A stretch of DNA of 64,000 bases, taken from the NCBI GenBank assembly GCA_951406725.2, contig OX597822.1, positions 13,888,001 to 13,952,000 on the forward strand, written 5' to 3'. Numbering within the stretch: the stretch's first letter is position 1; each line of letters begins with the position of its first letter. This DNA comes from Octopus vulgaris. Taxonomy: Eukaryota. The notes under the pieces were generated by a model. That model was not told the DNA's origin and ran no database searches. It saw only the letters and a program-made list of their open reading frames with translations. Shown one piece after another: positions 1 through 64,000 of the stretch. Both the position numbers and the translations under genes were made by a program.

Positions 1-454
1 TCTGTCTACCTCTCTCTTTATGTATGAGCCTATTTCTCCTTACGTGCATGAAGAGAGGGGGATGTGTTTATGTCAATTGCGTTCAATTAGTAAATTCTAA
101 TCTCTCTCTCTCTCTTTCCCTCTTTCTTTTTCTCTTTCTCCCTCATTCTATCTGTATGCTTGTATTTATGCGTACGCGCGTGTTTGGTTTGCCTCCAGTG
201 CCAAAAAGTACTGTCACCAAAACAGGTTGAATATCTATTCATATTGTCATGGGTGAAACAGCTGCGCCCAATCGTCTCATTTCAGACGAGGGTCATGGCT
301 GGAACGTCTTAGATCGTATCACTACACAACTATGACAACAGCCAAATCATCTGATAGACTGCAGGTTAAAAAAACACAACGTGGTAGTCTTTATAATGTA
401 GATCAACTGGTTAGAAATTGCAGCCAAATCTCCCTCAAATAATCCCCTATCATA

Positions 455-612
455 GGCACAGAAATGGCTGGTAAGAAGGCAGCTTCTCAACCACATGGCT
501 CTGGGTTCAGTCCTACTGTGTGGCACCTTGGGTAAGTGTCTTCTACTATAGCCTAAGGTTGACCGAAGCCTTGTGAGTGGATTTGGTAGATGGAAACTGA
601 AACAAGCTCGTC

Positions 613-676
<64 letters not shown>

Positions 677-898
677 GTATGTGTGTGTTTGTAACTGTAT
701 TTGTCCTCCCACCATCGCTTGACACCCGATATTAGTGTGTTTTGTCCCCGTAACTTAGCGTTTCGGTAAAAAGTGGACGATAGAATAAGTAATAGGCTTA
801 CAAAGCATAAGTCCTGGTTTCGATTTGTTCGACTAAAAGGCGGTGCTCCAGCATGTCCGCAGCCAAATGACTGAAACAAGTAAAAGAATAAAAGAATA
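455..898 (+). mobile_element. tRNA-derived SINE, family A (head, internal (TA)n/(TG)n, 3' body)
   Basis: B-box-like GGTTCAGTCC, CORE-like ggcaccttgggtaagtg, tail ggcggtgctccagcatg...gactgaaacaagtaaaag; same layout as the copy at 9759-10215. Confidence 0.85.
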
Positions 899-1434
899 TC
901 ATTAAAAAAAAAGTTTGATGATAAAGTTGGCCATGGCCAGAACGCTCTTGACTATAGGGGTGTCCATCGGCGGTGACATAGTATTAAAAGACAGCAATGC
1001 CAACGGCCAAACTCTACAACAAAACGCTACATCATGCTATGTATTATCAAACCGCACCACATTGCATCTTTCCACACCGTCCCTAGGTTGCAGTACACTA
1101 CCTCGGTATATTTACACAGCACCACACCTTCTTCACCACCCCAGACCACCCTAAACCAGAACACAGAACGCACCAGCACCGCACCACAACAGCAACAGCA
1201 CCCATCACACATCATGGCTTATCGCATAACGCCTCCTCACTACATTATTGCTACCGCCATTTTCACCATCACCATCACCATCATCTACAACATACCATTC
1301 TATACTACACTACACCGCACCGTAACACCACGACTCCTCACCCTTATTACATTCAGCGCTGCCTGTAAAATATCTCAAATTTCCGATTCTATTTTGGTAA
1401 ATGGTACATTTTTAGTTTTTGGTTGGTTGTAGTG

Positions 1435-2245
1435 GGAGAGGAGAGAGAAGAAGAGGTGGGAGGTGGATAATGTTTGTTGTTTTGGTAAGAAGCCAGACAC
1501 AGGATAGAGAGATGAAGGTAGGAGGAGGTTAGAGAGAGAGAGAGAGGGGGAGAGAGAGAGAAAATGAGAAATCAAAAACAAAAAAGGAATAATGAAAGAA
1601 AGGAATGAAGAATGGAAGGAAGGAAAGAAAGAAGGGAGGACCGAAGAATGGAAGGTAGGAAGGAAACAGAAAGAGAGAAGGAAAGAATGGAAGAAAGAAA
1701 GAAAGAAAGGAAAGAAAGGAAAAAAGGGAAGAAGGAAGGAAAGAAAGAAAGAAAGGAATATAGAAAGAAGATGGGCGAGCGGAAAGATTTACAATTAAAG
1801 AATAGCAAGACAGGCGGTAGGGAAAGAAAGAAAGAATGAAAATAAGAAAGAAAAAGAAAGTGAACGAAAAGAAAAAATGAGGATAAGATTAAAAAGAAGT
1901 CGTGGATTAGAAGGAGAAAATGAACGAAAGAATTATTAAAATATGGCGTCAGTGGAAGGTAAATGGGTGATGTAGAGTTTAAATATAGCAGCGGAAGAAA
2001 AGTTAAAAATAAGGGAAAGAGAGAGAAGGTGGTGATGAGGTGGGGGGGAGAGGGACAGACAGACAGATATACAAATACAGACAAGCAGGTAGGTAGACAC
2101 GCAGTGACCGAGACAGATAAACGGACAGACAGGCAGGTAGGCAGACAGACAGACAGACAAGCAAGCAAACAGACATGTGATGAGAATTAATGAAAATTTA
2201 TTAGGAGTTTAGTAGGATGAGAGAATAAAATAAATGAGAAGGAAA
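1435..2245. repeat. Purine-rich (GA/GAAA/GGAA/GACA) low-complexity tract
   Basis: Directly visible degenerate simple repeats. Confidence 0.9.
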
Positions 2246-2267
2246 TCGTCAAAAATAAAGAAAAAAA

Positions 2268-2429
2268 GCGCAGACGTAGCTCTGTGGTAAGAAGCTTGCT
2301 TCCCAACCACATGGTTCCGGGATCAGTCCCACTGCGATGCACGTGGGGCAAGTGTTTTCTACTATAGCTTCGTGCCTATTGAAGCCTTGTGAGTGGATCA
2401 GGTAGACGGAAACTGAGACAAGTAAAAGA
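2268..2429 (+). mobile_element. SINE A with internal deletion (head joined directly to tail)
   Basis: Head runs to gacggaaactga and continues straight into gacaagtaaaag tail; middle absent. Confidence 0.75.
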
Positions 2430-2430
2430 A

Positions 2431-2605
2431 CTTTTATTCTTTTACTTGTTTCAGTCATTTGACTGCGGCCATGCTGGAGCACCGCATTTAGTCGAACAAA
2501 TCGACCCCAGAGCTTATTCTTTGTAAGCATAGTACTTATTCTAATGGTCTCTGGGGACCAGCATCGGTTGTCAAGCGATGTTAGGAGGACAAAGACAGAC
2601 ACACA

Positions 2606-2666
<61 letters not shown>

Positions 2667-2667
2667 G

Positions 2668-2708
<41 letters not shown>

Positions 2709-2862
2709 CACGACGGGCTTCTTCCAGTTTCCGTCTACCAAATCCACTCACAAGGCTTTGGTTGACCCAAGGCTATAGTAGAAGAGATTTGCATAAGGTG
2801 CCACGCAGTGGACTGAACCCAGGACCATGTGGTTGGTAAGCAAGTTACTTACCACACAGCTC
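2431..2862 (-). mobile_element. SINE A, near full length
   Basis: Reverse complement of tail, internal (TA)n and head of family A. Confidence 0.85.
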
Positions 2863-2899
2863 CTTATTACACATATATATTTATATAACATAAACGATA

Positions 2900-3135
2900 T
2901 ATAAATATATGCATATATACATGTATATATATGTACTTACCTACATATATATGCCTATATGGGTACAGAGATAAAAAAAAACCTAGACAGAATGAGAACA
3001 TAAAAAGCAAAAACAGAATGATTTTTTGTGGAGGATGAAAATGGCAACAAAAATAACACAGTGAGAATAAGCAGTAAAAACGAACGGTGAGGGTTGTTAA
3101 GCGAAGACGATGTGAAGTGCTGAACGCTGGAAAAA
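2900..3135 (-). mobile_element. Family P non-coding repeat, internally deleted copy (ribozyme segment missing)
   Basis: Shares tatatgggtacag motif and the attttttgYggagg...cagtgagaa...gttaag..aagacgatg...tgaacgct block with 52445-52895. Confidence 0.65.
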
Positions 3136-3284
3136 CAAGCTTTGAGAAGAGCGCGTTGTATTATTTCATGGTGCTGTTTACAATATCTGGTTATTCAATA
3201 ATCAATGCGAAACCGATTGATAAGATGAGCTTTAAAAGATCTATAATAACGTACACTTAGAATGTGTGTGTGTGTGCGTGTTTG

Positions 3285-3470
3285 TGTGTGTGTGTTTTTC
3301 CCTCCCCACCACCATCGCTTGGCAACCGATGGTGGTGTGTTTACGTCCCTGTAACTACCGGTTCGGCAAAAGAGACCAATAGAACAAATACTAGGTTTAC
3401 AAAGAGTAAGTCCCGGGGTCGATTTGTTCTACGAAAGGCTGCAGTCAAATGAGTGAAACAAATAAAAGAA
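3285..3470 (+). mobile_element. SINE A, 3' half
   Basis: ccaccatcgcttggcaaccgatg...cggggtcgatt...gcagtcaaatga. Confidence 0.75.
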
Positions 3471-3560
3471 AAAGGATAGAAATATGTGTACACGTGCATA
3501 CATATAGCAATGCAACTGAAAAATAAATGATGTCATATTAAAATAGATATACATTATATA

Positions 3561-3850
3561 TTGCGACACAAGTTCTTTTCCTCAACACGCCCTGCCCTGT
3601 TTAACATTGTCCTAAAACAGATCAAAGAGGAAAATGATCCCATCACCTTTAAACGGAGTCTGAACAAATTTATTCAAGGAATACCAGATAAGCCACCTAT
3701 ATCTGGATACAACTCACTCAACATGCTCTCTCTACTTGAATGGGCCATGATAACAAAAAACTTGACTTAAAAAGGATTTAGATAATCCTATCAGGTGGTG
3801 GTTTTAAGTTAGACATGGACTGGACCAATCTTTGGTTGAAACATATCTTA
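3561..3850 (+). mobile_element. 3' end remnant of a CR1/L2-group LINE (ORF2 C-terminus plus 3' UTR)
   Basis: Peptide RHKFFSS..PALFNIV..FKRSLNKFIQGIPDKP..GY resembles the FFS..FN.LP..FK..LD..IPD.P terminus of CR1/L2/Daphne ORF2 (recognised by eye). Confidence 0.6.
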
Positions 3851-4249
3851 GTTAATTTATATCCTAATGCATATATCCTTGCTCTCTATCTCACTCTCAG
3901 TTTTTACACACACAGAAAACAAGGTGAATGCATTCGCCATATAAACGTGCACGCACTGTCGGTGTCTCCCATCCCCACTCGCTCTATCTCTGGTTGGATG
4001 ACTCTCTATAAAGTCAGTCAACCATGTCTATCTCCAATCCTAGTGTGGTACTTATCATCGCTTTCCTGAAGCCTTTTTGGTCAGTGTTATCTTCTCCAAC
4101 ACTGCGACAGTTATCAGCATCATCATCACCACACCCATCGCTACAACTGTCAACACTATATATACCGATATGCATGTATGTATGTATGCACACACACACA
4201 ATGTGTGCGTACACGAATTCGTCCGTATTTATATCTATTTGTTTCCTTA

Positions 4250-4470
4250 TATTCCTCTCTACTGTAGGCACAAGGCACGAAATTTTGGGGGAGGGGGCCA
4301 GTCGATTACATCGACCCCCAGTACTCAACTGCTACTTAATTTATCGACCCCGAAAGGATGTAAGGCAACGTCGACCTCGGTGGAATGTGAACTTACAACG
4401 TAAAGACAGATGAACTAACACTAAGCATTTCGCCCGGCGTGCTAACGTTTCTGCCAGCTCGCTGCCTCCT
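4250..4470 (-). mobile_element. tRNA-derived SINE, family B (Nin-domain-like body)
   Basis: Reverse complement of gcgagctggcagaaacgttagcacgccgggcgaaatgcttag...catcctttcggggtcgataaattaag. Confidence 0.85.
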
Positions 4471-4511
4471 TATATATATATGTGTGTGTATCTGTATATA
4501 CGTTATGTATG

Positions 4512-4545
<34 letters not shown>

Positions 4546-4573
4546 TGTATGTATGTATGTATGTATGTATGTA

Positions 4574-4607
<34 letters not shown>

Positions 4608-4609
4608 CA

Positions 4610-4860
4610 TGAGTGGATTTGGTAGACGGAAACTGAAAGAAGCCTGCCGTATATATGTATGTATGTGTGTGTGTTTGTACCCCTAGCATTGCTTGACAAC
4701 CGATGCTGGTGTGCTTACGTCCGTCACTTAGCGGTTCGGCAAAAAGAGACCGATAGAATAAGTACTGGGCTTTCAAAGAATAAGTCCCGGGATCGATTTG
4801 CTCGACTAAAGGCGGTGCTCCAGCATGGCCGCAGTCAAATGATTGAAACAAGTAAAAGAG
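4610..4860 (+). mobile_element. SINE A, 5' truncated
   Basis: gagtggatttggtagacggaaactgaaagaagcc through gaaacaagtaaaag. Confidence 0.85.
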
Positions 4861-5129
4861 TACAGAATTATAGAACACAACACCGCTTACAAAATCATCG
4901 CGCATATGTATATATATGTGTGTGTGTGTGTGTGTGTATATATATACATGCATATATACACACGTACTCAGAAAGTTTCGCTTTCTTTCTCTCTCTCTCA
5001 CACACAAACACACGCGCGCACGCACGAGACACGAGATTCTCTCTGTTTGCTTCTGCCGAGATGACATTTGACATTTTCGGTCAAGTTGTTTTCCTAGTAA
5101 CTATTATAATAAACCTTACTGACGCCACC

Positions 5130-5910
5130 TAGACCAACCCCTATCTTATCGGCTTCACCTTTTGTTTATTTACGTTTTTCATTTGCTCTCTTTCCCCTTT
5201 TCGGGTCTCCCCCTTTTTCTGTTTTTATTTTCTATATTTTTGATTTCTTTTTCTTGTCTTGATGTGGTTTTCTATTTCGTTATCTTTAATGTTTTTTTTC
5301 ACATTTCGATTGCTTGTTTTTCGTTTAATGTATTTATTTATTCTACACTACCCCGTCTTTCTTCTTAATCCAATGCTCTTTACACCTCATGTTTCTCCCT
5401 GCCCTTCTCTCTCTCTCTCTTTCTTTCTCTCTCTTTCCCCCTCACGCTCTCTCTCTCTCAAACTCTCTCTCCATCTCCTCGCACTGTATTTGTCGCTCTA
5501 TTTATTCTCAATGTTTTTTCTGTCTCATTTCGTATCTTTCTAACCCCCTCGTCTCTAAATCGTCACTATTGCTCTTTCTATTCCTCCCCCTCTCCCCTTC
5601 TTTTTCTTTCAATGCTTTCAATGATTATTTCAATCTTTCTCTCACCCTCTGGCCTTCTCTTCGGCTCCCCCTCCCTCTCTCCGCCTTTTTATCTCTCCAT
5701 CTGTCTTTTTTTTCTTCTCATCATACATTACCTACTTACTACATCCATCCTATTTTGCTCTCTCTTGTCTTTTTACTCCCTTCACATGTCTCTGCGGTTC
5801 ACTCTCTTTTTTTTTAATATCTACCTCTACATTCTCTCTCTTCCTCTCTCTCTTCCTCTCTCTCTTCCTCTCTCTCTCTCTCACTCTATCTCTTTTCCTC
5901 TCTTTTTCTC
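5130..5910. repeat. Pyrimidine-rich (CT) low-complexity tract
   Basis: Directly visible. Confidence 0.85.
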
Positions 5911-6649
5911 TTTGATTTTGAAACTAAGGAATACGAGGAAGACGATGCCTGAGAGTTTGACAATTCTTACAAAAATGCCCAGAATATAAGTCCATTTCAT
6001 TCTTTTCAGAACTCTTCAGTATGATATAACCTATTATTAGAAAGTCTATAGTTTTATTATCATCTATTTATATCTTCTAAAACAAAATTTCAAATATTTC
6101 ATTCTAAATGAAGTGATCAAACATAACACCACGCACGACTTTTATTCATCTGTCTTTGTTCCGGGAGTGACCTCTCACTCTCTTTATAACGAAGTTGCCG
6201 TGATTTGTTTTTATTGCTTTTATTGCATGACGAAATTTTGTGTAATATATTTGTGGCACCCCAAATTTAGCGTTGTGGGTCGTTGCTCAGTTTTGCTTAG
6301 GACATAGTGACTACCCCGTTAATACACAATATGATATATATAGTGTATAGAATTTATTGGAAACTCGATAAGATTCACAAAATGTGTAAATGTGCACGTC
6401 GGGTTATACTCATGCCAGCATACACACACACGCACACATGAATATATATGCATATTTATACACGTGCACAAACTTGCTGAACCAACTCGCCTTTAAGGAG
6501 CACACAAACACTAAATGAGATAATAAGTTGATATCAAGGGAAAACGCTAAAACAGAAATATTTCTACATCAGCTTTAAAAATATCGCATTTAAAAAATGC
6601 TTTGAAAGATAGCAACGGGATTAATATGAATAAAGTACAATAAGAATAA

Positions 6650-7135
6650 TGGTTTCAAATTTTGACCCCAAGTCCAGCAAGTCCGAGGGTGGAAGCAGGT
6701 GGATTTATTGACTCCACTACTCAAAAAGTACTTATTTCATTGACCCCAAAATGATGAAAGGCGAAGTCGACAATGGTGGAATTTGAACTCAGAACGTAAA
6801 GACCTATGAAATTCCACTACGCATTTTGCGCGGCATTCTTACGATTCTGCCAGCTCGGCGCCATGATACACCACCACCACCACTAATAATAATTATAATA
6901 ATACTAATAATCCTTTCTGGTAAAAGCAGAAGGCCTGAAATTTCTGGGAAGGCGGGGCTAATTGATTACATCGACCCCAGTGTCCAACTGATGCTTATTT
7001 CATCGACCCCGAAAGGATGAAAAGCAAAGTCTACTCCAGCGGAATTTGAACTCAGAGCGTAAAAACGTGTGAAATGCTTCGCTGCTAGGCATCTCACAAT
7101 GCGTACTAACGATTCTGCCAGCTCACCACCGCCTT
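6650..7135 (-). mobile_element. Two diverged SINE B copies in tandem (about 6650-6860 and 6912-7135) separated by TAA repeats
   Basis: Each has gatgaaa.gc.aagtc...ggaatttgaactcaga...gattctgccagctc. Confidence 0.8.
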
Positions 7136-7179
<44 letters not shown>

Positions 7180-7702
7180 TGAACAACAACAGCAATAACA
7201 ACAACAATAATAATTGGGGATTGGCGTTCATGCGTATATGTCTGAACTACGGAAGCGGATAGAATTAGGTGTAACCGGAAACCAAAACCATAGTAATGGA
7301 GTCAACAGGTTTGGCTCGCTATAAGATGTTTAATTGCTCTACATACAGCCGTTCCGCTCAATAGTTTTAAGATACGCTGAGATTGGAGAGGATTTCAGCT
7401 ATTGTTTCTAGCAGATCCAGTAACCACATGGACTTTCCATGGGTGAAAACTGTAGAGCAGCCTGCCAGGTGGATTGTTGTTGTGATTCGAAATGATTCGA
7501 AAGAGTTGTCATAGATTGTATTACGTGGATTATACCTGAGAATTATGCTAAGTGAATCCGTATCACAGGGATGTGTAGTCGCTCACGTGTTAATTCAAGA
7601 GCAGATAATTCAGGTGGACAAACGACCCAATCCTTATTGGTCAGACCACGGAAATCCACACTCAACATCATAACACACACACATGCGGGCATATACATAT
7701 AT

Positions 7703-7734
<32 letters not shown>

Positions 7735-7744
7735 GTATATATAT

Positions 7745-7827
<83 letters not shown>

Positions 7828-7835
<8 letters not shown>

Positions 7836-8047
7836 GAAATGAGGTACCCAGAAAATCGGATGGTTTATATTTACAGATATTTATTTGTATATTACATTTT
7901 TTATATATCATATAGCTTAGATCATAAGCTATATGATCTAGCTATATGATATAAAAACATGTAATATACAAATAAATATCTGTAAATATTTTCTAAACCA
8001 TTTCTTCTAATATATAATACCTGTACATCATCTCCAAACCTTCCAAT
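7828..8047. repeat. Foldback element in (TA)n
   Basis: 31-bp perfect inverted arms 7867-7897/7959-7989; outer arms 7828-7841/7999-8012. Confidence 0.85.
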
Positions 8048-8101
8048 ATATATATATATATATATATAGATATAGATATATATATATATATACAAACATA
8101 C

Positions 8102-8153
<52 letters not shown>

Positions 8154-8170
8154 TCGAAAGAATGAAAGGT

Positions 8171-8238
<68 letters not shown>

Positions 8239-8398
8239 TAATCATTATGGGCAAACCTTAAAAATTTTTGTTTATTTTCCTCGCTTTCAGCTGGTGTCTA
8301 TGCGATAAATAATGTTGTTTTAGAGCCATTTGGTGTCTACTTCTAGCATGTCGAGCAGCCCAGGAGTTGCCTTTATTATACACACACACACACACACA

Positions 8399-8468
<70 letters not shown>

Positions 8469-8526
8469 AGCACATAAATGCAAAACAAGGTGGAAAAAGT
8501 AGTACTCGAATACTGGAGGCAGAGCA

Positions 8527-8663
8527 ATATGCTTTATCAAAAAGTTAAAAAAATATCACAAAAACTGTTACTCAGAGTTTCCCGTTCCCGTTCGTCGGAC
8601 ATTTAAGCAAAACTCTGAGTAACAGTTTTTGTGATATTTTTGCTGCTTTTTAATAAAGTATAT
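8527..8663. repeat. Foldback element (about 54-bp arms) in (TA)n with a hammerhead-like motif at its centre
   Basis: Arms 8527-8580 and 8610-8663. Confidence 0.85.
8563..8604 (-). ncRNA. Minimal type I hammerhead-like motif (CCGACGA core variant)
   Basis: tgt-CCGACGA-acg ggaa cgg-GAAA-ctc t gag-TA-aca. Confidence 0.55.
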
Positions 8664-8912
8664 ATATAGTAATTATTTATTAGTCATAATTCACACCGTA
8701 TCAGTCATTGCTAACCCGCCATCAAACTGTCCAACCAGCCCTGTAGAGGCACAGGAAGCGTCAAAGATAAGCAAAAGGATGAGGCATAGATCAACATCTG
8801 TAGGGGTAGTAGGTTCTACGGATGGAAAATGGCTCGATAGTGGGGTGGAGTTAATTAAAGATAGGCGGTGGTAGAGCTTGCGGCGACAGCGGTGGTAACG
8901 GTGGGTTTGTTT

Positions 8913-8968
<56 letters not shown>

Positions 8969-9169
8969 GGTGGTGGTAGTGTGGTGTCGGTGGTGGAGGG
9001 TAAACAGATGGACTCTCATGTATATAGAGTTCACACAGATCCTTGTCATACGCCTTTAATCCCGTCATCTGTCCGTATCAGTAACCACGATCTTTCGCAT
9101 GCCTTTCGTCCTTTCGTCCTCACTGTTCCGGTTGAATTCTTATCTTCCGCTAGATTTCTGGTTTGCTGT

Positions 9170-9227
<58 letters not shown>

Positions 9228-9300
9228 ACGTATACGTAACCACATACTCTTGCATGCTAACACTTTTAGACTATATATGCGAATACACACACAAACATAT

Positions 9301-9336
<36 letters not shown>

Positions 9337-9382
9337 ATACACAAATATACACACGCACTTATATATATAGGTTGGATATATT

Positions 9383-9680
9383 AGGCGTAGGAATGGCTGT
9401 GAAAATGAAAGAAGCCCGTCGTATACATACATATATATATGTGTATGTATGTAAGTATGTATATATGTATATGTATGTATATCTTTGTGTCAGTGCTTAG
9501 CCTCCCACCCCAACCATCGCCTGACAACCGATGTTAGTGTGTTGGTATGCTTACGTCCCCGTCACCTAGCAGTTCGGCAAAAAAGACCGATAGAATAAGT
9601 ACTAGTCTTACAAAGAATAAGTCCTGGGGTCGATTTGCTCACCTACATGTTGTGCTCCACCATGGTCACAGTCAAGTAAA
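9383..9680 (+). mobile_element. SINE A, internally deleted and diverged
   Basis: aggcgtaggaatggctgtg joined to gaaagaagcccgtcg, then 3' body. Confidence 0.7.
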
Positions 9681-9713
9681 AGAAGAAAATGATATACAAT
9701 GTATATGTATATG

Positions 9714-9758
<45 letters not shown>

Positions 9759-9760
<2 letters not shown>

Positions 9761-9923
9761 CGCAGGAGTGGCTGTGTGGTAAGTAGCTTGCTTACCAACC
9801 ACATGGTTCCGGGTTCAGTCCCACTGCGTGGCATCTTGAGCAAGTGTCTTCTACTATAGCCTCGGGCCGACCAAAGCCTTGTGGGTGGATTTGGTAGACG
9901 GAAACTGAAAGAAGCCTGTCGTA

Positions 9924-10011
<88 letters not shown>

Positions 10012-10215
10012 ATGTTTGTGTGTCTGTGTTTGTCCCCCTAGCATTGCTTGACAACCGATGCTGGTGTGTTTATGTCCCCGTTACTTAGCGGTTCGGCAAA
10101 AAGAGACCGATAGAATAAGTACTGGGCTTACAAAGAATAAGTTCCGGGGTCGATTTGCTCGACTAAAGGCGGTGCTCCAGCATGGCCGCAATCAAATGAC
10201 TGAAATAAGTAAAAG
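9759..10215 (+). mobile_element. SINE A, full-length reference copy
   Basis: A-box TGGCTGTGTGG, B-box GGTTCAGTCC, CORE-like ggcatcttgagcaagtg, internal (TA)n(TG)n, 3' body; flanked by (TA)n. Confidence 0.9.
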
Positions 10216-10366
10216 GGTATATGTATATATATATATATATATATACATGTGTGTGTGTGTATTGTACAGAGACGAGGGTGTAATACACACACATGTATAT
10301 GTAGCTATTTTGTTTTATATCTATAAATATGTTCTCTGGCTCCCTTCTACAAGTGTGCGCGCGCGC

Positions 10367-10397
<31 letters not shown>

Positions 10398-10755
10398 TGG
10401 GGCATACGTTGCTCAATAAAATCTGACTTTTGTGCAAAAGCTGGCAGTGAAGAGAAGCAGGGGGAGGAGTGAGAGAAAGTGAGAGATATGAATGAATGAA
10501 AGTGAGAAAAAGAATATGGTGGTATCGTAAGTAAAAGAGGGAAGGTCAGCGCCACCTACTCTCTGATGGAGTTGTTTTATATCTGGAGAATATTATTAAA
10601 TGAAGCGAGACGAGAGGAAGATCCTATTTTTACTTGCTTTTTGCGTCCATCTTGGTTTCCACATGTTTTATTTTTCCTCTACAATTTACACGATTCTGTC
10701 TTGATTCATCTAATTCGTTGTGTGTGTGTGTGTGTGCGTGTGGATGCGTACTATA

Positions 10756-11372
10756 CTCTTTCTCTTTTACTTTTTTACCTGTTTCAGTCATTTGACTGCG
10801 GCCATGCTGGAGCACCGCCTTTAGTACTTATTCTATCGGCCTCTTTCTGCCGAACCGCTAAGTGACGGGGACATAAACACACCAGCATCGGTTGTCAAGC
10901 AATGCTGGGAGGACAAACACAGACACACAAACATATACACATACACACATATATATATATACATATATACGACAGGCTTCTTTCAGTTTCCGTCTACCAA
11001 ATCCACTCACAAGGCATTGGTCGGCCCGGGGCTATAGCAGAAGACACTTGCCCAAGATTCCACGCAGTGGGACTGAACCCGCAACCATGTGGTTGGTTAG
11101 CAAGCTACTTACCACACATACATTCTATTATTATTTTACTTGTTTCAGTCATTTGACTGCGGCCTTTAGAAGAAATGGACCCAAGGACCTATTCTTTGAA
11201 TACAACATATACATACATACATATATATGACGGTTTTCTTTCAGTTTCCGTCAGCCAAGTTCATTCACAAGGCCCGAGGCTATCGTAGAAGACACCTGCC
11301 CTAGGTGCCTCGCAGTGGGACTGAACTCGGAACCATGTAGTTGAGAAGCAAGCTAGTTACCACACAGTCACG
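10756..11372 (-). mobile_element. Two adjacent SINE A copies (about 10756-11116 and 11130-11372), each with deletions
   Basis: Reverse-complement tail, microsatellite and head blocks, twice. Confidence 0.8.
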
Positions 11373-11454
11373 AGTATAAAACAAATATATTTTACAAAAT
11401 AGATGACCTGGTTTGCATTATATACATAGTGTGTGTGTGTGTGTGTGTGTGTGT

Positions 11455-11778
11455 GAAGGCGCGTAGCTTAGTGTGTAGGCCATTCAGCCCACGATCGTAA
11501 TTTGGTGAGTCTGATATCCACCGGCGCGTTGTGTCCCTCAACAAAAGAATATTTTGTTAAAAGCCAGTCCAATTATCTGGCAATAATGAGTTGCATCAGT
11601 AATTGAAAAAGCTGGCCGTGGCACAATCTGTGTCACGGTGAGTCACTATGAAAACGACCTACATTAAGGGAACACGTGCCTGCGAGATTCTCAGCCCCTT
11701 GCACGCTAATTTCACGTGCGGGCCGTCCCGTTGATCAAATCAAGTGGAACACCCATCGTCATAACCGACGGAGAGCCA
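11455..11778 (+). mobile_element. Diverged tRNA-derived SINE, family D
   Basis: A-box-like TAGCTTAGTG, ggcgcgttgtgtcc core shared with 49583-49745, microsatellite flanks. Confidence 0.55.
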
Positions 11779-11825
11779 AGATATATATATATATATATAG
11801 TCTCTTATACACAACCACCCCTGCA

Positions 11826-11949
<124 letters not shown>

Positions 11950-12009
11950 TACATACATACAACTTAACCTGTACGCACACACACGCATAAATATTTATAT
12001 ACAACTCGG

Positions 12010-12165
12010 GGTTCCGCAAAGATTACGTCTCTAAATTCACTCACAAAACATTGGGTACGCTCGGGGCTATTGCAGAAGATGACTCACACAAGGTGCCGAG
12101 CAGTTAGACTGAACCTGAACCAACGTGGTTGCAAAACGAGTTTCGTAACCACTTAGCCATGCCAA
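12010..12165 (-). mobile_element. Diverged SINE A head
   Basis: aaattcactcacaa...gctattgcagaaga...aaggtgcc...gactgaacc...aaccacttagccatgcc. Confidence 0.65.
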
Positions 12166-12822
12166 CGCATACATATTTTGTGCACGCGCGCGCATGCACG
12201 TGTATATATGTGTGTGTGTGTGTGCGTATATATGATTCGGTTATCTGTGTTATCAGCGTGCTACGATTGTGTATGTATATATTTATGACATGTATGCATA
12301 GATATGCACATATTCATGTACACACACACACACACACTCACACACTCGCACACATATTCAGCCATATCACCGGTAATTAAATCTGATCGTATCCCTATTT
12401 CACTTAATTACATTTCTAAAAATCTACACCAACCCGTCACCCAGCAACACCCTAGGCACCACCACCAACACCACCACCACCGAGAACACCATCAGCAACG
12501 GCAGCAAACAAGATCATCAAGCAAAGAATTTCTCTCAAACTCATTTTCACCTCTAATCCATTCAATTTATACTCAAATTACTGCCAATTTACATACCGTC
12601 AGCCCTAACCCCACGACCCTTTTCCATCTCCTCACTTGTACCCACCTACCTACTTTCGTTTCTTTACTCTTCTTCCTTCTTTATTTTCTCTAATTCTCGT
12701 TCTTTAGATTTCTTTCTCTCTCTCCCCATCACTAACTAAGTAACCAACACCAGCAGCAGCAACAACAATAACCACATCGACGTCTACACTTTAGGCCTTT
12801 TCCTCTTTGCCTGCGTTTTTAT

Positions 12823-13225
12823 AAGGCGGTGAGCTGGCAGCATTGTTATAACGCTGGACGAAATGCTTAGCGGTATATCGCCCGTCGCTACGTTCTGAGT
12901 TCAAATTCTACCGAGGTCATCTTTGCCTTTCATCCTTTCGGGGTCAATAAATTAAGTACCAGTTGCGTACTGGAGTCGATATAATCGACTTAATCCGTTT
13001 GTCTGTCCTTGTTTGTTCCCTTTGTGTTTAGCCCCTTGTGAGTAGTAAAGAAATAGGTATTTCGCCCGTCGCTGCGTTCTGAGTTCAAATTATACCGAGG
13101 TCAACTTTGCCTTTCATCCTTTCGGGGTCGATAAATTAAGTATCAGTTGCGTACTGGTGTTGATGTAATCAACTCACCTCCCCACCGCCCAAATGGCTGC
13201 CCTTGTGGCAAAATTTGAAACCATT
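12823..13225 (+). mobile_element. Dimeric SINE B
   Basis: Full monomer, spacer ending aaagaaatagg, then a second monomer starting at tatttcgcccgtcgct. Confidence 0.85.
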
Positions 13226-13553
13226 ATTATGATGATGCTATAGATCATCATTAACCGTCGTCCAATGCTTCCCTCTGCACTTCATCATCACCGTCATCTT
13301 CGTCGTTATCATCACCATTACCATCACCACCACCCTCATTATCTTTCTCCCCTTCCTCTTCCTCCTCATCCTCCTTTGCCTCATCATCGTCGTCATCATC
13401 TCGTTTCTCATGCTTTTAGTTCGCCCTCTCATTTTATTGTATAGGTACATTACTTGCTGCGAACAACAGCGTCGTTGGTTATAGATTTCTTACAAAACCA
13501 ACAACAGACTTCCTTCACTTAGGATGGTGAAACTGACAAGAGATTGTCTGTAA

Positions 13554-13781
13554 GGCGGCGAGCTGGCAGAAACGTTAGCACGCCGGGCGAAATGTTTAGC
13601 GGTATTTCGTCTGCCGTTACGTTCTGAGTTCAAATTCCGCCGAGGTCGACTTTGCTTTTCATCCTTTCGGGGATCGATAAATTAAGTACCAGTTACGCAC
13701 TGGGGTCGATGTAATCGACTTAATCCCTTTGTCTCTCTTTGTTTGTCCCCTCTATGTTTAGCCCCTTGTGAGCAATAAAGT
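13554..13781 (+). mobile_element. SINE B with 16-bp target site duplication
   Basis: B-box GAGTTCAAATTCC; direct repeat aagagattgtctgtaa at 13538-13553 and 13782-13797. Confidence 0.92.
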
Positions 13782-14165
13782 AAGAGATTGTCTGTAAAAC
13801 TCGGGTGGAACAAATATCACAAGTGGCCCCCATTCTACGCCATTACTGAGAAGTTTTATATTTTGCGTTGATATAGATCTCCGAAATATATACCCATTGC
13901 ACTAACACTTTCGGAATTGGATAAACCAATATATATTGGTCTAATTCTGAGCGTGTGTATGACGCGTGTGTGTGTGTGTATAAGTACCGCTTCTTGATTC
14001 TACTGAATAAAGAGCCGAGCGAAGAAACTGATAGTCACTTGGATACATTGAACTTTTCTTCAATCTCTGTGACAAAAACTACTCTATACAAAATATTAAG
14101 TTTCCCAATGGTGTGTATGGACAGTAATCAACCATTTCCATTCAAATATATAACTTTTTCACTCT

Positions 14166-14203
<38 letters not shown>

Positions 14204-15063
14204 CGTGTCTGTATACATACACAATATTGATACCGCATTGATTGAGTTTACTGGTGATAGGCCGCTGGTATAAAGTAGATTAGAACGTTATGCTTCCAAA
14301 CTTAGTCGGATGATGTCGTGTGGTCACTTTGGTGTAATGTTTTAGCTGCACATCAAACTGTGTCTACAGTTGATTGTAGACGCAGGGTTCGAGCCTACAA
14401 GTGATCTTACACGATCTTTCAGATTTTCATTTGTTTGCATGTGTGTGTGTGTGTATTGGCTCCGTGGAGGCTATAAGATGCTTCACAAGCACTCACCTCC
14501 GAGTGCGCGGAAACAGCTGCAAGACAATGATAGTGATTACGTGATGCCTGTTCCCTTTTGATATTTGCATGTATATATTATGCATGTGTGTATGCACGTG
14601 TGTATTATGTATGTGTGTATGTATGTGTGTGTGCATGTATGTATGTATGTATGCATGTTGTATACTACTGTTCAGTTTTATTTTAAGATTTCTTGCCAAT
14701 AGAGAAAGAACTGGTTTCTAACCTAGATCCAAAGCTCCTTCATTGAAATTTCAACATCAACGTAAGTACGTATGTATATTGGCAAATGCACACACTCACA
14801 CACACACACACACACACAAACACAGAAACACACAAGCAAACGCATACATATACATATATATAACATATACCTCGTAGCGAAATATATGTTATGTACTAAT
14901 GCATATGAGCAATTAAGGTCGCTTATGATATGGCATTTGCTGTTGCATCAATTTTTCCTGCAACTCTTATAATTGACACACAACAAATTTTGTTCTTTAA
15001 ATCCTTTCCCAATTTTACTAGCAAACCCTTACCGAAGAAATTGCACTCTCTGTTTGTGTCTCA

Positions 15064-15099
<36 letters not shown>

Positions 15100-15346
15100 T
15101 CCCCCTCCCTCTCTCTCTCTCTACCTGCCTATTATTATCTGTCACTCAGTCTTTCTTTCTCAATCTTCGTCCTTTTTCTCTCCCTTTCTCATCATAGCCA
15201 TATACGTATTTGCAAATATTCGTGTGTGTACATGGGCGTGTTTATGTGTGCGTGCGTGCATGCGCGAGTATGCGTGTGTATATATATATATATATATATG
15301 TAAGCAAACAGGCTTGTTCTAAAACCTCTCTCACCCCCTCTCTCTC

Positions 15347-15406
<60 letters not shown>

Positions 15407-15684
15407 TAATCCAAACAAGAAAGCACAAAAAAACACAACAACGCGAGGACGTGGAACATAATATTAGGTTAATAAGAATTATAGAAATTACTATTACCAG
15501 TGGCCTAGCACAAAAAAAATTAGTCAATAGGCTATATATTATTCACATAAAATGTACACGATATATATGTATATATATAATAAAGGAATGCAAACAATGG
15601 GACAAGAACGCAAAACATCCAGACAGTTAGATGTTACAAAAAAGGGACAAGAAAAAACAGGGACGGGTCATTCGGAGTTTTCTT

Positions 15685-15757
15685 TCCTCAGTCGAGTTCC
15701 TGATTATCTTTGCAATTTCGGCTGGTTATACTCGAGATTGCTCCAAACTGACCAGCC
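15685..15757 (-). ncRNA. Putative non-circularly permuted hammerhead ribozyme (subfamily P2), intact core
   Basis: ggctggt..gcaa-TC-tcgagt-ata-accagcc-GAAA-ttgc..actcga-CTGAGGA; stems III and I fully complementary. Confidence 0.7.
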
Positions 15758-15896
15758 CCAAGGTAAAACTAAGCTAAGAGCACTAAATTCCTCGGAAAAA
15801 AAGCAGCGAATGTATACGAAAACAAGGATGGAAAAAATATACATGTATTTATATATATTATGTATCTATATGTATATATATATGAACATATATATG

Positions 15897-15929
<33 letters not shown>

Positions 15930-16753
15930 TTGTGTGTGTGTGTGCGTGCGTGTGTGCGTGAGTGTTGGTATATACCTTTCTGTGCATACATGTCTGTGAA
16001 TTTATGTGTACTCACGAGTGCGTTACAAACCCGTAAAAACGTGCCACAGGTTGAAAAAAATATCACAGATCCTCAGGAGCGAAGCTAAAAGAGAAGGAGC
16101 TAGAGTTACGTCCTCTTACTGAGTCCACTGGCCCACATTATTTCTGCTTGTACAGCAACACAACAACAACAAGTGCATGAAACCATAAAGAATAAATTCT
16201 GAGAAACAAAGCAAAATAGAAATGTTATAATTTCTAAATTTCTCTAAAGGAGAGATATGCAAAAAAAAAAAGGAAAAAGAAGAAAAAAACACGTGTAGGC
16301 GAAACGAAGTCTAAATAACATTGGTAGATGAAAGTTAATTTCTCTATTTTAAAACACTCCTAAATAGAAATTTTCTAATTAAATTTATCTAGATCTAACA
16401 ACTTTCCTTCTGTTCGCTAGAATTCATGGCATTTTTCAACTAAATTAAATTATTCTAAATTCGGCCAGCTGCTCAATGTAGTTACGGATCGAGGAAACGG
16501 TTGTGTATCTATATTTCAATAATGCCGAGAACATATTTATTCAAAAATATAATTTTTTATAAATAGTTTTTAGAATCCATACACACATACATACATTCAG
16601 CATATTTATATCCATATATTTTCATACACACGTATACACACATATGTACGAACATAACACACATATATACACATATAAACACAGATGCATATACACACAC
16701 ATACACATGAATATACATACATACAAACTTGTACATCTTTGCATGAGAATGAT

Positions 16754-16812
<59 letters not shown>

Positions 16813-17259
16813 ATTTGAACTCAGGTTGGGAGTAATCCCATTCGTCTGAGACATGATTATCACTTTCATCCATCTTTTCGCAAAAATTACAGAACACCTC
16901 TCTCCATACCCCAAATTTCATCTCCATGTGTAACTTGAAGACATTGACGAGTTTCTGAGTGACTTTCAATGGCGCTTAGCTAGCTTGAAGTCTGAGACCA
17001 GAGAACTGCATTGCCATTCTCTATAAAAGCCGAATCCGACCTGTATGTGACAACAGGTGTTCGATATAATTCCATAAATGAAATAATAGAAAATGAAACA
17101 CAAATGAAAGATAATTTTCTTCAAGATGGATAAAATTTACGAAATGCGTCTCTAGCAAACCTTTTGAGTCATATTTCTTTCATGTTTTCCAGTTAATTTG
17201 GAGAGATATAAAATAGGAATGATTAACATTCATTATGCTCATTAAGTGCATTAATTAGC

Positions 17260-18400
17260 AAGGTGGTGAGTTGGCTGAAACGGTAGTGCGCCGGACAACA
17301 TGCTGAGGAGATTTTCTCCCATCGTTATATTCTGAGTTCAAATTCTGCCGGGACCGGCTTTTTGCAATATTTCATCCAACTAAGCCGACGATCTGGCAGA
17401 ATTGTTAGAACGCCGGGCGAAATGCTGAGCGGTATTTCTTCTGCCGTTACGTTGTGAGTTCAAATTCCGCCGAGGTCGACTTTGCCTTTCATCGTTTCAA
17501 AGTCGATAAAAAAAAGTACCACTTACGTACTGGGGTCGATATAATTGACTGGTCCCCATCCCCCAAATTTCGGGCCTTGTGCCAAGAGTAGAAAAGATCA
17601 TTATATGGCGGTGAGCTGGCTGAAATGTTTGCATGCCGGGCAAAATGCTTCGCTATTTCGTCTGTCTTTACGTTCTAAATTAAAATTCCTCCGCGGTCGA
17701 CTTCGCCTTTCATCCTTTCGGAGTCGATAAATTAAGTACTAGTTGCCTACTGGGGTCGATCTAATCGACTGGCCTCCTACCCCCAAAATTTCAGGCCTTG
17801 TGCCTTAAGTAGAAAAGAATATTTCTCCCAACACTTTGCCTTTTGGGTTCAAACCCCGCCGAAGTCAATTTTCTCTTTTCTCCTGGAAATGGCAGAATCG
17901 TCAGGGCGTCGGAGAAAATAGATACCTGTAAAGTACTCGGGTCGATATAATCAACAAACACAGAATGTAAAATTAAAATTTTCTTTCATAAAGGCTATAA
18001 CGGGGTGGATTAGCAAATACGTTCTGGTTCTTTACACTCTAAATTCAGATCCTGACGAGCTCGCTCAACTTTGATTTTCACCCCACCCCCACCCAATCCT
18101 ACCCCACCTCGGGGGTCTGCAGAATAAATTAACATTGGAATCGAAATAATTGACTAAAACCCTCCCTTCAGAATTATTGACTTAGTACTGAAGGAAAAAA
18201 ATGAAACAATCAGCATCTTCAACGAAAGCAGTGAAGGAAGGATCAAGGGAGGGGGGGGAGAAAAGAAACCGAGGGTTATATTACCCTCCGAGTTCAAATC
18301 AAGCCAAGATCATTGTTTATAATTTCCCGAGTCGATAAAATATAAATACCAGTCAAGCACTGGGGTCGATTTTGTCGACACAGCAATTCTCCTTCAGATA
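17260..18400 (+). mobile_element. Cluster of SINE B copies and fragments (best 17383-17600 and 17607-17820)
   Basis: Repeated gagttcaaattccgccgaggtcgac and ggggtcgat..atcgact blocks. Confidence 0.8.
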
Positions 18401-18427
18401 TGAGACATTGTGGCTTTGTTAGAAACC

Positions 18428-18462
<35 letters not shown>

Positions 18463-18694
18463 ATGTTCGCGATGATGGTGGTGGTGGTGGTAGTAGACCT
18501 CTTAAAGTCTACTTCATCTAAATGGAATCTTTATCATTGACAAAAGATGAGTGATGAAGAGCGTGGTTGTCTTGGCAACAAAAGGTTCAACAACAAGTAA
18601 GACACTTACTCTGTGTATGTGTGTGTCAGAGAGAGAGAGAGAGAGAGAGAATGTGTATTAAATTATGCATTAGTGCGTTGATATGTGTTCATAT

Positions 18695-18731
<37 letters not shown>

Positions 18732-18843
18732 CGTGTGCGTGTATACATACATGGAGATAGATAGAGAGAGGGGGAGGGAGAGAGAAGAGATTGATAGATA
18801 CATACATGCACACAGCCATATATCTCATGTGTGTATGTTTATG

Positions 18844-18879
<36 letters not shown>

Positions 18880-19516
18880 GAATGCAAAAGAATACACACA
18901 CACATATATGCATATATGTATATATATGTGTGTTTATGTGTGTGTGTGTGCGTGTATAAATGCATGTGTTTATGTGTGTTTGTGCGTGCAGTCATTCAAT
19001 AGGATTCTGTCCATTGTTATTCCGATGATGTCCTTTTCTTTACATACCACATCAACTCTCCGGAGTAAGTTTAGCGTTGGAATTGGAGGACGGTGCGTAA
19101 AGACAGCAGAGGCTGTGGTGGTGGTGGTGGTGGTGGTGGTGGTGGTGGTCATGGTAGTGATGATGGTGGGTGGCGGTGATGTGTGTGTGTGTGTGTGTGT
19201 GTGTGGCACAGGGTGGTTAGGTCGGTGAATTATTTGAGAAAGTTCCAAGAGCTGGTTGGCTGCTTCCATTGTATTTGTTTCTTTGCTTTCAATGTCTGTT
19301 GTTGAATGATGGCTACGCGTCTAAATGTACCTTCATTCATCGCCGCCGCCACCATCGCCGTCATCGCCGTCACCAGCACCAACATCACCGCCGCCGCCAT
19401 CGTCGTCGCGCACAACTTCCGCCACCACCGCCACCGCTGCCGCCACCTCATCTGCAGCTGCCACAACCACCACCATTAACCATCATTATGATCATCCTGA
19501 TCATCATCAGCATCAG

Positions 19517-19548
<32 letters not shown>

Positions 19549-20019
19549 CCATAAATTTTACCACGACCGCATCATCCTCACCACCGCCGCTACCACCACC
19601 ACTGCCAATATCATCATCATTATAAGTATCACCATAAGCTACAGCAGCAACAAAATCATTAACACCACCATCATCATCAATATCATCATCTCATCGTCGT
19701 CGTCGTTGTCATCATCATCATCACTATCGCCAACAGCAAAACCACAACAAAACTAAACTAAATGTCCTCCGTCGGAGCAGTATCCTAGTTGTTCGATCAA
19801 CTGATGTTCATAAATATTCAATTAGTGCTTAAGTGGCTGTGTATTCCTGAGACTCGTGTAGCCTGAGCCAGTTCCTTAGACTGAATCAGTAGACGATCTC
19901 GTACAATCCGTTTAACGGGCTTCTGCACAGACTCCGTCCATCCAGATTCATTCAATGCCAATTGGAATATGGTAAAATAATAATGGAATCTGATTTAGGA
20001 ACAAGGGGATAAAATGACG

Positions 20020-20282
20020 ACCTCAGCGAGATTTCAACTGAGAACGTAAAGACAGACAAAATACCTATTTCTTTACTACCCACAAGGGGCTACACACAGA
20101 GAGGACAAACAAGGACAGAAAACGGATTAAGTCGATTATATCGACCCCAGTGCGTAACTGGTACTTAATTTATCGACCCCGAAAGGATGAAAGGCAAAGT
20201 CGACCTCGGCGGAATTTGAACTCAGAACGTAGCGACAGACGAAATGTCGCTAAGCATCTTATCAGGCGTACCAACTCGCCGC
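20020..20282 (-). mobile_element. SINE B, dimeric form with partial second monomer
   Basis: Same aaagaaataggtattt junction as at 13047-13062. Confidence 0.85.
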
Positions 20283-20474
20283 TATTGATAGTTTTGAATC
20301 TTGGCACAAGGCTAGCAGTGTCAGCGTGATCGAAAGCACATTGGTACATCGATCCCCGTACTTCACTGGTACTTCATTCGATCGACCGCAAAAAACAGGA
20401 ATGGAAGTTTGAACTCGAAACGTAAGAAGCCGAAAAAAACGGTAAATAAAAAAAAAGTATTTTTTATCTTTTTA

Positions 20475-20724
20475 TCCTTTTACTTGCTTCACTTATTAGG
20501 ACTACGGCCATGCTGGAGCAGTACCGTGAAAACTTTTTCGTCGAATGAATGGAGCTCAGTATTTTTTTTTTATTTTGTAAGGCTCGGTACTTAATCTCTC
20601 GGTCTCTTTTGCCGAAGTGCTAAGTTACATGTTCGTAAACACACCGACATCTGTTGTCAAGATATCTATATGTGTGTGTTTGTGTGTGTGTGTATATATG
20701 TGTGCATTCGCACGCGCATATGTA

Positions 20725-20771
<47 letters not shown>

Positions 20772-21087
20772 ATGCATATATGGGTACAGGATGTCACCAA
20801 CTGTGTAGACAAACGAGTTAAATACGTAAACAACGAGAGAGAAAAAATGGAAACCTGGATGAATAAACACAGAGAAACGACCCTTCACCAGTTGTCGGCT
20901 GTCTCTCTGCTCTTCATTTCGAGCATTCAACGACACCGCCTTCCTTCCTTTTCCGTCTCCCAAATCCACTCACAAGACATTGGTCGGCCCATGGCTATAG
21001 AAGACAATTGCCCGAGGCACCTCGCAGTGGGACTCTATTCTGAAACTCGTGATTGGGAAGCAAACTTCTTACCACACAGCCATGCCT
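20475..21087 (-). mobile_element. Diverged SINE A whose internal microsatellite carries a family P fragment (20771-20936)
   Basis: Tail 20475-20660, head 20945-21087, insert with catgcatatatgggtacagga motif. Confidence 0.7.
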
Positions 21088-21571
21088 GATCATACACTTG
21101 GGTTAACCGGAAGCACTTCGGTTGGCTTCTACCCGTGACGGACAGGTCACGTGTATGCGAAGTGCCACGTGCCTGCCGAATGCGTACCCAACCATTTCCA
21201 CATTGATACATAGAGTAAGGTAGTCCGGTTGGCTGGGCGCTGTTGTCACTGACATCATCACATAATGACATCATCATCATCATCATCATCATCGTCGTCG
21301 TCGTCGTCGTCGTCGTCGTCATCGTCGTCGTCAAAAAGAAGAAAAATGTGGTAAGCAATCATTTACTGCGATGAAACAAAAGACAAAGAATAGAGAAGAC
21401 GGATCACCACACCTCAACTAACCGATGTTGTGGTGGTGGTGGTGGTGGTGGTGACGACGACGACGGCAACGAGGGATGAATTTGCTGGCGGCTGAGACAG
21501 CTACGACGGCGATGATGGTAACCAACACGATCACCGTGCTTAGCAACAACAGCAACAACAACAACAACAAC

Positions 21572-21612
<41 letters not shown>

Positions 21613-21614
<2 letters not shown>

Positions 21615-21823
21615 TCTACTGTAGGCACAAGGCCTGAAACTTTGGGGGGAGGGGACTAGTCGAGGATATTGACCCCAGTGTTTCACTGGTACTTATTTTA
21701 CCAACACCGAAAGGATGAAAGGTAAAGTTGACTTGGGCGGAATTTGAACTCAACGTAGCGGCAGACGAAATACCACTCAGCATTTCGCTCGGCGTGCTCA
21801 CGATTTTGCCAGCTCACCGCCTT
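21613..21823 (-). mobile_element. SINE B in (TAA)n
   Basis: Reverse-complement match to family B. Confidence 0.85.
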
Positions 21824-21847
21824 AATAACAATAATAATAATAATAAT

Positions 21848-22247
21848 ACTCTTTTACTCTTTTACTTGTTTCAGTCATTTGACTGCGGCCATGCTGGAAC
21901 ACCGCCTTTAGTCGAGCAAATCGACCCCGGGACTTATTCTTTGTAAGCCCAGTATTTATTCTATCGGTCTCTTTTGCCGAATCGCTAAGTGACGGAGACG
22001 TAAACACACCAGCATCGGTTGTCAAGCAATGCTGGGGGAACAAACACAAACACACAAACACACACATACATATATATATATATACGACAGGCTTCTTTCA
22101 GTTTCCGTCTACCAAATCCATTCACAAGGCATTGGTCGGCCCGGGGCTATAGCAGAAGACACTTGCCCAAGATGCCACGCAGTGGGACTGAACCCGGAAC
22201 CATGTGGTTGGTAAGCAAGCTACTTACCACACAGCCACTCCTGCGCC
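21848..22247 (-). mobile_element. SINE A, full length
   Basis: Very close to the reverse complement of 9759-10215 with a shorter internal microsatellite. Confidence 0.9.
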
Positions 22248-22300
<53 letters not shown>

Positions 22301-22679
22301 TGATGATGAACAGAGCTCAGTATCAGTAGCTTGTTGTACAACGTATAAAACGAAGACAATAGTTAGCTAGATGGCGTAGACGCTTTCAGTAATTAAATCA
22401 GAGACGAGGAAAGGGTAAGGTAGGAAGGAAGGAAGGAAAGAAGGAAGGAATGAGAAAGTGTAGGAGGAAGAGAAAGGAGGCGTGTTGTGGTGGATAGAAA
22501 TGGTGAGCAGCAGCGGGGCGGGGGGGGATGGCGCAACAGCACAATTGGTTATCTATTTGGTCAGATGTAAATCTCCATTGTGTTGACGTAGTTCAACACT
22601 TGATCTAATTTGGTGGTGGATTCATTACGGACTGGTTGGCAAGTCTCAGTTTAAACACAGAATCAAACTCATTCACAGC

Positions 22680-22731
<52 letters not shown>

Positions 22732-23368
22732 CCATCATCAGTGATGACGGGGTGGGGGAGGTTGTGTTGATGGTAGTGATGGATGGTTATGGTAGTCTTC
22801 GTGGTTGTGGTGGGGTTGTTGACGATGATGTCGGAGGCGATGAAGGGTGTTGGTGTGATAATGGTAGTTGATAGTGATAATGGTAGTTGTGGTGGTAGCG
22901 GTGGTAGCGGTGGTAGTAGTGATGTTCGTGTTTGGTGGTGCTTGCGATGGTGATGATGACGATGATTTCTTTTATATTGCCACAGATACATTAGAAGGCG
23001 AGTAATACAAAGACAGGCTACAATTAAAGAGGTAGTGGTGGTGGGGTGTTACATAAATTCAGGTAAAGAGAAAAAGGAAGAAATGAAATGAAAAATTACA
23101 AAGTATATGAACTGAACAACAATGCTCTCCCCTTGATACAGACTGGAGAGGCTCCAGCTAGGGCCCATCAAAGAAGCCCAGTTTCTCTCCCCTAACTGTA
23201 GTTTTCCAATCTGGAGTAGTTCGATTCACTGAGACCATTTTTGCCATAGTCAACCACCTTTGAAGAAAAACGTTTTCCTCTCCAACCTCATTTTCCTTTC
23301 CAAATAGAACTTGACAATGTCAGTGAGGACTTAACTGAAGTGGAAAGTGTTTGACTTCACTCCTTACA

Positions 23369-23624
23369 CAGTTCTATATTTAAGAGATGAGGAATTATGT
23401 TTACATTTATATTTACATTTGACAGATATTTATCCTCATCCTGTTTGCTGTTAATACAACGTTTCGGCTAATATACCCTCTAGCCTTCATACCCTAGGAA
23501 AGAGAACCCAGGTTCGAAATTTCCACAAGACACCCGATGAAGACTGGAGAGTATATCAGCCGAAACATTGTGTTAACAACAAACAAGATGAGGACAAATA
23601 TCCGTCAAATGTAAATAATGTAAA
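23369..23624. mobile_element. Penelope-like terminal remnant: about 90-bp inverted arms, one-sided tail, 13-bp target site duplication, hammerhead motif
   Basis: Arms about 23400-23490/23537-23624; ttcactccttaca (23356-23368) versus ttcagtccttaca (23625-23637). Confidence 0.7.
23529..23574 (+). ncRNA. Minimal type I hammerhead motif (CCGATGA variant, partly decayed)
   Basis: gacac-CCGATGA-a gactg..cagcc-GAAA-ca-TT-gtgtt; the opposite arm reads ggcta..tagcc-GAAA-cg-TT. Confidence 0.65.
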
Positions 23625-24157
23625 TTCAGTCCTTACAACCTCGTCCACCACATTTGCTTGCGACAGAGACATCGAATGAAAGTGACATAACAAGTTACAT
23701 AAACCGTGGGCGGTAGGTTACATAGTCGCTTCTTGTGGGTAAGTGGAGCTATATAAACTGATTATTAGACGAGGTGGAGATAGGATGGGAAAATAAACGT
23801 GTCAGAAGGGATGAAAGAGAAAGAAAGTATGGTGATGTGAGATTTTCTTTGGTTTGATGAGGGAATTATGTTATTGTTTAGGGTTCAATCAAGCGTGGAA
23901 GTAACTGCGTAAAAAGGTGTGTCCAATTCAGGTTGCGATAGTCATTGTAGAGAAAGTTGAGTTTTGTTGTGCTTTAGGTTTTAAGGCTCACAAAAAGTAG
24001 ATTAAGAGAGCTTGAGACATGGCCGCGCTCACGCACTTCTCACGAGGAATTCCGGAAGGAGCTTCGTGAGACTAGTGCAGAGACACTTCTGAGGGGAAAA
24101 AAAGGGAAAAAATCGTTGGAAAATCGATTGCAACAGTGACTCGATCAATCTCTAGGA

Positions 24158-24197
24158 ATATCTGAAGAAGGAAATTCTATATTCTGAAATATCATAT
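24158..24197 (+). ncRNA. Minimal type I hammerhead motif, intact core
   Basis: atat-CTGAAGA-a ggaa attctata ttct-GAAA-ta-TC-atat; AATTAAA and TA repeats follow. Confidence 0.65.
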
Positions 24198-25143
24198 CAG
24201 ACTATGGATGATTAAGTCACAACAGTTATTATAATCCATTGTTGTAATTAAAGTGCATTTTTTTGTTGCAATATATATAAATATGTGAAGATTTGTGTGT
24301 ACTTGCACATATCCATTACATGTGTATGTGTGTATCCATCTATATATGCATATATATATACACATATATAATTATATATAAACTGGTACATACATCCTTT
24401 CTTTCTCTGTGTATGTGTGTATCTGTGTGTATGTATGCGTGTGTGTGTGCGTGTGTGTGTTTATATTCATATATACATGCATACTTTATTTGAAACTCTA
24501 TACCTGTTTCATGTATTGAGTGCTAAACGTAAAACAAGTCCACTTTGTCTAAAACATTTAATTGATAAAATATAAGTGCGCATGCGTCCATTTGTATATG
24601 AGTATACGTGTGTGTGTGTGTGTGTGTGTGTTTCCTGGTTTTTCTATTGTTCTTGATTATTAGATTTAAGTGGTGTCAATACCGGACGGATAATGTGCTA
24701 GACAGACTTTTTGCTCCTGAGGTCATGCTTTCAAAACGTTGCTATTGGCGTTGTAATATTTTCCCTCCAGTTAAACATTTAAATTCTTCTATTAATTAAT
24801 TAATTAATTAGGTCTTTTGCTTAATGAATAAATAAATAAATAAATTTTAAAATATTTATTTATTCATTATTTTTATTATTTTATTTTTAATTTAGCCTCA
24901 AATTAACTTAATTTAATGTGCAAGCTTTTTGTTTTTCTCTTAAAATTTTTTTTTCATATTTTTCCAACTTTCGGTAACGTTTACAAGCGCAAAACAATCA
25001 GTAATTACGTCTGAACGCCATTTTAGTTTTGCGTTGAATTTATTTATTTTTTTAATATTTAGCTCTACCATGTTGATCCTCATCATCATCAACATCATAA
25101 TTATCACCATCAAAATCATCATCATCATCATCATAATTATCAC

Positions 25144-25176
<33 letters not shown>

Positions 25177-25759
25177 TACCATTATTATTATTATTATTAT
25201 TGCTTCAATTTTAAGTTACATCTGTTGAGCAAATGATTAAGTAACTTTCTATTACCTCTTTATATTTCAAGACAATTTAGTTTTACTTTTTGTGAAAGAA
25301 AAGGGTGTTTTTTCGTTTTTTTCCTTTCCTTTTATTTTTATTTGTGTCTTCATTCTTTTTGCAAGTGATGTAATTTTGATGAGGAAACAAGTTCAAGTAC
25401 CTCCACCACCACCACCACTACCACCAAAATCCATTTCCACCTAGCTGCTTTTAGTTTGTTCTTTAAAAAGTGTCTAGGTGCCAATCATTCGTTATTACGT
25501 GTGATTAAATCAACACCTCGCGAGATGTGTAAATAATATGATTCATACGTATGAAACGAGGATGGCTGAAAAACACAGTTTATTTGGGAGGAGAAAGATT
25601 TGAGCGCATATTTATCAATTGTCTCTTTCTGCACATATTCTCATCTGTGTATGCCCACTCTAGACCTTAAATACATCCTTCAATGGAAGTCAAGTAGTGC
25701 GAGGCTGGTGAAATAATTTAATTTTTCTGTTAACTTTTGTCAAACAAAATTCACAAATA

Positions 25760-25922
25760 TGGGCGCAGGCGTGGCTATGTGGCAAGAAGTTTGCTTCCAA
25801 ACCACATGGTTCCAGGTTCAGTCTCACTGCGTGGCACCTTGCGTAAATATCTTCTAGTATAGTCTCGGGTCACCCACAGCCTTGTGAGTGTATCTGGTAG
25901 ATGGAAACTGAAAGAAGCCCGT

Positions 25923-25925
<3 letters not shown>
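25760..25925 (+). mobile_element. SINE A head
   Basis: gggcgcaggcgtggctatgtgg...ggttcagtc...gaaactgaaagaagcccgtc then (TA)n. Confidence 0.8.
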
Positions 25926-25968
<43 letters not shown>

Positions 25969-25982
25969 TGTATGTTTTATGC

Positions 25983-26009
<27 letters not shown>

Positions 26010-26017
<8 letters not shown>

Positions 26018-26245
26018 CAATGGAGGCAATACCAGCGGAAAACTTTATATTGATTTATTGAGGTCCAATGAAAGTACACATATATATTGAATATTCTATT
26101 GGATAATAGGTCGTGTTTCTCTAGTTTTCCGCTGGTATTGCCTCCATTGAAATTATAAGCTGGAACTTAGCTCAATTAGAGCACTTTCATTCTAGCCTGT
26201 TTCTGGGCATTGTTAAAGTTAACAATCTCTGCATAAAATTGTATA

Positions 26246-26250
<5 letters not shown>
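26010..26250. repeat. Foldback element with one-sided tail in (TA)n
   Basis: 35-bp perfect inverted arms 26010-26044/26123-26157. Confidence 0.85.
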
Positions 26251-26284
<34 letters not shown>

Positions 26285-26287
<3 letters not shown>

Positions 26288-26545
26288 GAGGTTTGTCTGG
26301 AAAGTAACGGGACTGGTGTCTCACAGTTTATTTCAATTTCAAACAACAAACTACATGGTTTCCCTTTGAATCTAACGTCTGTCCTGCCCTCCACGCTTCT
26401 AAGCACTGCTGGGAGGAATCATCTGGGATTCCCATCAACTCCGTCGTTACGATAATTTTGATGGTCTCCATGCCTTCAAAACAGGTCCCCTTGAGCTTGA
26501 AGAAAAGAAAAATGTCACACGGAGCAAGAACAGGTAAATAGGCAT
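26285..26545 (-). mobile_element. Mariner transposon remnant (transposase C-terminus and one end)
   Basis: LAPCDIFLFFKLKGTCFE..IK..TTELMGIPDDSSQQCLEAW resembles the mariner YSPDLAPxD region; TA followed by cacgagg..gaaagt TIR-like end. Confidence 0.75.
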
Positions 26546-27488
26546 ATAAAAAATGAAAGAAAGGATGTTTGCATAGGCAACTCCAATCACGCAACGCCAA
26601 AACCAAGAGACCCACGGCCATATTGACTAAACAAATTGACATGAGAAATATAGTCTTGTGCACGCCGTCGTTATCGCTGTTTAAGTCCGAAGTGTCTTCT
26701 GATCGTATATACCTATGACCAGGGGCATTCCATCCATGACCTTCCAGTTAATTTTTTCAGGCCTAGTGTAAAGGAATTACATAACTAACGACGTCCATCG
26801 TTTTTTTTTTTTTAACGTTACGCTCTCTTTTGAGTAAAAGTACTCAATGGATCTCTGTCGTTTTACGACGATGACTAGTTGAATTATCTGCTGAGTGAAG
26901 TAGCTTTTAATTGATTGGTTATTCTACGAACGTGTTCTCTTGGCAGAATTCTCGGCCAAAAATACACAGTGTGGGATGAGACTGAACGTTACACTTAGAG
27001 GTGCAATCCATTCGGTGAGCTGGCAGAAACGTTAGCACGTCGGACAAAATGCCTAACGGCATTTCCTCCGGCTCTTTACGGTCACAGTTCATATCTCGTC
27101 GAGGCTAACTTTGTCTTCGGTAAAATATAGTGTTTGGCAAGTAATCAACTTGTCAAAATTACTGGTCTTACACCTTTCAATTGTCTGGCGTCGCGTTCTT
27201 GGGAAATTTTTAACGGCATGGAGAGTGAAGAAACCGCCTTTTGAGTCATAGGGTTCAAAAGAACCTAATAATAAGTCGAACAATCCATTCGAAGGATTCC
27301 TAACCGTTTCCATCGACTAAATTTCATTTACAAGACTAGAATCAACAGAAGAAAATTCATAGAGGACGCTTGTCCAATATATCACACATCGATATCAAAC
27401 CCGTGTACATCTTAAACATTTTTCCGCTGTGCCAACTACCACCACCAACACACACACACCATCACGACTACCACCGCAATGAGCACTG

Positions 27489-27576
<88 letters not shown>

Positions 27577-27804
27577 CAACCCCATTGCTATTGTTGCTGC
27601 TGCTACTAATGATGCTAATATTGTACAGGAAATTCTTATTAGATTCTGTCAAACCCACCTGACATTTCCGTTGTGCTTTTGGGTTCAAATGTCAACATCC
27701 CACCCACCCCTTCACCACCACCATCAGCCCCACAAGTGCAATCATCACCACCACTACTATCACCACAACCATCATCGAATCTCAATAATAATAATAGTAA
27801 TAGT

Positions 27805-28120
27805 CACCGAGAACAATGAATGTAAGATAGTGTGGGATTTTAAAATCCGATGTGACTCCCTAATCGATGCTCAGAGACCAGATATTGTTGATAAATGTTA
27901 AAAAAGGAAACCATGATCATAGATTTTGCAATACCTGGGGATGCATGCATAAGTGACAAATAACTAGAAAAGATTGAAAAGTACAGACTACTAAAAGACG
28001 AAATTGCAAGAATGTGGACTATAAGGAGAGTGTCCGTTGTTCCAGTAGTTGTTTAGTGACACTCGGAGCACTGACAACCAAGTTTGAGTAATATGCCAGA
28101 GAAATTGGTATTGGCATACT
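27805..28120 (+). mobile_element. R4/Dong-type endonuclease fragment, decayed
   Basis: TENNECKIVWDFKIRCD..RPDIV, then IIDFAIP and K.EKY..LK.EI.RMW; preceded by TAA repeats. Confidence 0.75.
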
Positions 28121-28145
28121 AAAAAAAAAAAATGCTCTGGGGACA

Positions 28146-28331
28146 TATTGTATAACCATTGCCATCTAAATTGTTAATTAATTTACAAAATTTCAGTTAA
28201 CGGATAATACTAGAGTTATCTGCCTTGCCTCTTTACATTTTACTGACGACTCCTCCGAAAGGAGAGGGGCTGCCACGTCGAAAACGGGAGAGAAGTCCGA
28301 GCGCTCTGCGAAGTAAAACAACAGCGATGAT

Positions 28332-28392
<61 letters not shown>

Positions 28393-28779
28393 TTGGGCTT
28401 CGTATATTTTACCCCAGTGTCACTTTGATGGTATGAACTGCTCTCTCACTCAATAATCCCTACAAGACGCTTTTATCCATGATCCTGGATTGTCTCAAAT
28501 GGCCGATGTTTTCTTTACATCATCATTATCATCGTCATCAAAGATTGTAAGAAATTATTACTGTTGTTATGGCTATTGTTTAAGGTGAGCTGACAGAATC
28601 GTTCGCACACCGAACTAAACGGTTAAAGCCATATTGTCTATCTTTAGGTTTTAAGTGCAAAACCCGCTTGGAGGTCGATGAAATAAGTAAACAACATTTC
28701 AGTTACACACTGGGGTCGGTATAATCGACTAGCTCCCTTCCCCCAAAATTTTCAAGGCCTTGTGCCTAGAGTAGAAATA

Positions 28780-28834
<55 letters not shown>

Positions 28835-29536
28835 TAATAATAATGTTATGTGTAACGTACGAACATCCTAAAAAATTCTAAATAGCACATATGAATATAA
28901 CGTACATAACTTGATATACACATTTCGGGGGAAAATACAATTTCGCTTTATTTCATAATTTTTTGCCATCTATATTGTATAACCATTGCCATCTAAATTG
29001 TAATTAATTTACAAAATTTCAGTTAACGGATAATACTAGAGTTCTCAGCCTTGCCTCTTTACATTTTACTGACGACTCCTCCGAAAGGAGAGGGGCTGCC
29101 ACGTCGAAAACGGGAGAGGGGCCAAAACTGGATGTGGTTCCTTCTGATGGTCATGCCTTTAGCTACTGGATCCTATAAAGGAGCTGTTGAGGTAGCGAAT
29201 CATGAAACGTGTTTGGAATTCCTTTGCCTTGCCTCTTTTCTTTTTACAGCTTTAATATCCCTACAAGACGCTTTTATCCATGATCCTGGATTGTCTCAAA
29301 TGGCCGATGTTTTCTTTACATCATCATTATCATCGTCATCAATACTGTAAGAAATTATTACTGTTGTTATGGCTATTGTTTAAGGTGAGCTGACAGAATC
29401 GTTCGCACACCGAACTAAACGGTTAAAGCCATATTGTCTATCTTTAGGTTTTAAGTGCAAAACCCGCGGGGTCGGTGTAATCGACTAGCTCCCTTCCCCC
29501 AAAATTTTCAAGGCCTTGTGCCTAGAGTATAAAATA

Positions 29537-29600
<64 letters not shown>
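28146..29600. repeat. Local tandem duplication of a composite block including a SINE B copy
   Basis: 28146-28289 repeats at 28972-29118; 28457-28790 repeats at 29257-29540. Confidence 0.85.
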
Positions 29601-29602
<2 letters not shown>

Positions 29603-29607
<5 letters not shown>

Positions 29608-31770
29608 CTGTCTCCCTACAATGTACAAAGCATTTACTGCAGTAATATCACAAAGATTAAACAAGCACCTGGACGAAAACAATTTGTTTCCAGAAGAGCA
29701 GAAAGGATGCCGCAAATGCTCATATGGCTGTAAAGATCAACTAATGATCAATAAAGCCATAACTGAAGACAGCCACAGAAAAAAGAAAGGCCTCAGTATG
29801 GCCTGGATTGACTACAGGAAGGCGTTTGATAGCATCCCCCACACATGGATCCTCGAAACACTAGCCATGAACAAAGTCGCACCAACAATTATAAAATACA
29901 TAGGACACTCTATGAATAAATGGCAAACAGTGCTACAGCTCCAAACAAAAGAGGGACTCGTGAAAACTAAAGCCATCCCCATTAGAAGAGGAATATTCCA
30001 GGGAGATACGCTCTCTCCACTCCTTTTCTGCTTGGCACTGTCACCTCTATCTGATATGCTAAATAGAACTGGATGCGGATATAAATGTTACGGCAAAACG
30101 ATCAGCCACCTTTTATATATGGATGGCCTAAAACTATACGCTACAAATGACAAACAGCTGGAAACACTACTAAACACAGTTCATGGATTTACCAAAGAAA
30201 TAGATATGAAATTTGGATTAGAAAAATGTGCCAAAGTAACCCTGAAAAGAGGAAAACTAGTTAAGAGTAGCAACATCACACTAGATAAAGCCAATGAAAT
30301 AAGAGAATTAGACCAAAGCCAAACTTACAAATACTTAGGAATCAATGAACTAGATAAGACACAACACACACAAATGAAAGAGAAAATTAAAAAAAAGAAT
30401 ATTATAGACGAGTTAGATCAATACTGAAAACAGAGCTCAATGCTAAAAACAAAATAATAGGTATTAACACTTTAGCCCTCCCAGTTATAAGTTACAGCTA
30501 CAATATCCTTAACTGGACACTAAATGAACTGACCAAAATAGATAGGAAAACAAGAAAAATAATGACAGGATCTAGGATGAATCACCCAAGATCTGACATA
30601 GAAAGACTATATATACAACGTATAGAAGGTGGTAGAGGCCTTATACAGCTGCAAAAAACTACTATAAAATAGCCACCATAGGACTGCAAAAATATCTACT
30701 TCAGAAGGAAGGAAAACTGATACAAATAGCGGCAAAACACGAGCAAAACAAAAAAAACTGTTCTCAGTATTTAAGAAAGCTGACAAATACAAACAAGAAA
30801 TCATACCACCTAACAAATATGAAGAAGAAGAAGATGAAGAAACAACAAAAGCTATAAAACAAATGAAATCCAAACTAAAACTAGAACAGCAACGAACCAT
30901 GATAAAACGATGGCAAGAAAAGCCCCTTCATGGCAAATACTGGACTACACTAAATGCAAAAGAAATAGACAAAGAAAAATCCCAGCAATGGTTGAGAAGC
31001 TCAGGACTCAAAGCAGAGACAGAAGGATTTTTAATTGCAGCACAAGACCAAAGCCTCTCCACCAGAAATTACCAAAAACATGGAAAAGAATCGTAACAAG
31101 TAACTGCAGAATATGTGGAGGTGGACAAGAAACAATAAATCATATTATCTCTGGCTGCCCAGTTCTGGCTAAGAAGGAATATATTCACAGACACGACAGA
31201 GTTGGGACCTACATACACTGGAAGCTATGCCAACATTATGGAATAACAACAGAAAAAAGATGGTATAGGCACACACCAGAAAAGGTCACAGAAAACGAGA
31301 AAGCAACCATACTCTGAGATATGCCAATTCACACAGATAGAGAAATTAAGGCCAACAGACCAGATATAGTTGTCAGAGATTATGAAGAAAAAACATGCTT
31401 TCTAATTGATGTATCAATACCAGCAGATGACAACGTGCCTCTAAAAGAAATTGAGCAACTTTCAAAATACAAAGACCTGGAAATAGAGGTAATCAGAATG
31501 TGGAATCTAAAAATAGAAACAATTCCTGTCATAGTAGGTGCATTAGGCATGATAAAAAATATTCAAACAAATGCATAACAAAACACCAGGACTTACAAAC
31601 ACATATAACATACAGAAAACTGCACTACTAGGCACTGCACACATCCTACGCAGAACACTTTCCATACAATAACCATCAGAGCATCACAACAAGTCACAGC
31701 ACAAACCCAAGGCACACAGAGCTGCACTCGGTAGTGAAGTGAAAGCACGCTATAAAAATAAAACTACTGG
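29603..31770 (+). mobile_element. R4/Dong-clade non-LTR retrotransposon, 5' truncated and frameshifted, copy 1
   Basis: ITCLPT, EQKG, WIDYRKAFDS, GIFQGDTLSPLLF, YMDG (YMDD mutated), CRIC..ETINHIISGC, RHD, RPDIV..IDVS, KY; stop at 31670-31672; (TAA)n on both sides. Confidence 0.93.
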
Positions 31771-31837
<67 letters not shown>

Positions 31838-31838
31838 A

Positions 31839-31879
<41 letters not shown>

Positions 31880-31928
31880 AAATAATAATAATAATAATGA
31901 TGAAAATAATAATAATAATAATGATGAA

Positions 31929-31997
<69 letters not shown>

Positions 31998-32027
31998 GAT
32001 GAAAATAATAATAATAATAATGATGAA

Positions 32028-32115
<88 letters not shown>
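31771..32115. repeat. (TAA)n array with recurring ATGAAA interruptions
   Basis: Directly visible. Confidence 0.95.
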
Positions 32116-34001
32116 TCGACACAAAAACTTATCAATAGCCTGGATAGACTATAAAAAGGCTTTTGATAGCCGATCACATAGCTGAATAAAGAAATGCCTG
32201 GAAATGTATAAAATAGCGCCTACTCTGCGAAACTTTTTGTCTGTAAGTATGAGATCATGGAGAACCAAACTAACTTTGAACAGTGACGATGAATCTCTAA
32301 ATGCTGGTGATGTAAACATTTCTTGTGGCATTTTCGAGGGCGACTCACTATCACCACTCCTTTTTTGTTTAGCCTTGATACCCCTCTCAAAATTGCTCAA
32401 TGACACACAGTACGGATATAAAATGTTGGATAAAAATATAAATCATCTCATTTACATGGATGATTTAAAGGTCTTTGCAAAAAAATGGCCAAAATCTCAA
32501 GGGCTTAAACAATTCAGCGATGACATGAGAATGCAATTTGGCCTCGAAAAATGTGCAAAAGCTACCTTTATCAAAAGAAAAATGACAGAAACATCTAACA
32601 TTAACCTTGACCAGCAGAATGTTATAAAAGAGTTAGACCCAGCAGAGAGCTACCTAGGGGTAATTGAAGGGGATGGAATAAGGCATTCAGTGATGAAGGA
32701 AAGGATCAGGAGAGAATGTTATCGCAGAGTAAGAGCAATACTCAAGACAGAGCTGAATGCGAGAAACAGGATCGAAGCGATCAATGCTTTAGCCACATCA
32801 GTCGTGACTTACAGTTTCAATATCGTTAACTGGTCAATAACTGAAATGTGTAATCTTGACAGAAAAATACGAAAACTGTTGACAATGCATTGAATGCACC
32901 ACCCTAAGGCAGATACAGAACGACTTTATCTGCCAAGAAAAGGAATATCTAAGTGAATTCCGAATACAACAAATTTCGGAATTAGACATACAAGAAACAA
33001 GCACAGAAAAAGCTAAGCGCATGAAAACCCGTGCTATAACTTCTGCCTTAGATATTCTGAATGACAAGAAAAACCTCTCAATGGCAAATACCAAAAGAGA
33101 GGGAATAATGCAGATGTTGACAAAGCCCTGACCCATCAATGGCTAATGGCCTCTGGCTTAAAATCTGAAACAAGGATTTATCATAGCAGCTCAAGATCAA
33201 TGCCTACCTACAAGAAATTACCAGGCCAACATATTAAAGAACGGCAGTAGCCCAACATGTCGTGTATGTCAACAACAAAATAAAACCATTGATCATGTTA
33301 TCTCCAAGTGCAGTCTTCTTGCACCTACAGAGTATCTCAACAGGCATGATAGAGCTACACAATATATTCACTGGGTAATTTGCAAAAGCCTGGACTTTGA
33401 TAAAAACTTGTGGGAACACAAACCACCTCCAGTGTTTGAAAATGACCACATTTCACTCCTATGGAACTTCACCATTCAAACAGACAGAAAGATAGACGCG
33501 AATAGGCCAGACATCATAGTAAAAGACTTTAGACAAAAAACATACCTCCTCATTGATATGACTGTCCCAATCGATATAAACGTATCTGTCAAGACCTACC
33601 AAAGACGGAGCAAATATAAAGATCTTGAAATAGAAATCAGCAAAATGTGGAACCCGAAGACAAAAACAGTACCTGTTTGTCATAGGTGCCCTGGGAATGA
33701 TAGCAAAAGGGGCTGATTGCTACCTAACTCAGATACCAGGAAACCCCAAAATGGCAGAAATTCAAAAGATAGTGCTCATGGGAAGTGCTCATATCCTACG
33801 CAAAATACTTTCTATGTGATCTCAAGTTTTAAAACAAACATAATTTTCGTATGGTTTTTTAGGCATACAACACTAAGTACAAAACCAAATATATGGCACC
33901 CTAGGCATAACACCAACATGAACTTCCAACTTGTTGTCTCTTGAGGTCTCTGGGTGAGACGTGGAGCCAGCTTGTGCAAATGTAAAGCATAGTCAAACAT
34001 A
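32116..34001 (+). mobile_element. R4/Dong-clade non-LTR retrotransposon, 5' truncated, different family, copy 2
   Basis: AWIDYKKAFDS, GIFEGDSLSPLLF, YMDD, CRVC..TIDHVISKC, RHD, RPDII..IDMT; ends in (TAA)n. Confidence 0.93.
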
Positions 34002-34028
34002 GAATAATAATAATAATAATACCAGCAG

Positions 34029-34060
<32 letters not shown>

Positions 34061-34524
34061 GGTGGTGGTGGTGGTTGTGGTGATGGTGGTGGTGTACTAG
34101 TAAGCAAAAATAAAATTGAGGGTCGGAAAAATTGAGGCTCTTGGAGACGAGTGAAGAAGAAGAAGAAGAAGAAGAAGAAGAAGAAGAGGGGAGGCAGCAG
34201 ATGGAGAGGAGTAAGGGATGTTCCATAAATGTTATCGATACTTGATGCATCCACACGTTTGTTATATGATGAGAGGAAAACCGTAGCGACAAAGATGTAA
34301 AAAAAAGAATGAAAACGATGGAAGGAGTTGAGAGAAGGAGATGAAAGAAGAGAAGAAAGTGGGAAGAAAGTGAGAGAAGATCCTTTCATCTTGACAGGCG
34401 CATATTTTTGGAGATACTGGAGATAAGATGACGTCATGCCCTGCCACAGAAGTTTCGTTCGACATCTTCAAATGCTGGATTGAAAGGCGGCTGTATGTCT
34501 GCTTATTTGAAGATAGATTACTGG

Positions 34525-34565
<41 letters not shown>

Positions 34566-35160
34566 ATGCGCGTACATATACTTATATATATATATATATA
34601 TAGATAGATAGATAGATAGATAGATATGTGTGTGTATGTATATTCATATACATATATATATATATACATGCGTATATCTGTGTGTTTGTGTGTGTGTGTG
34701 CGTGTACATTTACTTATATATATATATATATATATGTAAATAGATAGATACGTGTGCGTGTAAGTATGTATAATTACAAATATACATATATATGTGTATG
34801 TGTATTCATACACATACGTACATTTATATGCATGCATATGCGTGGTGTGTGCGTATGTGTGTGTGTGTGTGTGTTTGTGTGTGTGTATTGCTCTATGCTA
34901 TGTGGCGTAGGCGATCAGTGTAGATCAATGATGCAGAAATGTGAAAATTTGATCAAATACGTTCGAGATGTGATCAGACGGTTTTTTGTTCTTGTTTTGG
35001 GGATTGAATTATCCAGTGTATCTTCAGTTTCTTTTTAAGGAAAAATTTGGTTGTTATTTCTGGCAGGTCAAGCACAAGATGGCTTCCGTTTCGCTTTCCT
35101 TGTTATTTTCCCTGTTTTCTGTTTAACGGTGTAAATATTTTTCCGCTCCCAATTTGTGCG

Positions 35161-35215
<55 letters not shown>

Positions 35216-35656
35216 CCCCACACACACACACACTCTCTCTCTCTCTCTCCCCACACATACACACAAACATACATACATGCATACATATTTGTGTATATAT
35301 ATGTACCTATTATCGTAGGTGCATTAGGTTATGTACCAACGAATTGACACAAAAACCTAGAATTACTGTTTTTCTCGGAAAAAGAGCAAAAACAAAAAGT
35401 GACGCAGATTCTCCAAATCCAGTCAATCAATGGCACAGTGAAGATCTGTGAGACATTCCCCAAATTCTCCATCAGAGATCCTTATGCATGCCGATGCATA
35501 CAAAGTTCAAACAACACACCAACTCAACCACATATTTACTTATACTGGGAACTCTTTTAACTCAAAGAGTCTTGTCCTTTTGTTAGCGACCGGCTTGAAC
35601 TCTCTCAAGAAGAATTTAAATTCAGCACAATGAAAACATACACACACACACACATG

Positions 35657-35818
35657 CATACATACATACATACATACATACATACATACATACATACATA
35701 CATACATACATACATACATACATACATACATACATACATACATACATACATACATACATACATACATACATACATACATACATACATACATACATACATA
35801 CATACATACATACATACA

Positions 35819-35850
<32 letters not shown>

Positions 35851-35984
35851 CATACATACATACATACATACATACATACATACATACATACATACATACA
35901 TACATACATACATACATACATACATACATACATACATACATACATACATACATACATACATACATACATACATACATACATACA

Positions 35985-36016
<32 letters not shown>

Positions 36017-36090
36017 CATACATACATACATACATACATACATACATACATACATACATACATACATACATACATACATACATACATACA

Positions 36091-36122
<32 letters not shown>

Positions 36123-36340
36123 CATACATACATACATACATACATACATACATACATACATACATACATACATACATACATACATACATACATACATACA
36201 TACATACATACATACATACATACATACATACATACATACATACATACATACATACATACATACATACATACATACATACATACATACATACATACATACA
36301 TACATACGTACATACATACATACATACATACATACATACA
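35657..36340. repeat. About 680-bp (TACA)n microsatellite
   Basis: Directly visible; few interruptions. Confidence 0.98.
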
Positions 36341-36894
36341 TGTAAGTATGGATAAATGAATGGGGTGAACTGGCTGGATGGGCAAACTGATACATTAATA
36401 TAGTTAGCAGTACCTCAAACTCTGTTTGTCCTTTCCCCCAAAGGGACATAACTCCGATCTTATGACATTTATCTCAATTAGTACATATCAATTAGTAACA
36501 TCGGCAGCATTCTTTTGGTACAGCTGATACTCACAGGTAATGTTTCATCGGCAATAAATCGGTAACGATAGAGTAATACCGGTATTGATAAACTAAACTT
36601 ATTGCAAGTAGACAAACGAGAAATCTATTTAATATAATTCAGCTTTAATTCAACATTAATGTTTTTAATTTCCAAAATTAATATTCATTTCATAAGTATA
36701 CATTCATCATGAGATTTGAAAAACTGTATAATTATAATTACTATAATTATTATAATTATTATACCTATACAACATTAATTGAGAACAACTACAGTGAAGG
36801 AAAAAAATATTTGGAATTAACTCTCCGAACGAGGAATAAGTATGTTCTATGTACGTGTGTTTGTTGAACGCGTGCGCGCGGAGGTGTGTATCAA

Positions 36895-37100
36895 CTTTTG
36901 CCCAAGGACAGAAATTCCAGGGAAGGGGTAAGTCGATTACATCGACTGCAATGTTCAACAGGTGCTTATTTTATCGATCTCTCGGGGATGAAAGGCGAAG
37001 TCGACCTCGGCGAAATTTGAACTCAGGACGAAAAGCCGTGAACTAATGTCGTCGAGCATTTTGTCTGGTGCGGTAACGATTGCACCACTTCGCTCCCTTA
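36895..37100 (-). mobile_element. Diverged SINE B
   Basis: gtcgattacatcgac...gatgaaaggcgaagtcgacctcggcgaaatttgaactcag. Confidence 0.75.
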
Positions 37101-37510
37101 AGGGATTGGAATCTAATGATAGAATCTGTTTACCAAGAATATGCCAAACACGGCCATACAAATTTCAAAGACATGATCTTCTGTGAAATAGGAATTCTTC
37201 AAAGAATATTAATTGCATCAAGTAATTTGCGTTAATATCTTCAGATATTTTGGGACGCTGTAATTTCGTGATCATTTCAAGATTCTGTCAGGCGAAGAGA
37301 GCGTCAACATGTTTCCATATATGTATGCATGTATGTATGTATGTATGTATGTATGTATGTATGTATGTATGTATGTATGTATGTATGTATGTATGTATGT
37401 ATGTATGTATGCATGTGTGTGTGTAGGTAGGTAGGTAGGTAGGTAGGTAGGTAGGTAGGTAGGTAGGTAGGTAGGTAGGTAGTTAGGTAGGTAGGTATAG
37501 AGCTATCTTT

Positions 37511-37962
37511 TCCTTTTTACTTATTGCAGTCATCGGACTGCGGCCATGCTGTGGTACCTCATTAAAGTGTTCAGTCGAACAAATCAACCCAAGTAACATT
37601 GTTTTTGTATATTGTTTAGGTTGTTACTTATTTTAGCGATCACTTTGCCGCACTGCTGAGTTACAGGAACGAAAACAAACCAACAGCGTTTGTCAAATGG
37701 AGGGGACGAGCGAACACAACCCACGCATACATACATACATACATACATACATACATACATACATACATACATACATACATACGTACACGTACATACATAA
37801 ATACAGACATAAACATATATAGGGCGATTTTCCACACACTTTGCATTTACCAAATTCACTCACAAGCCATTGATCGGGTGTAGAAAACACTTGACCAGTT
37901 GCTGCACAGCGGGATTAAACCACATAGTTGAAAAGTGAACTTCTTAACCACACAGCCACACC
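37511..37962 (-). mobile_element. Diverged SINE A with internal (TACA)n
   Basis: gactgcggccatgctg tail and ccaaattcactcacaag...aaccacacagccac head. Confidence 0.7.
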
Positions 37963-39719
37963 TAGACCTATATAAATGTAACTACTGCAAGCTAAACTAT
38001 TGGAATGTTTTACATATTTTCATTAAGTGAAATTTCTTAATTAACTTTCTCTATTCTAGTTTTGTAAAGCCCAGCTTCTCAATATAGATGCTGTGATAAT
38101 TGGTTATATAACAAAGTGCCACAATAATTACAGGTATAAACCTGTAATTATAGTCCTGGTAGACTATGTTGTTGTCTTTGGACATAGATGCTTTCTCATT
38201 AGGAATGTCTTTATCATTATGTTAATCGGTTGAGCAATCAATTACTACGCATTCTCTGGTCCTTGTCTCGGGTCATTATGTCTGGTCAATTATGCTTTCG
38301 CAGTAGTTTTGGCACCAATATTCCATCCGTTATCTTTTATATTACGGGTGAATATGCCTTTTAACAACATTAGTGCTTCTAATATTCTTATCGCTAGCAC
38401 TTTCTGCGGATTTCATTCTGTAGTTTCCACCAAAATGTCATATCATTTACGTGAATTCTAATGTGATCAGAGTTTAGACCGTCTGCTTAATAATGCGGGT
38501 GACATGTTTGGTGCTAATTCCAGGGTCGGCATTTAGACAATTTACCAGTATCACATTTTCATTGGGATAACAGGCTATACTTATTTTTATTTCTTGATTA
38601 ACTCAGCCCAAACGCATGCATACACACAAACACATAAACAGACACACACACACACACGTATATAAGTGTGTGTGTGTGTAATCTCCGCAAGTTGTTGTTT
38701 CCTATGCAATTCTCAGTGCTAGCTTTCACATTATTAGAAATTTTGAAGGCACTAATCAAAACTACACACACACACATACACATGTATGCATATACACATA
38801 TATGAAGAATTAAAGAACAGCTATTCACAATGAGACGAAATGATTAAGAAATTAATGATATGCATAATAATTGAATTTTCAATTCATTTTATTTCACTTC
38901 AATTGTATACGACTCAATTGTCATTTTCATAAATGTTTTGTGATATGAAGTCGATGGCAGGCCTCTGGATTCACGAACAACAATAACTAAAACAACAGCA
39001 GCAGCAACGACAACAATAATAATATCAAGAATAACCACATAGATACAATAAACACGAAATCAGTGATTCATAGAATAATAATAGAAATCAAATGACAATA
39101 GTTATATATTAATAAAGTAGTGATATTTTTTTATACAATAAGATGACTGGTTATTGTCATAATAGAATAATTAGAATAACGAATTAAGCATAGTAACAAT
39201 TAGAAAGAGAAGAACAGAGATTCATAAATGTGAGAGACAGTCGTAAGTAATACGAATGTGTTCGTGTTATATAGCGTTGTTGTAAGGAGGGTTGTACCAG
39301 ATAGTTAACCTGTTGTGTTTGGCACTATGTTGTCTATCGTTCGTCTGATGATGAGGCAGTGAAATTTGGTGCTACGAACTTCCCGGCTATCGAGCTTTAC
39401 TCATGAACAAACTGTCGATGATGGGATGAGGTTGATGATGATGAAGACGACGATGACGATGGTGATGATGATGGTGGTGATGGTGGGGATAATGATTTTG
39501 ATTATCGTGATGATGAAGACAATGATGATGATGGTGCTATTGACGACAACGTTGATGATGTCTATGGTGATGGTTGTTGTTGTTGTTGTTGTTGCGGTGG
39601 TGGTGTTCATGGAACTATTGCTGTTCTTGCTTCATCTCATTTTGAATGATTGAAGTTACCTATGATCAAAGGTTATGCCGACGGTGGCCTTCTCGTCTTC
39701 ATATATATATATATATATA

Positions 39720-40440
39720 TATATGTTAATAAAATATATGCATATATATAAACATATATGTACGTACCTACCTCTACATGTACATATACACGCATATATG
39801 TGTACAGGACACCAAAAAGACGTCGAACACATAGAGAGACGAAAAACATAGACACAAACCAAGGAACAAGACAGGCAAAAAAAACGGAGATACAGGACAA
39901 TAAGCACAACGAAAAATCCCCTTCTTCAGTCGCTAAAGTTTCATCTACTAAACGTTTCGAAGGATAAAAGCGAGACGTATACTTCGAATGAAAAATTCCT
40001 TCCTGCGAAAAGCAAATCAATTAAAATTCTGAGATCTTTTCGCAGAGGGGTAAAAAAAGCAAGACGGTAACGACAGTACAAACATATAAACAGTAAAAAA
40101 TATATATATAAACAGTGGAAAAATAAATATATAACAGTGAGAGACAGGACAAGGAGAACAAGATAAGAAGGGCTGTTAACGCCAGACGAAAAAAGTATTG
40201 CAAACGCTGGATTATAGTGGACGACGAGAGAGGAAGATGTCGACCAGTGGCCTTAGAAGGCGGGCGAGAAAGGACGGGATAGCAGTTACGACGGAAGTAC
40301 GTCGCAGATGGACGACGGGAATGGGGGAGGAGGAGCAAGAGGAAGAGAGAGAAGAAGGGGAATGGTGCGAGGAGACCATGAAGAACAGTGAGGGGGAGAG
40401 AGAGAGGAAGAGACAAGTTAAGTGAGGGAAAAAAGACGAA
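39720..40440 (-). mobile_element. Family P non-coding repeat, long copy flanked by (TA)n
   Basis: gcatatatgtgtacagga motif, ribozyme block, hairpin 39998-40049, ggctgttaa..agacg block shared with 52445-52895. Confidence 0.7.
39918..39988 (-). ncRNA. Putative non-circularly permuted hammerhead ribozyme (subfamily P1), intact core
   Basis: gaag-tatacg-TC-tcgct-tttatccttc-GAAA-cgttta..agcga-CTGAAGA-agggg. Confidence 0.7.
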
Positions 40441-40468
<28 letters not shown>

Positions 40469-40474
<6 letters not shown>

Positions 40475-40763
40475 ATCACGTGACCGACCAGATCATCAGA
40501 TGTTGCTACACATCGCTGGTCACAATGCGTTCGCGTTGTTTTAGCCTTCGAACGACGCCACCCCGCTGGCTAAGCGAGCAGGCCAATAGAAGAAAAAGTG
40601 AGAGAAAGAGTGGTGAAAGAGTACAGCAGGGATCACCACCCTCTGCCGGAGCCTCGTGGAGCTTTTAGGTGTTTTCGCTCAATAAACACTCACAACGCCC
40701 GATCGAAACCGCAATCCTACGACCGCGAGTCCGCTGCCCTAACCACTAGGCCATTGCACCTCC
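40469..40763 (-). mobile_element. tRNA-derived SINE, family C (possibly tRNA-Arg related)
   Basis: Minus-strand head ggaggtgcaaTGGCCTAGTGGttagggcagcggactcgcggtcgtaggattgcGGTTTCGATC; (TA)n on both sides. Confidence 0.8.
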
Positions 40764-40771
40764 ATATATAT

Positions 40772-40840
<69 letters not shown>

Positions 40841-41924
40841 AGTTCAAAACCTCCGGTTGCTACTTACATATCGAATGACCACATAGAGGTTCTCTTGTTA
40901 GCTTGTGCGATAATGGTGTTGAGTCTGGTGATGGGGGGGATTATTTTAATTGATATGACAATAATGGGAAGGATTTGGATGTTAAGCATGCTTGTTGCTG
41001 TTGTTGTTGTTGCTGCTGTGTTGACAGTGTTAGTGATGATGATGATGATGAATTAGAATTTTGATGTTGAAAGTGCTTTCTGTTGATGGTGGTTATGAGG
41101 TTGATGTTGTTGGTGGTGGAGATAGGTGTGGTGTCGGTGATGGTGATAATTACGATGGTGATGATGATGATGATGAACGCCCTCAGGAGAACATCAAAGA
41201 AATACTAAACAGAAAGGGAAATAGAAATTACCAGAAAAACAATTACCAAAAAGCAAAAAGCAGAAAAATATAATATTTTTTTTCAAACGTGACTCTTCCA
41301 CGCCCCTTCCCGACTACCACCATCACAACTTAAATCACTACCTTTTCCATTAAAGACCACCGCCACTGCAACTTGTACTACTATTTTTAACGCCCCTTAC
41401 TTACACTAACCCAACCTCGCCCATCGACGCTGCCATCCTCCTGTAAGCCACCCCTCCTCCTCATCATAATCATCATCGTCGTCGTCATCATCATCATCAT
41501 CATCATCACCAGCACCGTCTCCTATCAGACATAATTAATTTAGTCAATGTGAAAACATTTAAATGACATGATGTATTAATAATACATCGGATATGAGACC
41601 TAACGAAGACGATGCTTTTAAGTGTGACTTGCGCAGAAATGTAATGGAAGAATTAAGGTTCTAGAGACTTGTTCCGCTTTCGTTTTTAATCTTTCGCCTA
41701 GAGGTGAAAGAGCAGCGTCTATGACATTTTGCAGAGCCTCAGCAAAAGGTGAAAGGAAAAGGAAAAGGTTGTTCACGACCCTGAGACTTGTCTTTTATGC
41801 AAGCAACACTATAACTTAAATCTTTGAAGGGATTCCGGTTATGGTGTTAATCCGCGAAATGGATTAAGATTACAACCCGTCCCACACGTCTGTAGATTAC
41901 AAAATTGCAGTTTCATGATATATG

Positions 41925-42077
41925 GCACGGATGTGACTGAGTGGAAAGAAGTTTGTTCCCCGACCAAATGGTTCTGGATTCAGTTCCATTGCGTAACACC
42001 TTAGGCAACTACTATAGCGCCGGGTCGACCAAAGCCTTGTGACTGGATTTAGCAGTCGGAAACTGAAAGAAGACCGT
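41925..42077 (+). mobile_element. Diverged SINE A head followed by (TG)n
   Basis: atggttctggattcagttcc...gaccaaagccttgtgactggatt...ggaaactgaaagaag. Confidence 0.7.
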
Positions 42078-42117
42078 TGTGTGTGTTTGTGTGTGTGTGT
42101 GTTTGTGTGAGTGAGTT

Positions 42118-42190
<73 letters not shown>

Positions 42191-42806
42191 TTTGTCTGTA
42201 GTGTAGGTAGTATGTACGACTTCTACGAGGCATATGAGGCTAGCGGATGGAGTTTATGAAGATATCCTCGTGTCGAAGTTATTAACCGAATGTTTGCAAC
42301 AGTGAGGTCTCTATTAAATGCAATAAGGGATCCAGCTGGTGATAACCGGAGCGAACAATTAAATCTTCTAGTCAAGCAGTTACGATTTGAACTCATAACA
42401 GAGAGAGACAGGGCAAATATTGCCATGTCTTCTGTCAGTCTACCACCTATGAGTGGCACTTTGTTATCGACTTCGAAAGCGAGACACTCAAAGTTGACCT
42501 CGGTGACATTTCAACTCGAAAGGCAAAGAGTGTTTACCCTGCTCCAGTAACATACATAAAGGGCCACAACTTCACCCCGTTCCTACCTTATTATCTAAAG
42601 TCAGTGGCGTCGATAAATCGTTGAGACTTTCGAGGTTACCTCTTATCGGAAAAGGTTAACAAATTGATTATATTTCTCACACATTACTTGAAGCAAGAAA
42701 ACCACATATACATGCATACATACATACATACAGACAGACAGACACACATTTGCCTACACACACACACACATATAATATATATAATATACATATCATATAT
42801 ATTATA

Positions 42807-42872
<66 letters not shown>

Positions 42873-44726
42873 TATATAAATATATATATACATATATATA
42901 ATGATATATATGCATATACATACACACACGTATCTATATATACATTATATATATATAATTAATAAAATGTATATATACATACATACACACACACACACAT
43001 ATAAGGACATGCGCTTATATATTTTTATTTTGTGACTATTTCCCCGCACGGAAGTATTTTTGACTTCTATTTTCAGCGATGCTGCTATTCATGTATCATC
43101 CTCGTAGATATGAATATATATAAGCATATGTCGTATATGTATATTATATAAATATATATATGTGTGTGTGTGTGTGTACTTTTACTTATTTACATACGTA
43201 TACATTTGATATATATAATATGCATTACATATATTGTGTATGTGTGTGTTATCAGCTGCACATACCTTGATGTCTGATAATTGGCCGTGCCAGGTTTTCA
43301 CACAGATGAAATAAAGTAAATAGTAATTTACATCACATCAAAAACAACCCTCAACTCTCAAAATAGTAAACAAGGAAAATATATAAACACCAAAAGTATA
43401 TGTGAAAATGAAACTTACCTGGGTTAATTGACACATACTCTTTCCCCGGTGACAAAACCTACACAAGTTTACGTCGGCATTAATCTATGCATTTACCACT
43501 GCAGCACTGTGTACATAAATTTGTTGACACAGAAATATAAGTTATATTAGCAACACTGTCGTTGATTACATTGGAATATTGGTTGCACAAATTTTGCTCA
43601 TGTGATCCGATATACTGCAGGACTGCAAGCAATTAGGATCAAGATAAAATGATCCTAATACAAAACCCAATAATTTAAAAATGAAAAGTTAGAAAAGTTC
43701 ACACAACATCCGAAAGTAAATAATAAAAAAATATTATCTGAACGGAAAATTAAAAACATACATACGCGATTTTCTGTATGTGTGTGTATTATGCATGAAT
43801 ATATCCATGTATGTATGTATGTATGTATGTATGTATGTATGTATGTATGTATGTATGTATGTATGTATGTATGTATGTACGTAAGTTTGTATATATATCC
43901 ACCAGCAGTGCAACCAAAGACACACACCTGATGACGTGCCAGTAAACACTTACAGCTGGATCATTTCTAATGTTTGTTATTTGCTTTTTTTTTATAACAT
44001 TTTCTGTATTATTATGAAACGGAAACTCAGCAACTAACTTTTGTCACCATTGCACAGAAACAATTGTTGCAATTTGTAATTAAAGCCTCTCCGTTCTATC
44101 TTCTTTCATAAATGTATATACATATATCATTTAATAATATACCCAATTTACAAGATAGCTCTGTGATATTATTCTACACAAACTAGATTAATTATGATAT
44201 CTTACAGACAAAGATAACGAAGATTTTTTTGCTTTGTTTTTACATTTTCCTTCATTTATGTATTAACCTTCTTCGCGTTATTTTTTCCTTTTATTATATT
44301 TCTCATGTTTTCGAATAGACCAACATTCTGGATTTTAAGAATATTTAACAATATTGTTTGCAGGTACATGGCATGTTATATAAATCTCCCAAATTCTTGT
44401 ATCTCTAAAGCCTGAAACTATTGGTAGCTCTTTTGTAAATTTTGTAGATTAAATGATCAGGACTTGTATCTATCGCAGAAAGAACTTGTTGCTGCAGGAG
44501 TGGAAGTGGTGGTGGAGGAGGGGAAGGTAGGGAGAGGGGAGGAGGGGACTGACGGAGAGAGGGAGAGGGGAGGAGGCGCAGGGACAGCAGAATCAGAAGC
44601 AGGCTTTGTGGTGATGATGATGACGGTGGAGGTAATGGTGATATTTGCGAAGGAAGATAATATTGATGATGACGACGAGGAGGAAAACGACGACGATGAG
44701 AATGTTGATGGTCGTGACACGGCTTT

Positions 44727-44777
<51 letters not shown>

Positions 44778-44783
44778 ACAATT

Positions 44784-44814
<31 letters not shown>

Positions 44815-44847
44815 CGATAATTTCAATGATGATGGATTCAATAATGA

Positions 44848-45038
44848 TTTCAAATTTCTGCCACAAGGGCAGCTTAGGGTTAGGGGAGTTAAGTGTTTTG
44901 CTGGTACTTACTTTATCGACCCCGAAAGGATGAAGGGCAAAGTCGACCTCGGAAGAATTTGAACTGAGAACGTTGTGACAGGCGAAATACCGCTAAGCAT
45001 TTTGCCCGGCATGCTAACGATTCTGCCAACTCGCCGCC

Positions 45039-45040
<2 letters not shown>
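44848..45040 (-). mobile_element. SINE B in (TAA)n
   Basis: Reverse-complement match to family B. Confidence 0.85.
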
Positions 45041-45129
<89 letters not shown>

Positions 45130-45290
45130 TAATAATAACAACAATAATAATAATGCTGATAACGATGTTAATGATGATGCTGTCGAAGCTAGTGAGTATC
45201 TCAGTGACGCAAATGATGCAAATGATGATGGTACCGAGAAAAATGGTTGTCAAATGTATACTGACGTCAAACGAAATGTCAAACTCACGA

Positions 45291-45340
<50 letters not shown>

Positions 45341-45682
45341 CCTATCTCTATCTCTCACTTTTTCTGTCTCTGCCTCTCTCTCTCTTTCTCTTATACACAC
45401 AAATACAAACATATACATGCACACATACACACACACGTGATTGAAGCACGTATATGTGTATGGCTGACGTGTGTATGTGTATGTGTGTGGATGTGTGTAT
45501 GTGTGCCTAGAAAGAGATGATAATACGTATGTCTATTTACAGACAGGATAATAGTATATATATAAATATATAATAATATAGACAATATAATATACACATA
45601 TATTTATATATATATATGTACGTATGTATGTATATATATGTATATATATATATATACATAAATATATGTGCGTGTGTGTGCG

Positions 45683-45722
<40 letters not shown>

Positions 45723-46068
45723 TATACATATGCATATAGACACACACAATATATCTGCATACATACATGCATACATATATACATATATACATACACGCAC
45801 ATGTATTCCTAAAACACGCGCGCTCTCACTGACACATAGAGATACATGTTAAGGAATCTAATATTCTACAAAAAATAATAAAAACAAAAGAAATGAAAAA
45901 AATTAGCTTCAGAGATTTCCTAACTTTAGGTATATGTGTGCATGCGTGCGCGTGTGGGTATATATATAAACATATATATATATGTTTATATATATATATA
46001 AATATATGTTTATATATGTATATAAATATATATATATATATGTGTATATGTATATGTATATATATATG

Positions 46069-46143
<75 letters not shown>

Positions 46144-46550
46144 GCATAATGTTGCGATGAAACGGTTGGCACCCCCACTTTTGCAATGTTTTCCTTTTAT
46201 GTTCCGCCATTAAGCTTATACAACAAAACGCATAATTACTTATTCTTTGTTTGTTTGTGTGTTATTTATCCTCGTTCCTCACGAGCTGTACAATCTGCCA
46301 TTTCTCAGTGTGTGCGTGTGTGTGTGTGCGCGCATGCGCGCGTGTGTATGTATGTGAAGTGTGTGTGTTTTTATGTGTGCGTAAGTATATTTTGGTTATG
46401 TTGCGGTAGAAAATCAAGAAGAATGGAAAAATGGAATCAAATATCTCAGTATATATAGGTTTTCTTTTTATTCCTAAAAGTACGATGAAATATAAATTAG
46501 TTATATGACAAGTGTTGGAGTAGTTTAATGCTTAAGAAGGAGAAAAAGAA

Positions 46551-46584
46551 AGATAACGTTTCGGGCGCAAGTCTTTCGTCAAAA
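46551..46584 (-). ncRNA. Decayed minimal type I hammerhead motif
   Basis: TTGACGA-a agac ttgc gccc-GAAA-cg-TT. Confidence 0.35.
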
Positions 46585-46707
46585 AAGTAATGGAATGGTA
46601 AAATATAGGGAGAAAATAGATAATAAAATGTGGAAAAACTCAAAATGAATGAGAAACAATGCTTCAAAATAAATTGAATACAGTAATGATAAAGTTTATA
46701 GAATTAT

Positions 46708-46746
<39 letters not shown>

Positions 46747-47287
46747 CAAGTACGAATAAATGTGTTCATACATAAAAGGTGTGGCTGGAAAAAAGACAGT
46801 CGGTCTCTTGTGTCTCCAAAATAGAGAGGAACACAATCTTTTGGGAAAAAAAACGAACAACATAAATAATGTTGTGTGACATGACACTACTAAGAATTGT
46901 AAAATTATGTTAATTATTTTTGTTGATATTGTTACATGTGTTTGTGACTATTAACACGGTTGGGCAAATATGCACGGTATTAGATAAAATCTCTTTAAGT
47001 CTGAGTGCAACGGTTCACTGCGCAGTTCTACTGCACCAATTCCGCTACGCACCATTGCAATGCATTGCAGCAATGGTACACTGCAATGGCTTTTCTCCAT
47101 ACATCCATACATACATTCATACATACACTCATATGTATATACATACACATCTCTGCTTTTGCTACTGCTGCTACTACTACGGCTGCTACTTCTGCTACTG
47201 CTGCTACTACGATTTTTGCTGCTGCTACGACTACTAGCATATCTACTACTACTACTGCTACAACAACTACTACTACTACTGCCATTT

Positions 47288-47330
<43 letters not shown>

Positions 47331-47350
47331 CACTACTACTACTACTGCTG

Positions 47351-47382
<32 letters not shown>

Positions 47383-47437
47383 GCAACTACTACAACTACT
47401 ACCACTACTGCTGCTACTACTACTACCACTACTGCTG

Positions 47438-47502
<65 letters not shown>

Positions 47503-47899
47503 ACAAACAGCGGCAGCATTATGATCATTATTCACAAAATATCAATTAATAATGACAAGAACACTAACTAATGGCGTCTGAACCTCCACTCTCAAATACA
47601 TTTTTCCACAACCATAATTCCTTCGTGACGATGACGCTGCTGCTTCGGCTGCTGCTGCTGATGCTGATGATGCTGATGATGACGACAATGACAACGACGG
47701 TGGCGATGGTGGTGGAGGTGGAGGTGGTGACGGTGATACCGATGACCGCCACCTCTGCTACCACCTCCTTGAAACAGACACACTTTCACGTAAACACACA
47801 CACGCACGCACACACACACACATACACACAACTATCCTATTGTGTTACTTTATTGTCCTCCGATTGAAAATAAAGACTTTGCATACGATTACGAGCACA

Positions 47900-47939
<40 letters not shown>

Positions 47940-47942
<3 letters not shown>

Positions 47943-48053
47943 ATTATATAAATATAAATTTTGTTATTTATTTACACACACATTTGTGTTTGTGTATCTG
48001 TGCGGGAATTATAAACATATATGTACCTATATGTCTATGTATTACACACACAC

Positions 48054-48088
<35 letters not shown>

Positions 48089-48185
48089 ATTATATAAATA
48101 TAAATTTAGTTATTTATTTACACACACATTTGTGTGTGTGTATCTGTGCGGGAATTATAAACATATATGTACCTATATGTCTATG

Positions 48186-48191
<6 letters not shown>
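47940..48191. repeat. Tandem duplication of an about 105-bp unit separated by (CA)n
   Basis: 47940-48045 and 48086-48191 are nearly identical. Confidence 0.9.
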
Positions 48192-48280
<89 letters not shown>

Positions 48281-48732
48281 TGCACATGTTAAACAGTAAT
48301 GTATTATCCTTAATGGAACTCAGCGGTCAGCCAGTCTAGCTACACAATCGCATAACCGGCCTGTGATAATATTACCGCCGCCGCCGCCGATGTCGCCGCC
48401 AGCCTCATTACCACCACCGCCACCACCACCATCAACCACTACTCCACCGGTAATTTTAGCTGACGCAACGCCTGCTGGGTAATTAATATTAAATAATCAA
48501 CAGTTGAAATGTTTTAGATTTCCAACAACAACAGCTTCCATTATTATTGTAGAAGAAGAAGAAGAAGAAGAAGAAGAAGAAGAAGAAGAAGAAGAAGAAG
48601 AAGAAATCGAAGATGATGACGACGACGACGACGACAGCGACAATAATGACACCGAAATGGGATTAAATAAAAACAGAAAAAAAATAATAAATTTGAATTA
48701 CTTCGCAAATGAATTGAGAAACAACAAATGCA

Positions 48733-48768
<36 letters not shown>

Positions 48769-49582
48769 GTGGTTGTGATTTAAAGGAGGAGAAAGAGGTA
48801 GAAGAAGAAGAAGAAGAAGAAGAAGAAGAAGAAGAAGAAGAAGAAGAAAAGGATGTAGATAACGAAAACAATGACAGAGATCGTCTTTGTCCTAAAAACC
48901 ACCCCCCGCGCACACCCCCTCCCCAACCGTCTCTTCCGTAAAAAGAAAATGAAAACATAAACAATAAAATGATTAAAATAAACCAAAAAAAAAGAATTAG
49001 AGATAAATTTTTATCACAAGACCCGGATGTAAACTTGATTAGGAGATTTAATATGCGCGCGCGCGTATGTGTGTGTGTGTGAAGTATCCAGCAATTTTAA
49101 GTCCGTCACTGTTAGCGGCGGCGGCGTTTCCTTCACGCGATCGATCGGCAGGAAATTTCAATTTTTTTTTTTTTTTCTCAATCCACACCACACTGAATGC
49201 AACCAGAAAAAGTGTGCCACGGCTCAGTGATTAGGAAAAAAAGGAAAGGAAAGAAAGGAAGGAAGGAAGAAAGAAAGAGAGAAGGAAGGAAAGAAAGAAA
49301 GAATGGAAGGAAGAAGAAGGAAAGAAAGAAAGTAAGCTAGAAGGAAGGGAAGAAAGAAGGAAAGAAAGACAAAGAAAGACAGAAAGGAAGAAGACGAAGA
49401 AGAAGGAAAGACAGAAAGAAGGAAAGAAAAGAAAGGGAGGAAGAAGAAGAAGAAGAAGAAGAAGAAGAAGAAGAAGAAGAATGGGAAGGAAGGAAGGAAG
49501 GACGGACGGACGGAAAGAAGGAAGAAAAGAAAGAAAAAGGGAAGGAAAGAAAAAGTAAAGAAAAGTGATAACATTTGGACAA

Positions 49583-49745
49583 GTGGCTACAACGTTGCAT
49601 TCATGATCACAAGATGGTGGTTTCGATTAATGGACAGAGTGGGGCGTTGTGTTCTTGAGCACAACACTTCATTTCACGTTGGTCCAGTCTGCTCAGCTGT
49701 AGATTGGTCACCCCTCGTCGGACTGGTGCCCCGTTCACAGCTGGA
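49583..49745 (+). mobile_element. Diverged tRNA-derived SINE (family C/D-like)
   Basis: B-box GGTTTCGATT followed by gggcgttgtgttcttgagcacaacactt core. Confidence 0.55.
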
Positions 49746-49838
49746 TGTTGTCCTAGAAATTGAGCTGTCGACTTAATAAGTGCTAGGAACTCAAAACATT
49801 AATGCCCGGGTGTTGTTGTTGTTATTGTTAATAAAGAC

Positions 49839-49896
<58 letters not shown>

Positions 49897-50029
49897 GAAG
49901 AATAAAAGCCAAAGTCGTCGGATGCAGGATTTGAACTCTTAAGAATCTTTTCTGGTTGAAACTGAAGTCATGGAAACCATTTAATGTGATTCTGGTTATA
50001 ACTTACGGTTTAAAACCGTTAGGGTTGTA

Positions 50030-50580
<551 letters not shown>

Positions 50581-50613
50581 AACTCGATATCGTTCAGACT
50601 ACTCTTGTCTTAA

Positions 50614-50653
<40 letters not shown>

Positions 50654-50695
50654 TCATAGATACATGCCTCTCTCTCTCTCTCACTCACTCCCTGA

Positions 50696-50784
<89 letters not shown>

Positions 50785-50794
50785 TATATATACA

Positions 50795-50859
50795 CTAGCC
50801 TCGGGCCGACAAAAGCCATGTGAGTGGATCTGGAAGACGGAAACTGAAAAGAGCCCGCC

Positions 50860-50926
<67 letters not shown>

Positions 50927-51150
50927 GGTGGGTGTGTGTGTGTATACTTGTGCGTCTGTGTTTCTCCTCCCAACATCGCTTGACAAACCAATGTTGGTGT
51001 ATTTGCGTGTCCGTCCATTAGCGGTTCGGCAATAGAGACCGATAGAATAAGTACTAGACTTACAAAGAACAAGTCCTGGGGTCAATTAATTCGACTAAAG
51101 GCGGTGCTCCAGCCTGGCCGTATTGAAATGACTGATATAAGTAAAAGAAG
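50795..51150 (+). mobile_element. SINE A, 5' truncated
   Basis: tagcctcgggccgac...ggcggtgctccagc...aagtaaaag. Confidence 0.8.
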
Positions 51151-51177
51151 AAAAGAATATATGTATATGTGTGTTTA

Positions 51178-51222
<45 letters not shown>

Positions 51223-51443
51223 TCATACATACCTACAGACATCACGCATCTGCGCACGCGCACAAACACTTCTGCCAGTGTACAAATCTAGCTGTCCACA
51301 CTTATATTCGAACATAAATCTTCCCAGCTTTACATGAAGAACGGTGTCTGTGCTCATAGTTCTACACTTCAAGAAATTCCATTAAAAAAAAAACTTGGTT
51401 TCGGCAAAAACTAATTAATATGTGACGACATTCCTACTTTGTG

Positions 51444-51511
<68 letters not shown>

Positions 51512-51607
51512 CTAACACACACACAAACACACACACACATTAAGTCTCACAGACATTCTGCACTAACAAAGTAGTTTGATTTATGATTTCAGATGTTTTT
51601 CGCAAGC

Positions 51608-51688
<81 letters not shown>

Positions 51689-51767
51689 CCCTTCCTCTCT
51701 CTATAAATATATATATATATATATATGACGAATGAAAACTGGAAGATACGAGAATTTTTTTTATTAA

Positions 51768-51810
51768 TCGCGACAATTGTTTCAATACATCTAGCCTCGA
51801 TTCCTCGCGA
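51768..51810 (-). ncRNA. Type I hammerhead motif lacking the first two core bases
   Basis: tcgc-(CT missing)GAGGA...GAAA-caattg-TC-gcga, then AATAAA. Confidence 0.5.
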
Positions 51811-52012
51811 GTGGGACACTCAACGACTAGTTTATTTGCCATATACATAACGATCACTTTGAAAGAGACCGTGCTTTACCAGTAAGCTATCAGGTGTAAA
51901 CCATTCGTTTTGTTACCCATTATATACATACATACATATATATATATATATACACATACATATATATATAAATATATATATATATACATACATACATACA
52001 TATATCTATATA

Positions 52013-52053
<41 letters not shown>

Positions 52054-52056
52054 TAT

Positions 52057-52307
52057 ATAAATTACTTTGCCGCATACTGAACTCATTAGAAATAGCAGCT
52101 AAAAAACTTATTTAAAGCTATTTCTAATACTTAAAGAAAATCTCTCTCATATATAGCGTTTGCTTAATTCAACTCACAAAACTTTTGTGAGTTGAATTAA
52201 GCAAACGCTATATATGAGAGAGATTTTCTTTAAGTATTAGAAATAGCTTTAAATAAGTTTTTTAGCTGCTATTTCTAATGAGTTCAGTATGCGGCAAAGT
52301 AATTTAT
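52057..52307. repeat. Perfect 251-bp palindrome (125-bp arms, 1-nt centre at 52182) with one-sided tail to about 52430
   Basis: Arms compared base by base by eye; no mismatch seen. Confidence 0.93.
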
Positions 52308-52444
52308 TTTACTAAGCCCTTTTATATAATGTAATAATTTGAATTCGCCTTAAATGGTCCCTTTGCATACTGAACACTTGGTGAAATTGATTAATAATTA
52401 ATTAATTTTACCCTCAATTGTTGAAATTATATATATATATATAT

Positions 52445-52895
52445 ACATACTTGGAAAAGGATGCGTGGCGTTCGTTCATATAATAATATAAATAATATAT
52501 ACATACATATATGTACATACCTGCATATATATGTATATATACATGCATATATGGGTACAGGACATAAAAAAAAAAAACCTTGAACACAATGAGAAACAAA
52601 AACATAGAAACGAACTTTTTTTCAAACAACGGAACAAACAGAGTACAAGACATACATCACAAGGAATATTCCCCTGCTTCAGTTGTCCCTGTTTCAACTA
52701 CTCCGCGTTACGAAGTTAAGGACAAGACGCGGCTTCGTTGAAACAATCCTTCCCGCAAAGCAAATTAAATAAAATTTGGGATTTTTTGCGGAGGGTAAAA
52801 ATGGTAACAAGAACAGGACAGTGAGAACAAAACAGTAAAAACAAACGGCGAAGGCTGTTAAGTCAAGACGATGGAGAAATTATTCTGAACGCTTA
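52445..52895 (-). mobile_element. Family P non-coding repeat with intact 3' end
   Basis: End acttggaaaaggatgcgtggcgttcg matches the reverse complement of 59570-59596; atgcatatatgggtacagga motif; ribozyme block. Confidence 0.75.
52671..52739 (-). ncRNA. Permuted hammerhead motif with two core substitutions
   Basis: gaag-ccgcg-TC-ttgtcc-ttaacttc-GTAA-cgcgg..ggacaa-CTGAAGC-agggg. Confidence 0.62.
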
Positions 52896-52934
52896 AGGAT
52901 ACTCGACTCTCTCGTCACTGACACGTGATCAGAG

Positions 52935-53218
52935 GGAAGCCATCTTTCCAACTGCTATTTTCACCAAGACCAGACCAGCTTATCCTGCCTCTTTCATAAG
53001 CTGTCTCGACCTGAAGAAAAGATCAGGCTACTCGACCTGAAGAAAATTCTGACTGGGCCCCACCTTGCAAGGTCATGCGCCGTTTATCTTGATATGAGAT
53101 CACCATGTTGCACACCTTGTGGTTGTGATGCACGTGCCTGGTGTACTCTTAGACGAGTAGTCATTATGGGTATACTGGGCTTCATATATTTTACTCCAGT
53201 TGCTCTCTTACTCAATAA
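52935..53218 (+). mobile_element. Retroposon 3' end terminating in (TAA)n
   Basis: tgggcttcRtatattttacYccagt...ctctYactcaataat also present at 28393-28457. Confidence 0.55.
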
Positions 53219-53238
53219 TAATAATAATAATAATAATG

Positions 53239-53283
<45 letters not shown>

Positions 53284-53680
53284 GTAATAATAATAATGAT
53301 AATAATAATAACAACAACAACAAAAACAACAACAGCAATAAATATCATAATAGGATTTTATTTTGGCTCAAGAATTTTTAATTTTGGGGAGATATTATTT
53401 ATCGATTGTATATGAGTGATACTGAAGCAAATTTTATCCCAGAGAGATTTGAACTCAGACTGCAACAAGTATTGCAAAGAGATTTTTCCACCACTCTGTA
53501 TTGCCACATTCCAGAGTCACCATCACTGTGTCAAGTGAATGCCCTCACTGTAATAAATAGCGCAAAAGCACGAGAAAGCTACCTTCCGGAATTCACTTGT
53601 CACAAAGCGGTCGATTGTGTCACTTGCAAAGAATTTCTCTCCACATAAATACATACATACATGCATACATACATCCATAC

Positions 53681-53727
<47 letters not shown>

Positions 53728-53798
53728 GCATATATAAATATATGTACGTACACCTACACAAACACACATACAGACATTTAAGTTTGTATAAGTTTAAG

Positions 53799-53860
<62 letters not shown>

Positions 53861-53954
53861 CGTGCGCGTGTGTATGAGTGAAAACCTGCTTCTTTTACTC
53901 TTTTAGTCTTACATACTTCTGATTCTTTCTTCTCTCTTTCTCTCACTGTCTCCT

Positions 53955-54001
<47 letters not shown>

Positions 54002-54172
54002 TAATATATATAATGAAGTTGGGTTGGTGGTTCATGAAATCATAATTATAGTATTTATAAGATGGCACTCCTTAAAGAATTTATGTTTGATCATACGTGT
54101 GTGTGTGTGTGTGTGTGTGAATGTGTGTGTTCTGAAATGTATATTCATATGTATCCGTGTATGTGTGAAGAT

Positions 54173-54211
<39 letters not shown>

Positions 54212-54214
54212 TAC

Positions 54215-54263
<49 letters not shown>

Positions 54264-54356
54264 ATGATTTTTGATATATTTCTATCACCGTTTTAGGAAA
54301 TAGATGATGCACCACATTTTTAGCGAATAATTAGAGAATTTTTCATATGTGTGTGT

Positions 54357-54463
<107 letters not shown>

Positions 54464-54474
54464 GATAGATAGTT

Positions 54475-56170
54475 GTCTTCATAGTTGTCTGCACGGTGAT
54501 TTCCAAGAAAGTTTTGTGTCACATCAACGAACAATTTCCATGCAGCAGTCTCGAATGGGTTTAGTGCGAATCTGGGCACCATTTAAAAACCTCGCTTTTT
54601 ACTTTGCTTCAGATACCACAGCAGCATTTTTTTTACACAAGTACTGAAACCCTTGTATGAACCATGTCTTTTATGAAATTATTTGCCAAACTTAATTTTA
54701 GATGTAATGGAGGCAGGAATACTTTTTTCTGGTGCAGGTAGCTGAACCTTCCTGTGCCATCCTTGCTGGCCAATCCTTTTTGAAGTAGTCCTTCGCATCC
54801 GCTCTACTATTCCACAAACACAGAAAGCACTTATGATTTTCGTAACCAATCTGAAGATCTAGAATAAGACTAATTACTTTGAGATCTCCACATATTTTCC
54901 ACCGATGCTTGGTACTCAATAGGAGAAAGCAAAATTTTCGTTGTTTTATAACTTTCAGCCATTTTACTTTTTTTTTTTTTTTTTTTTGCATGAGTAATTG
55001 GTACAGAGGCAAGCTGATTTCCAGTTTGCAGCAGGACGGTTTTAAAAGTATTTCCCACTGAACCACTGAAAAGCCTCCAGTCCTCTGGTTTGTATGAATC
55101 AGATTTGCAGAGGTTTTGCATAAGAGACTCTGCATCATGACAACAGCAAATGTCATTTTCCATTTTGAAAAATGCAGTTGTTCATATCGATGACGAGCAG
55201 TTGTGATGCGGGTTACGTTGCTTCGGTCTTGATTCTCTGGGTTGGCGAATGTCCCTGAAGCTTCATTTCTTCCATTCTCATTTGGATTTCTTCCCAGATA
55301 ACCTAGGAGACAACAGTGATGACCATGGAGAAAGGTGTCACCAAGACATTGCGATAATGGAGTGCTGGTATCAGGGCCGGTTCACTCCGAATATGTTGGG
55401 AGACCACTGCTGGACACTACACAAACAAGCTAAGTTTTTCGTTCAGCAGGTTACTTTGCTTCGGTCTTGATCCCAGTACCTCTGCTTTTTCTTTAGACAA
55501 ATCTAGGTCCCTAATAAGATCATGAATAACTCTCTGGTTAAATGGTATAGGTTCAATTGGCTCTGGTCCGTCTTCGTCCATACAGCTGCTTCTGGAATCA
55601 GAATCCGTGCTTAGCTCGTGTTCAGCAGGTAGTACTGGAACCGGTAATACTTCACTGTATATTACTGGTCGGGTTGCTGAAAGGATATTGCAGTATTATA
55701 ATTGTAGTTCGTGTCTTGACAGTTATTCCTTTGATGTTTGTAAGGCAGAAATAGCAGTCATTATTATGGTCTCTGGGTTCTCGCCGCACCATTGACATGG
55801 CAAAAGCTGGCAAACCAGTAAGGCGGCGAGCTGGCAGAAGCGTTAGCACGCCGGGCGAAATGCTTCGCGGTATTTCGTCGGCCGCTGCGTTCTGAGTTCA
55901 AATTCTGCCGAGGTCGACTTTGCCTTTCATCCTTTCGGGGTCGATACATTAAGTACCAGTTACGCACTGGGATCGATGTAATCGACTTAATACCTATGTC
56001 TGTCCTTGTTTGTCCCCTCTCTGTTTAGCCCCTTGTGGGTAGTAAAGAAATAGGTATGGCAAAAGACAAACGTGAGCTTCGCTTTCCAGTCATCCATTCA
56101 CTCCGGCGATTGACACAAGATCTTCACACTATATGAGGCTCCTATTTCTTGTCTTGGTCTCTTAATGGGA
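54475..56170 (-). mobile_element. Decayed, rearranged DNA transposase pseudogene, probably Chapaev/CMC-like
   Basis: Peptides RREPRDHNNDCYFCLTNIKG, NDLIRDLDLSKEKAEVLGSR, WKICGDLKVISLILDLQIGY..CFLCLWNSRA, AAWKLF..NFLGNHRADNY (minus) and HSHLDFFPDNLG..SDDHGERCHQDI (plus); superfamily assignment from memory. Confidence 0.65.
55820..56056 (+). mobile_element. SINE B inserted in the transposase pseudogene
   Basis: Close match to 13554-13781. Confidence 0.9.
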
Positions 56171-56824
56171 TTTTGGCAAGCACTCTTAGCTTGTTTATGT
56201 TTCTATAACATAGCGGTTTGGTGGAAAGAGTCCAACAGAAAACACAGTAGACTCGTATTAAGGAATCAGATCGAATTGGTCAACTAAAGCTTTCAGTACT
56301 GTGCCCCAGCATGATCGCACCTCAGTGAGTGATATATCTAAAAAAAAATGCTTAAACGTCCGTGTGCGCGCGCGCACCTGAGTGTGTGCGAGTGGATGAG
56401 AGAGAGAGAGAGACTCTGTGTTTTTGTGTTTGTGTGTGTGTGTGCTTCTGTGTTCGGCTGTTAGTGCGTTTGTTATGTTAGTACTTCCTTTGTATTTATA
56501 TTCTTAAAAAGACATTTTTTTATTATAATCATCCATATTCGAAAATAAAATTTTGAAAAATACAAAACTACAGAAAAAATAAAATGGCGGAAAATGAAGG
56601 AAAGAAAGAAAGAAAGGAAATCAAATGATTCCTCTCAATGTTCTTCTAGTTTAATGCAATATTGTATAGAATGGTGTGTCTTCGGATATATTCTTAATGG
56701 AATATATTGGACCAACGTATAGAATTTATTTCCAAAACGTTGCTTTGATACAAGAATTAAATCAAAAGCCCGCTTGCGTGAAAGCTGAACGATTTAAATA
56801 TTGTCTGTGTTTGAACGTGTGTGT

Positions 56825-56879
<55 letters not shown>

Positions 56880-57491
56880 GGAGAGAGAGTATGTGTGCTT
56901 GTGTTAGTTTGTTTATTTTTCGTTTTGTGTGTGTTTATGTTTGTGAGGAATCTCGTTTCCTCCCCTTTGTCATTTCTCTGTGTGCGGCCCAGCTTGTGCG
57001 TTTCAGGAAATATGCTTGCATGTGTACATGTGTATACGTGTGTATGTATGTGCGCAAGGCGTGTATACGTGTGTATGTATATGTGCATCATTTAGTGTGA
57101 TTGGATGTATATATTTCTTTTTGCTTCCTGTTTGTATATATCCGTTTGTCTGCGTCTTTCTGTGTTTTTATGGCATTATTTACTGATACGATGTAATGCA
57201 TATATTCACACATTTATGCGTATCAATGTGTGTATACATAGCATTCATGCACACATATTTACATATATATACAAATATATACATACATGCATGTCTATAT
57301 GCGGTCATATTTCAAAGGTAAATCGTACCACACAGAAGAAACCTCACAGATCACTTATGCAACTATATATCTTGAAATATATACGCACATATATACACAA
57401 ATGTACTGAGGTACAGAAACACAGAAACAATACAAAAACCCTTCAGGCTTAGAGGGAATATACGTGTTTGTGTATTCAGACTCAGAGAAAG

Positions 57492-57552
<61 letters not shown>

Positions 57553-57730
57553 TATATAGAGGGTACTATTATTCATAGGTACCGCACGCTAGGAGGGACT
57601 TTTGCAGTCAAAACTACTAAAGTATATATATATATATATATATAAATTTATACATACACACATATACACACATATACATATAGGTATGTGTGTATCTATT
57701 TATATATATATATATGTATATAAATACATC

Positions 57731-57820
<90 letters not shown>

Positions 57821-58134
57821 CATATACAAAAACACACACTCATATAGGTGTGAATATATACACAGACACAGGCATACGCACATCCGTCGATTCATAACCC
57901 ACACATGAGCAAATTTTGGCACAGGTGACCCTTTCATTAAATCATTGACATGGATTATAAATGATTTAGAGGCTAATATGGCGTAACGTCGGAACTAAAG
58001 CATGCTCTTCCGACTTACATAGATTCATACGTTTGTCTGCTCTGATTAAACCGACATTCACCCCCACACAGTATACACCACAGACAAATATTGCTCTGGC
58101 TCTATGTAAGTACATATATGTTATGTATAAATAT

Positions 58135-58208
<74 letters not shown>

Positions 58209-58383
58209 AATATATATATATAATATATATATATATATAATCCAGGTTTCTCGGACACTAGGCCACTTGGTGTAGAATAGCACACTCTTATTAATTAATT
58301 ATATATATATATATATATATAAAGACACACACAGACTCACACATATAATGAAGTGAAACCAAGTAATACTATTTTGAATGCAT

Positions 58384-58457
58384 TTAATACGTACGTTTCA
58401 GTTAATTGCGCATTAGATGAAAGGGAGTTTCATCTACGCAAAATTTTCGTCAGGTAA
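58384..58457 (-). ncRNA. Type I hammerhead motif with long stem II and palindromic stem III
   Basis: ttac-CTGACGA-[..tagatgaaa ctccc tttcatcta..]-GAAA-cgtacg-TA-ttaa. Confidence 0.62.
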
Positions 58458-58514
58458 GCAATATCAAAATATGCTTTTAGGTTTAACAAGATATATGTAT
58501 GTATATACATATAT

Positions 58515-58566
<52 letters not shown>

Positions 58567-58633
58567 ATGTATATGTATATGTTTTCTCTGTCGTAATTTC
58601 CTTATTCTATACCCTTCTCAATTTCCCTATTTG

Positions 58634-58670
58634 TCTCCGAATGCGGAATATCCCAGAAACAGCTGTAAGA
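58634..58670 (+). ncRNA. Decayed type I hammerhead motif
   Basis: tct-ccgaatg..gga ata tcc..-GAAA-cagctg-TA-aga. Confidence 0.4.
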
Positions 58671-58959
58671 ATCTGAATTTTTTCCCAATAATAATAATGT
58701 ATAGGACTTAAGATGTTTGCCTTGCCTTAATGTTTGTTGTCTTCTTTAACAATTATATGTCCGCTGTATCGAAAATCGGCAGTGGCTCCATAAGCACCGT
58801 CCTGGCTATAACCTTGGAGCCCTAATTATCCGTTACAGCACTTACTTAGCGTGCCGAATCGTTTAGATCACTTGTGAAATAAACTCCCATATTTTGTACA
58901 CACACACTCATATATATATATTTATTGGCTAAACTGGCAAAATGACCATTCCGAAATAT

Positions 58960-59009
<50 letters not shown>

Positions 59010-59036
59010 ATATACATACATATATGTACATACCTA

Positions 59037-59080
<44 letters not shown>

Positions 59081-59086
59081 TTATAT

Positions 59087-59593
59087 ATAAGTATATATAC
59101 ATGCATATATGGGTGCAGAGCATCAAAAAGACGTGAACGAGAACATGAAAAACAAAAACATAGAAAACGAACTTATTTCGAAAATGAAGAAAACAAACAA
59201 ACACAGAATCGAGACATGCAGCGTAAAGAACATTCCGTTCATCAGTTGTCTGGAGTAGATAAAACCGGGGACAACTGATGAAGGGAATGTTCTTTATGTT
59301 GCATGTCTCGTTTCTCTATTTGTTTGTTTTTTTTCTTCGTTGTTCGAAAAAAAGTTCGTTTCTCCATTTCTTTTTTTTTTTTCCGTTGTTCGAAAAAGTT
59401 CGTTTTCTATGTTTTTGATTTTTCACTTTTTTGTTTCTCGTTGTGTTCAACATTTTTTTGATGTCCTGTACCCATATATGCATGTATATATACATATATA
59501 TGTACGTATATACATATATGTATGTATATATGCATATATATGTATATATTTTTTATATTATTATGAAATCGAACGCCACGCATCCTTTTCCGA

Positions 59594-59598
<5 letters not shown>
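59087..59598. mobile_element. Family P foldback copy (inverted 5' arm plus sense arm with tail)
   Basis: 59087-59250 is the inverted copy of about 59270-59490; CTGATGA at 59275-59281 and its complement at 59239-59245. Confidence 0.75.
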
Positions 59599-59676
<78 letters not shown>

Positions 59677-59884
59677 CCTAAATGGACAAGACTTCACTGA
59701 AGTAATTGCTGTATGCGTGCTGTAGAATGGTTGATTAATAAAACAAGTAAATTTAGAGTTTCGTCGATAGATCTTTAGATGATTATCGTAATCTGTGGAT
59801 ATCTGAGAAAGAGTGTATCAAGAACAGTTATAAGTAATATTAGTACACTAAACACGAAAACACGCGCACACACCCACACAGGCT

Positions 59885-59916
<32 letters not shown>

Positions 59917-60399
59917 ACACACACCCTCAAATATATGTGTGTGTATGTGTGTGTGAGCGTGTTTTGTTAAATTGCTTGGGCTGAAATGCTTGCAAGCCTA
60001 CTTCAGCAGGAAGGTGTCATGTGATCTGCTTGAAATGTGCTGAGTCTTTGATGTAAAGTATCCAGATACAAACACACATGTATACGCATGTAAGTACGTA
60101 TGTGCATATCTATATAAATTTGCATATCTCTATATGCACATGTCTATATATGTATGTGTGCATGTTGAAAGGTATGTATGCTTTGTTACATTCCTCAAGA
60201 TGAGAATACTCTGCTCTGTTTCAGAGAGAGAATAACACACACAGGCCATTCGATCTGCTTGGTAACGTGTTAATCGCAATTTCTTACATAAAGTATAAGA
60301 TAAACAAGGAGTACGCACATGTACCCAGTTATACAATATGGCTTTCCTCTGGTTATGCATAATACTGAATGCCTATGTTCGCATCGCAGCGCCTCACAA

Positions 60400-60432
<33 letters not shown>

Positions 60433-60637
60433 CAAAAGGGTAATAATATAGATTACTACCAGTGGCCCAGCACAAAAGACGAATTAGTCATTAGACAAAA
60501 TATTATTCATATAGAAAAATATTATTCACGTAGAAATATAATTAAGGGCTCCTAAATAAGGATGCCAAGTGCTAGGGACACAAAAAAGGGATAAATTTAT
60601 CGAGAGGGAAAATCAAAAACATTTACCAATAACGATA

Positions 60638-60721
60638 CATCCCGGACTGATATCAGTTTCTACCTCTTTCTAGCAAAACAGACAGAATATGTTTGCTAAG
60701 GCCGGTTTCATCAGCGAGATG
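60638..60721 (-). ncRNA. Type I hammerhead ribozyme motif, intact core
   Basis: catctcg-CTGATGA-[a acc..tagcaaa..tttgcta..ggt a]-GAAA-ctgatatcag-TC-cgggatg. Confidence 0.78.
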
Positions 60722-60747
60722 CCTGAGTTAAATCGAGATGTTTAGGT

Positions 60748-60778
<31 letters not shown>

Positions 60779-60789
60779 CTATATACCTA

Positions 60790-61010
60790 AACATTTGTAT
60801 ACGTACAGTGTTGATATAAATAGTAAATAAATATATATGCATATATACATACATACGTGAACATACCCACGTATATATAAATGCATATATGGGTACAGGA
60901 CGTGAGAAAACATGAACAACATGAAAAACGAGAACATGAAAAAACAAAAACATGGAAAATGAACTTTTTTGAAGTTTGACTAAACAGAAACAACAAATTT
61001 CCCGCAAATC
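60790..61010 (-). mobile_element. Family P fragment without the ribozyme block
   Basis: atgcatatatgggtacaggacgtg...aacgagaacatgaaaaaacaaaaacat shared with 59101-59165. Confidence 0.65.
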
Positions 61011-61735
61011 TCATTTTCAAAATGTATTGTAACGCACGCTTGTATGTATGTATGTATGTATGTATGTATGTATGTATGTATGTATGTATGTATGTATGTA
61101 TGTATGTATGTACGTACGTACGTATGTATGTATGTATGTATGTATGTATGTATGTATGTATGTATGTATGCATGTATGTATGTATGTATGTATATATGTA
61201 TGTATGGTATGCATGTACATGCGTATGTATGAATGTATATATCTATGTATGTGTACTTTGCAACAGATGTGTATGCAGGCACGGTTTTGGTATCAAGAAC
61301 GCATCCAATTTGATTTGTGCATCAAAGCGTGTGAGAATCAGAGCGTGTCTATTTGCCTGTCTGCCTGTTTCTGTGTTCGTGTGTTAGTGTAAACTATGTT
61401 ATTAATTCGAAACCGGAAGTTTCCTACAGTGTCACGTGTGTTGAATGACGTTAATGCTCATCTCCCTGAAATCCAAAATGTTAGAGAAACACAAGTGGAA
61501 TCGGGTTTATGGAAATATTGCTGTAATTCTCACACATTAAGATAAAAAGGAAAACAACAATACTGCCATTAATGACACCCACCCATCACATGTGTGTGCC
61601 GAACAATACTTCCTCTTCGTTACTTTTAAATATAAAACATATTGTTGTCTGTAATGTGTGTGTGTGTGTGTGTGTACTTATATTCAAACAAATGAATGTA
61701 CTCAAACAGCAAGAAATAAAGATATAGTGATCGTA

Positions 61736-61772
<37 letters not shown>

Positions 61773-61773
61773 A

Positions 61774-61804
<31 letters not shown>

Positions 61805-61828
61805 CGTGTGTGTGTGTGTGTATGTACA

Positions 61829-61927
<99 letters not shown>

Positions 61928-62119
61928 ATATGAGATACTCGTTCTGCCTTGGTTTTTATTATTCCTTGAATATAATATATACCCGCTATAACGAAACCGT
62001 AACAGGATCCCTAGATCCAGCCTTAGATGTGATCTTGGAACCTAATGGTTGACCAACTATACCACTTAACCAGCGTACCTATTAGTTTAGATCACCAGTA
62101 AACTATACCCTTCGTATGC

Positions 62120-62157
<38 letters not shown>

Positions 62158-62183
62158 CATGTATGCGTATGTGTATGTATGTG

Positions 62184-62311
62184 TAATCAGCCGAAATTGT
62201 GAAGATGATCCGGTTCTTGACTGAAGATTGGAGGCTTCGAATGTCCCGTCCGTGTTTTTTGTATCGTCTTCTAAATGTTTCACGTTCTTGTCCCAGTTTG
62301 TATTTTTTCAC

Positions 62312-62316
<5 letters not shown>
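62184..62316 (+). mobile_element. 5'-truncated subfamily P2 copy with GAAA and CUGAAGA segments
   Basis: cagcc-GAAA-ttgt..tcttga-CTGAAGA..cgaatg.cccgtcc..cgttcttgtccca, homologous to the reverse complement of 15598-15728. Confidence 0.7.
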
Positions 62317-62409
<93 letters not shown>

Positions 62410-62684
62410 TGGGAGGTGGAGCGTGTATATATATATATATATATATATTTAAAAAAGGAGATGTGGAACACGAGTTGTGATATATAAAAATGGAAATGAA
62501 GAAAATGCTGACAAAATAATTTAAGTAATTTAAGTAATTTAATTAGGTGAAAGTTCTTTTTACCGGTTGCGCATTTGTTATGCTTATCAAAATATATTTT
62601 TTAAAGAGAGATTAGAGTTCCTTTTCTGATAGATTTTTTCCTCTTATCTGACAAATTATTTTGTCAGCATTTTCTTCATTTCTT

Positions 62685-62749
<65 letters not shown>

Positions 62750-62941
62750 GTGTGTGTCTGTGTATAACTATATGTACATGTTAACTATTTACAATGGAAG
62801 CCTTTTGGTATTAATACTGATTCCATCGCTAACAATTAATTTTTAATTAGCCTGATTGCTATTTGCGGCATCAGAGTCTGAAAAGATGCTTCAATTCTAC
62901 ACATCATAGCAGCGAGATTTGACTGTCATGCGGTAATCGGT

Positions 62942-62991
62942 GGTTCGCGCTGAAGAGGTTAAATAGGCCGAAATCACGTGATGCGGGAACC
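62942..62991 (+). ncRNA. Type I hammerhead motif with G at the cleavage position
   Basis: ggttcgcg-CTGAAGA-ggtt aaata ggcc-GAAA-tcacgtga-TG-cgggaacc. Confidence 0.7.
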
Positions 62992-63269
62992 CCATGGCCC
63001 ACGTCTGACAACAATGTATATCTGCTTTTATGCACGAAGCCTCTATACGAAAGGCTCTTCCGAGGCTAATAGTGCAGTATTCCGTATATTAAAAAAGCAT
63101 GTTCATATCCTCTGTGATTCGGTGGTCCAACACAACAGAGCCATTGAATAAGTAAGAGACTTAAAGAATAAGAATTGTTGTCCGTTTGGTCGATTCAACT
63201 CATCAAGGCCGTTGTCCAATCCCTGAAAGAAATAAAAGATGAAATATATCTACCGTACATATGTAATGT

Positions 63270-63322
<53 letters not shown>

Positions 63323-63699
63323 CGTGCATGTGTGCGTGCGTGCGTGCGTAAGCGTATGTGTAATAGATAATTAGCTAGATTGGTAGACAGATAGACAGAC
63401 AGACAGACAGACAGACGGACAAGCATGTAGGCAAGTATGCAAGTAGGTAAGCAGGTAGATTTGTAAGAAAGAAAAAAGGGAGATGGATGGAAGGAAGGAA
63501 GAAAGAAAGAAAGGCAGGAAGGTGTGACAGGTAAAAAAGACACAGAGACAACAGGAATGTCGTGACGTTGATTGTGCATATCGAAGACATGGCTGAGAGA
63601 AAATAACAGAAAAGGCGTCTTCTCAAATAACTGACATTTTTTTTCACATCACTACACTATGTGTGTATGTGTGTATGTGTGTGTGTGCGTGTGCGCGCG

Positions 63700-63731
<32 letters not shown>

Positions 63732-63919
63732 TGAGAATGTGTGTCTGTCTGTGTGTTTCCCTAAAACTTGAGAACTACACAACCAATTTCATTCAAATTT
63801 TACACTTGCCTTACTTAGGGTCCGGGGAGTGTCATCGGCAAAAAAAATGTTTACTACACAAAACCTAAACTTTATGCTTATTGCCTCCCCCCACACACAC
63901 ACACTTATATAGAGAGAGA

Positions 63920-63975
<56 letters not shown>

Positions 63976-64000
63976 TAGGTAGGTGCCCCAAATTTTCTTT

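Follow-up and report, generated by a model that had tools for sequence, protein, structure and literature searches.

The locus near 15.7 kb of the window (the whole 64,000-nucleotide stretch of Octopus vulgaris DNA that was analysed) raises the question whether a hammerhead motif with its conserved blocks in the order cleavage site, GAAA, CUGANGA (S-G-C), and with one strand of stem II taken from upstream, can work as a ribozyme, and whether it would do so alone or as a dimer. The permuted layout had been proposed in a first-pass annotation, and all the words reported there were recovered at their minus-strand positions, with core words and stems in S-G-C order. The parts of the motif are the following.

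15561..15837, minus strand: 5'-truncated P2 copy, 94.6% to the family majority over 278 nt
15796..15812, minus strand: 5' strand of helix IV (15802-15796) and of its extension (15812-15807)
15758..15795, minus strand: hairpin V (15795-15790 pairs with 15763-15758), leading straight into G10.1
15757-15751, minus strand: stem II 5' strand, GGCUGGU, with G10.1 as its first base
15745..15751, minus strand: 5' strand of helix b, the stem I/II interaction helix
15730..15741, minus strand: block S, with the stem III 3' strand (GCAA, 15741-15738), U16.1-C17 (UC, 15737-15736), the predicted cut and the stem I 3' strand (UCGAGU, 15735-15730)
15712..15726, minus strand: block G, with the stem II 3' strand ending in C11.1 (ACCAGCC, 15726-15720), GAAA (15719-15716) and the stem III 5' strand (UUGC, 15715-15712)
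15699..15705, minus strand: helix b 3' strand
15685..15697, minus strand: block C, with the stem I 5' strand (ACUCGA, 15697-15692) and CUGAGGA (15691-15685)
15669..15684, minus strand: helix IV 3' strand (15684-15678, directly after A9) and that of the extension (15674-15669)

All letters of the hammerhead core (CUGANGA, GAAA and UH) are present. Stem II is formed by 7 bp between GGCUGGU and ACCAGCC, its first strand coming from upstream as had been suggested, and the proposed cut between 15736 and 15735 on the minus strand is the position that the sequence supports. Helix IV begins at the base after A9, and its partner strand continues directly into hairpin V and then into G10.1, giving the full 5' to 3' order IV, hairpin V, II, b, III-UH-I, II'-GAAA-III', b', I'-CUGANGA, IV'. 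A dimer partner had been considered as the source of stem II, but all strands lie within one 145-nt stretch and helices IV and V bridge A9 and G10.1 in cis, so that a dimer is not needed. The stretch is best explained as a decayed S-G-C hammerhead-type motif, the core of which is predicted to be opened between A9 and G10.1 by two helices, and which in our model is likely to cleave itself within a single molecule at 15736/15735. Helices IV, V and b, the published precedent for the block order and the link to Naiad elements discussed below were missed in the earlier reading.

Every helix forms in the 15.7 kb copy except b, which by eye has two mismatches and 5 of 7 pairs, whereas the P2 family has 8 bp here. 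A stem I/II interaction helix is needed for cleavage by SGC-3 according to the accessible text of Eckert 2023 (PMC10085705), and since helix b is damaged this particular copy may be slow, impaired or dead.

The evidence for the fold comes mainly from comparison between repeat families. Majorities were built from 30 copies each (for P62, 12 of the 30 were full-length), and in all of them the common order is II, b, III-UH-I, II'-GAAA-III', b', I'-CUGANGA. Watson-Crick pairs with own and with swapped partners were counted by script from the core anchors for six family majorities of three lineages, because a structure-blind alignment put the rows out of register. Own partners paired at 30/30 positions in stem I (66/150 when swapped), 18/18 in stem III (24/90), 30/30 in stem II with the upstream strand (68/150) and 34/36 in helix V (70/180). 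The contrast is less clear for helix IV, the weakest helix, with 21/24 against 73/120. This bears out the earlier claim of compensatory stems. Stems I and III were required by the search descriptor and the anchors of stem II and helix V were picked as best partners, and as the families are related the pair counts are not independent events. Helices II, IV, V and b lay outside the descriptor and turned out to be in register when they were located later. G10.1-C11.1 closes stem II in all six families. Between P2 and its sister family P62, stem I carries two double compensations while the core is the same except for N7, and helix b spans 5-8 bp in the family majorities. An analogous stem II pair had been noticed in P1 as gaag/cttc; the pair exists, but is longer, a 6-bp GAAGGA/UCCUUC. 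The distance from GAAA to CUGANGA was given correctly as 24 nt at 15.7 kb, 25 at 39.9 kb and 24 at 62.2 kb, and a count by eye on the decayed cores at 52.7 and 20.9 kb also gives 25.

Helices IV and V were assessed by shuffles of the 80 nt that precede stem II, with the remainder kept fixed. The in-register IV+V score was reached in 0/2000 shuffles for each of P2, P1 and P21, in 20/2000 for P52 and in 18/2000 for the 15.7 kb copy itself; for the Naiad family PN it was reached in 270/2000 and is not significant. The P2 hairpin V has 8 Watson-Crick pairs in the family majority. P62 has two unpaired U-U at the junction followed by 14 bp (0/400 shuffles). Helices IV and V were unclear or only loose in the rarer family P94 at locus L227 and at loci L186 and L211 (not significant for P94 and L186), and the layout of P94 at L218 did not parse. 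Nested folding of four real copies recovers helices IV and V in three, and also predicts competing hairpins. Taken as layout and helices, the fold is supported well enough to leave little doubt. In P62 and in the Naiads Bfor and Movir-2, the helix IV pairs nearest the junction repeatedly show U-U mismatches, which may mark a tolerated or tuned position. Splicing was also considered as a way to join A9 to G10.1 and was rejected: an AG precedes G10.1 only in P1, within hairpin V, and no GU follows the core.

The descriptor holds the core words, a stem I of at least 4 bp and a stem III of at least 3 bp only. Its two S-G-C matches in the window are those at 15.7 and 39.9 kb, against none in each of 40 chunk-wise dinucleotide shuffles. 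In 60 arbitrary 10-kb stretches of the genome it gave three S-G-C matches against a mean of 0.25 in 20 shuffles, two being family copies and one low-complexity. This excess is not specific to S-G-C: the GCS, CGS and SCG orders also exceeded the shuffles in the same 600 kb (5, 9 and 4 against 0.45, 0.35 and 0.7), so that the descriptor count alone does not single out the S-G-C order. None of the six Rfam matches over 15600-15840 at E<=10 was to a hammerhead family, and no Rfam hammerhead family was among the matches listed for the window (150 of 427).

The motif is carried by several repeat families, of which the window holds four more copies.

39790..40230, minus strand: P1 copy of a young family, 99.8% to the majority, full layout with other stem letters
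52574..52845, minus strand: P52 copy with a decayed core (GUAA, CUGAAGC)
20772..20935, minus strand: P21 copy, old, with a decayed core
62184..62318, plus strand: P62 copy starting 7 nt 3' of the predicted cut, its 5' end missing and without the cleavage-site block

By blastn the window families fall into two lineages, P2/P62 and P1/P52/P21, and the Naiad family PN forms a third. P2 had been described as a divergent subfamily; as it has no blastn similarity to P1, the two are separate families. P2 is non-coding (coding capacity was judged by eye) and Penelope-like, with TA-rich flanks, and gave 43 matches among the 40 that were scored of 1795 candidates in the genome. Its copies are single, in partial tandem or in inverted pairs, end in (TA)n and have a tandem period of 715 nt, as measured on one pair (locus L322). 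Copies of P1 are 99% identical and form tandem units of 834-843 nt. The motif always lies near the 3' end of the repeat; in four families 78-135 nt separate it from the TA tract. P2 and P1 form non-coding tandem units each with one ribozyme motif, as do the non-LTR retrozymes, but the motif is in S-G-C order and is not the type I hammerhead of that group. Cores of the families were matched at 10 distinct loci in the 600-kb genome sample, which by extrapolation means tens of thousands of copies.

Some further repeats were seen around these families. A different repeat at 15442-15586 directly adjoins the P2 copy on its 3' side and is seen again at 60442-60547 (74% over 112 nt). Beside the P52 copy lies a short duplicated stretch with CUGAAGA words (52933-53060, plus strand), common to some P52 loci, in which no hammerhead stems were found. 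Elsewhere in the genome, P94 (L094, L218, L227) and a further rarer family in L211 have S-G-C cores with upstream stem II partners, and other repeats (L190, L257, L274, L262) carry type I hammerhead-like motifs.

Cleavage at the predicted bond would leave a 3' product from which no copy could reach beyond the cut on the 5' side, and the 5' ends of genomic copies may keep a trace of this. With queries placed 26-35 nt 3' of the predicted cut, 18 of the 30 P62 copies begin 0-12 nt 3' of it. The P62 ends include two exactly at the cut, none at +1 to +5, two at +6/+7 and nine further up. In P2, 4/30 copies begin in the same window, where 0.7 would be expected under a uniform null (p about 0.005), and P1 shows no pile-up (1/30). 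The 13-nt window was set after the data had been seen and the P62 loci overlap the 600-kb sample that prompted the idea; with this post hoc window and an AT-rich stretch, microhomology to (TA)n or polymerase stalling may contribute to the P62 pile-up. Incidental copies, at 4-14 per family, were too few for this test. The ends hint at cutting in vivo, most strongly in P62 and weakly in P2. Contigs from 4 of 22 sequencing runs share, in the P1 stretch, a break 8 nt before the predicted cut, which fits a sequence-variant branch and so tells nothing about RNA ends, strand or circles.

The most serious alternative, though still an improbable one, is that the fold is genuinely derived from a hammerhead but has no cutting activity, or needs a protein for it, and serves as an RNA signal bound by a Penelope-like reverse transcriptase. 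A binding signal would suit a motif that is always close to the 3' end, and the core is opened at a place for which we found no tested precedent. It would also fit with the missing 5'-end pile-up in P1 and with the behaviour of related RNAs, as Penelope min-HHRs are poor cleavers in vitro (Cervera 2014, PMC4209133) and 8/9 retrozyme dimers stayed uncleaved (Li 2026, 10.64898/2026.07.22.740005), according to the accessible parts of both papers. On the other hand, the catalytic letters and the UH site are all kept while the stems turn over fully, and the predicted cut forms a sharp limit for the P62 5' ends. Self-cleavage at the predicted bond is regarded as probable.

Formation of a dimer between tandem units, in the style of the Penelope minimal hammerheads, is very unlikely. 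Tandem units do exist and short palindromes lie beside GAAA in P2, P1 and P52, but P21 and the Naiad family lack such a palindrome, every helix closes in cis, and a strand-swapped dimer would still take stem II from the upstream strand. Slightly less credible again is an ordinary type-SGC ribozyme, in which stem II would lie downstream of CUGANGA after a one-base insertion and the upstream helices would represent an off state. P1, P52 and P21 can form 4 bp in this way, two of them G-U, whereas at the same register P2 forms 0-1 bp and the Naiad family 2 bp. Over the families the canonical downstream stem II reaches 6/30 Watson-Crick pairs with no insertion and 10/30 with a 1-nt insertion, against 30/30 with the upstream strand. 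Chance complementarity in AT-rich repeats with purine/pyrimidine bias can almost be dismissed, because order, register and spacing are kept with different letters in three lineages and, by eye, in Naiads of five phyla, even though the folding z-scores are modest (-1.59 for the 15.7 kb copy, and -1.41, -2.52 and +1.06), the pairing of helix IV comes partly from composition and loose descriptors exceed shuffles for several block orders.

Naiads have been reported to be without a canonical hammerhead, some of them keeping the core words, and the accessible part of Craig 2021 (PMC8557442) labels core words in their 3' UTR as 'HHR_core' and 'HHR_half_core' with no structure given. When the consensi available from that study were inspected by eye, S-G-C motifs with an upstream stem II strand were seen in 11 of 54: Bfor, one Clytia, three Acropora, Movir-2, Plae, Dst-4, Obim, Ovul and Esco. 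Helices IV and V are in register in most of the 11, and the layout recurs with different letters in Naiads of five phyla. Weak points in these consensi are a stem I of 2 bp in Bfor, a stem II mismatch in one Acropora and a weak stem II in Esco. Records were named by the header that follows them and by their order in the table, and words split by line ends would be missed by this count. In the nematode Naiads of the same material the motifs are of type I, with a long stem II. Also by eye, a spider Naiad in the accessible supplement of Craig 2021, and perhaps some ostracod Naiads, seem to have S-G-C motifs with other wiring, where stem II is a hairpin of its own and the strand after A9 pairs locally.

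In the octopus, family PN represents the 3' terminus of a Penelope-like element of the Naiad group, its likeness to the published consensus (as far as accessible) being judged by eye. A Naiad would also have an N-terminal GIY-YIG endonuclease; the PN copies that were looked at are truncated. The PN motif end lies downstream of a reverse transcriptase (RT) piece on the same strand at 12/30 Naiad RT loci, a count that takes in the query locus and partial matches; the RT piece itself matches RVT_1 at E 2e-4, below the cut-off. Since all 57 Naiad RT matches in the genome are broken (longest frame 292 aa) and P2 gave no blastn match to the PN Naiad end, we can only infer an origin of P2 from Naiads and the mover of the young families; the P2-Naiad link rests on the common layout and the insertion habit. 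A young Penelope-like family at L261-L266 (e.g. L261:1745-4087, plus strand) has an intact 781-aa RT with a C-terminal GIY-YIG and an upstream frame. At the loci examined it had no hammerhead by descriptor and no similarity to the repeat units, and it is a candidate mover of P1 and P62.

A functional model can be outlined from these observations. Helices IV and V would stack and clamp A9 beside G10.1, replacing the covalent link of other hammerheads, and helix b would dock stems I and II. Unit-length RNAs would be released when tandem or read-through transcripts are cut, and a Penelope-like reverse transcriptase/endonuclease may copy them into (TA)n tracts, with P2 and its kin as non-autonomous, retrozyme-like passengers. 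We lean towards such a role of the motif in transposition. With similarly guarded preference, we regard the layout as an ancient, non-circularly permuted hammerhead architecture, a five-helix junction opened at A9/G10.1 that is active as a monomer and widespread in animal Naiads and their passengers, where the cut would set the 5' end of the RNA to be reverse-transcribed.

The S-G-C block order itself is already published; what differs from Eckert 2023, in its accessible text, is the opening of the core by helices IV and V. The type-SGC RNAs described there (HRIMA-1 and variants) cleave in vitro and come from metatranscriptomes, not from genomes of known organisms. They share with the present motif the block order, the full core and a helix that links stems I and II at their far sides, and the strand linking stem I to stem II measures about 3 nt in type-SGC and 1-5 nt here. 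In type-SGC, however, CUGANGA leads straight into stem II and the C block was assumed to be uninterruptible, with no more than 1-2 inserted bases from A9 to G10.1. Here block C is interrupted by helices IV and V, the chain ends lie in helix IV, and the layout occurs in genomic retroelements of animals. The plus-strand hammerhead of CChMVd with its extra A10 (PMC3705267, accessible part) tolerates one base at A9/G10.1, as compared with two helices in the octopus motif. In the literature searched, no tested precedent was found for so large a break.

Of the known mobile elements, Naiads resemble the P2 family in their bias towards insertion into (TA)n, in having partial copies both in tandem and inverted, and in their 3' UTR core words, as far as the accessible part of Craig 2021 describes them, but P2 is non-coding and does not match the Naiad end in sequence. 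Tandem non-coding units, each with a single hammerhead, also occur in non-LTR retrozymes and Penelope min-HHRs, and Penelope-like elements are believed to move them (PMC4209133; 10.64898/2026.07.22.740005, accessible parts), whereas their hammerheads are of type I with a weak stem III and act as dimers, unlike the pseudoknotted monomeric layout predicted here. Neither this layout nor SGC motifs in animals were found in the literature covered, which was mostly papers available without subscription and, for Eckert 2023, passages of the main text. The accessible parts of Perreault 2011 and Forgia 2023 do not describe the layout, nor does that of Lopez-Galiano 2026, where variants with additional helices are mentioned without detail.

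If the proposed architecture is correct, the working rule by which CUGANGA and stem II cannot be separated would fall, and a seventh natural wiring would join the six-permutation scheme. Non-circular permutations, so far seen in anonymous metatranscriptome RNAs, would then also have a place in animal genomes. The architecture would further explain why Naiads seemed to be hammerhead-less. The layout offers an exact and cheap test, with one transcript and one predicted bond, as well as a descriptor for the re-screening of genomes, and the truncation pattern is a handle on what Penelope hammerheads do. Apart from the families described, the window contains two broken remnants of non-LTR retrotransposons with RVT_1 matches, at 29489-31317 and 32186-33716, both on the plus strand.

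What the first reader, a model, noticed from the sequence alone, without database searches (positions are those of the whole stretch)
52445..52895. Family P: an abundant non-coding, ribozyme-bearing repeat that sits in (TA)n
Seen: at least six related segments in 64 kb (about 2900-3135, 20771-20936, 39720-40440, 52445-52895, 59087-59598, 60790-61010). They share a ctgtac(c/a)catata core (ribozyme-sense strand) and a U-rich stretch; some also share a defined 3' end and an upstream hairpin that covaries (ccgcaaa/tttgcgg at 52748-52796; ctgcgaaaag/cttttcgcag at 39998-40049). No ORF and no pol III boxes were seen. Inference: these are terminal repeats of a Penelope-like retroelement, or a non-autonomous retrozyme-like family that uses the permuted ribozyme for RNA processing.
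Basis: partly seen in the sequence, partly recalled or inferred. Interest (0 to 1): 0.75.

Follow-up and report, generated by a model that had tools for sequence, protein, structure and literature searches.

The report
Core-opened scrambled hammerhead retrozyme family
This is an abundant, recently active, non-coding jumping repeat whose RNA is predicted to fold into a self-cutting hammerhead ribozyme wired in an unusual way, and the same fold ends the local Naiad retroelements, a group reported to lack such ribozymes; cutting has not been tested at the bench.

Summary
Real family: 7,130 exact hits of a 19-nt core genome-wide, control 0. It is a non-coding retroelement of about 0.8 kb with no RT in cis. 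It lies in (TA)n as 5'-truncated singles, inverted pairs and head-to-tail arrays; the youngest subfamily is about 99% identical.

It carries a hammerhead in non-circular S-G-C order. Stems I and III covary across subfamilies. Degraded Naiad Penelope-like elements in this genome end in the same fold with different letters.

Indirect support for cutting: 5' ends pile up just after the predicted cut (12 of 49 versus 1 of 37 just before). Arrays have a fixed 3' end and reach 3.4 units, which fits a circular or multimeric template. No intact Naiad RT was found, so the present driver is unknown. Only 1 of the 6 window segments keeps an intact core; the 52445 copy is mutated.

The scan noted this fold before, here and in other genomes; I took the splint lead from those notes and tested it.

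The parts
52445..52902 (-). Subfamily A copy, 5'-truncated (-176 to about +308 relative to the predicted cut); ends with the 3' tail ...GCATCCTTTTCCAAGT next to (TA)n
   Evidence: 84-91% identical to the other top genomic hits
52902..53007 (+). 5' inversion: the next ~105 nt of the element (-277 to -172) in the opposite orientation
   Evidence: 85% identity, E 1e-27
52672..52796 (-). Mutated ribozyme of this copy: X1 CCCU 52792-95, hairpin H 52753-91, X2 GAAGG 52748-52, GUC ending at 52726, stem I 52720-25 with 52683-88, GUAA (should be GAAA) from 52711, CUGAAGC (should be CUGAAGA) 52676-82
   Evidence: likely inactive (inferred from the core changes)
39716..40441 (-). Subfamily B copy, 0.87 of an 833-836-nt monomer, 99% identical to other copies, (TA)n on both sides
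39918..40051 (-). Intact core-opened S-G-C hammerhead: X1 40046-50; hairpin H 40036-45 with 40003-12; X2 GAAGGA 39997-40002; ACG-UC with predicted cut between 39974 and 39973; stem I 39969-73 with 39930-34; UCCUUC 39959-64; GAAA-CGU 39952-58; AGUA 39946-49; CUGAAGA 39923-29; AGGGG 39918-22
   Evidence: cleavage predicted by analogy, not assayed
20771..20935 (-). Subfamily F copy whose 5' end lies 1 nt after the predicted cut; core reads CUGGUGA (mutated)
58982..59616 (.). Head-to-head inverted pair of 5'-truncated A-type copies (minus arm to 59250, plus arm from 59251), 3' ends facing outward into (TA)n; both lack the S and G blocks
2873..3142 (-). A-type copy with an internal deletion (-54 to +123) that removes the ribozyme
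60814..61012 (-). A-type 3' fragment (+104 to +263) with a short remnant of the hairpin near 61000

Best explanation
Family P is a non-coding, non-autonomous retroelement (a retrozyme-like repeat, monomer about 0.8 kb) whose RNA is predicted to fold into a core-opened S-G-C hammerhead that likely cuts multimeric transcripts into monomers, which a Penelope-type reverse transcriptase supplied in trans would copy into (TA)n sites. Shown: non-coding head-to-tail units, fixed 3' end, scattered 5' ends, (TA)n flanks, and covarying helices. Predicted fold, 5' to 3': X1 - hairpin H - X2 - stem III 3' strand - UH (cut) - stem I 5' strand - stem II 3' strand - GAAA - stem III 5' strand - AGUA loop and extension helix - stem I 3' strand - CUGAnGA - strand pairing back to X1. 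G10.1 is supplied by X2, so the backbone is opened between A9 and G10.1 and a four-way junction stands where stem II normally is. Inferred: self-cleavage in vivo (about 0.8). Inferred: both cut ends stay paired in one fold, which favours re-ligation to a circle that the RT copies from a fixed internal start for up to 3.4 turns (about 0.55; an uncut multimer gives the same arrays). Inferred: descent from a Naiad terminal repeat (about 0.6). The present driver is unidentified.
For: Copy number: 2,853 exact hits of the GAAA-to-CUGAnGA pattern and 7,130 of the 3' core, controls 0. Stems I and III: 3 of 5 pairs in each show compensatory changes, 93-99% of cells paired, against 32-49% when partners are slid (27 selected copies). 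Split stem II: X2 helix 4 of 5 pairs compensatory, covariation 0.50, against 1 of 4 and mostly G-U for the ordinary stem II. IIa-H-IIb join with 0-nt linkers and at least 4 hairpin pairs in 9 of 13 copies examined; 0 of 2,000 shuffles gave that geometry for each of B, F and Naiad. Naiad-type ribozyme: 273 pattern hits; found 1.0-1.4 kb past the RT match in 7 of 30 RT loci and in 6 of 20 more divergent ones (by eye); the family has GIY-YIG, CxC, DKA, RT in Naiad order (L387). Cleavage footprint: in 86 non-redundant copies anchored at the 3' core, 12 of 49 end within 15 nt after the cut and 1 of 37 in the 15 nt before (Fisher p=0.005; background 0.05 per bin, p=4e-6). In an independent listing, 22 of 24 distinct repeat-joined 5' ends lie 3' of the cut (read by eye). 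Arrays: 3' end at +251 to +260 in 29 of 30 B loci (the other runs off the locus; several loci overlap one array), 0.87-3.4 units.
Against: No cleavage assay. Covariation counts are over related subfamilies, so each change is one or a few events; the X2 helix rests mainly on the A-E versus F versus Naiad contrasts. The ordinary stem II remains 97% pairable within Family P. In 4 of 13 copies the hairpin next to the junction had fewer than 4 pairs, and unconstrained folding does not give the model (these tools cannot fold pseudoknots). The 5' ends peak 4-15 nt after the cut rather than at it, so RT stalling or microhomology with (TA)n could contribute; about three quarters of cDNAs read through the site. 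All Naiad RT hits were broken (longest open frame 300 aa; 150 of 725 candidates scored) although subfamily B is very young. Family P shows no significant DNA homology to 9 Naiad 3' regions. Intact Hydra-like and Neptune-like elements also end in (TA)n, so the target does not identify the driver.
Confidence: 0.74

Rival explanations
1. Plain type-SGC hammerhead: the strand after CUGAnGA pairs directly with the strand before GAAA (one extra A), and the upstream hairpin is a separate or anti-ribozyme element.
For: Four pairs are possible in 97% of cells, with one compensatory column (G-C to U-G in F). [quoted passage not shown] The short linker from stem I to stem II matches type SGC (PMC10085705).
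Against: Only 2 Watson-Crick pairs in Family P and 1 in the Naiad form. The splinted helix has 5-6 pairs and 4 compensatory columns. The 0-nt junction geometry recurs in three unrelated sequence sets.
Confidence: 0.12
2. The units are terminal repeats of an autonomous Penelope-like element not yet found, seen mostly as 5'-truncated ends.
For: 5' truncation, inverted copies (7 of 90), a 3' tail in some copies (26 of 90) and nearby (TA)n-type repeats (76 of 90) are PLE traits (PMC8557442 passages). Genome searches score only the best candidates.
Against: Arrays of up to 3.4 non-coding units. Shared upstream sequence ends about 550-620 nt before the core, where the previous unit's 3' end lies. 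No Family P ribozyme in sense behind any Hydra-like, Neptune-like or Naiad ORF examined.
Confidence: 0.08
3. The fold is a conserved protein-binding or RT-pausing structure and no longer cleaves.
For: Most copies read through the site; the 5' ends are offset from the scissile bond.
Against: CUGAnGA, GAAA, the A15.1-U16.1 pair and UH are kept across subfamilies and in Naiad while helices change. The hazard drops sharply just before the cut.
Confidence: 0.06

Closest known systems
Type-SGC hammerhead ribozymes (HRIMA-1 and variants; Eckert et al. 2023, PMC10085705; read parts 1, 3, 4, 5 of 8 and searched the supplement)
   Same: Order site - GAAA - CUGAnGA, crossing stems, short linker from stem I to stem II, all core nucleotides.
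   Different: [quoted passage not shown] They assume CUGAnGA is never separated from its stem II strand by more than 1-2 nt; here that strand comes from about 80 nt upstream through a four-way junction. This one sits in an animal retroelement in thousands of copies.
Non-LTR retrozymes of animals (Cervera and de la Pena 2020, PMC7229834, passages; bioRxiv 10.64898/2026.07.22.740005, passages and Discussion)
   Same: Non-coding, low GC (41%), head-to-tail monomers with one hammerhead each, proposed to be mobilised by PLEs.
   Different: Those carry type I hammerheads in 150-450-bp monomers. Here the monomer is 833-836 nt, the ribozyme is non-circularly permuted, and copies sit in (TA)n.
Naiad Penelope-like elements (Craig et al. 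2021, PMC8557442; passages, supplement parts 1, 18, 24, 25)
   Same: (TA)n targets, 5' truncation, inversions, tail. Naiad_Ovul, flagged 'HHR_half_core', and the consensus before it in the file (Naiad_Obim by file order) end in the same S-G-C, split-stem-II fold (by eye). Both end near CATCC(A/T)TTT.
   Different: Family P has no ORF and no significant DNA similarity to the Naiad 3' region. Local Naiads are decayed while Family P is young.
Pseudoknot (PK) hammerhead (PMC11300833, passages)
   Same: Helix II is replaced by another helical arrangement and the core still works.
   Different: It keeps A9 followed by a standard G10.1-C11.1 pair and has pistol-like connectivity; no strand opening at A9.

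Membership tests
Hammerhead ribozyme | CUGAnGA, GAAA and UH core with A15.1-U16.1 pair | tested here: met
   Invariant or nearly so across subfamilies; U-A pair in 27 of 27; intact in window copy 39720, mutated in 52445
Hammerhead ribozyme | Stems I and III flank the core and covary | tested here: met
   3 of 5 compensatory columns each
Hammerhead ribozyme | Stem II begins within 1-2 nt after A9 on the same strand | tested here: not met
   Split helix preferred: 4 of 5 versus 1 of 4 compensatory columns; the ordinary pairing is not excluded
Hammerhead ribozyme | Site-specific self-cleavage after H17 | not testable with these tools
   Only indirect: pile-up of genomic 5' ends just after the site
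Type-SGC hammerhead | Block order S-G-C with crossing stems | tested here: met
Type-SGC hammerhead | Three uninterrupted blocks; block C supplies the stem II strand | tested here: not met
Type-SGC hammerhead | Extra helix joining the distal sides of stems I and II | not tested
   Not counted on an alignment; an extension of stem III through an AGUA/GAA loop was seen by eye instead
Non-LTR retrozyme | Non-coding head-to-tail monomers, one hammerhead each, GC below 50% | tested here: met
Non-LTR retrozyme | Type I hammerhead and 150-450-bp monomer | tested here: not met
   S-G-C order; 833-836 nt
Non-LTR retrozyme | Expressed as monomeric linear and circular RNA | not testable with these tools
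   Needs stranded raw reads or northern blots
Penelope-like element (Naiad) | Fixed 3' end, 5' truncation, inversions, tail, (TA)n target | tested here: met
Penelope-like element (Naiad) | GIY-YIG plus RT ORF in cis | tested here: not met
Penelope-like element (Naiad) | DNA homology to a Naiad terminal repeat | tested here: not met
   No significant blastn hit against 9 Naiad 3' regions apart from a simple-repeat match; shared fold and short terminal motif only
tRNA-derived SINE | Pol III A and B boxes | tested here: not met
   Simple patterns, subfamily B monomer only

The most novel reading that the evidence does not exclude
A natural hammerhead topology outside the six-permutation scheme: the backbone is opened between A9 and G10.1 and closed by a four-way junction. 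It is the ancestral ribozyme of at least some Naiad retroelements, outlived them in a family of circular-RNA parasites, and these switched to another Penelope-type RT after the Naiads decayed.
Probability: 0.5. Interest if true: 0.85.

Novelty: new variant of a known kind. Interest (0 to 1): 0.74.

Why it matters
It would add a hammerhead wiring that current descriptors cannot see, which suggests hammerhead counts in animal genomes are too low. It offers a direct test of why Naiads were reported to lack canonical hammerheads. It places a non-circularly permuted ribozyme, so far described from environmental RNA, in thousands of copies of an animal mobile element. Because the two cut ends would remain paired through several helices, it is also a candidate self-circularising module. 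A 135-nt construct decides most of this.

Tried and rejected
Rfam scan: the 150 best of 299 matches shown were microRNA models hitting simple repeats, none at its gathering score; the other 149 were not displayed.

L022 RT fragment as partner: I first took it for Naiad. It belongs to intact RT plus C-terminal GIY-YIG elements (Hydra-like by motif, label recalled; Pfam gave no hit) whose UTR has a type I hammerhead read by eye. Rejected as a partner in cis.

PF01541 search: Neptune-like elements (label recalled); Family P copies near them are antisense or upstream, so independent insertions.

Pairing of G8-A9 with CCUUC: broken in F and Naiad. Group C1 was mixed with mis-oriented inverted copies and was dropped. 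One window row in alignment A1 was cut short; A2 corrects it. The IIa helix is out of register in A2, so it was counted per copy, not on the alignment.

RNA: no RNA holder listed. Contigs from four runs only guessed to be RNA cover the unit and the head-to-tail joint, which also exists in DNA; no verdict.

IMG/VR scan: 1 hit without the flanking stems by eye, taken as chance.

Literature: five searches listed no paper that, by title, abstract start or the passages read, describes an S-G-C or split-stem-II hammerhead in an animal retroelement. Subscription journals, Dfam and Repbase were not searchable, and bioRxiv supplements were not seen.

Full report
Setting. The window lies in a 2.8-Gb genome of 227 contigs, rich in simple repeats. 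It is probably an Octopus genome; this is inferred from its size and from the match to the published Naiad_Ovul 3' end.

Observation. The six segments are real and related. An exact 19-nt core has 7,130 hits genome-wide and the ribozyme pattern 2,853, both with reversed controls at 0. These are lower bounds on copy number. The 52445 copy is 84-91% identical to its best relatives, extends to 52902 and has a 5' inversion to 53007. The 39720 copy belongs to a young subfamily, 98-100% identical among the 40 best hits.

Anatomy. Subfamily B forms head-to-tail arrays of an 833-836-nt unit, 41% GC, with no Met-started ORF above 62 aa. In 29 of 30 loci the 3' end falls at +251 to +260 from the predicted cut; the other runs off the locus, and several loci cover the same array. 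The 5' ends are scattered, and arrays hold 0.87 to 3.4 units between (TA)n tracts. These loci were chosen as long matches, so they over-represent read-through. In other subfamilies shared upstream sequence stops 550-620 nt before the core, where the previous unit's 3' end appears. Among 90 copies anchored only on the 3' core, 76 have a (TA)n-type repeat within 150 nt downstream, 26 carry the longer 3' tail and 7 have an inverted copy upstream. These are Penelope-like insertion traits (PMC8557442, passages). A fixed internal start of reverse transcription is shown for another PLE in vitro (PMC11167929, abstract and first part of the main text).

Ribozyme. On the sense strand the cleavage triplet comes first, then GAAA, then CUGAnGA. 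This is the S-G-C order that Eckert et al. validated in environmental RNAs. Stems I and III change compensatorily between subfamilies, for example UUGUCC/GGACAA, UCGCU/AGCGA and UUGUCG/CGACAA in stem I, and CGCG/CGCG, UACG/CGUA and CUCA/UGAG in stem III. My first reading used an ordinary stem II of four pairs, two of them G-U. Earlier notes of this scan spoke of a helix held by an extra strand, so I tested that. The strand after A9 pairs with CCCU just 5' of the hairpin. The three helices abut with no spare nucleotides in 9 of 13 copies; the other 4 have fewer than four hairpin pairs at the junction. Shuffles never gave this geometry (0 of 2,000 for each of three sequences). The model is a hammerhead opened between A9 and G10.1, which breaks the assumption behind the six-permutation scheme. 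The copies aligned were picked for having the full region, and related copies inflate cell counts.

Naiad link. Craig et al. report that Naiads lack canonical hammerheads and flag eight as 'HHR_half_core'. Read by eye, Naiad_Ovul ends in the same arrangement with other letters: AUGG-UA, CUGCCC/GGGCAG, GACACC/GGUGUC, UGG/CCA. That motif has 273 exact hits here. It follows RT remnants in 7 of 30 and 6 of 20 loci; the fetched flanks were short, so absences say little. The family has Naiad domain order (L387), although no single fetched locus held both the N-terminal endonuclease and the ribozyme. Against a simple story: every Naiad RT hit was broken (150 of 725 candidates scored), Family P shares no significant DNA with the Naiad 3' region, and intact Hydra-like and Neptune-like elements also end in (TA)n. 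Ancestry from a Naiad is likely but unproven, and the current driver is unknown.

Does it cut? Not assayed. After dropping 4 duplicated loci from 90, 12 of 49 copies that reach the ribozyme end within 15 nt after the predicted cut, and 1 of 37 in the 15 nt before (p=0.005). The bin before that (+15 to +30) is also raised, 9 of 60 before de-duplication. A separate listing gave 22 of 24 repeat-joined 5' ends 3' of the cut (by eye, first 100 rows). This is what RT run-off from a cleaved RNA predicts. The peak is offset by 4-15 nt, so stalling and microhomology may add to it. About three quarters of copies read through, which needs a re-ligated circle or an uncut multimer; such a cycle was proposed for PLE hammerheads (PMC4209133, passage).

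Verdict. A real, abundant, non-autonomous retrozyme-like family with a predicted hammerhead variant that I could not find described in the searchable literature. It works like a non-LTR retrozyme and like a type-SGC hammerhead but fails a defining feature of each. The scan has reported this fold before in this genome and others.

Noticed in passing
G000:C1:119514500-119524400 (L151): Tandem trimer of an intact Penelope-like element (899-aa frame, RT plus C-terminal GIY-YIG, Hydra-like by recalled motifs) with many identical copies, a type I hammerhead with long stem II and palindromic loop III (by eye), ending in (TA)n. Candidate active driver.
   Followed up: partly
L167, L172 and relatives: Young Neptune-like family (781-aa frames, many identical GIY-YIG hits) with a repeat-rich 3' UTR ending in (TA)n; no hammerhead found in its UTR by my descriptor.
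   Followed up: partly
L002 and L012 flanks; L169: Other non-coding repeats with type I hammerheads (long stem II loop, palindromic stem III) inserted in the same (TA)n tracts as Family P or Neptune-like ends.
   Followed up: no
PMC8557442 supplement, Naiad-3_Dst and the consensus before it: By eye: GUC followed by GGGGUU pairs with AACCCC before CUGACGA about 400 nt later, with GAAA between; the strand after A9 again pairs upstream. Possible long-range relative of this fold in an ostracod.
   Followed up: no
PMC8557442 supplement, Naiad_Esco: By eye: S-G-C order with stems I and III present; stem II partner not resolved.
   Followed up: no
window 52060-52300: Long perfect-looking inverted repeat between (TA)n tracts, just left of the finding; probably a head-to-head pair of another element.
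   Followed up: no
window 29489-33713: Broken RT-coding frames of a non-LTR retrotransposon (several plus-strand pieces).
   Followed up: no
window 39946-39949 with 39984-39986, and all Family P subfamilies: Conserved AGUA opposite GAA between stem III and its extension helix, resembling a loop E / bulged-G motif (motif name recalled).
   Followed up: partly
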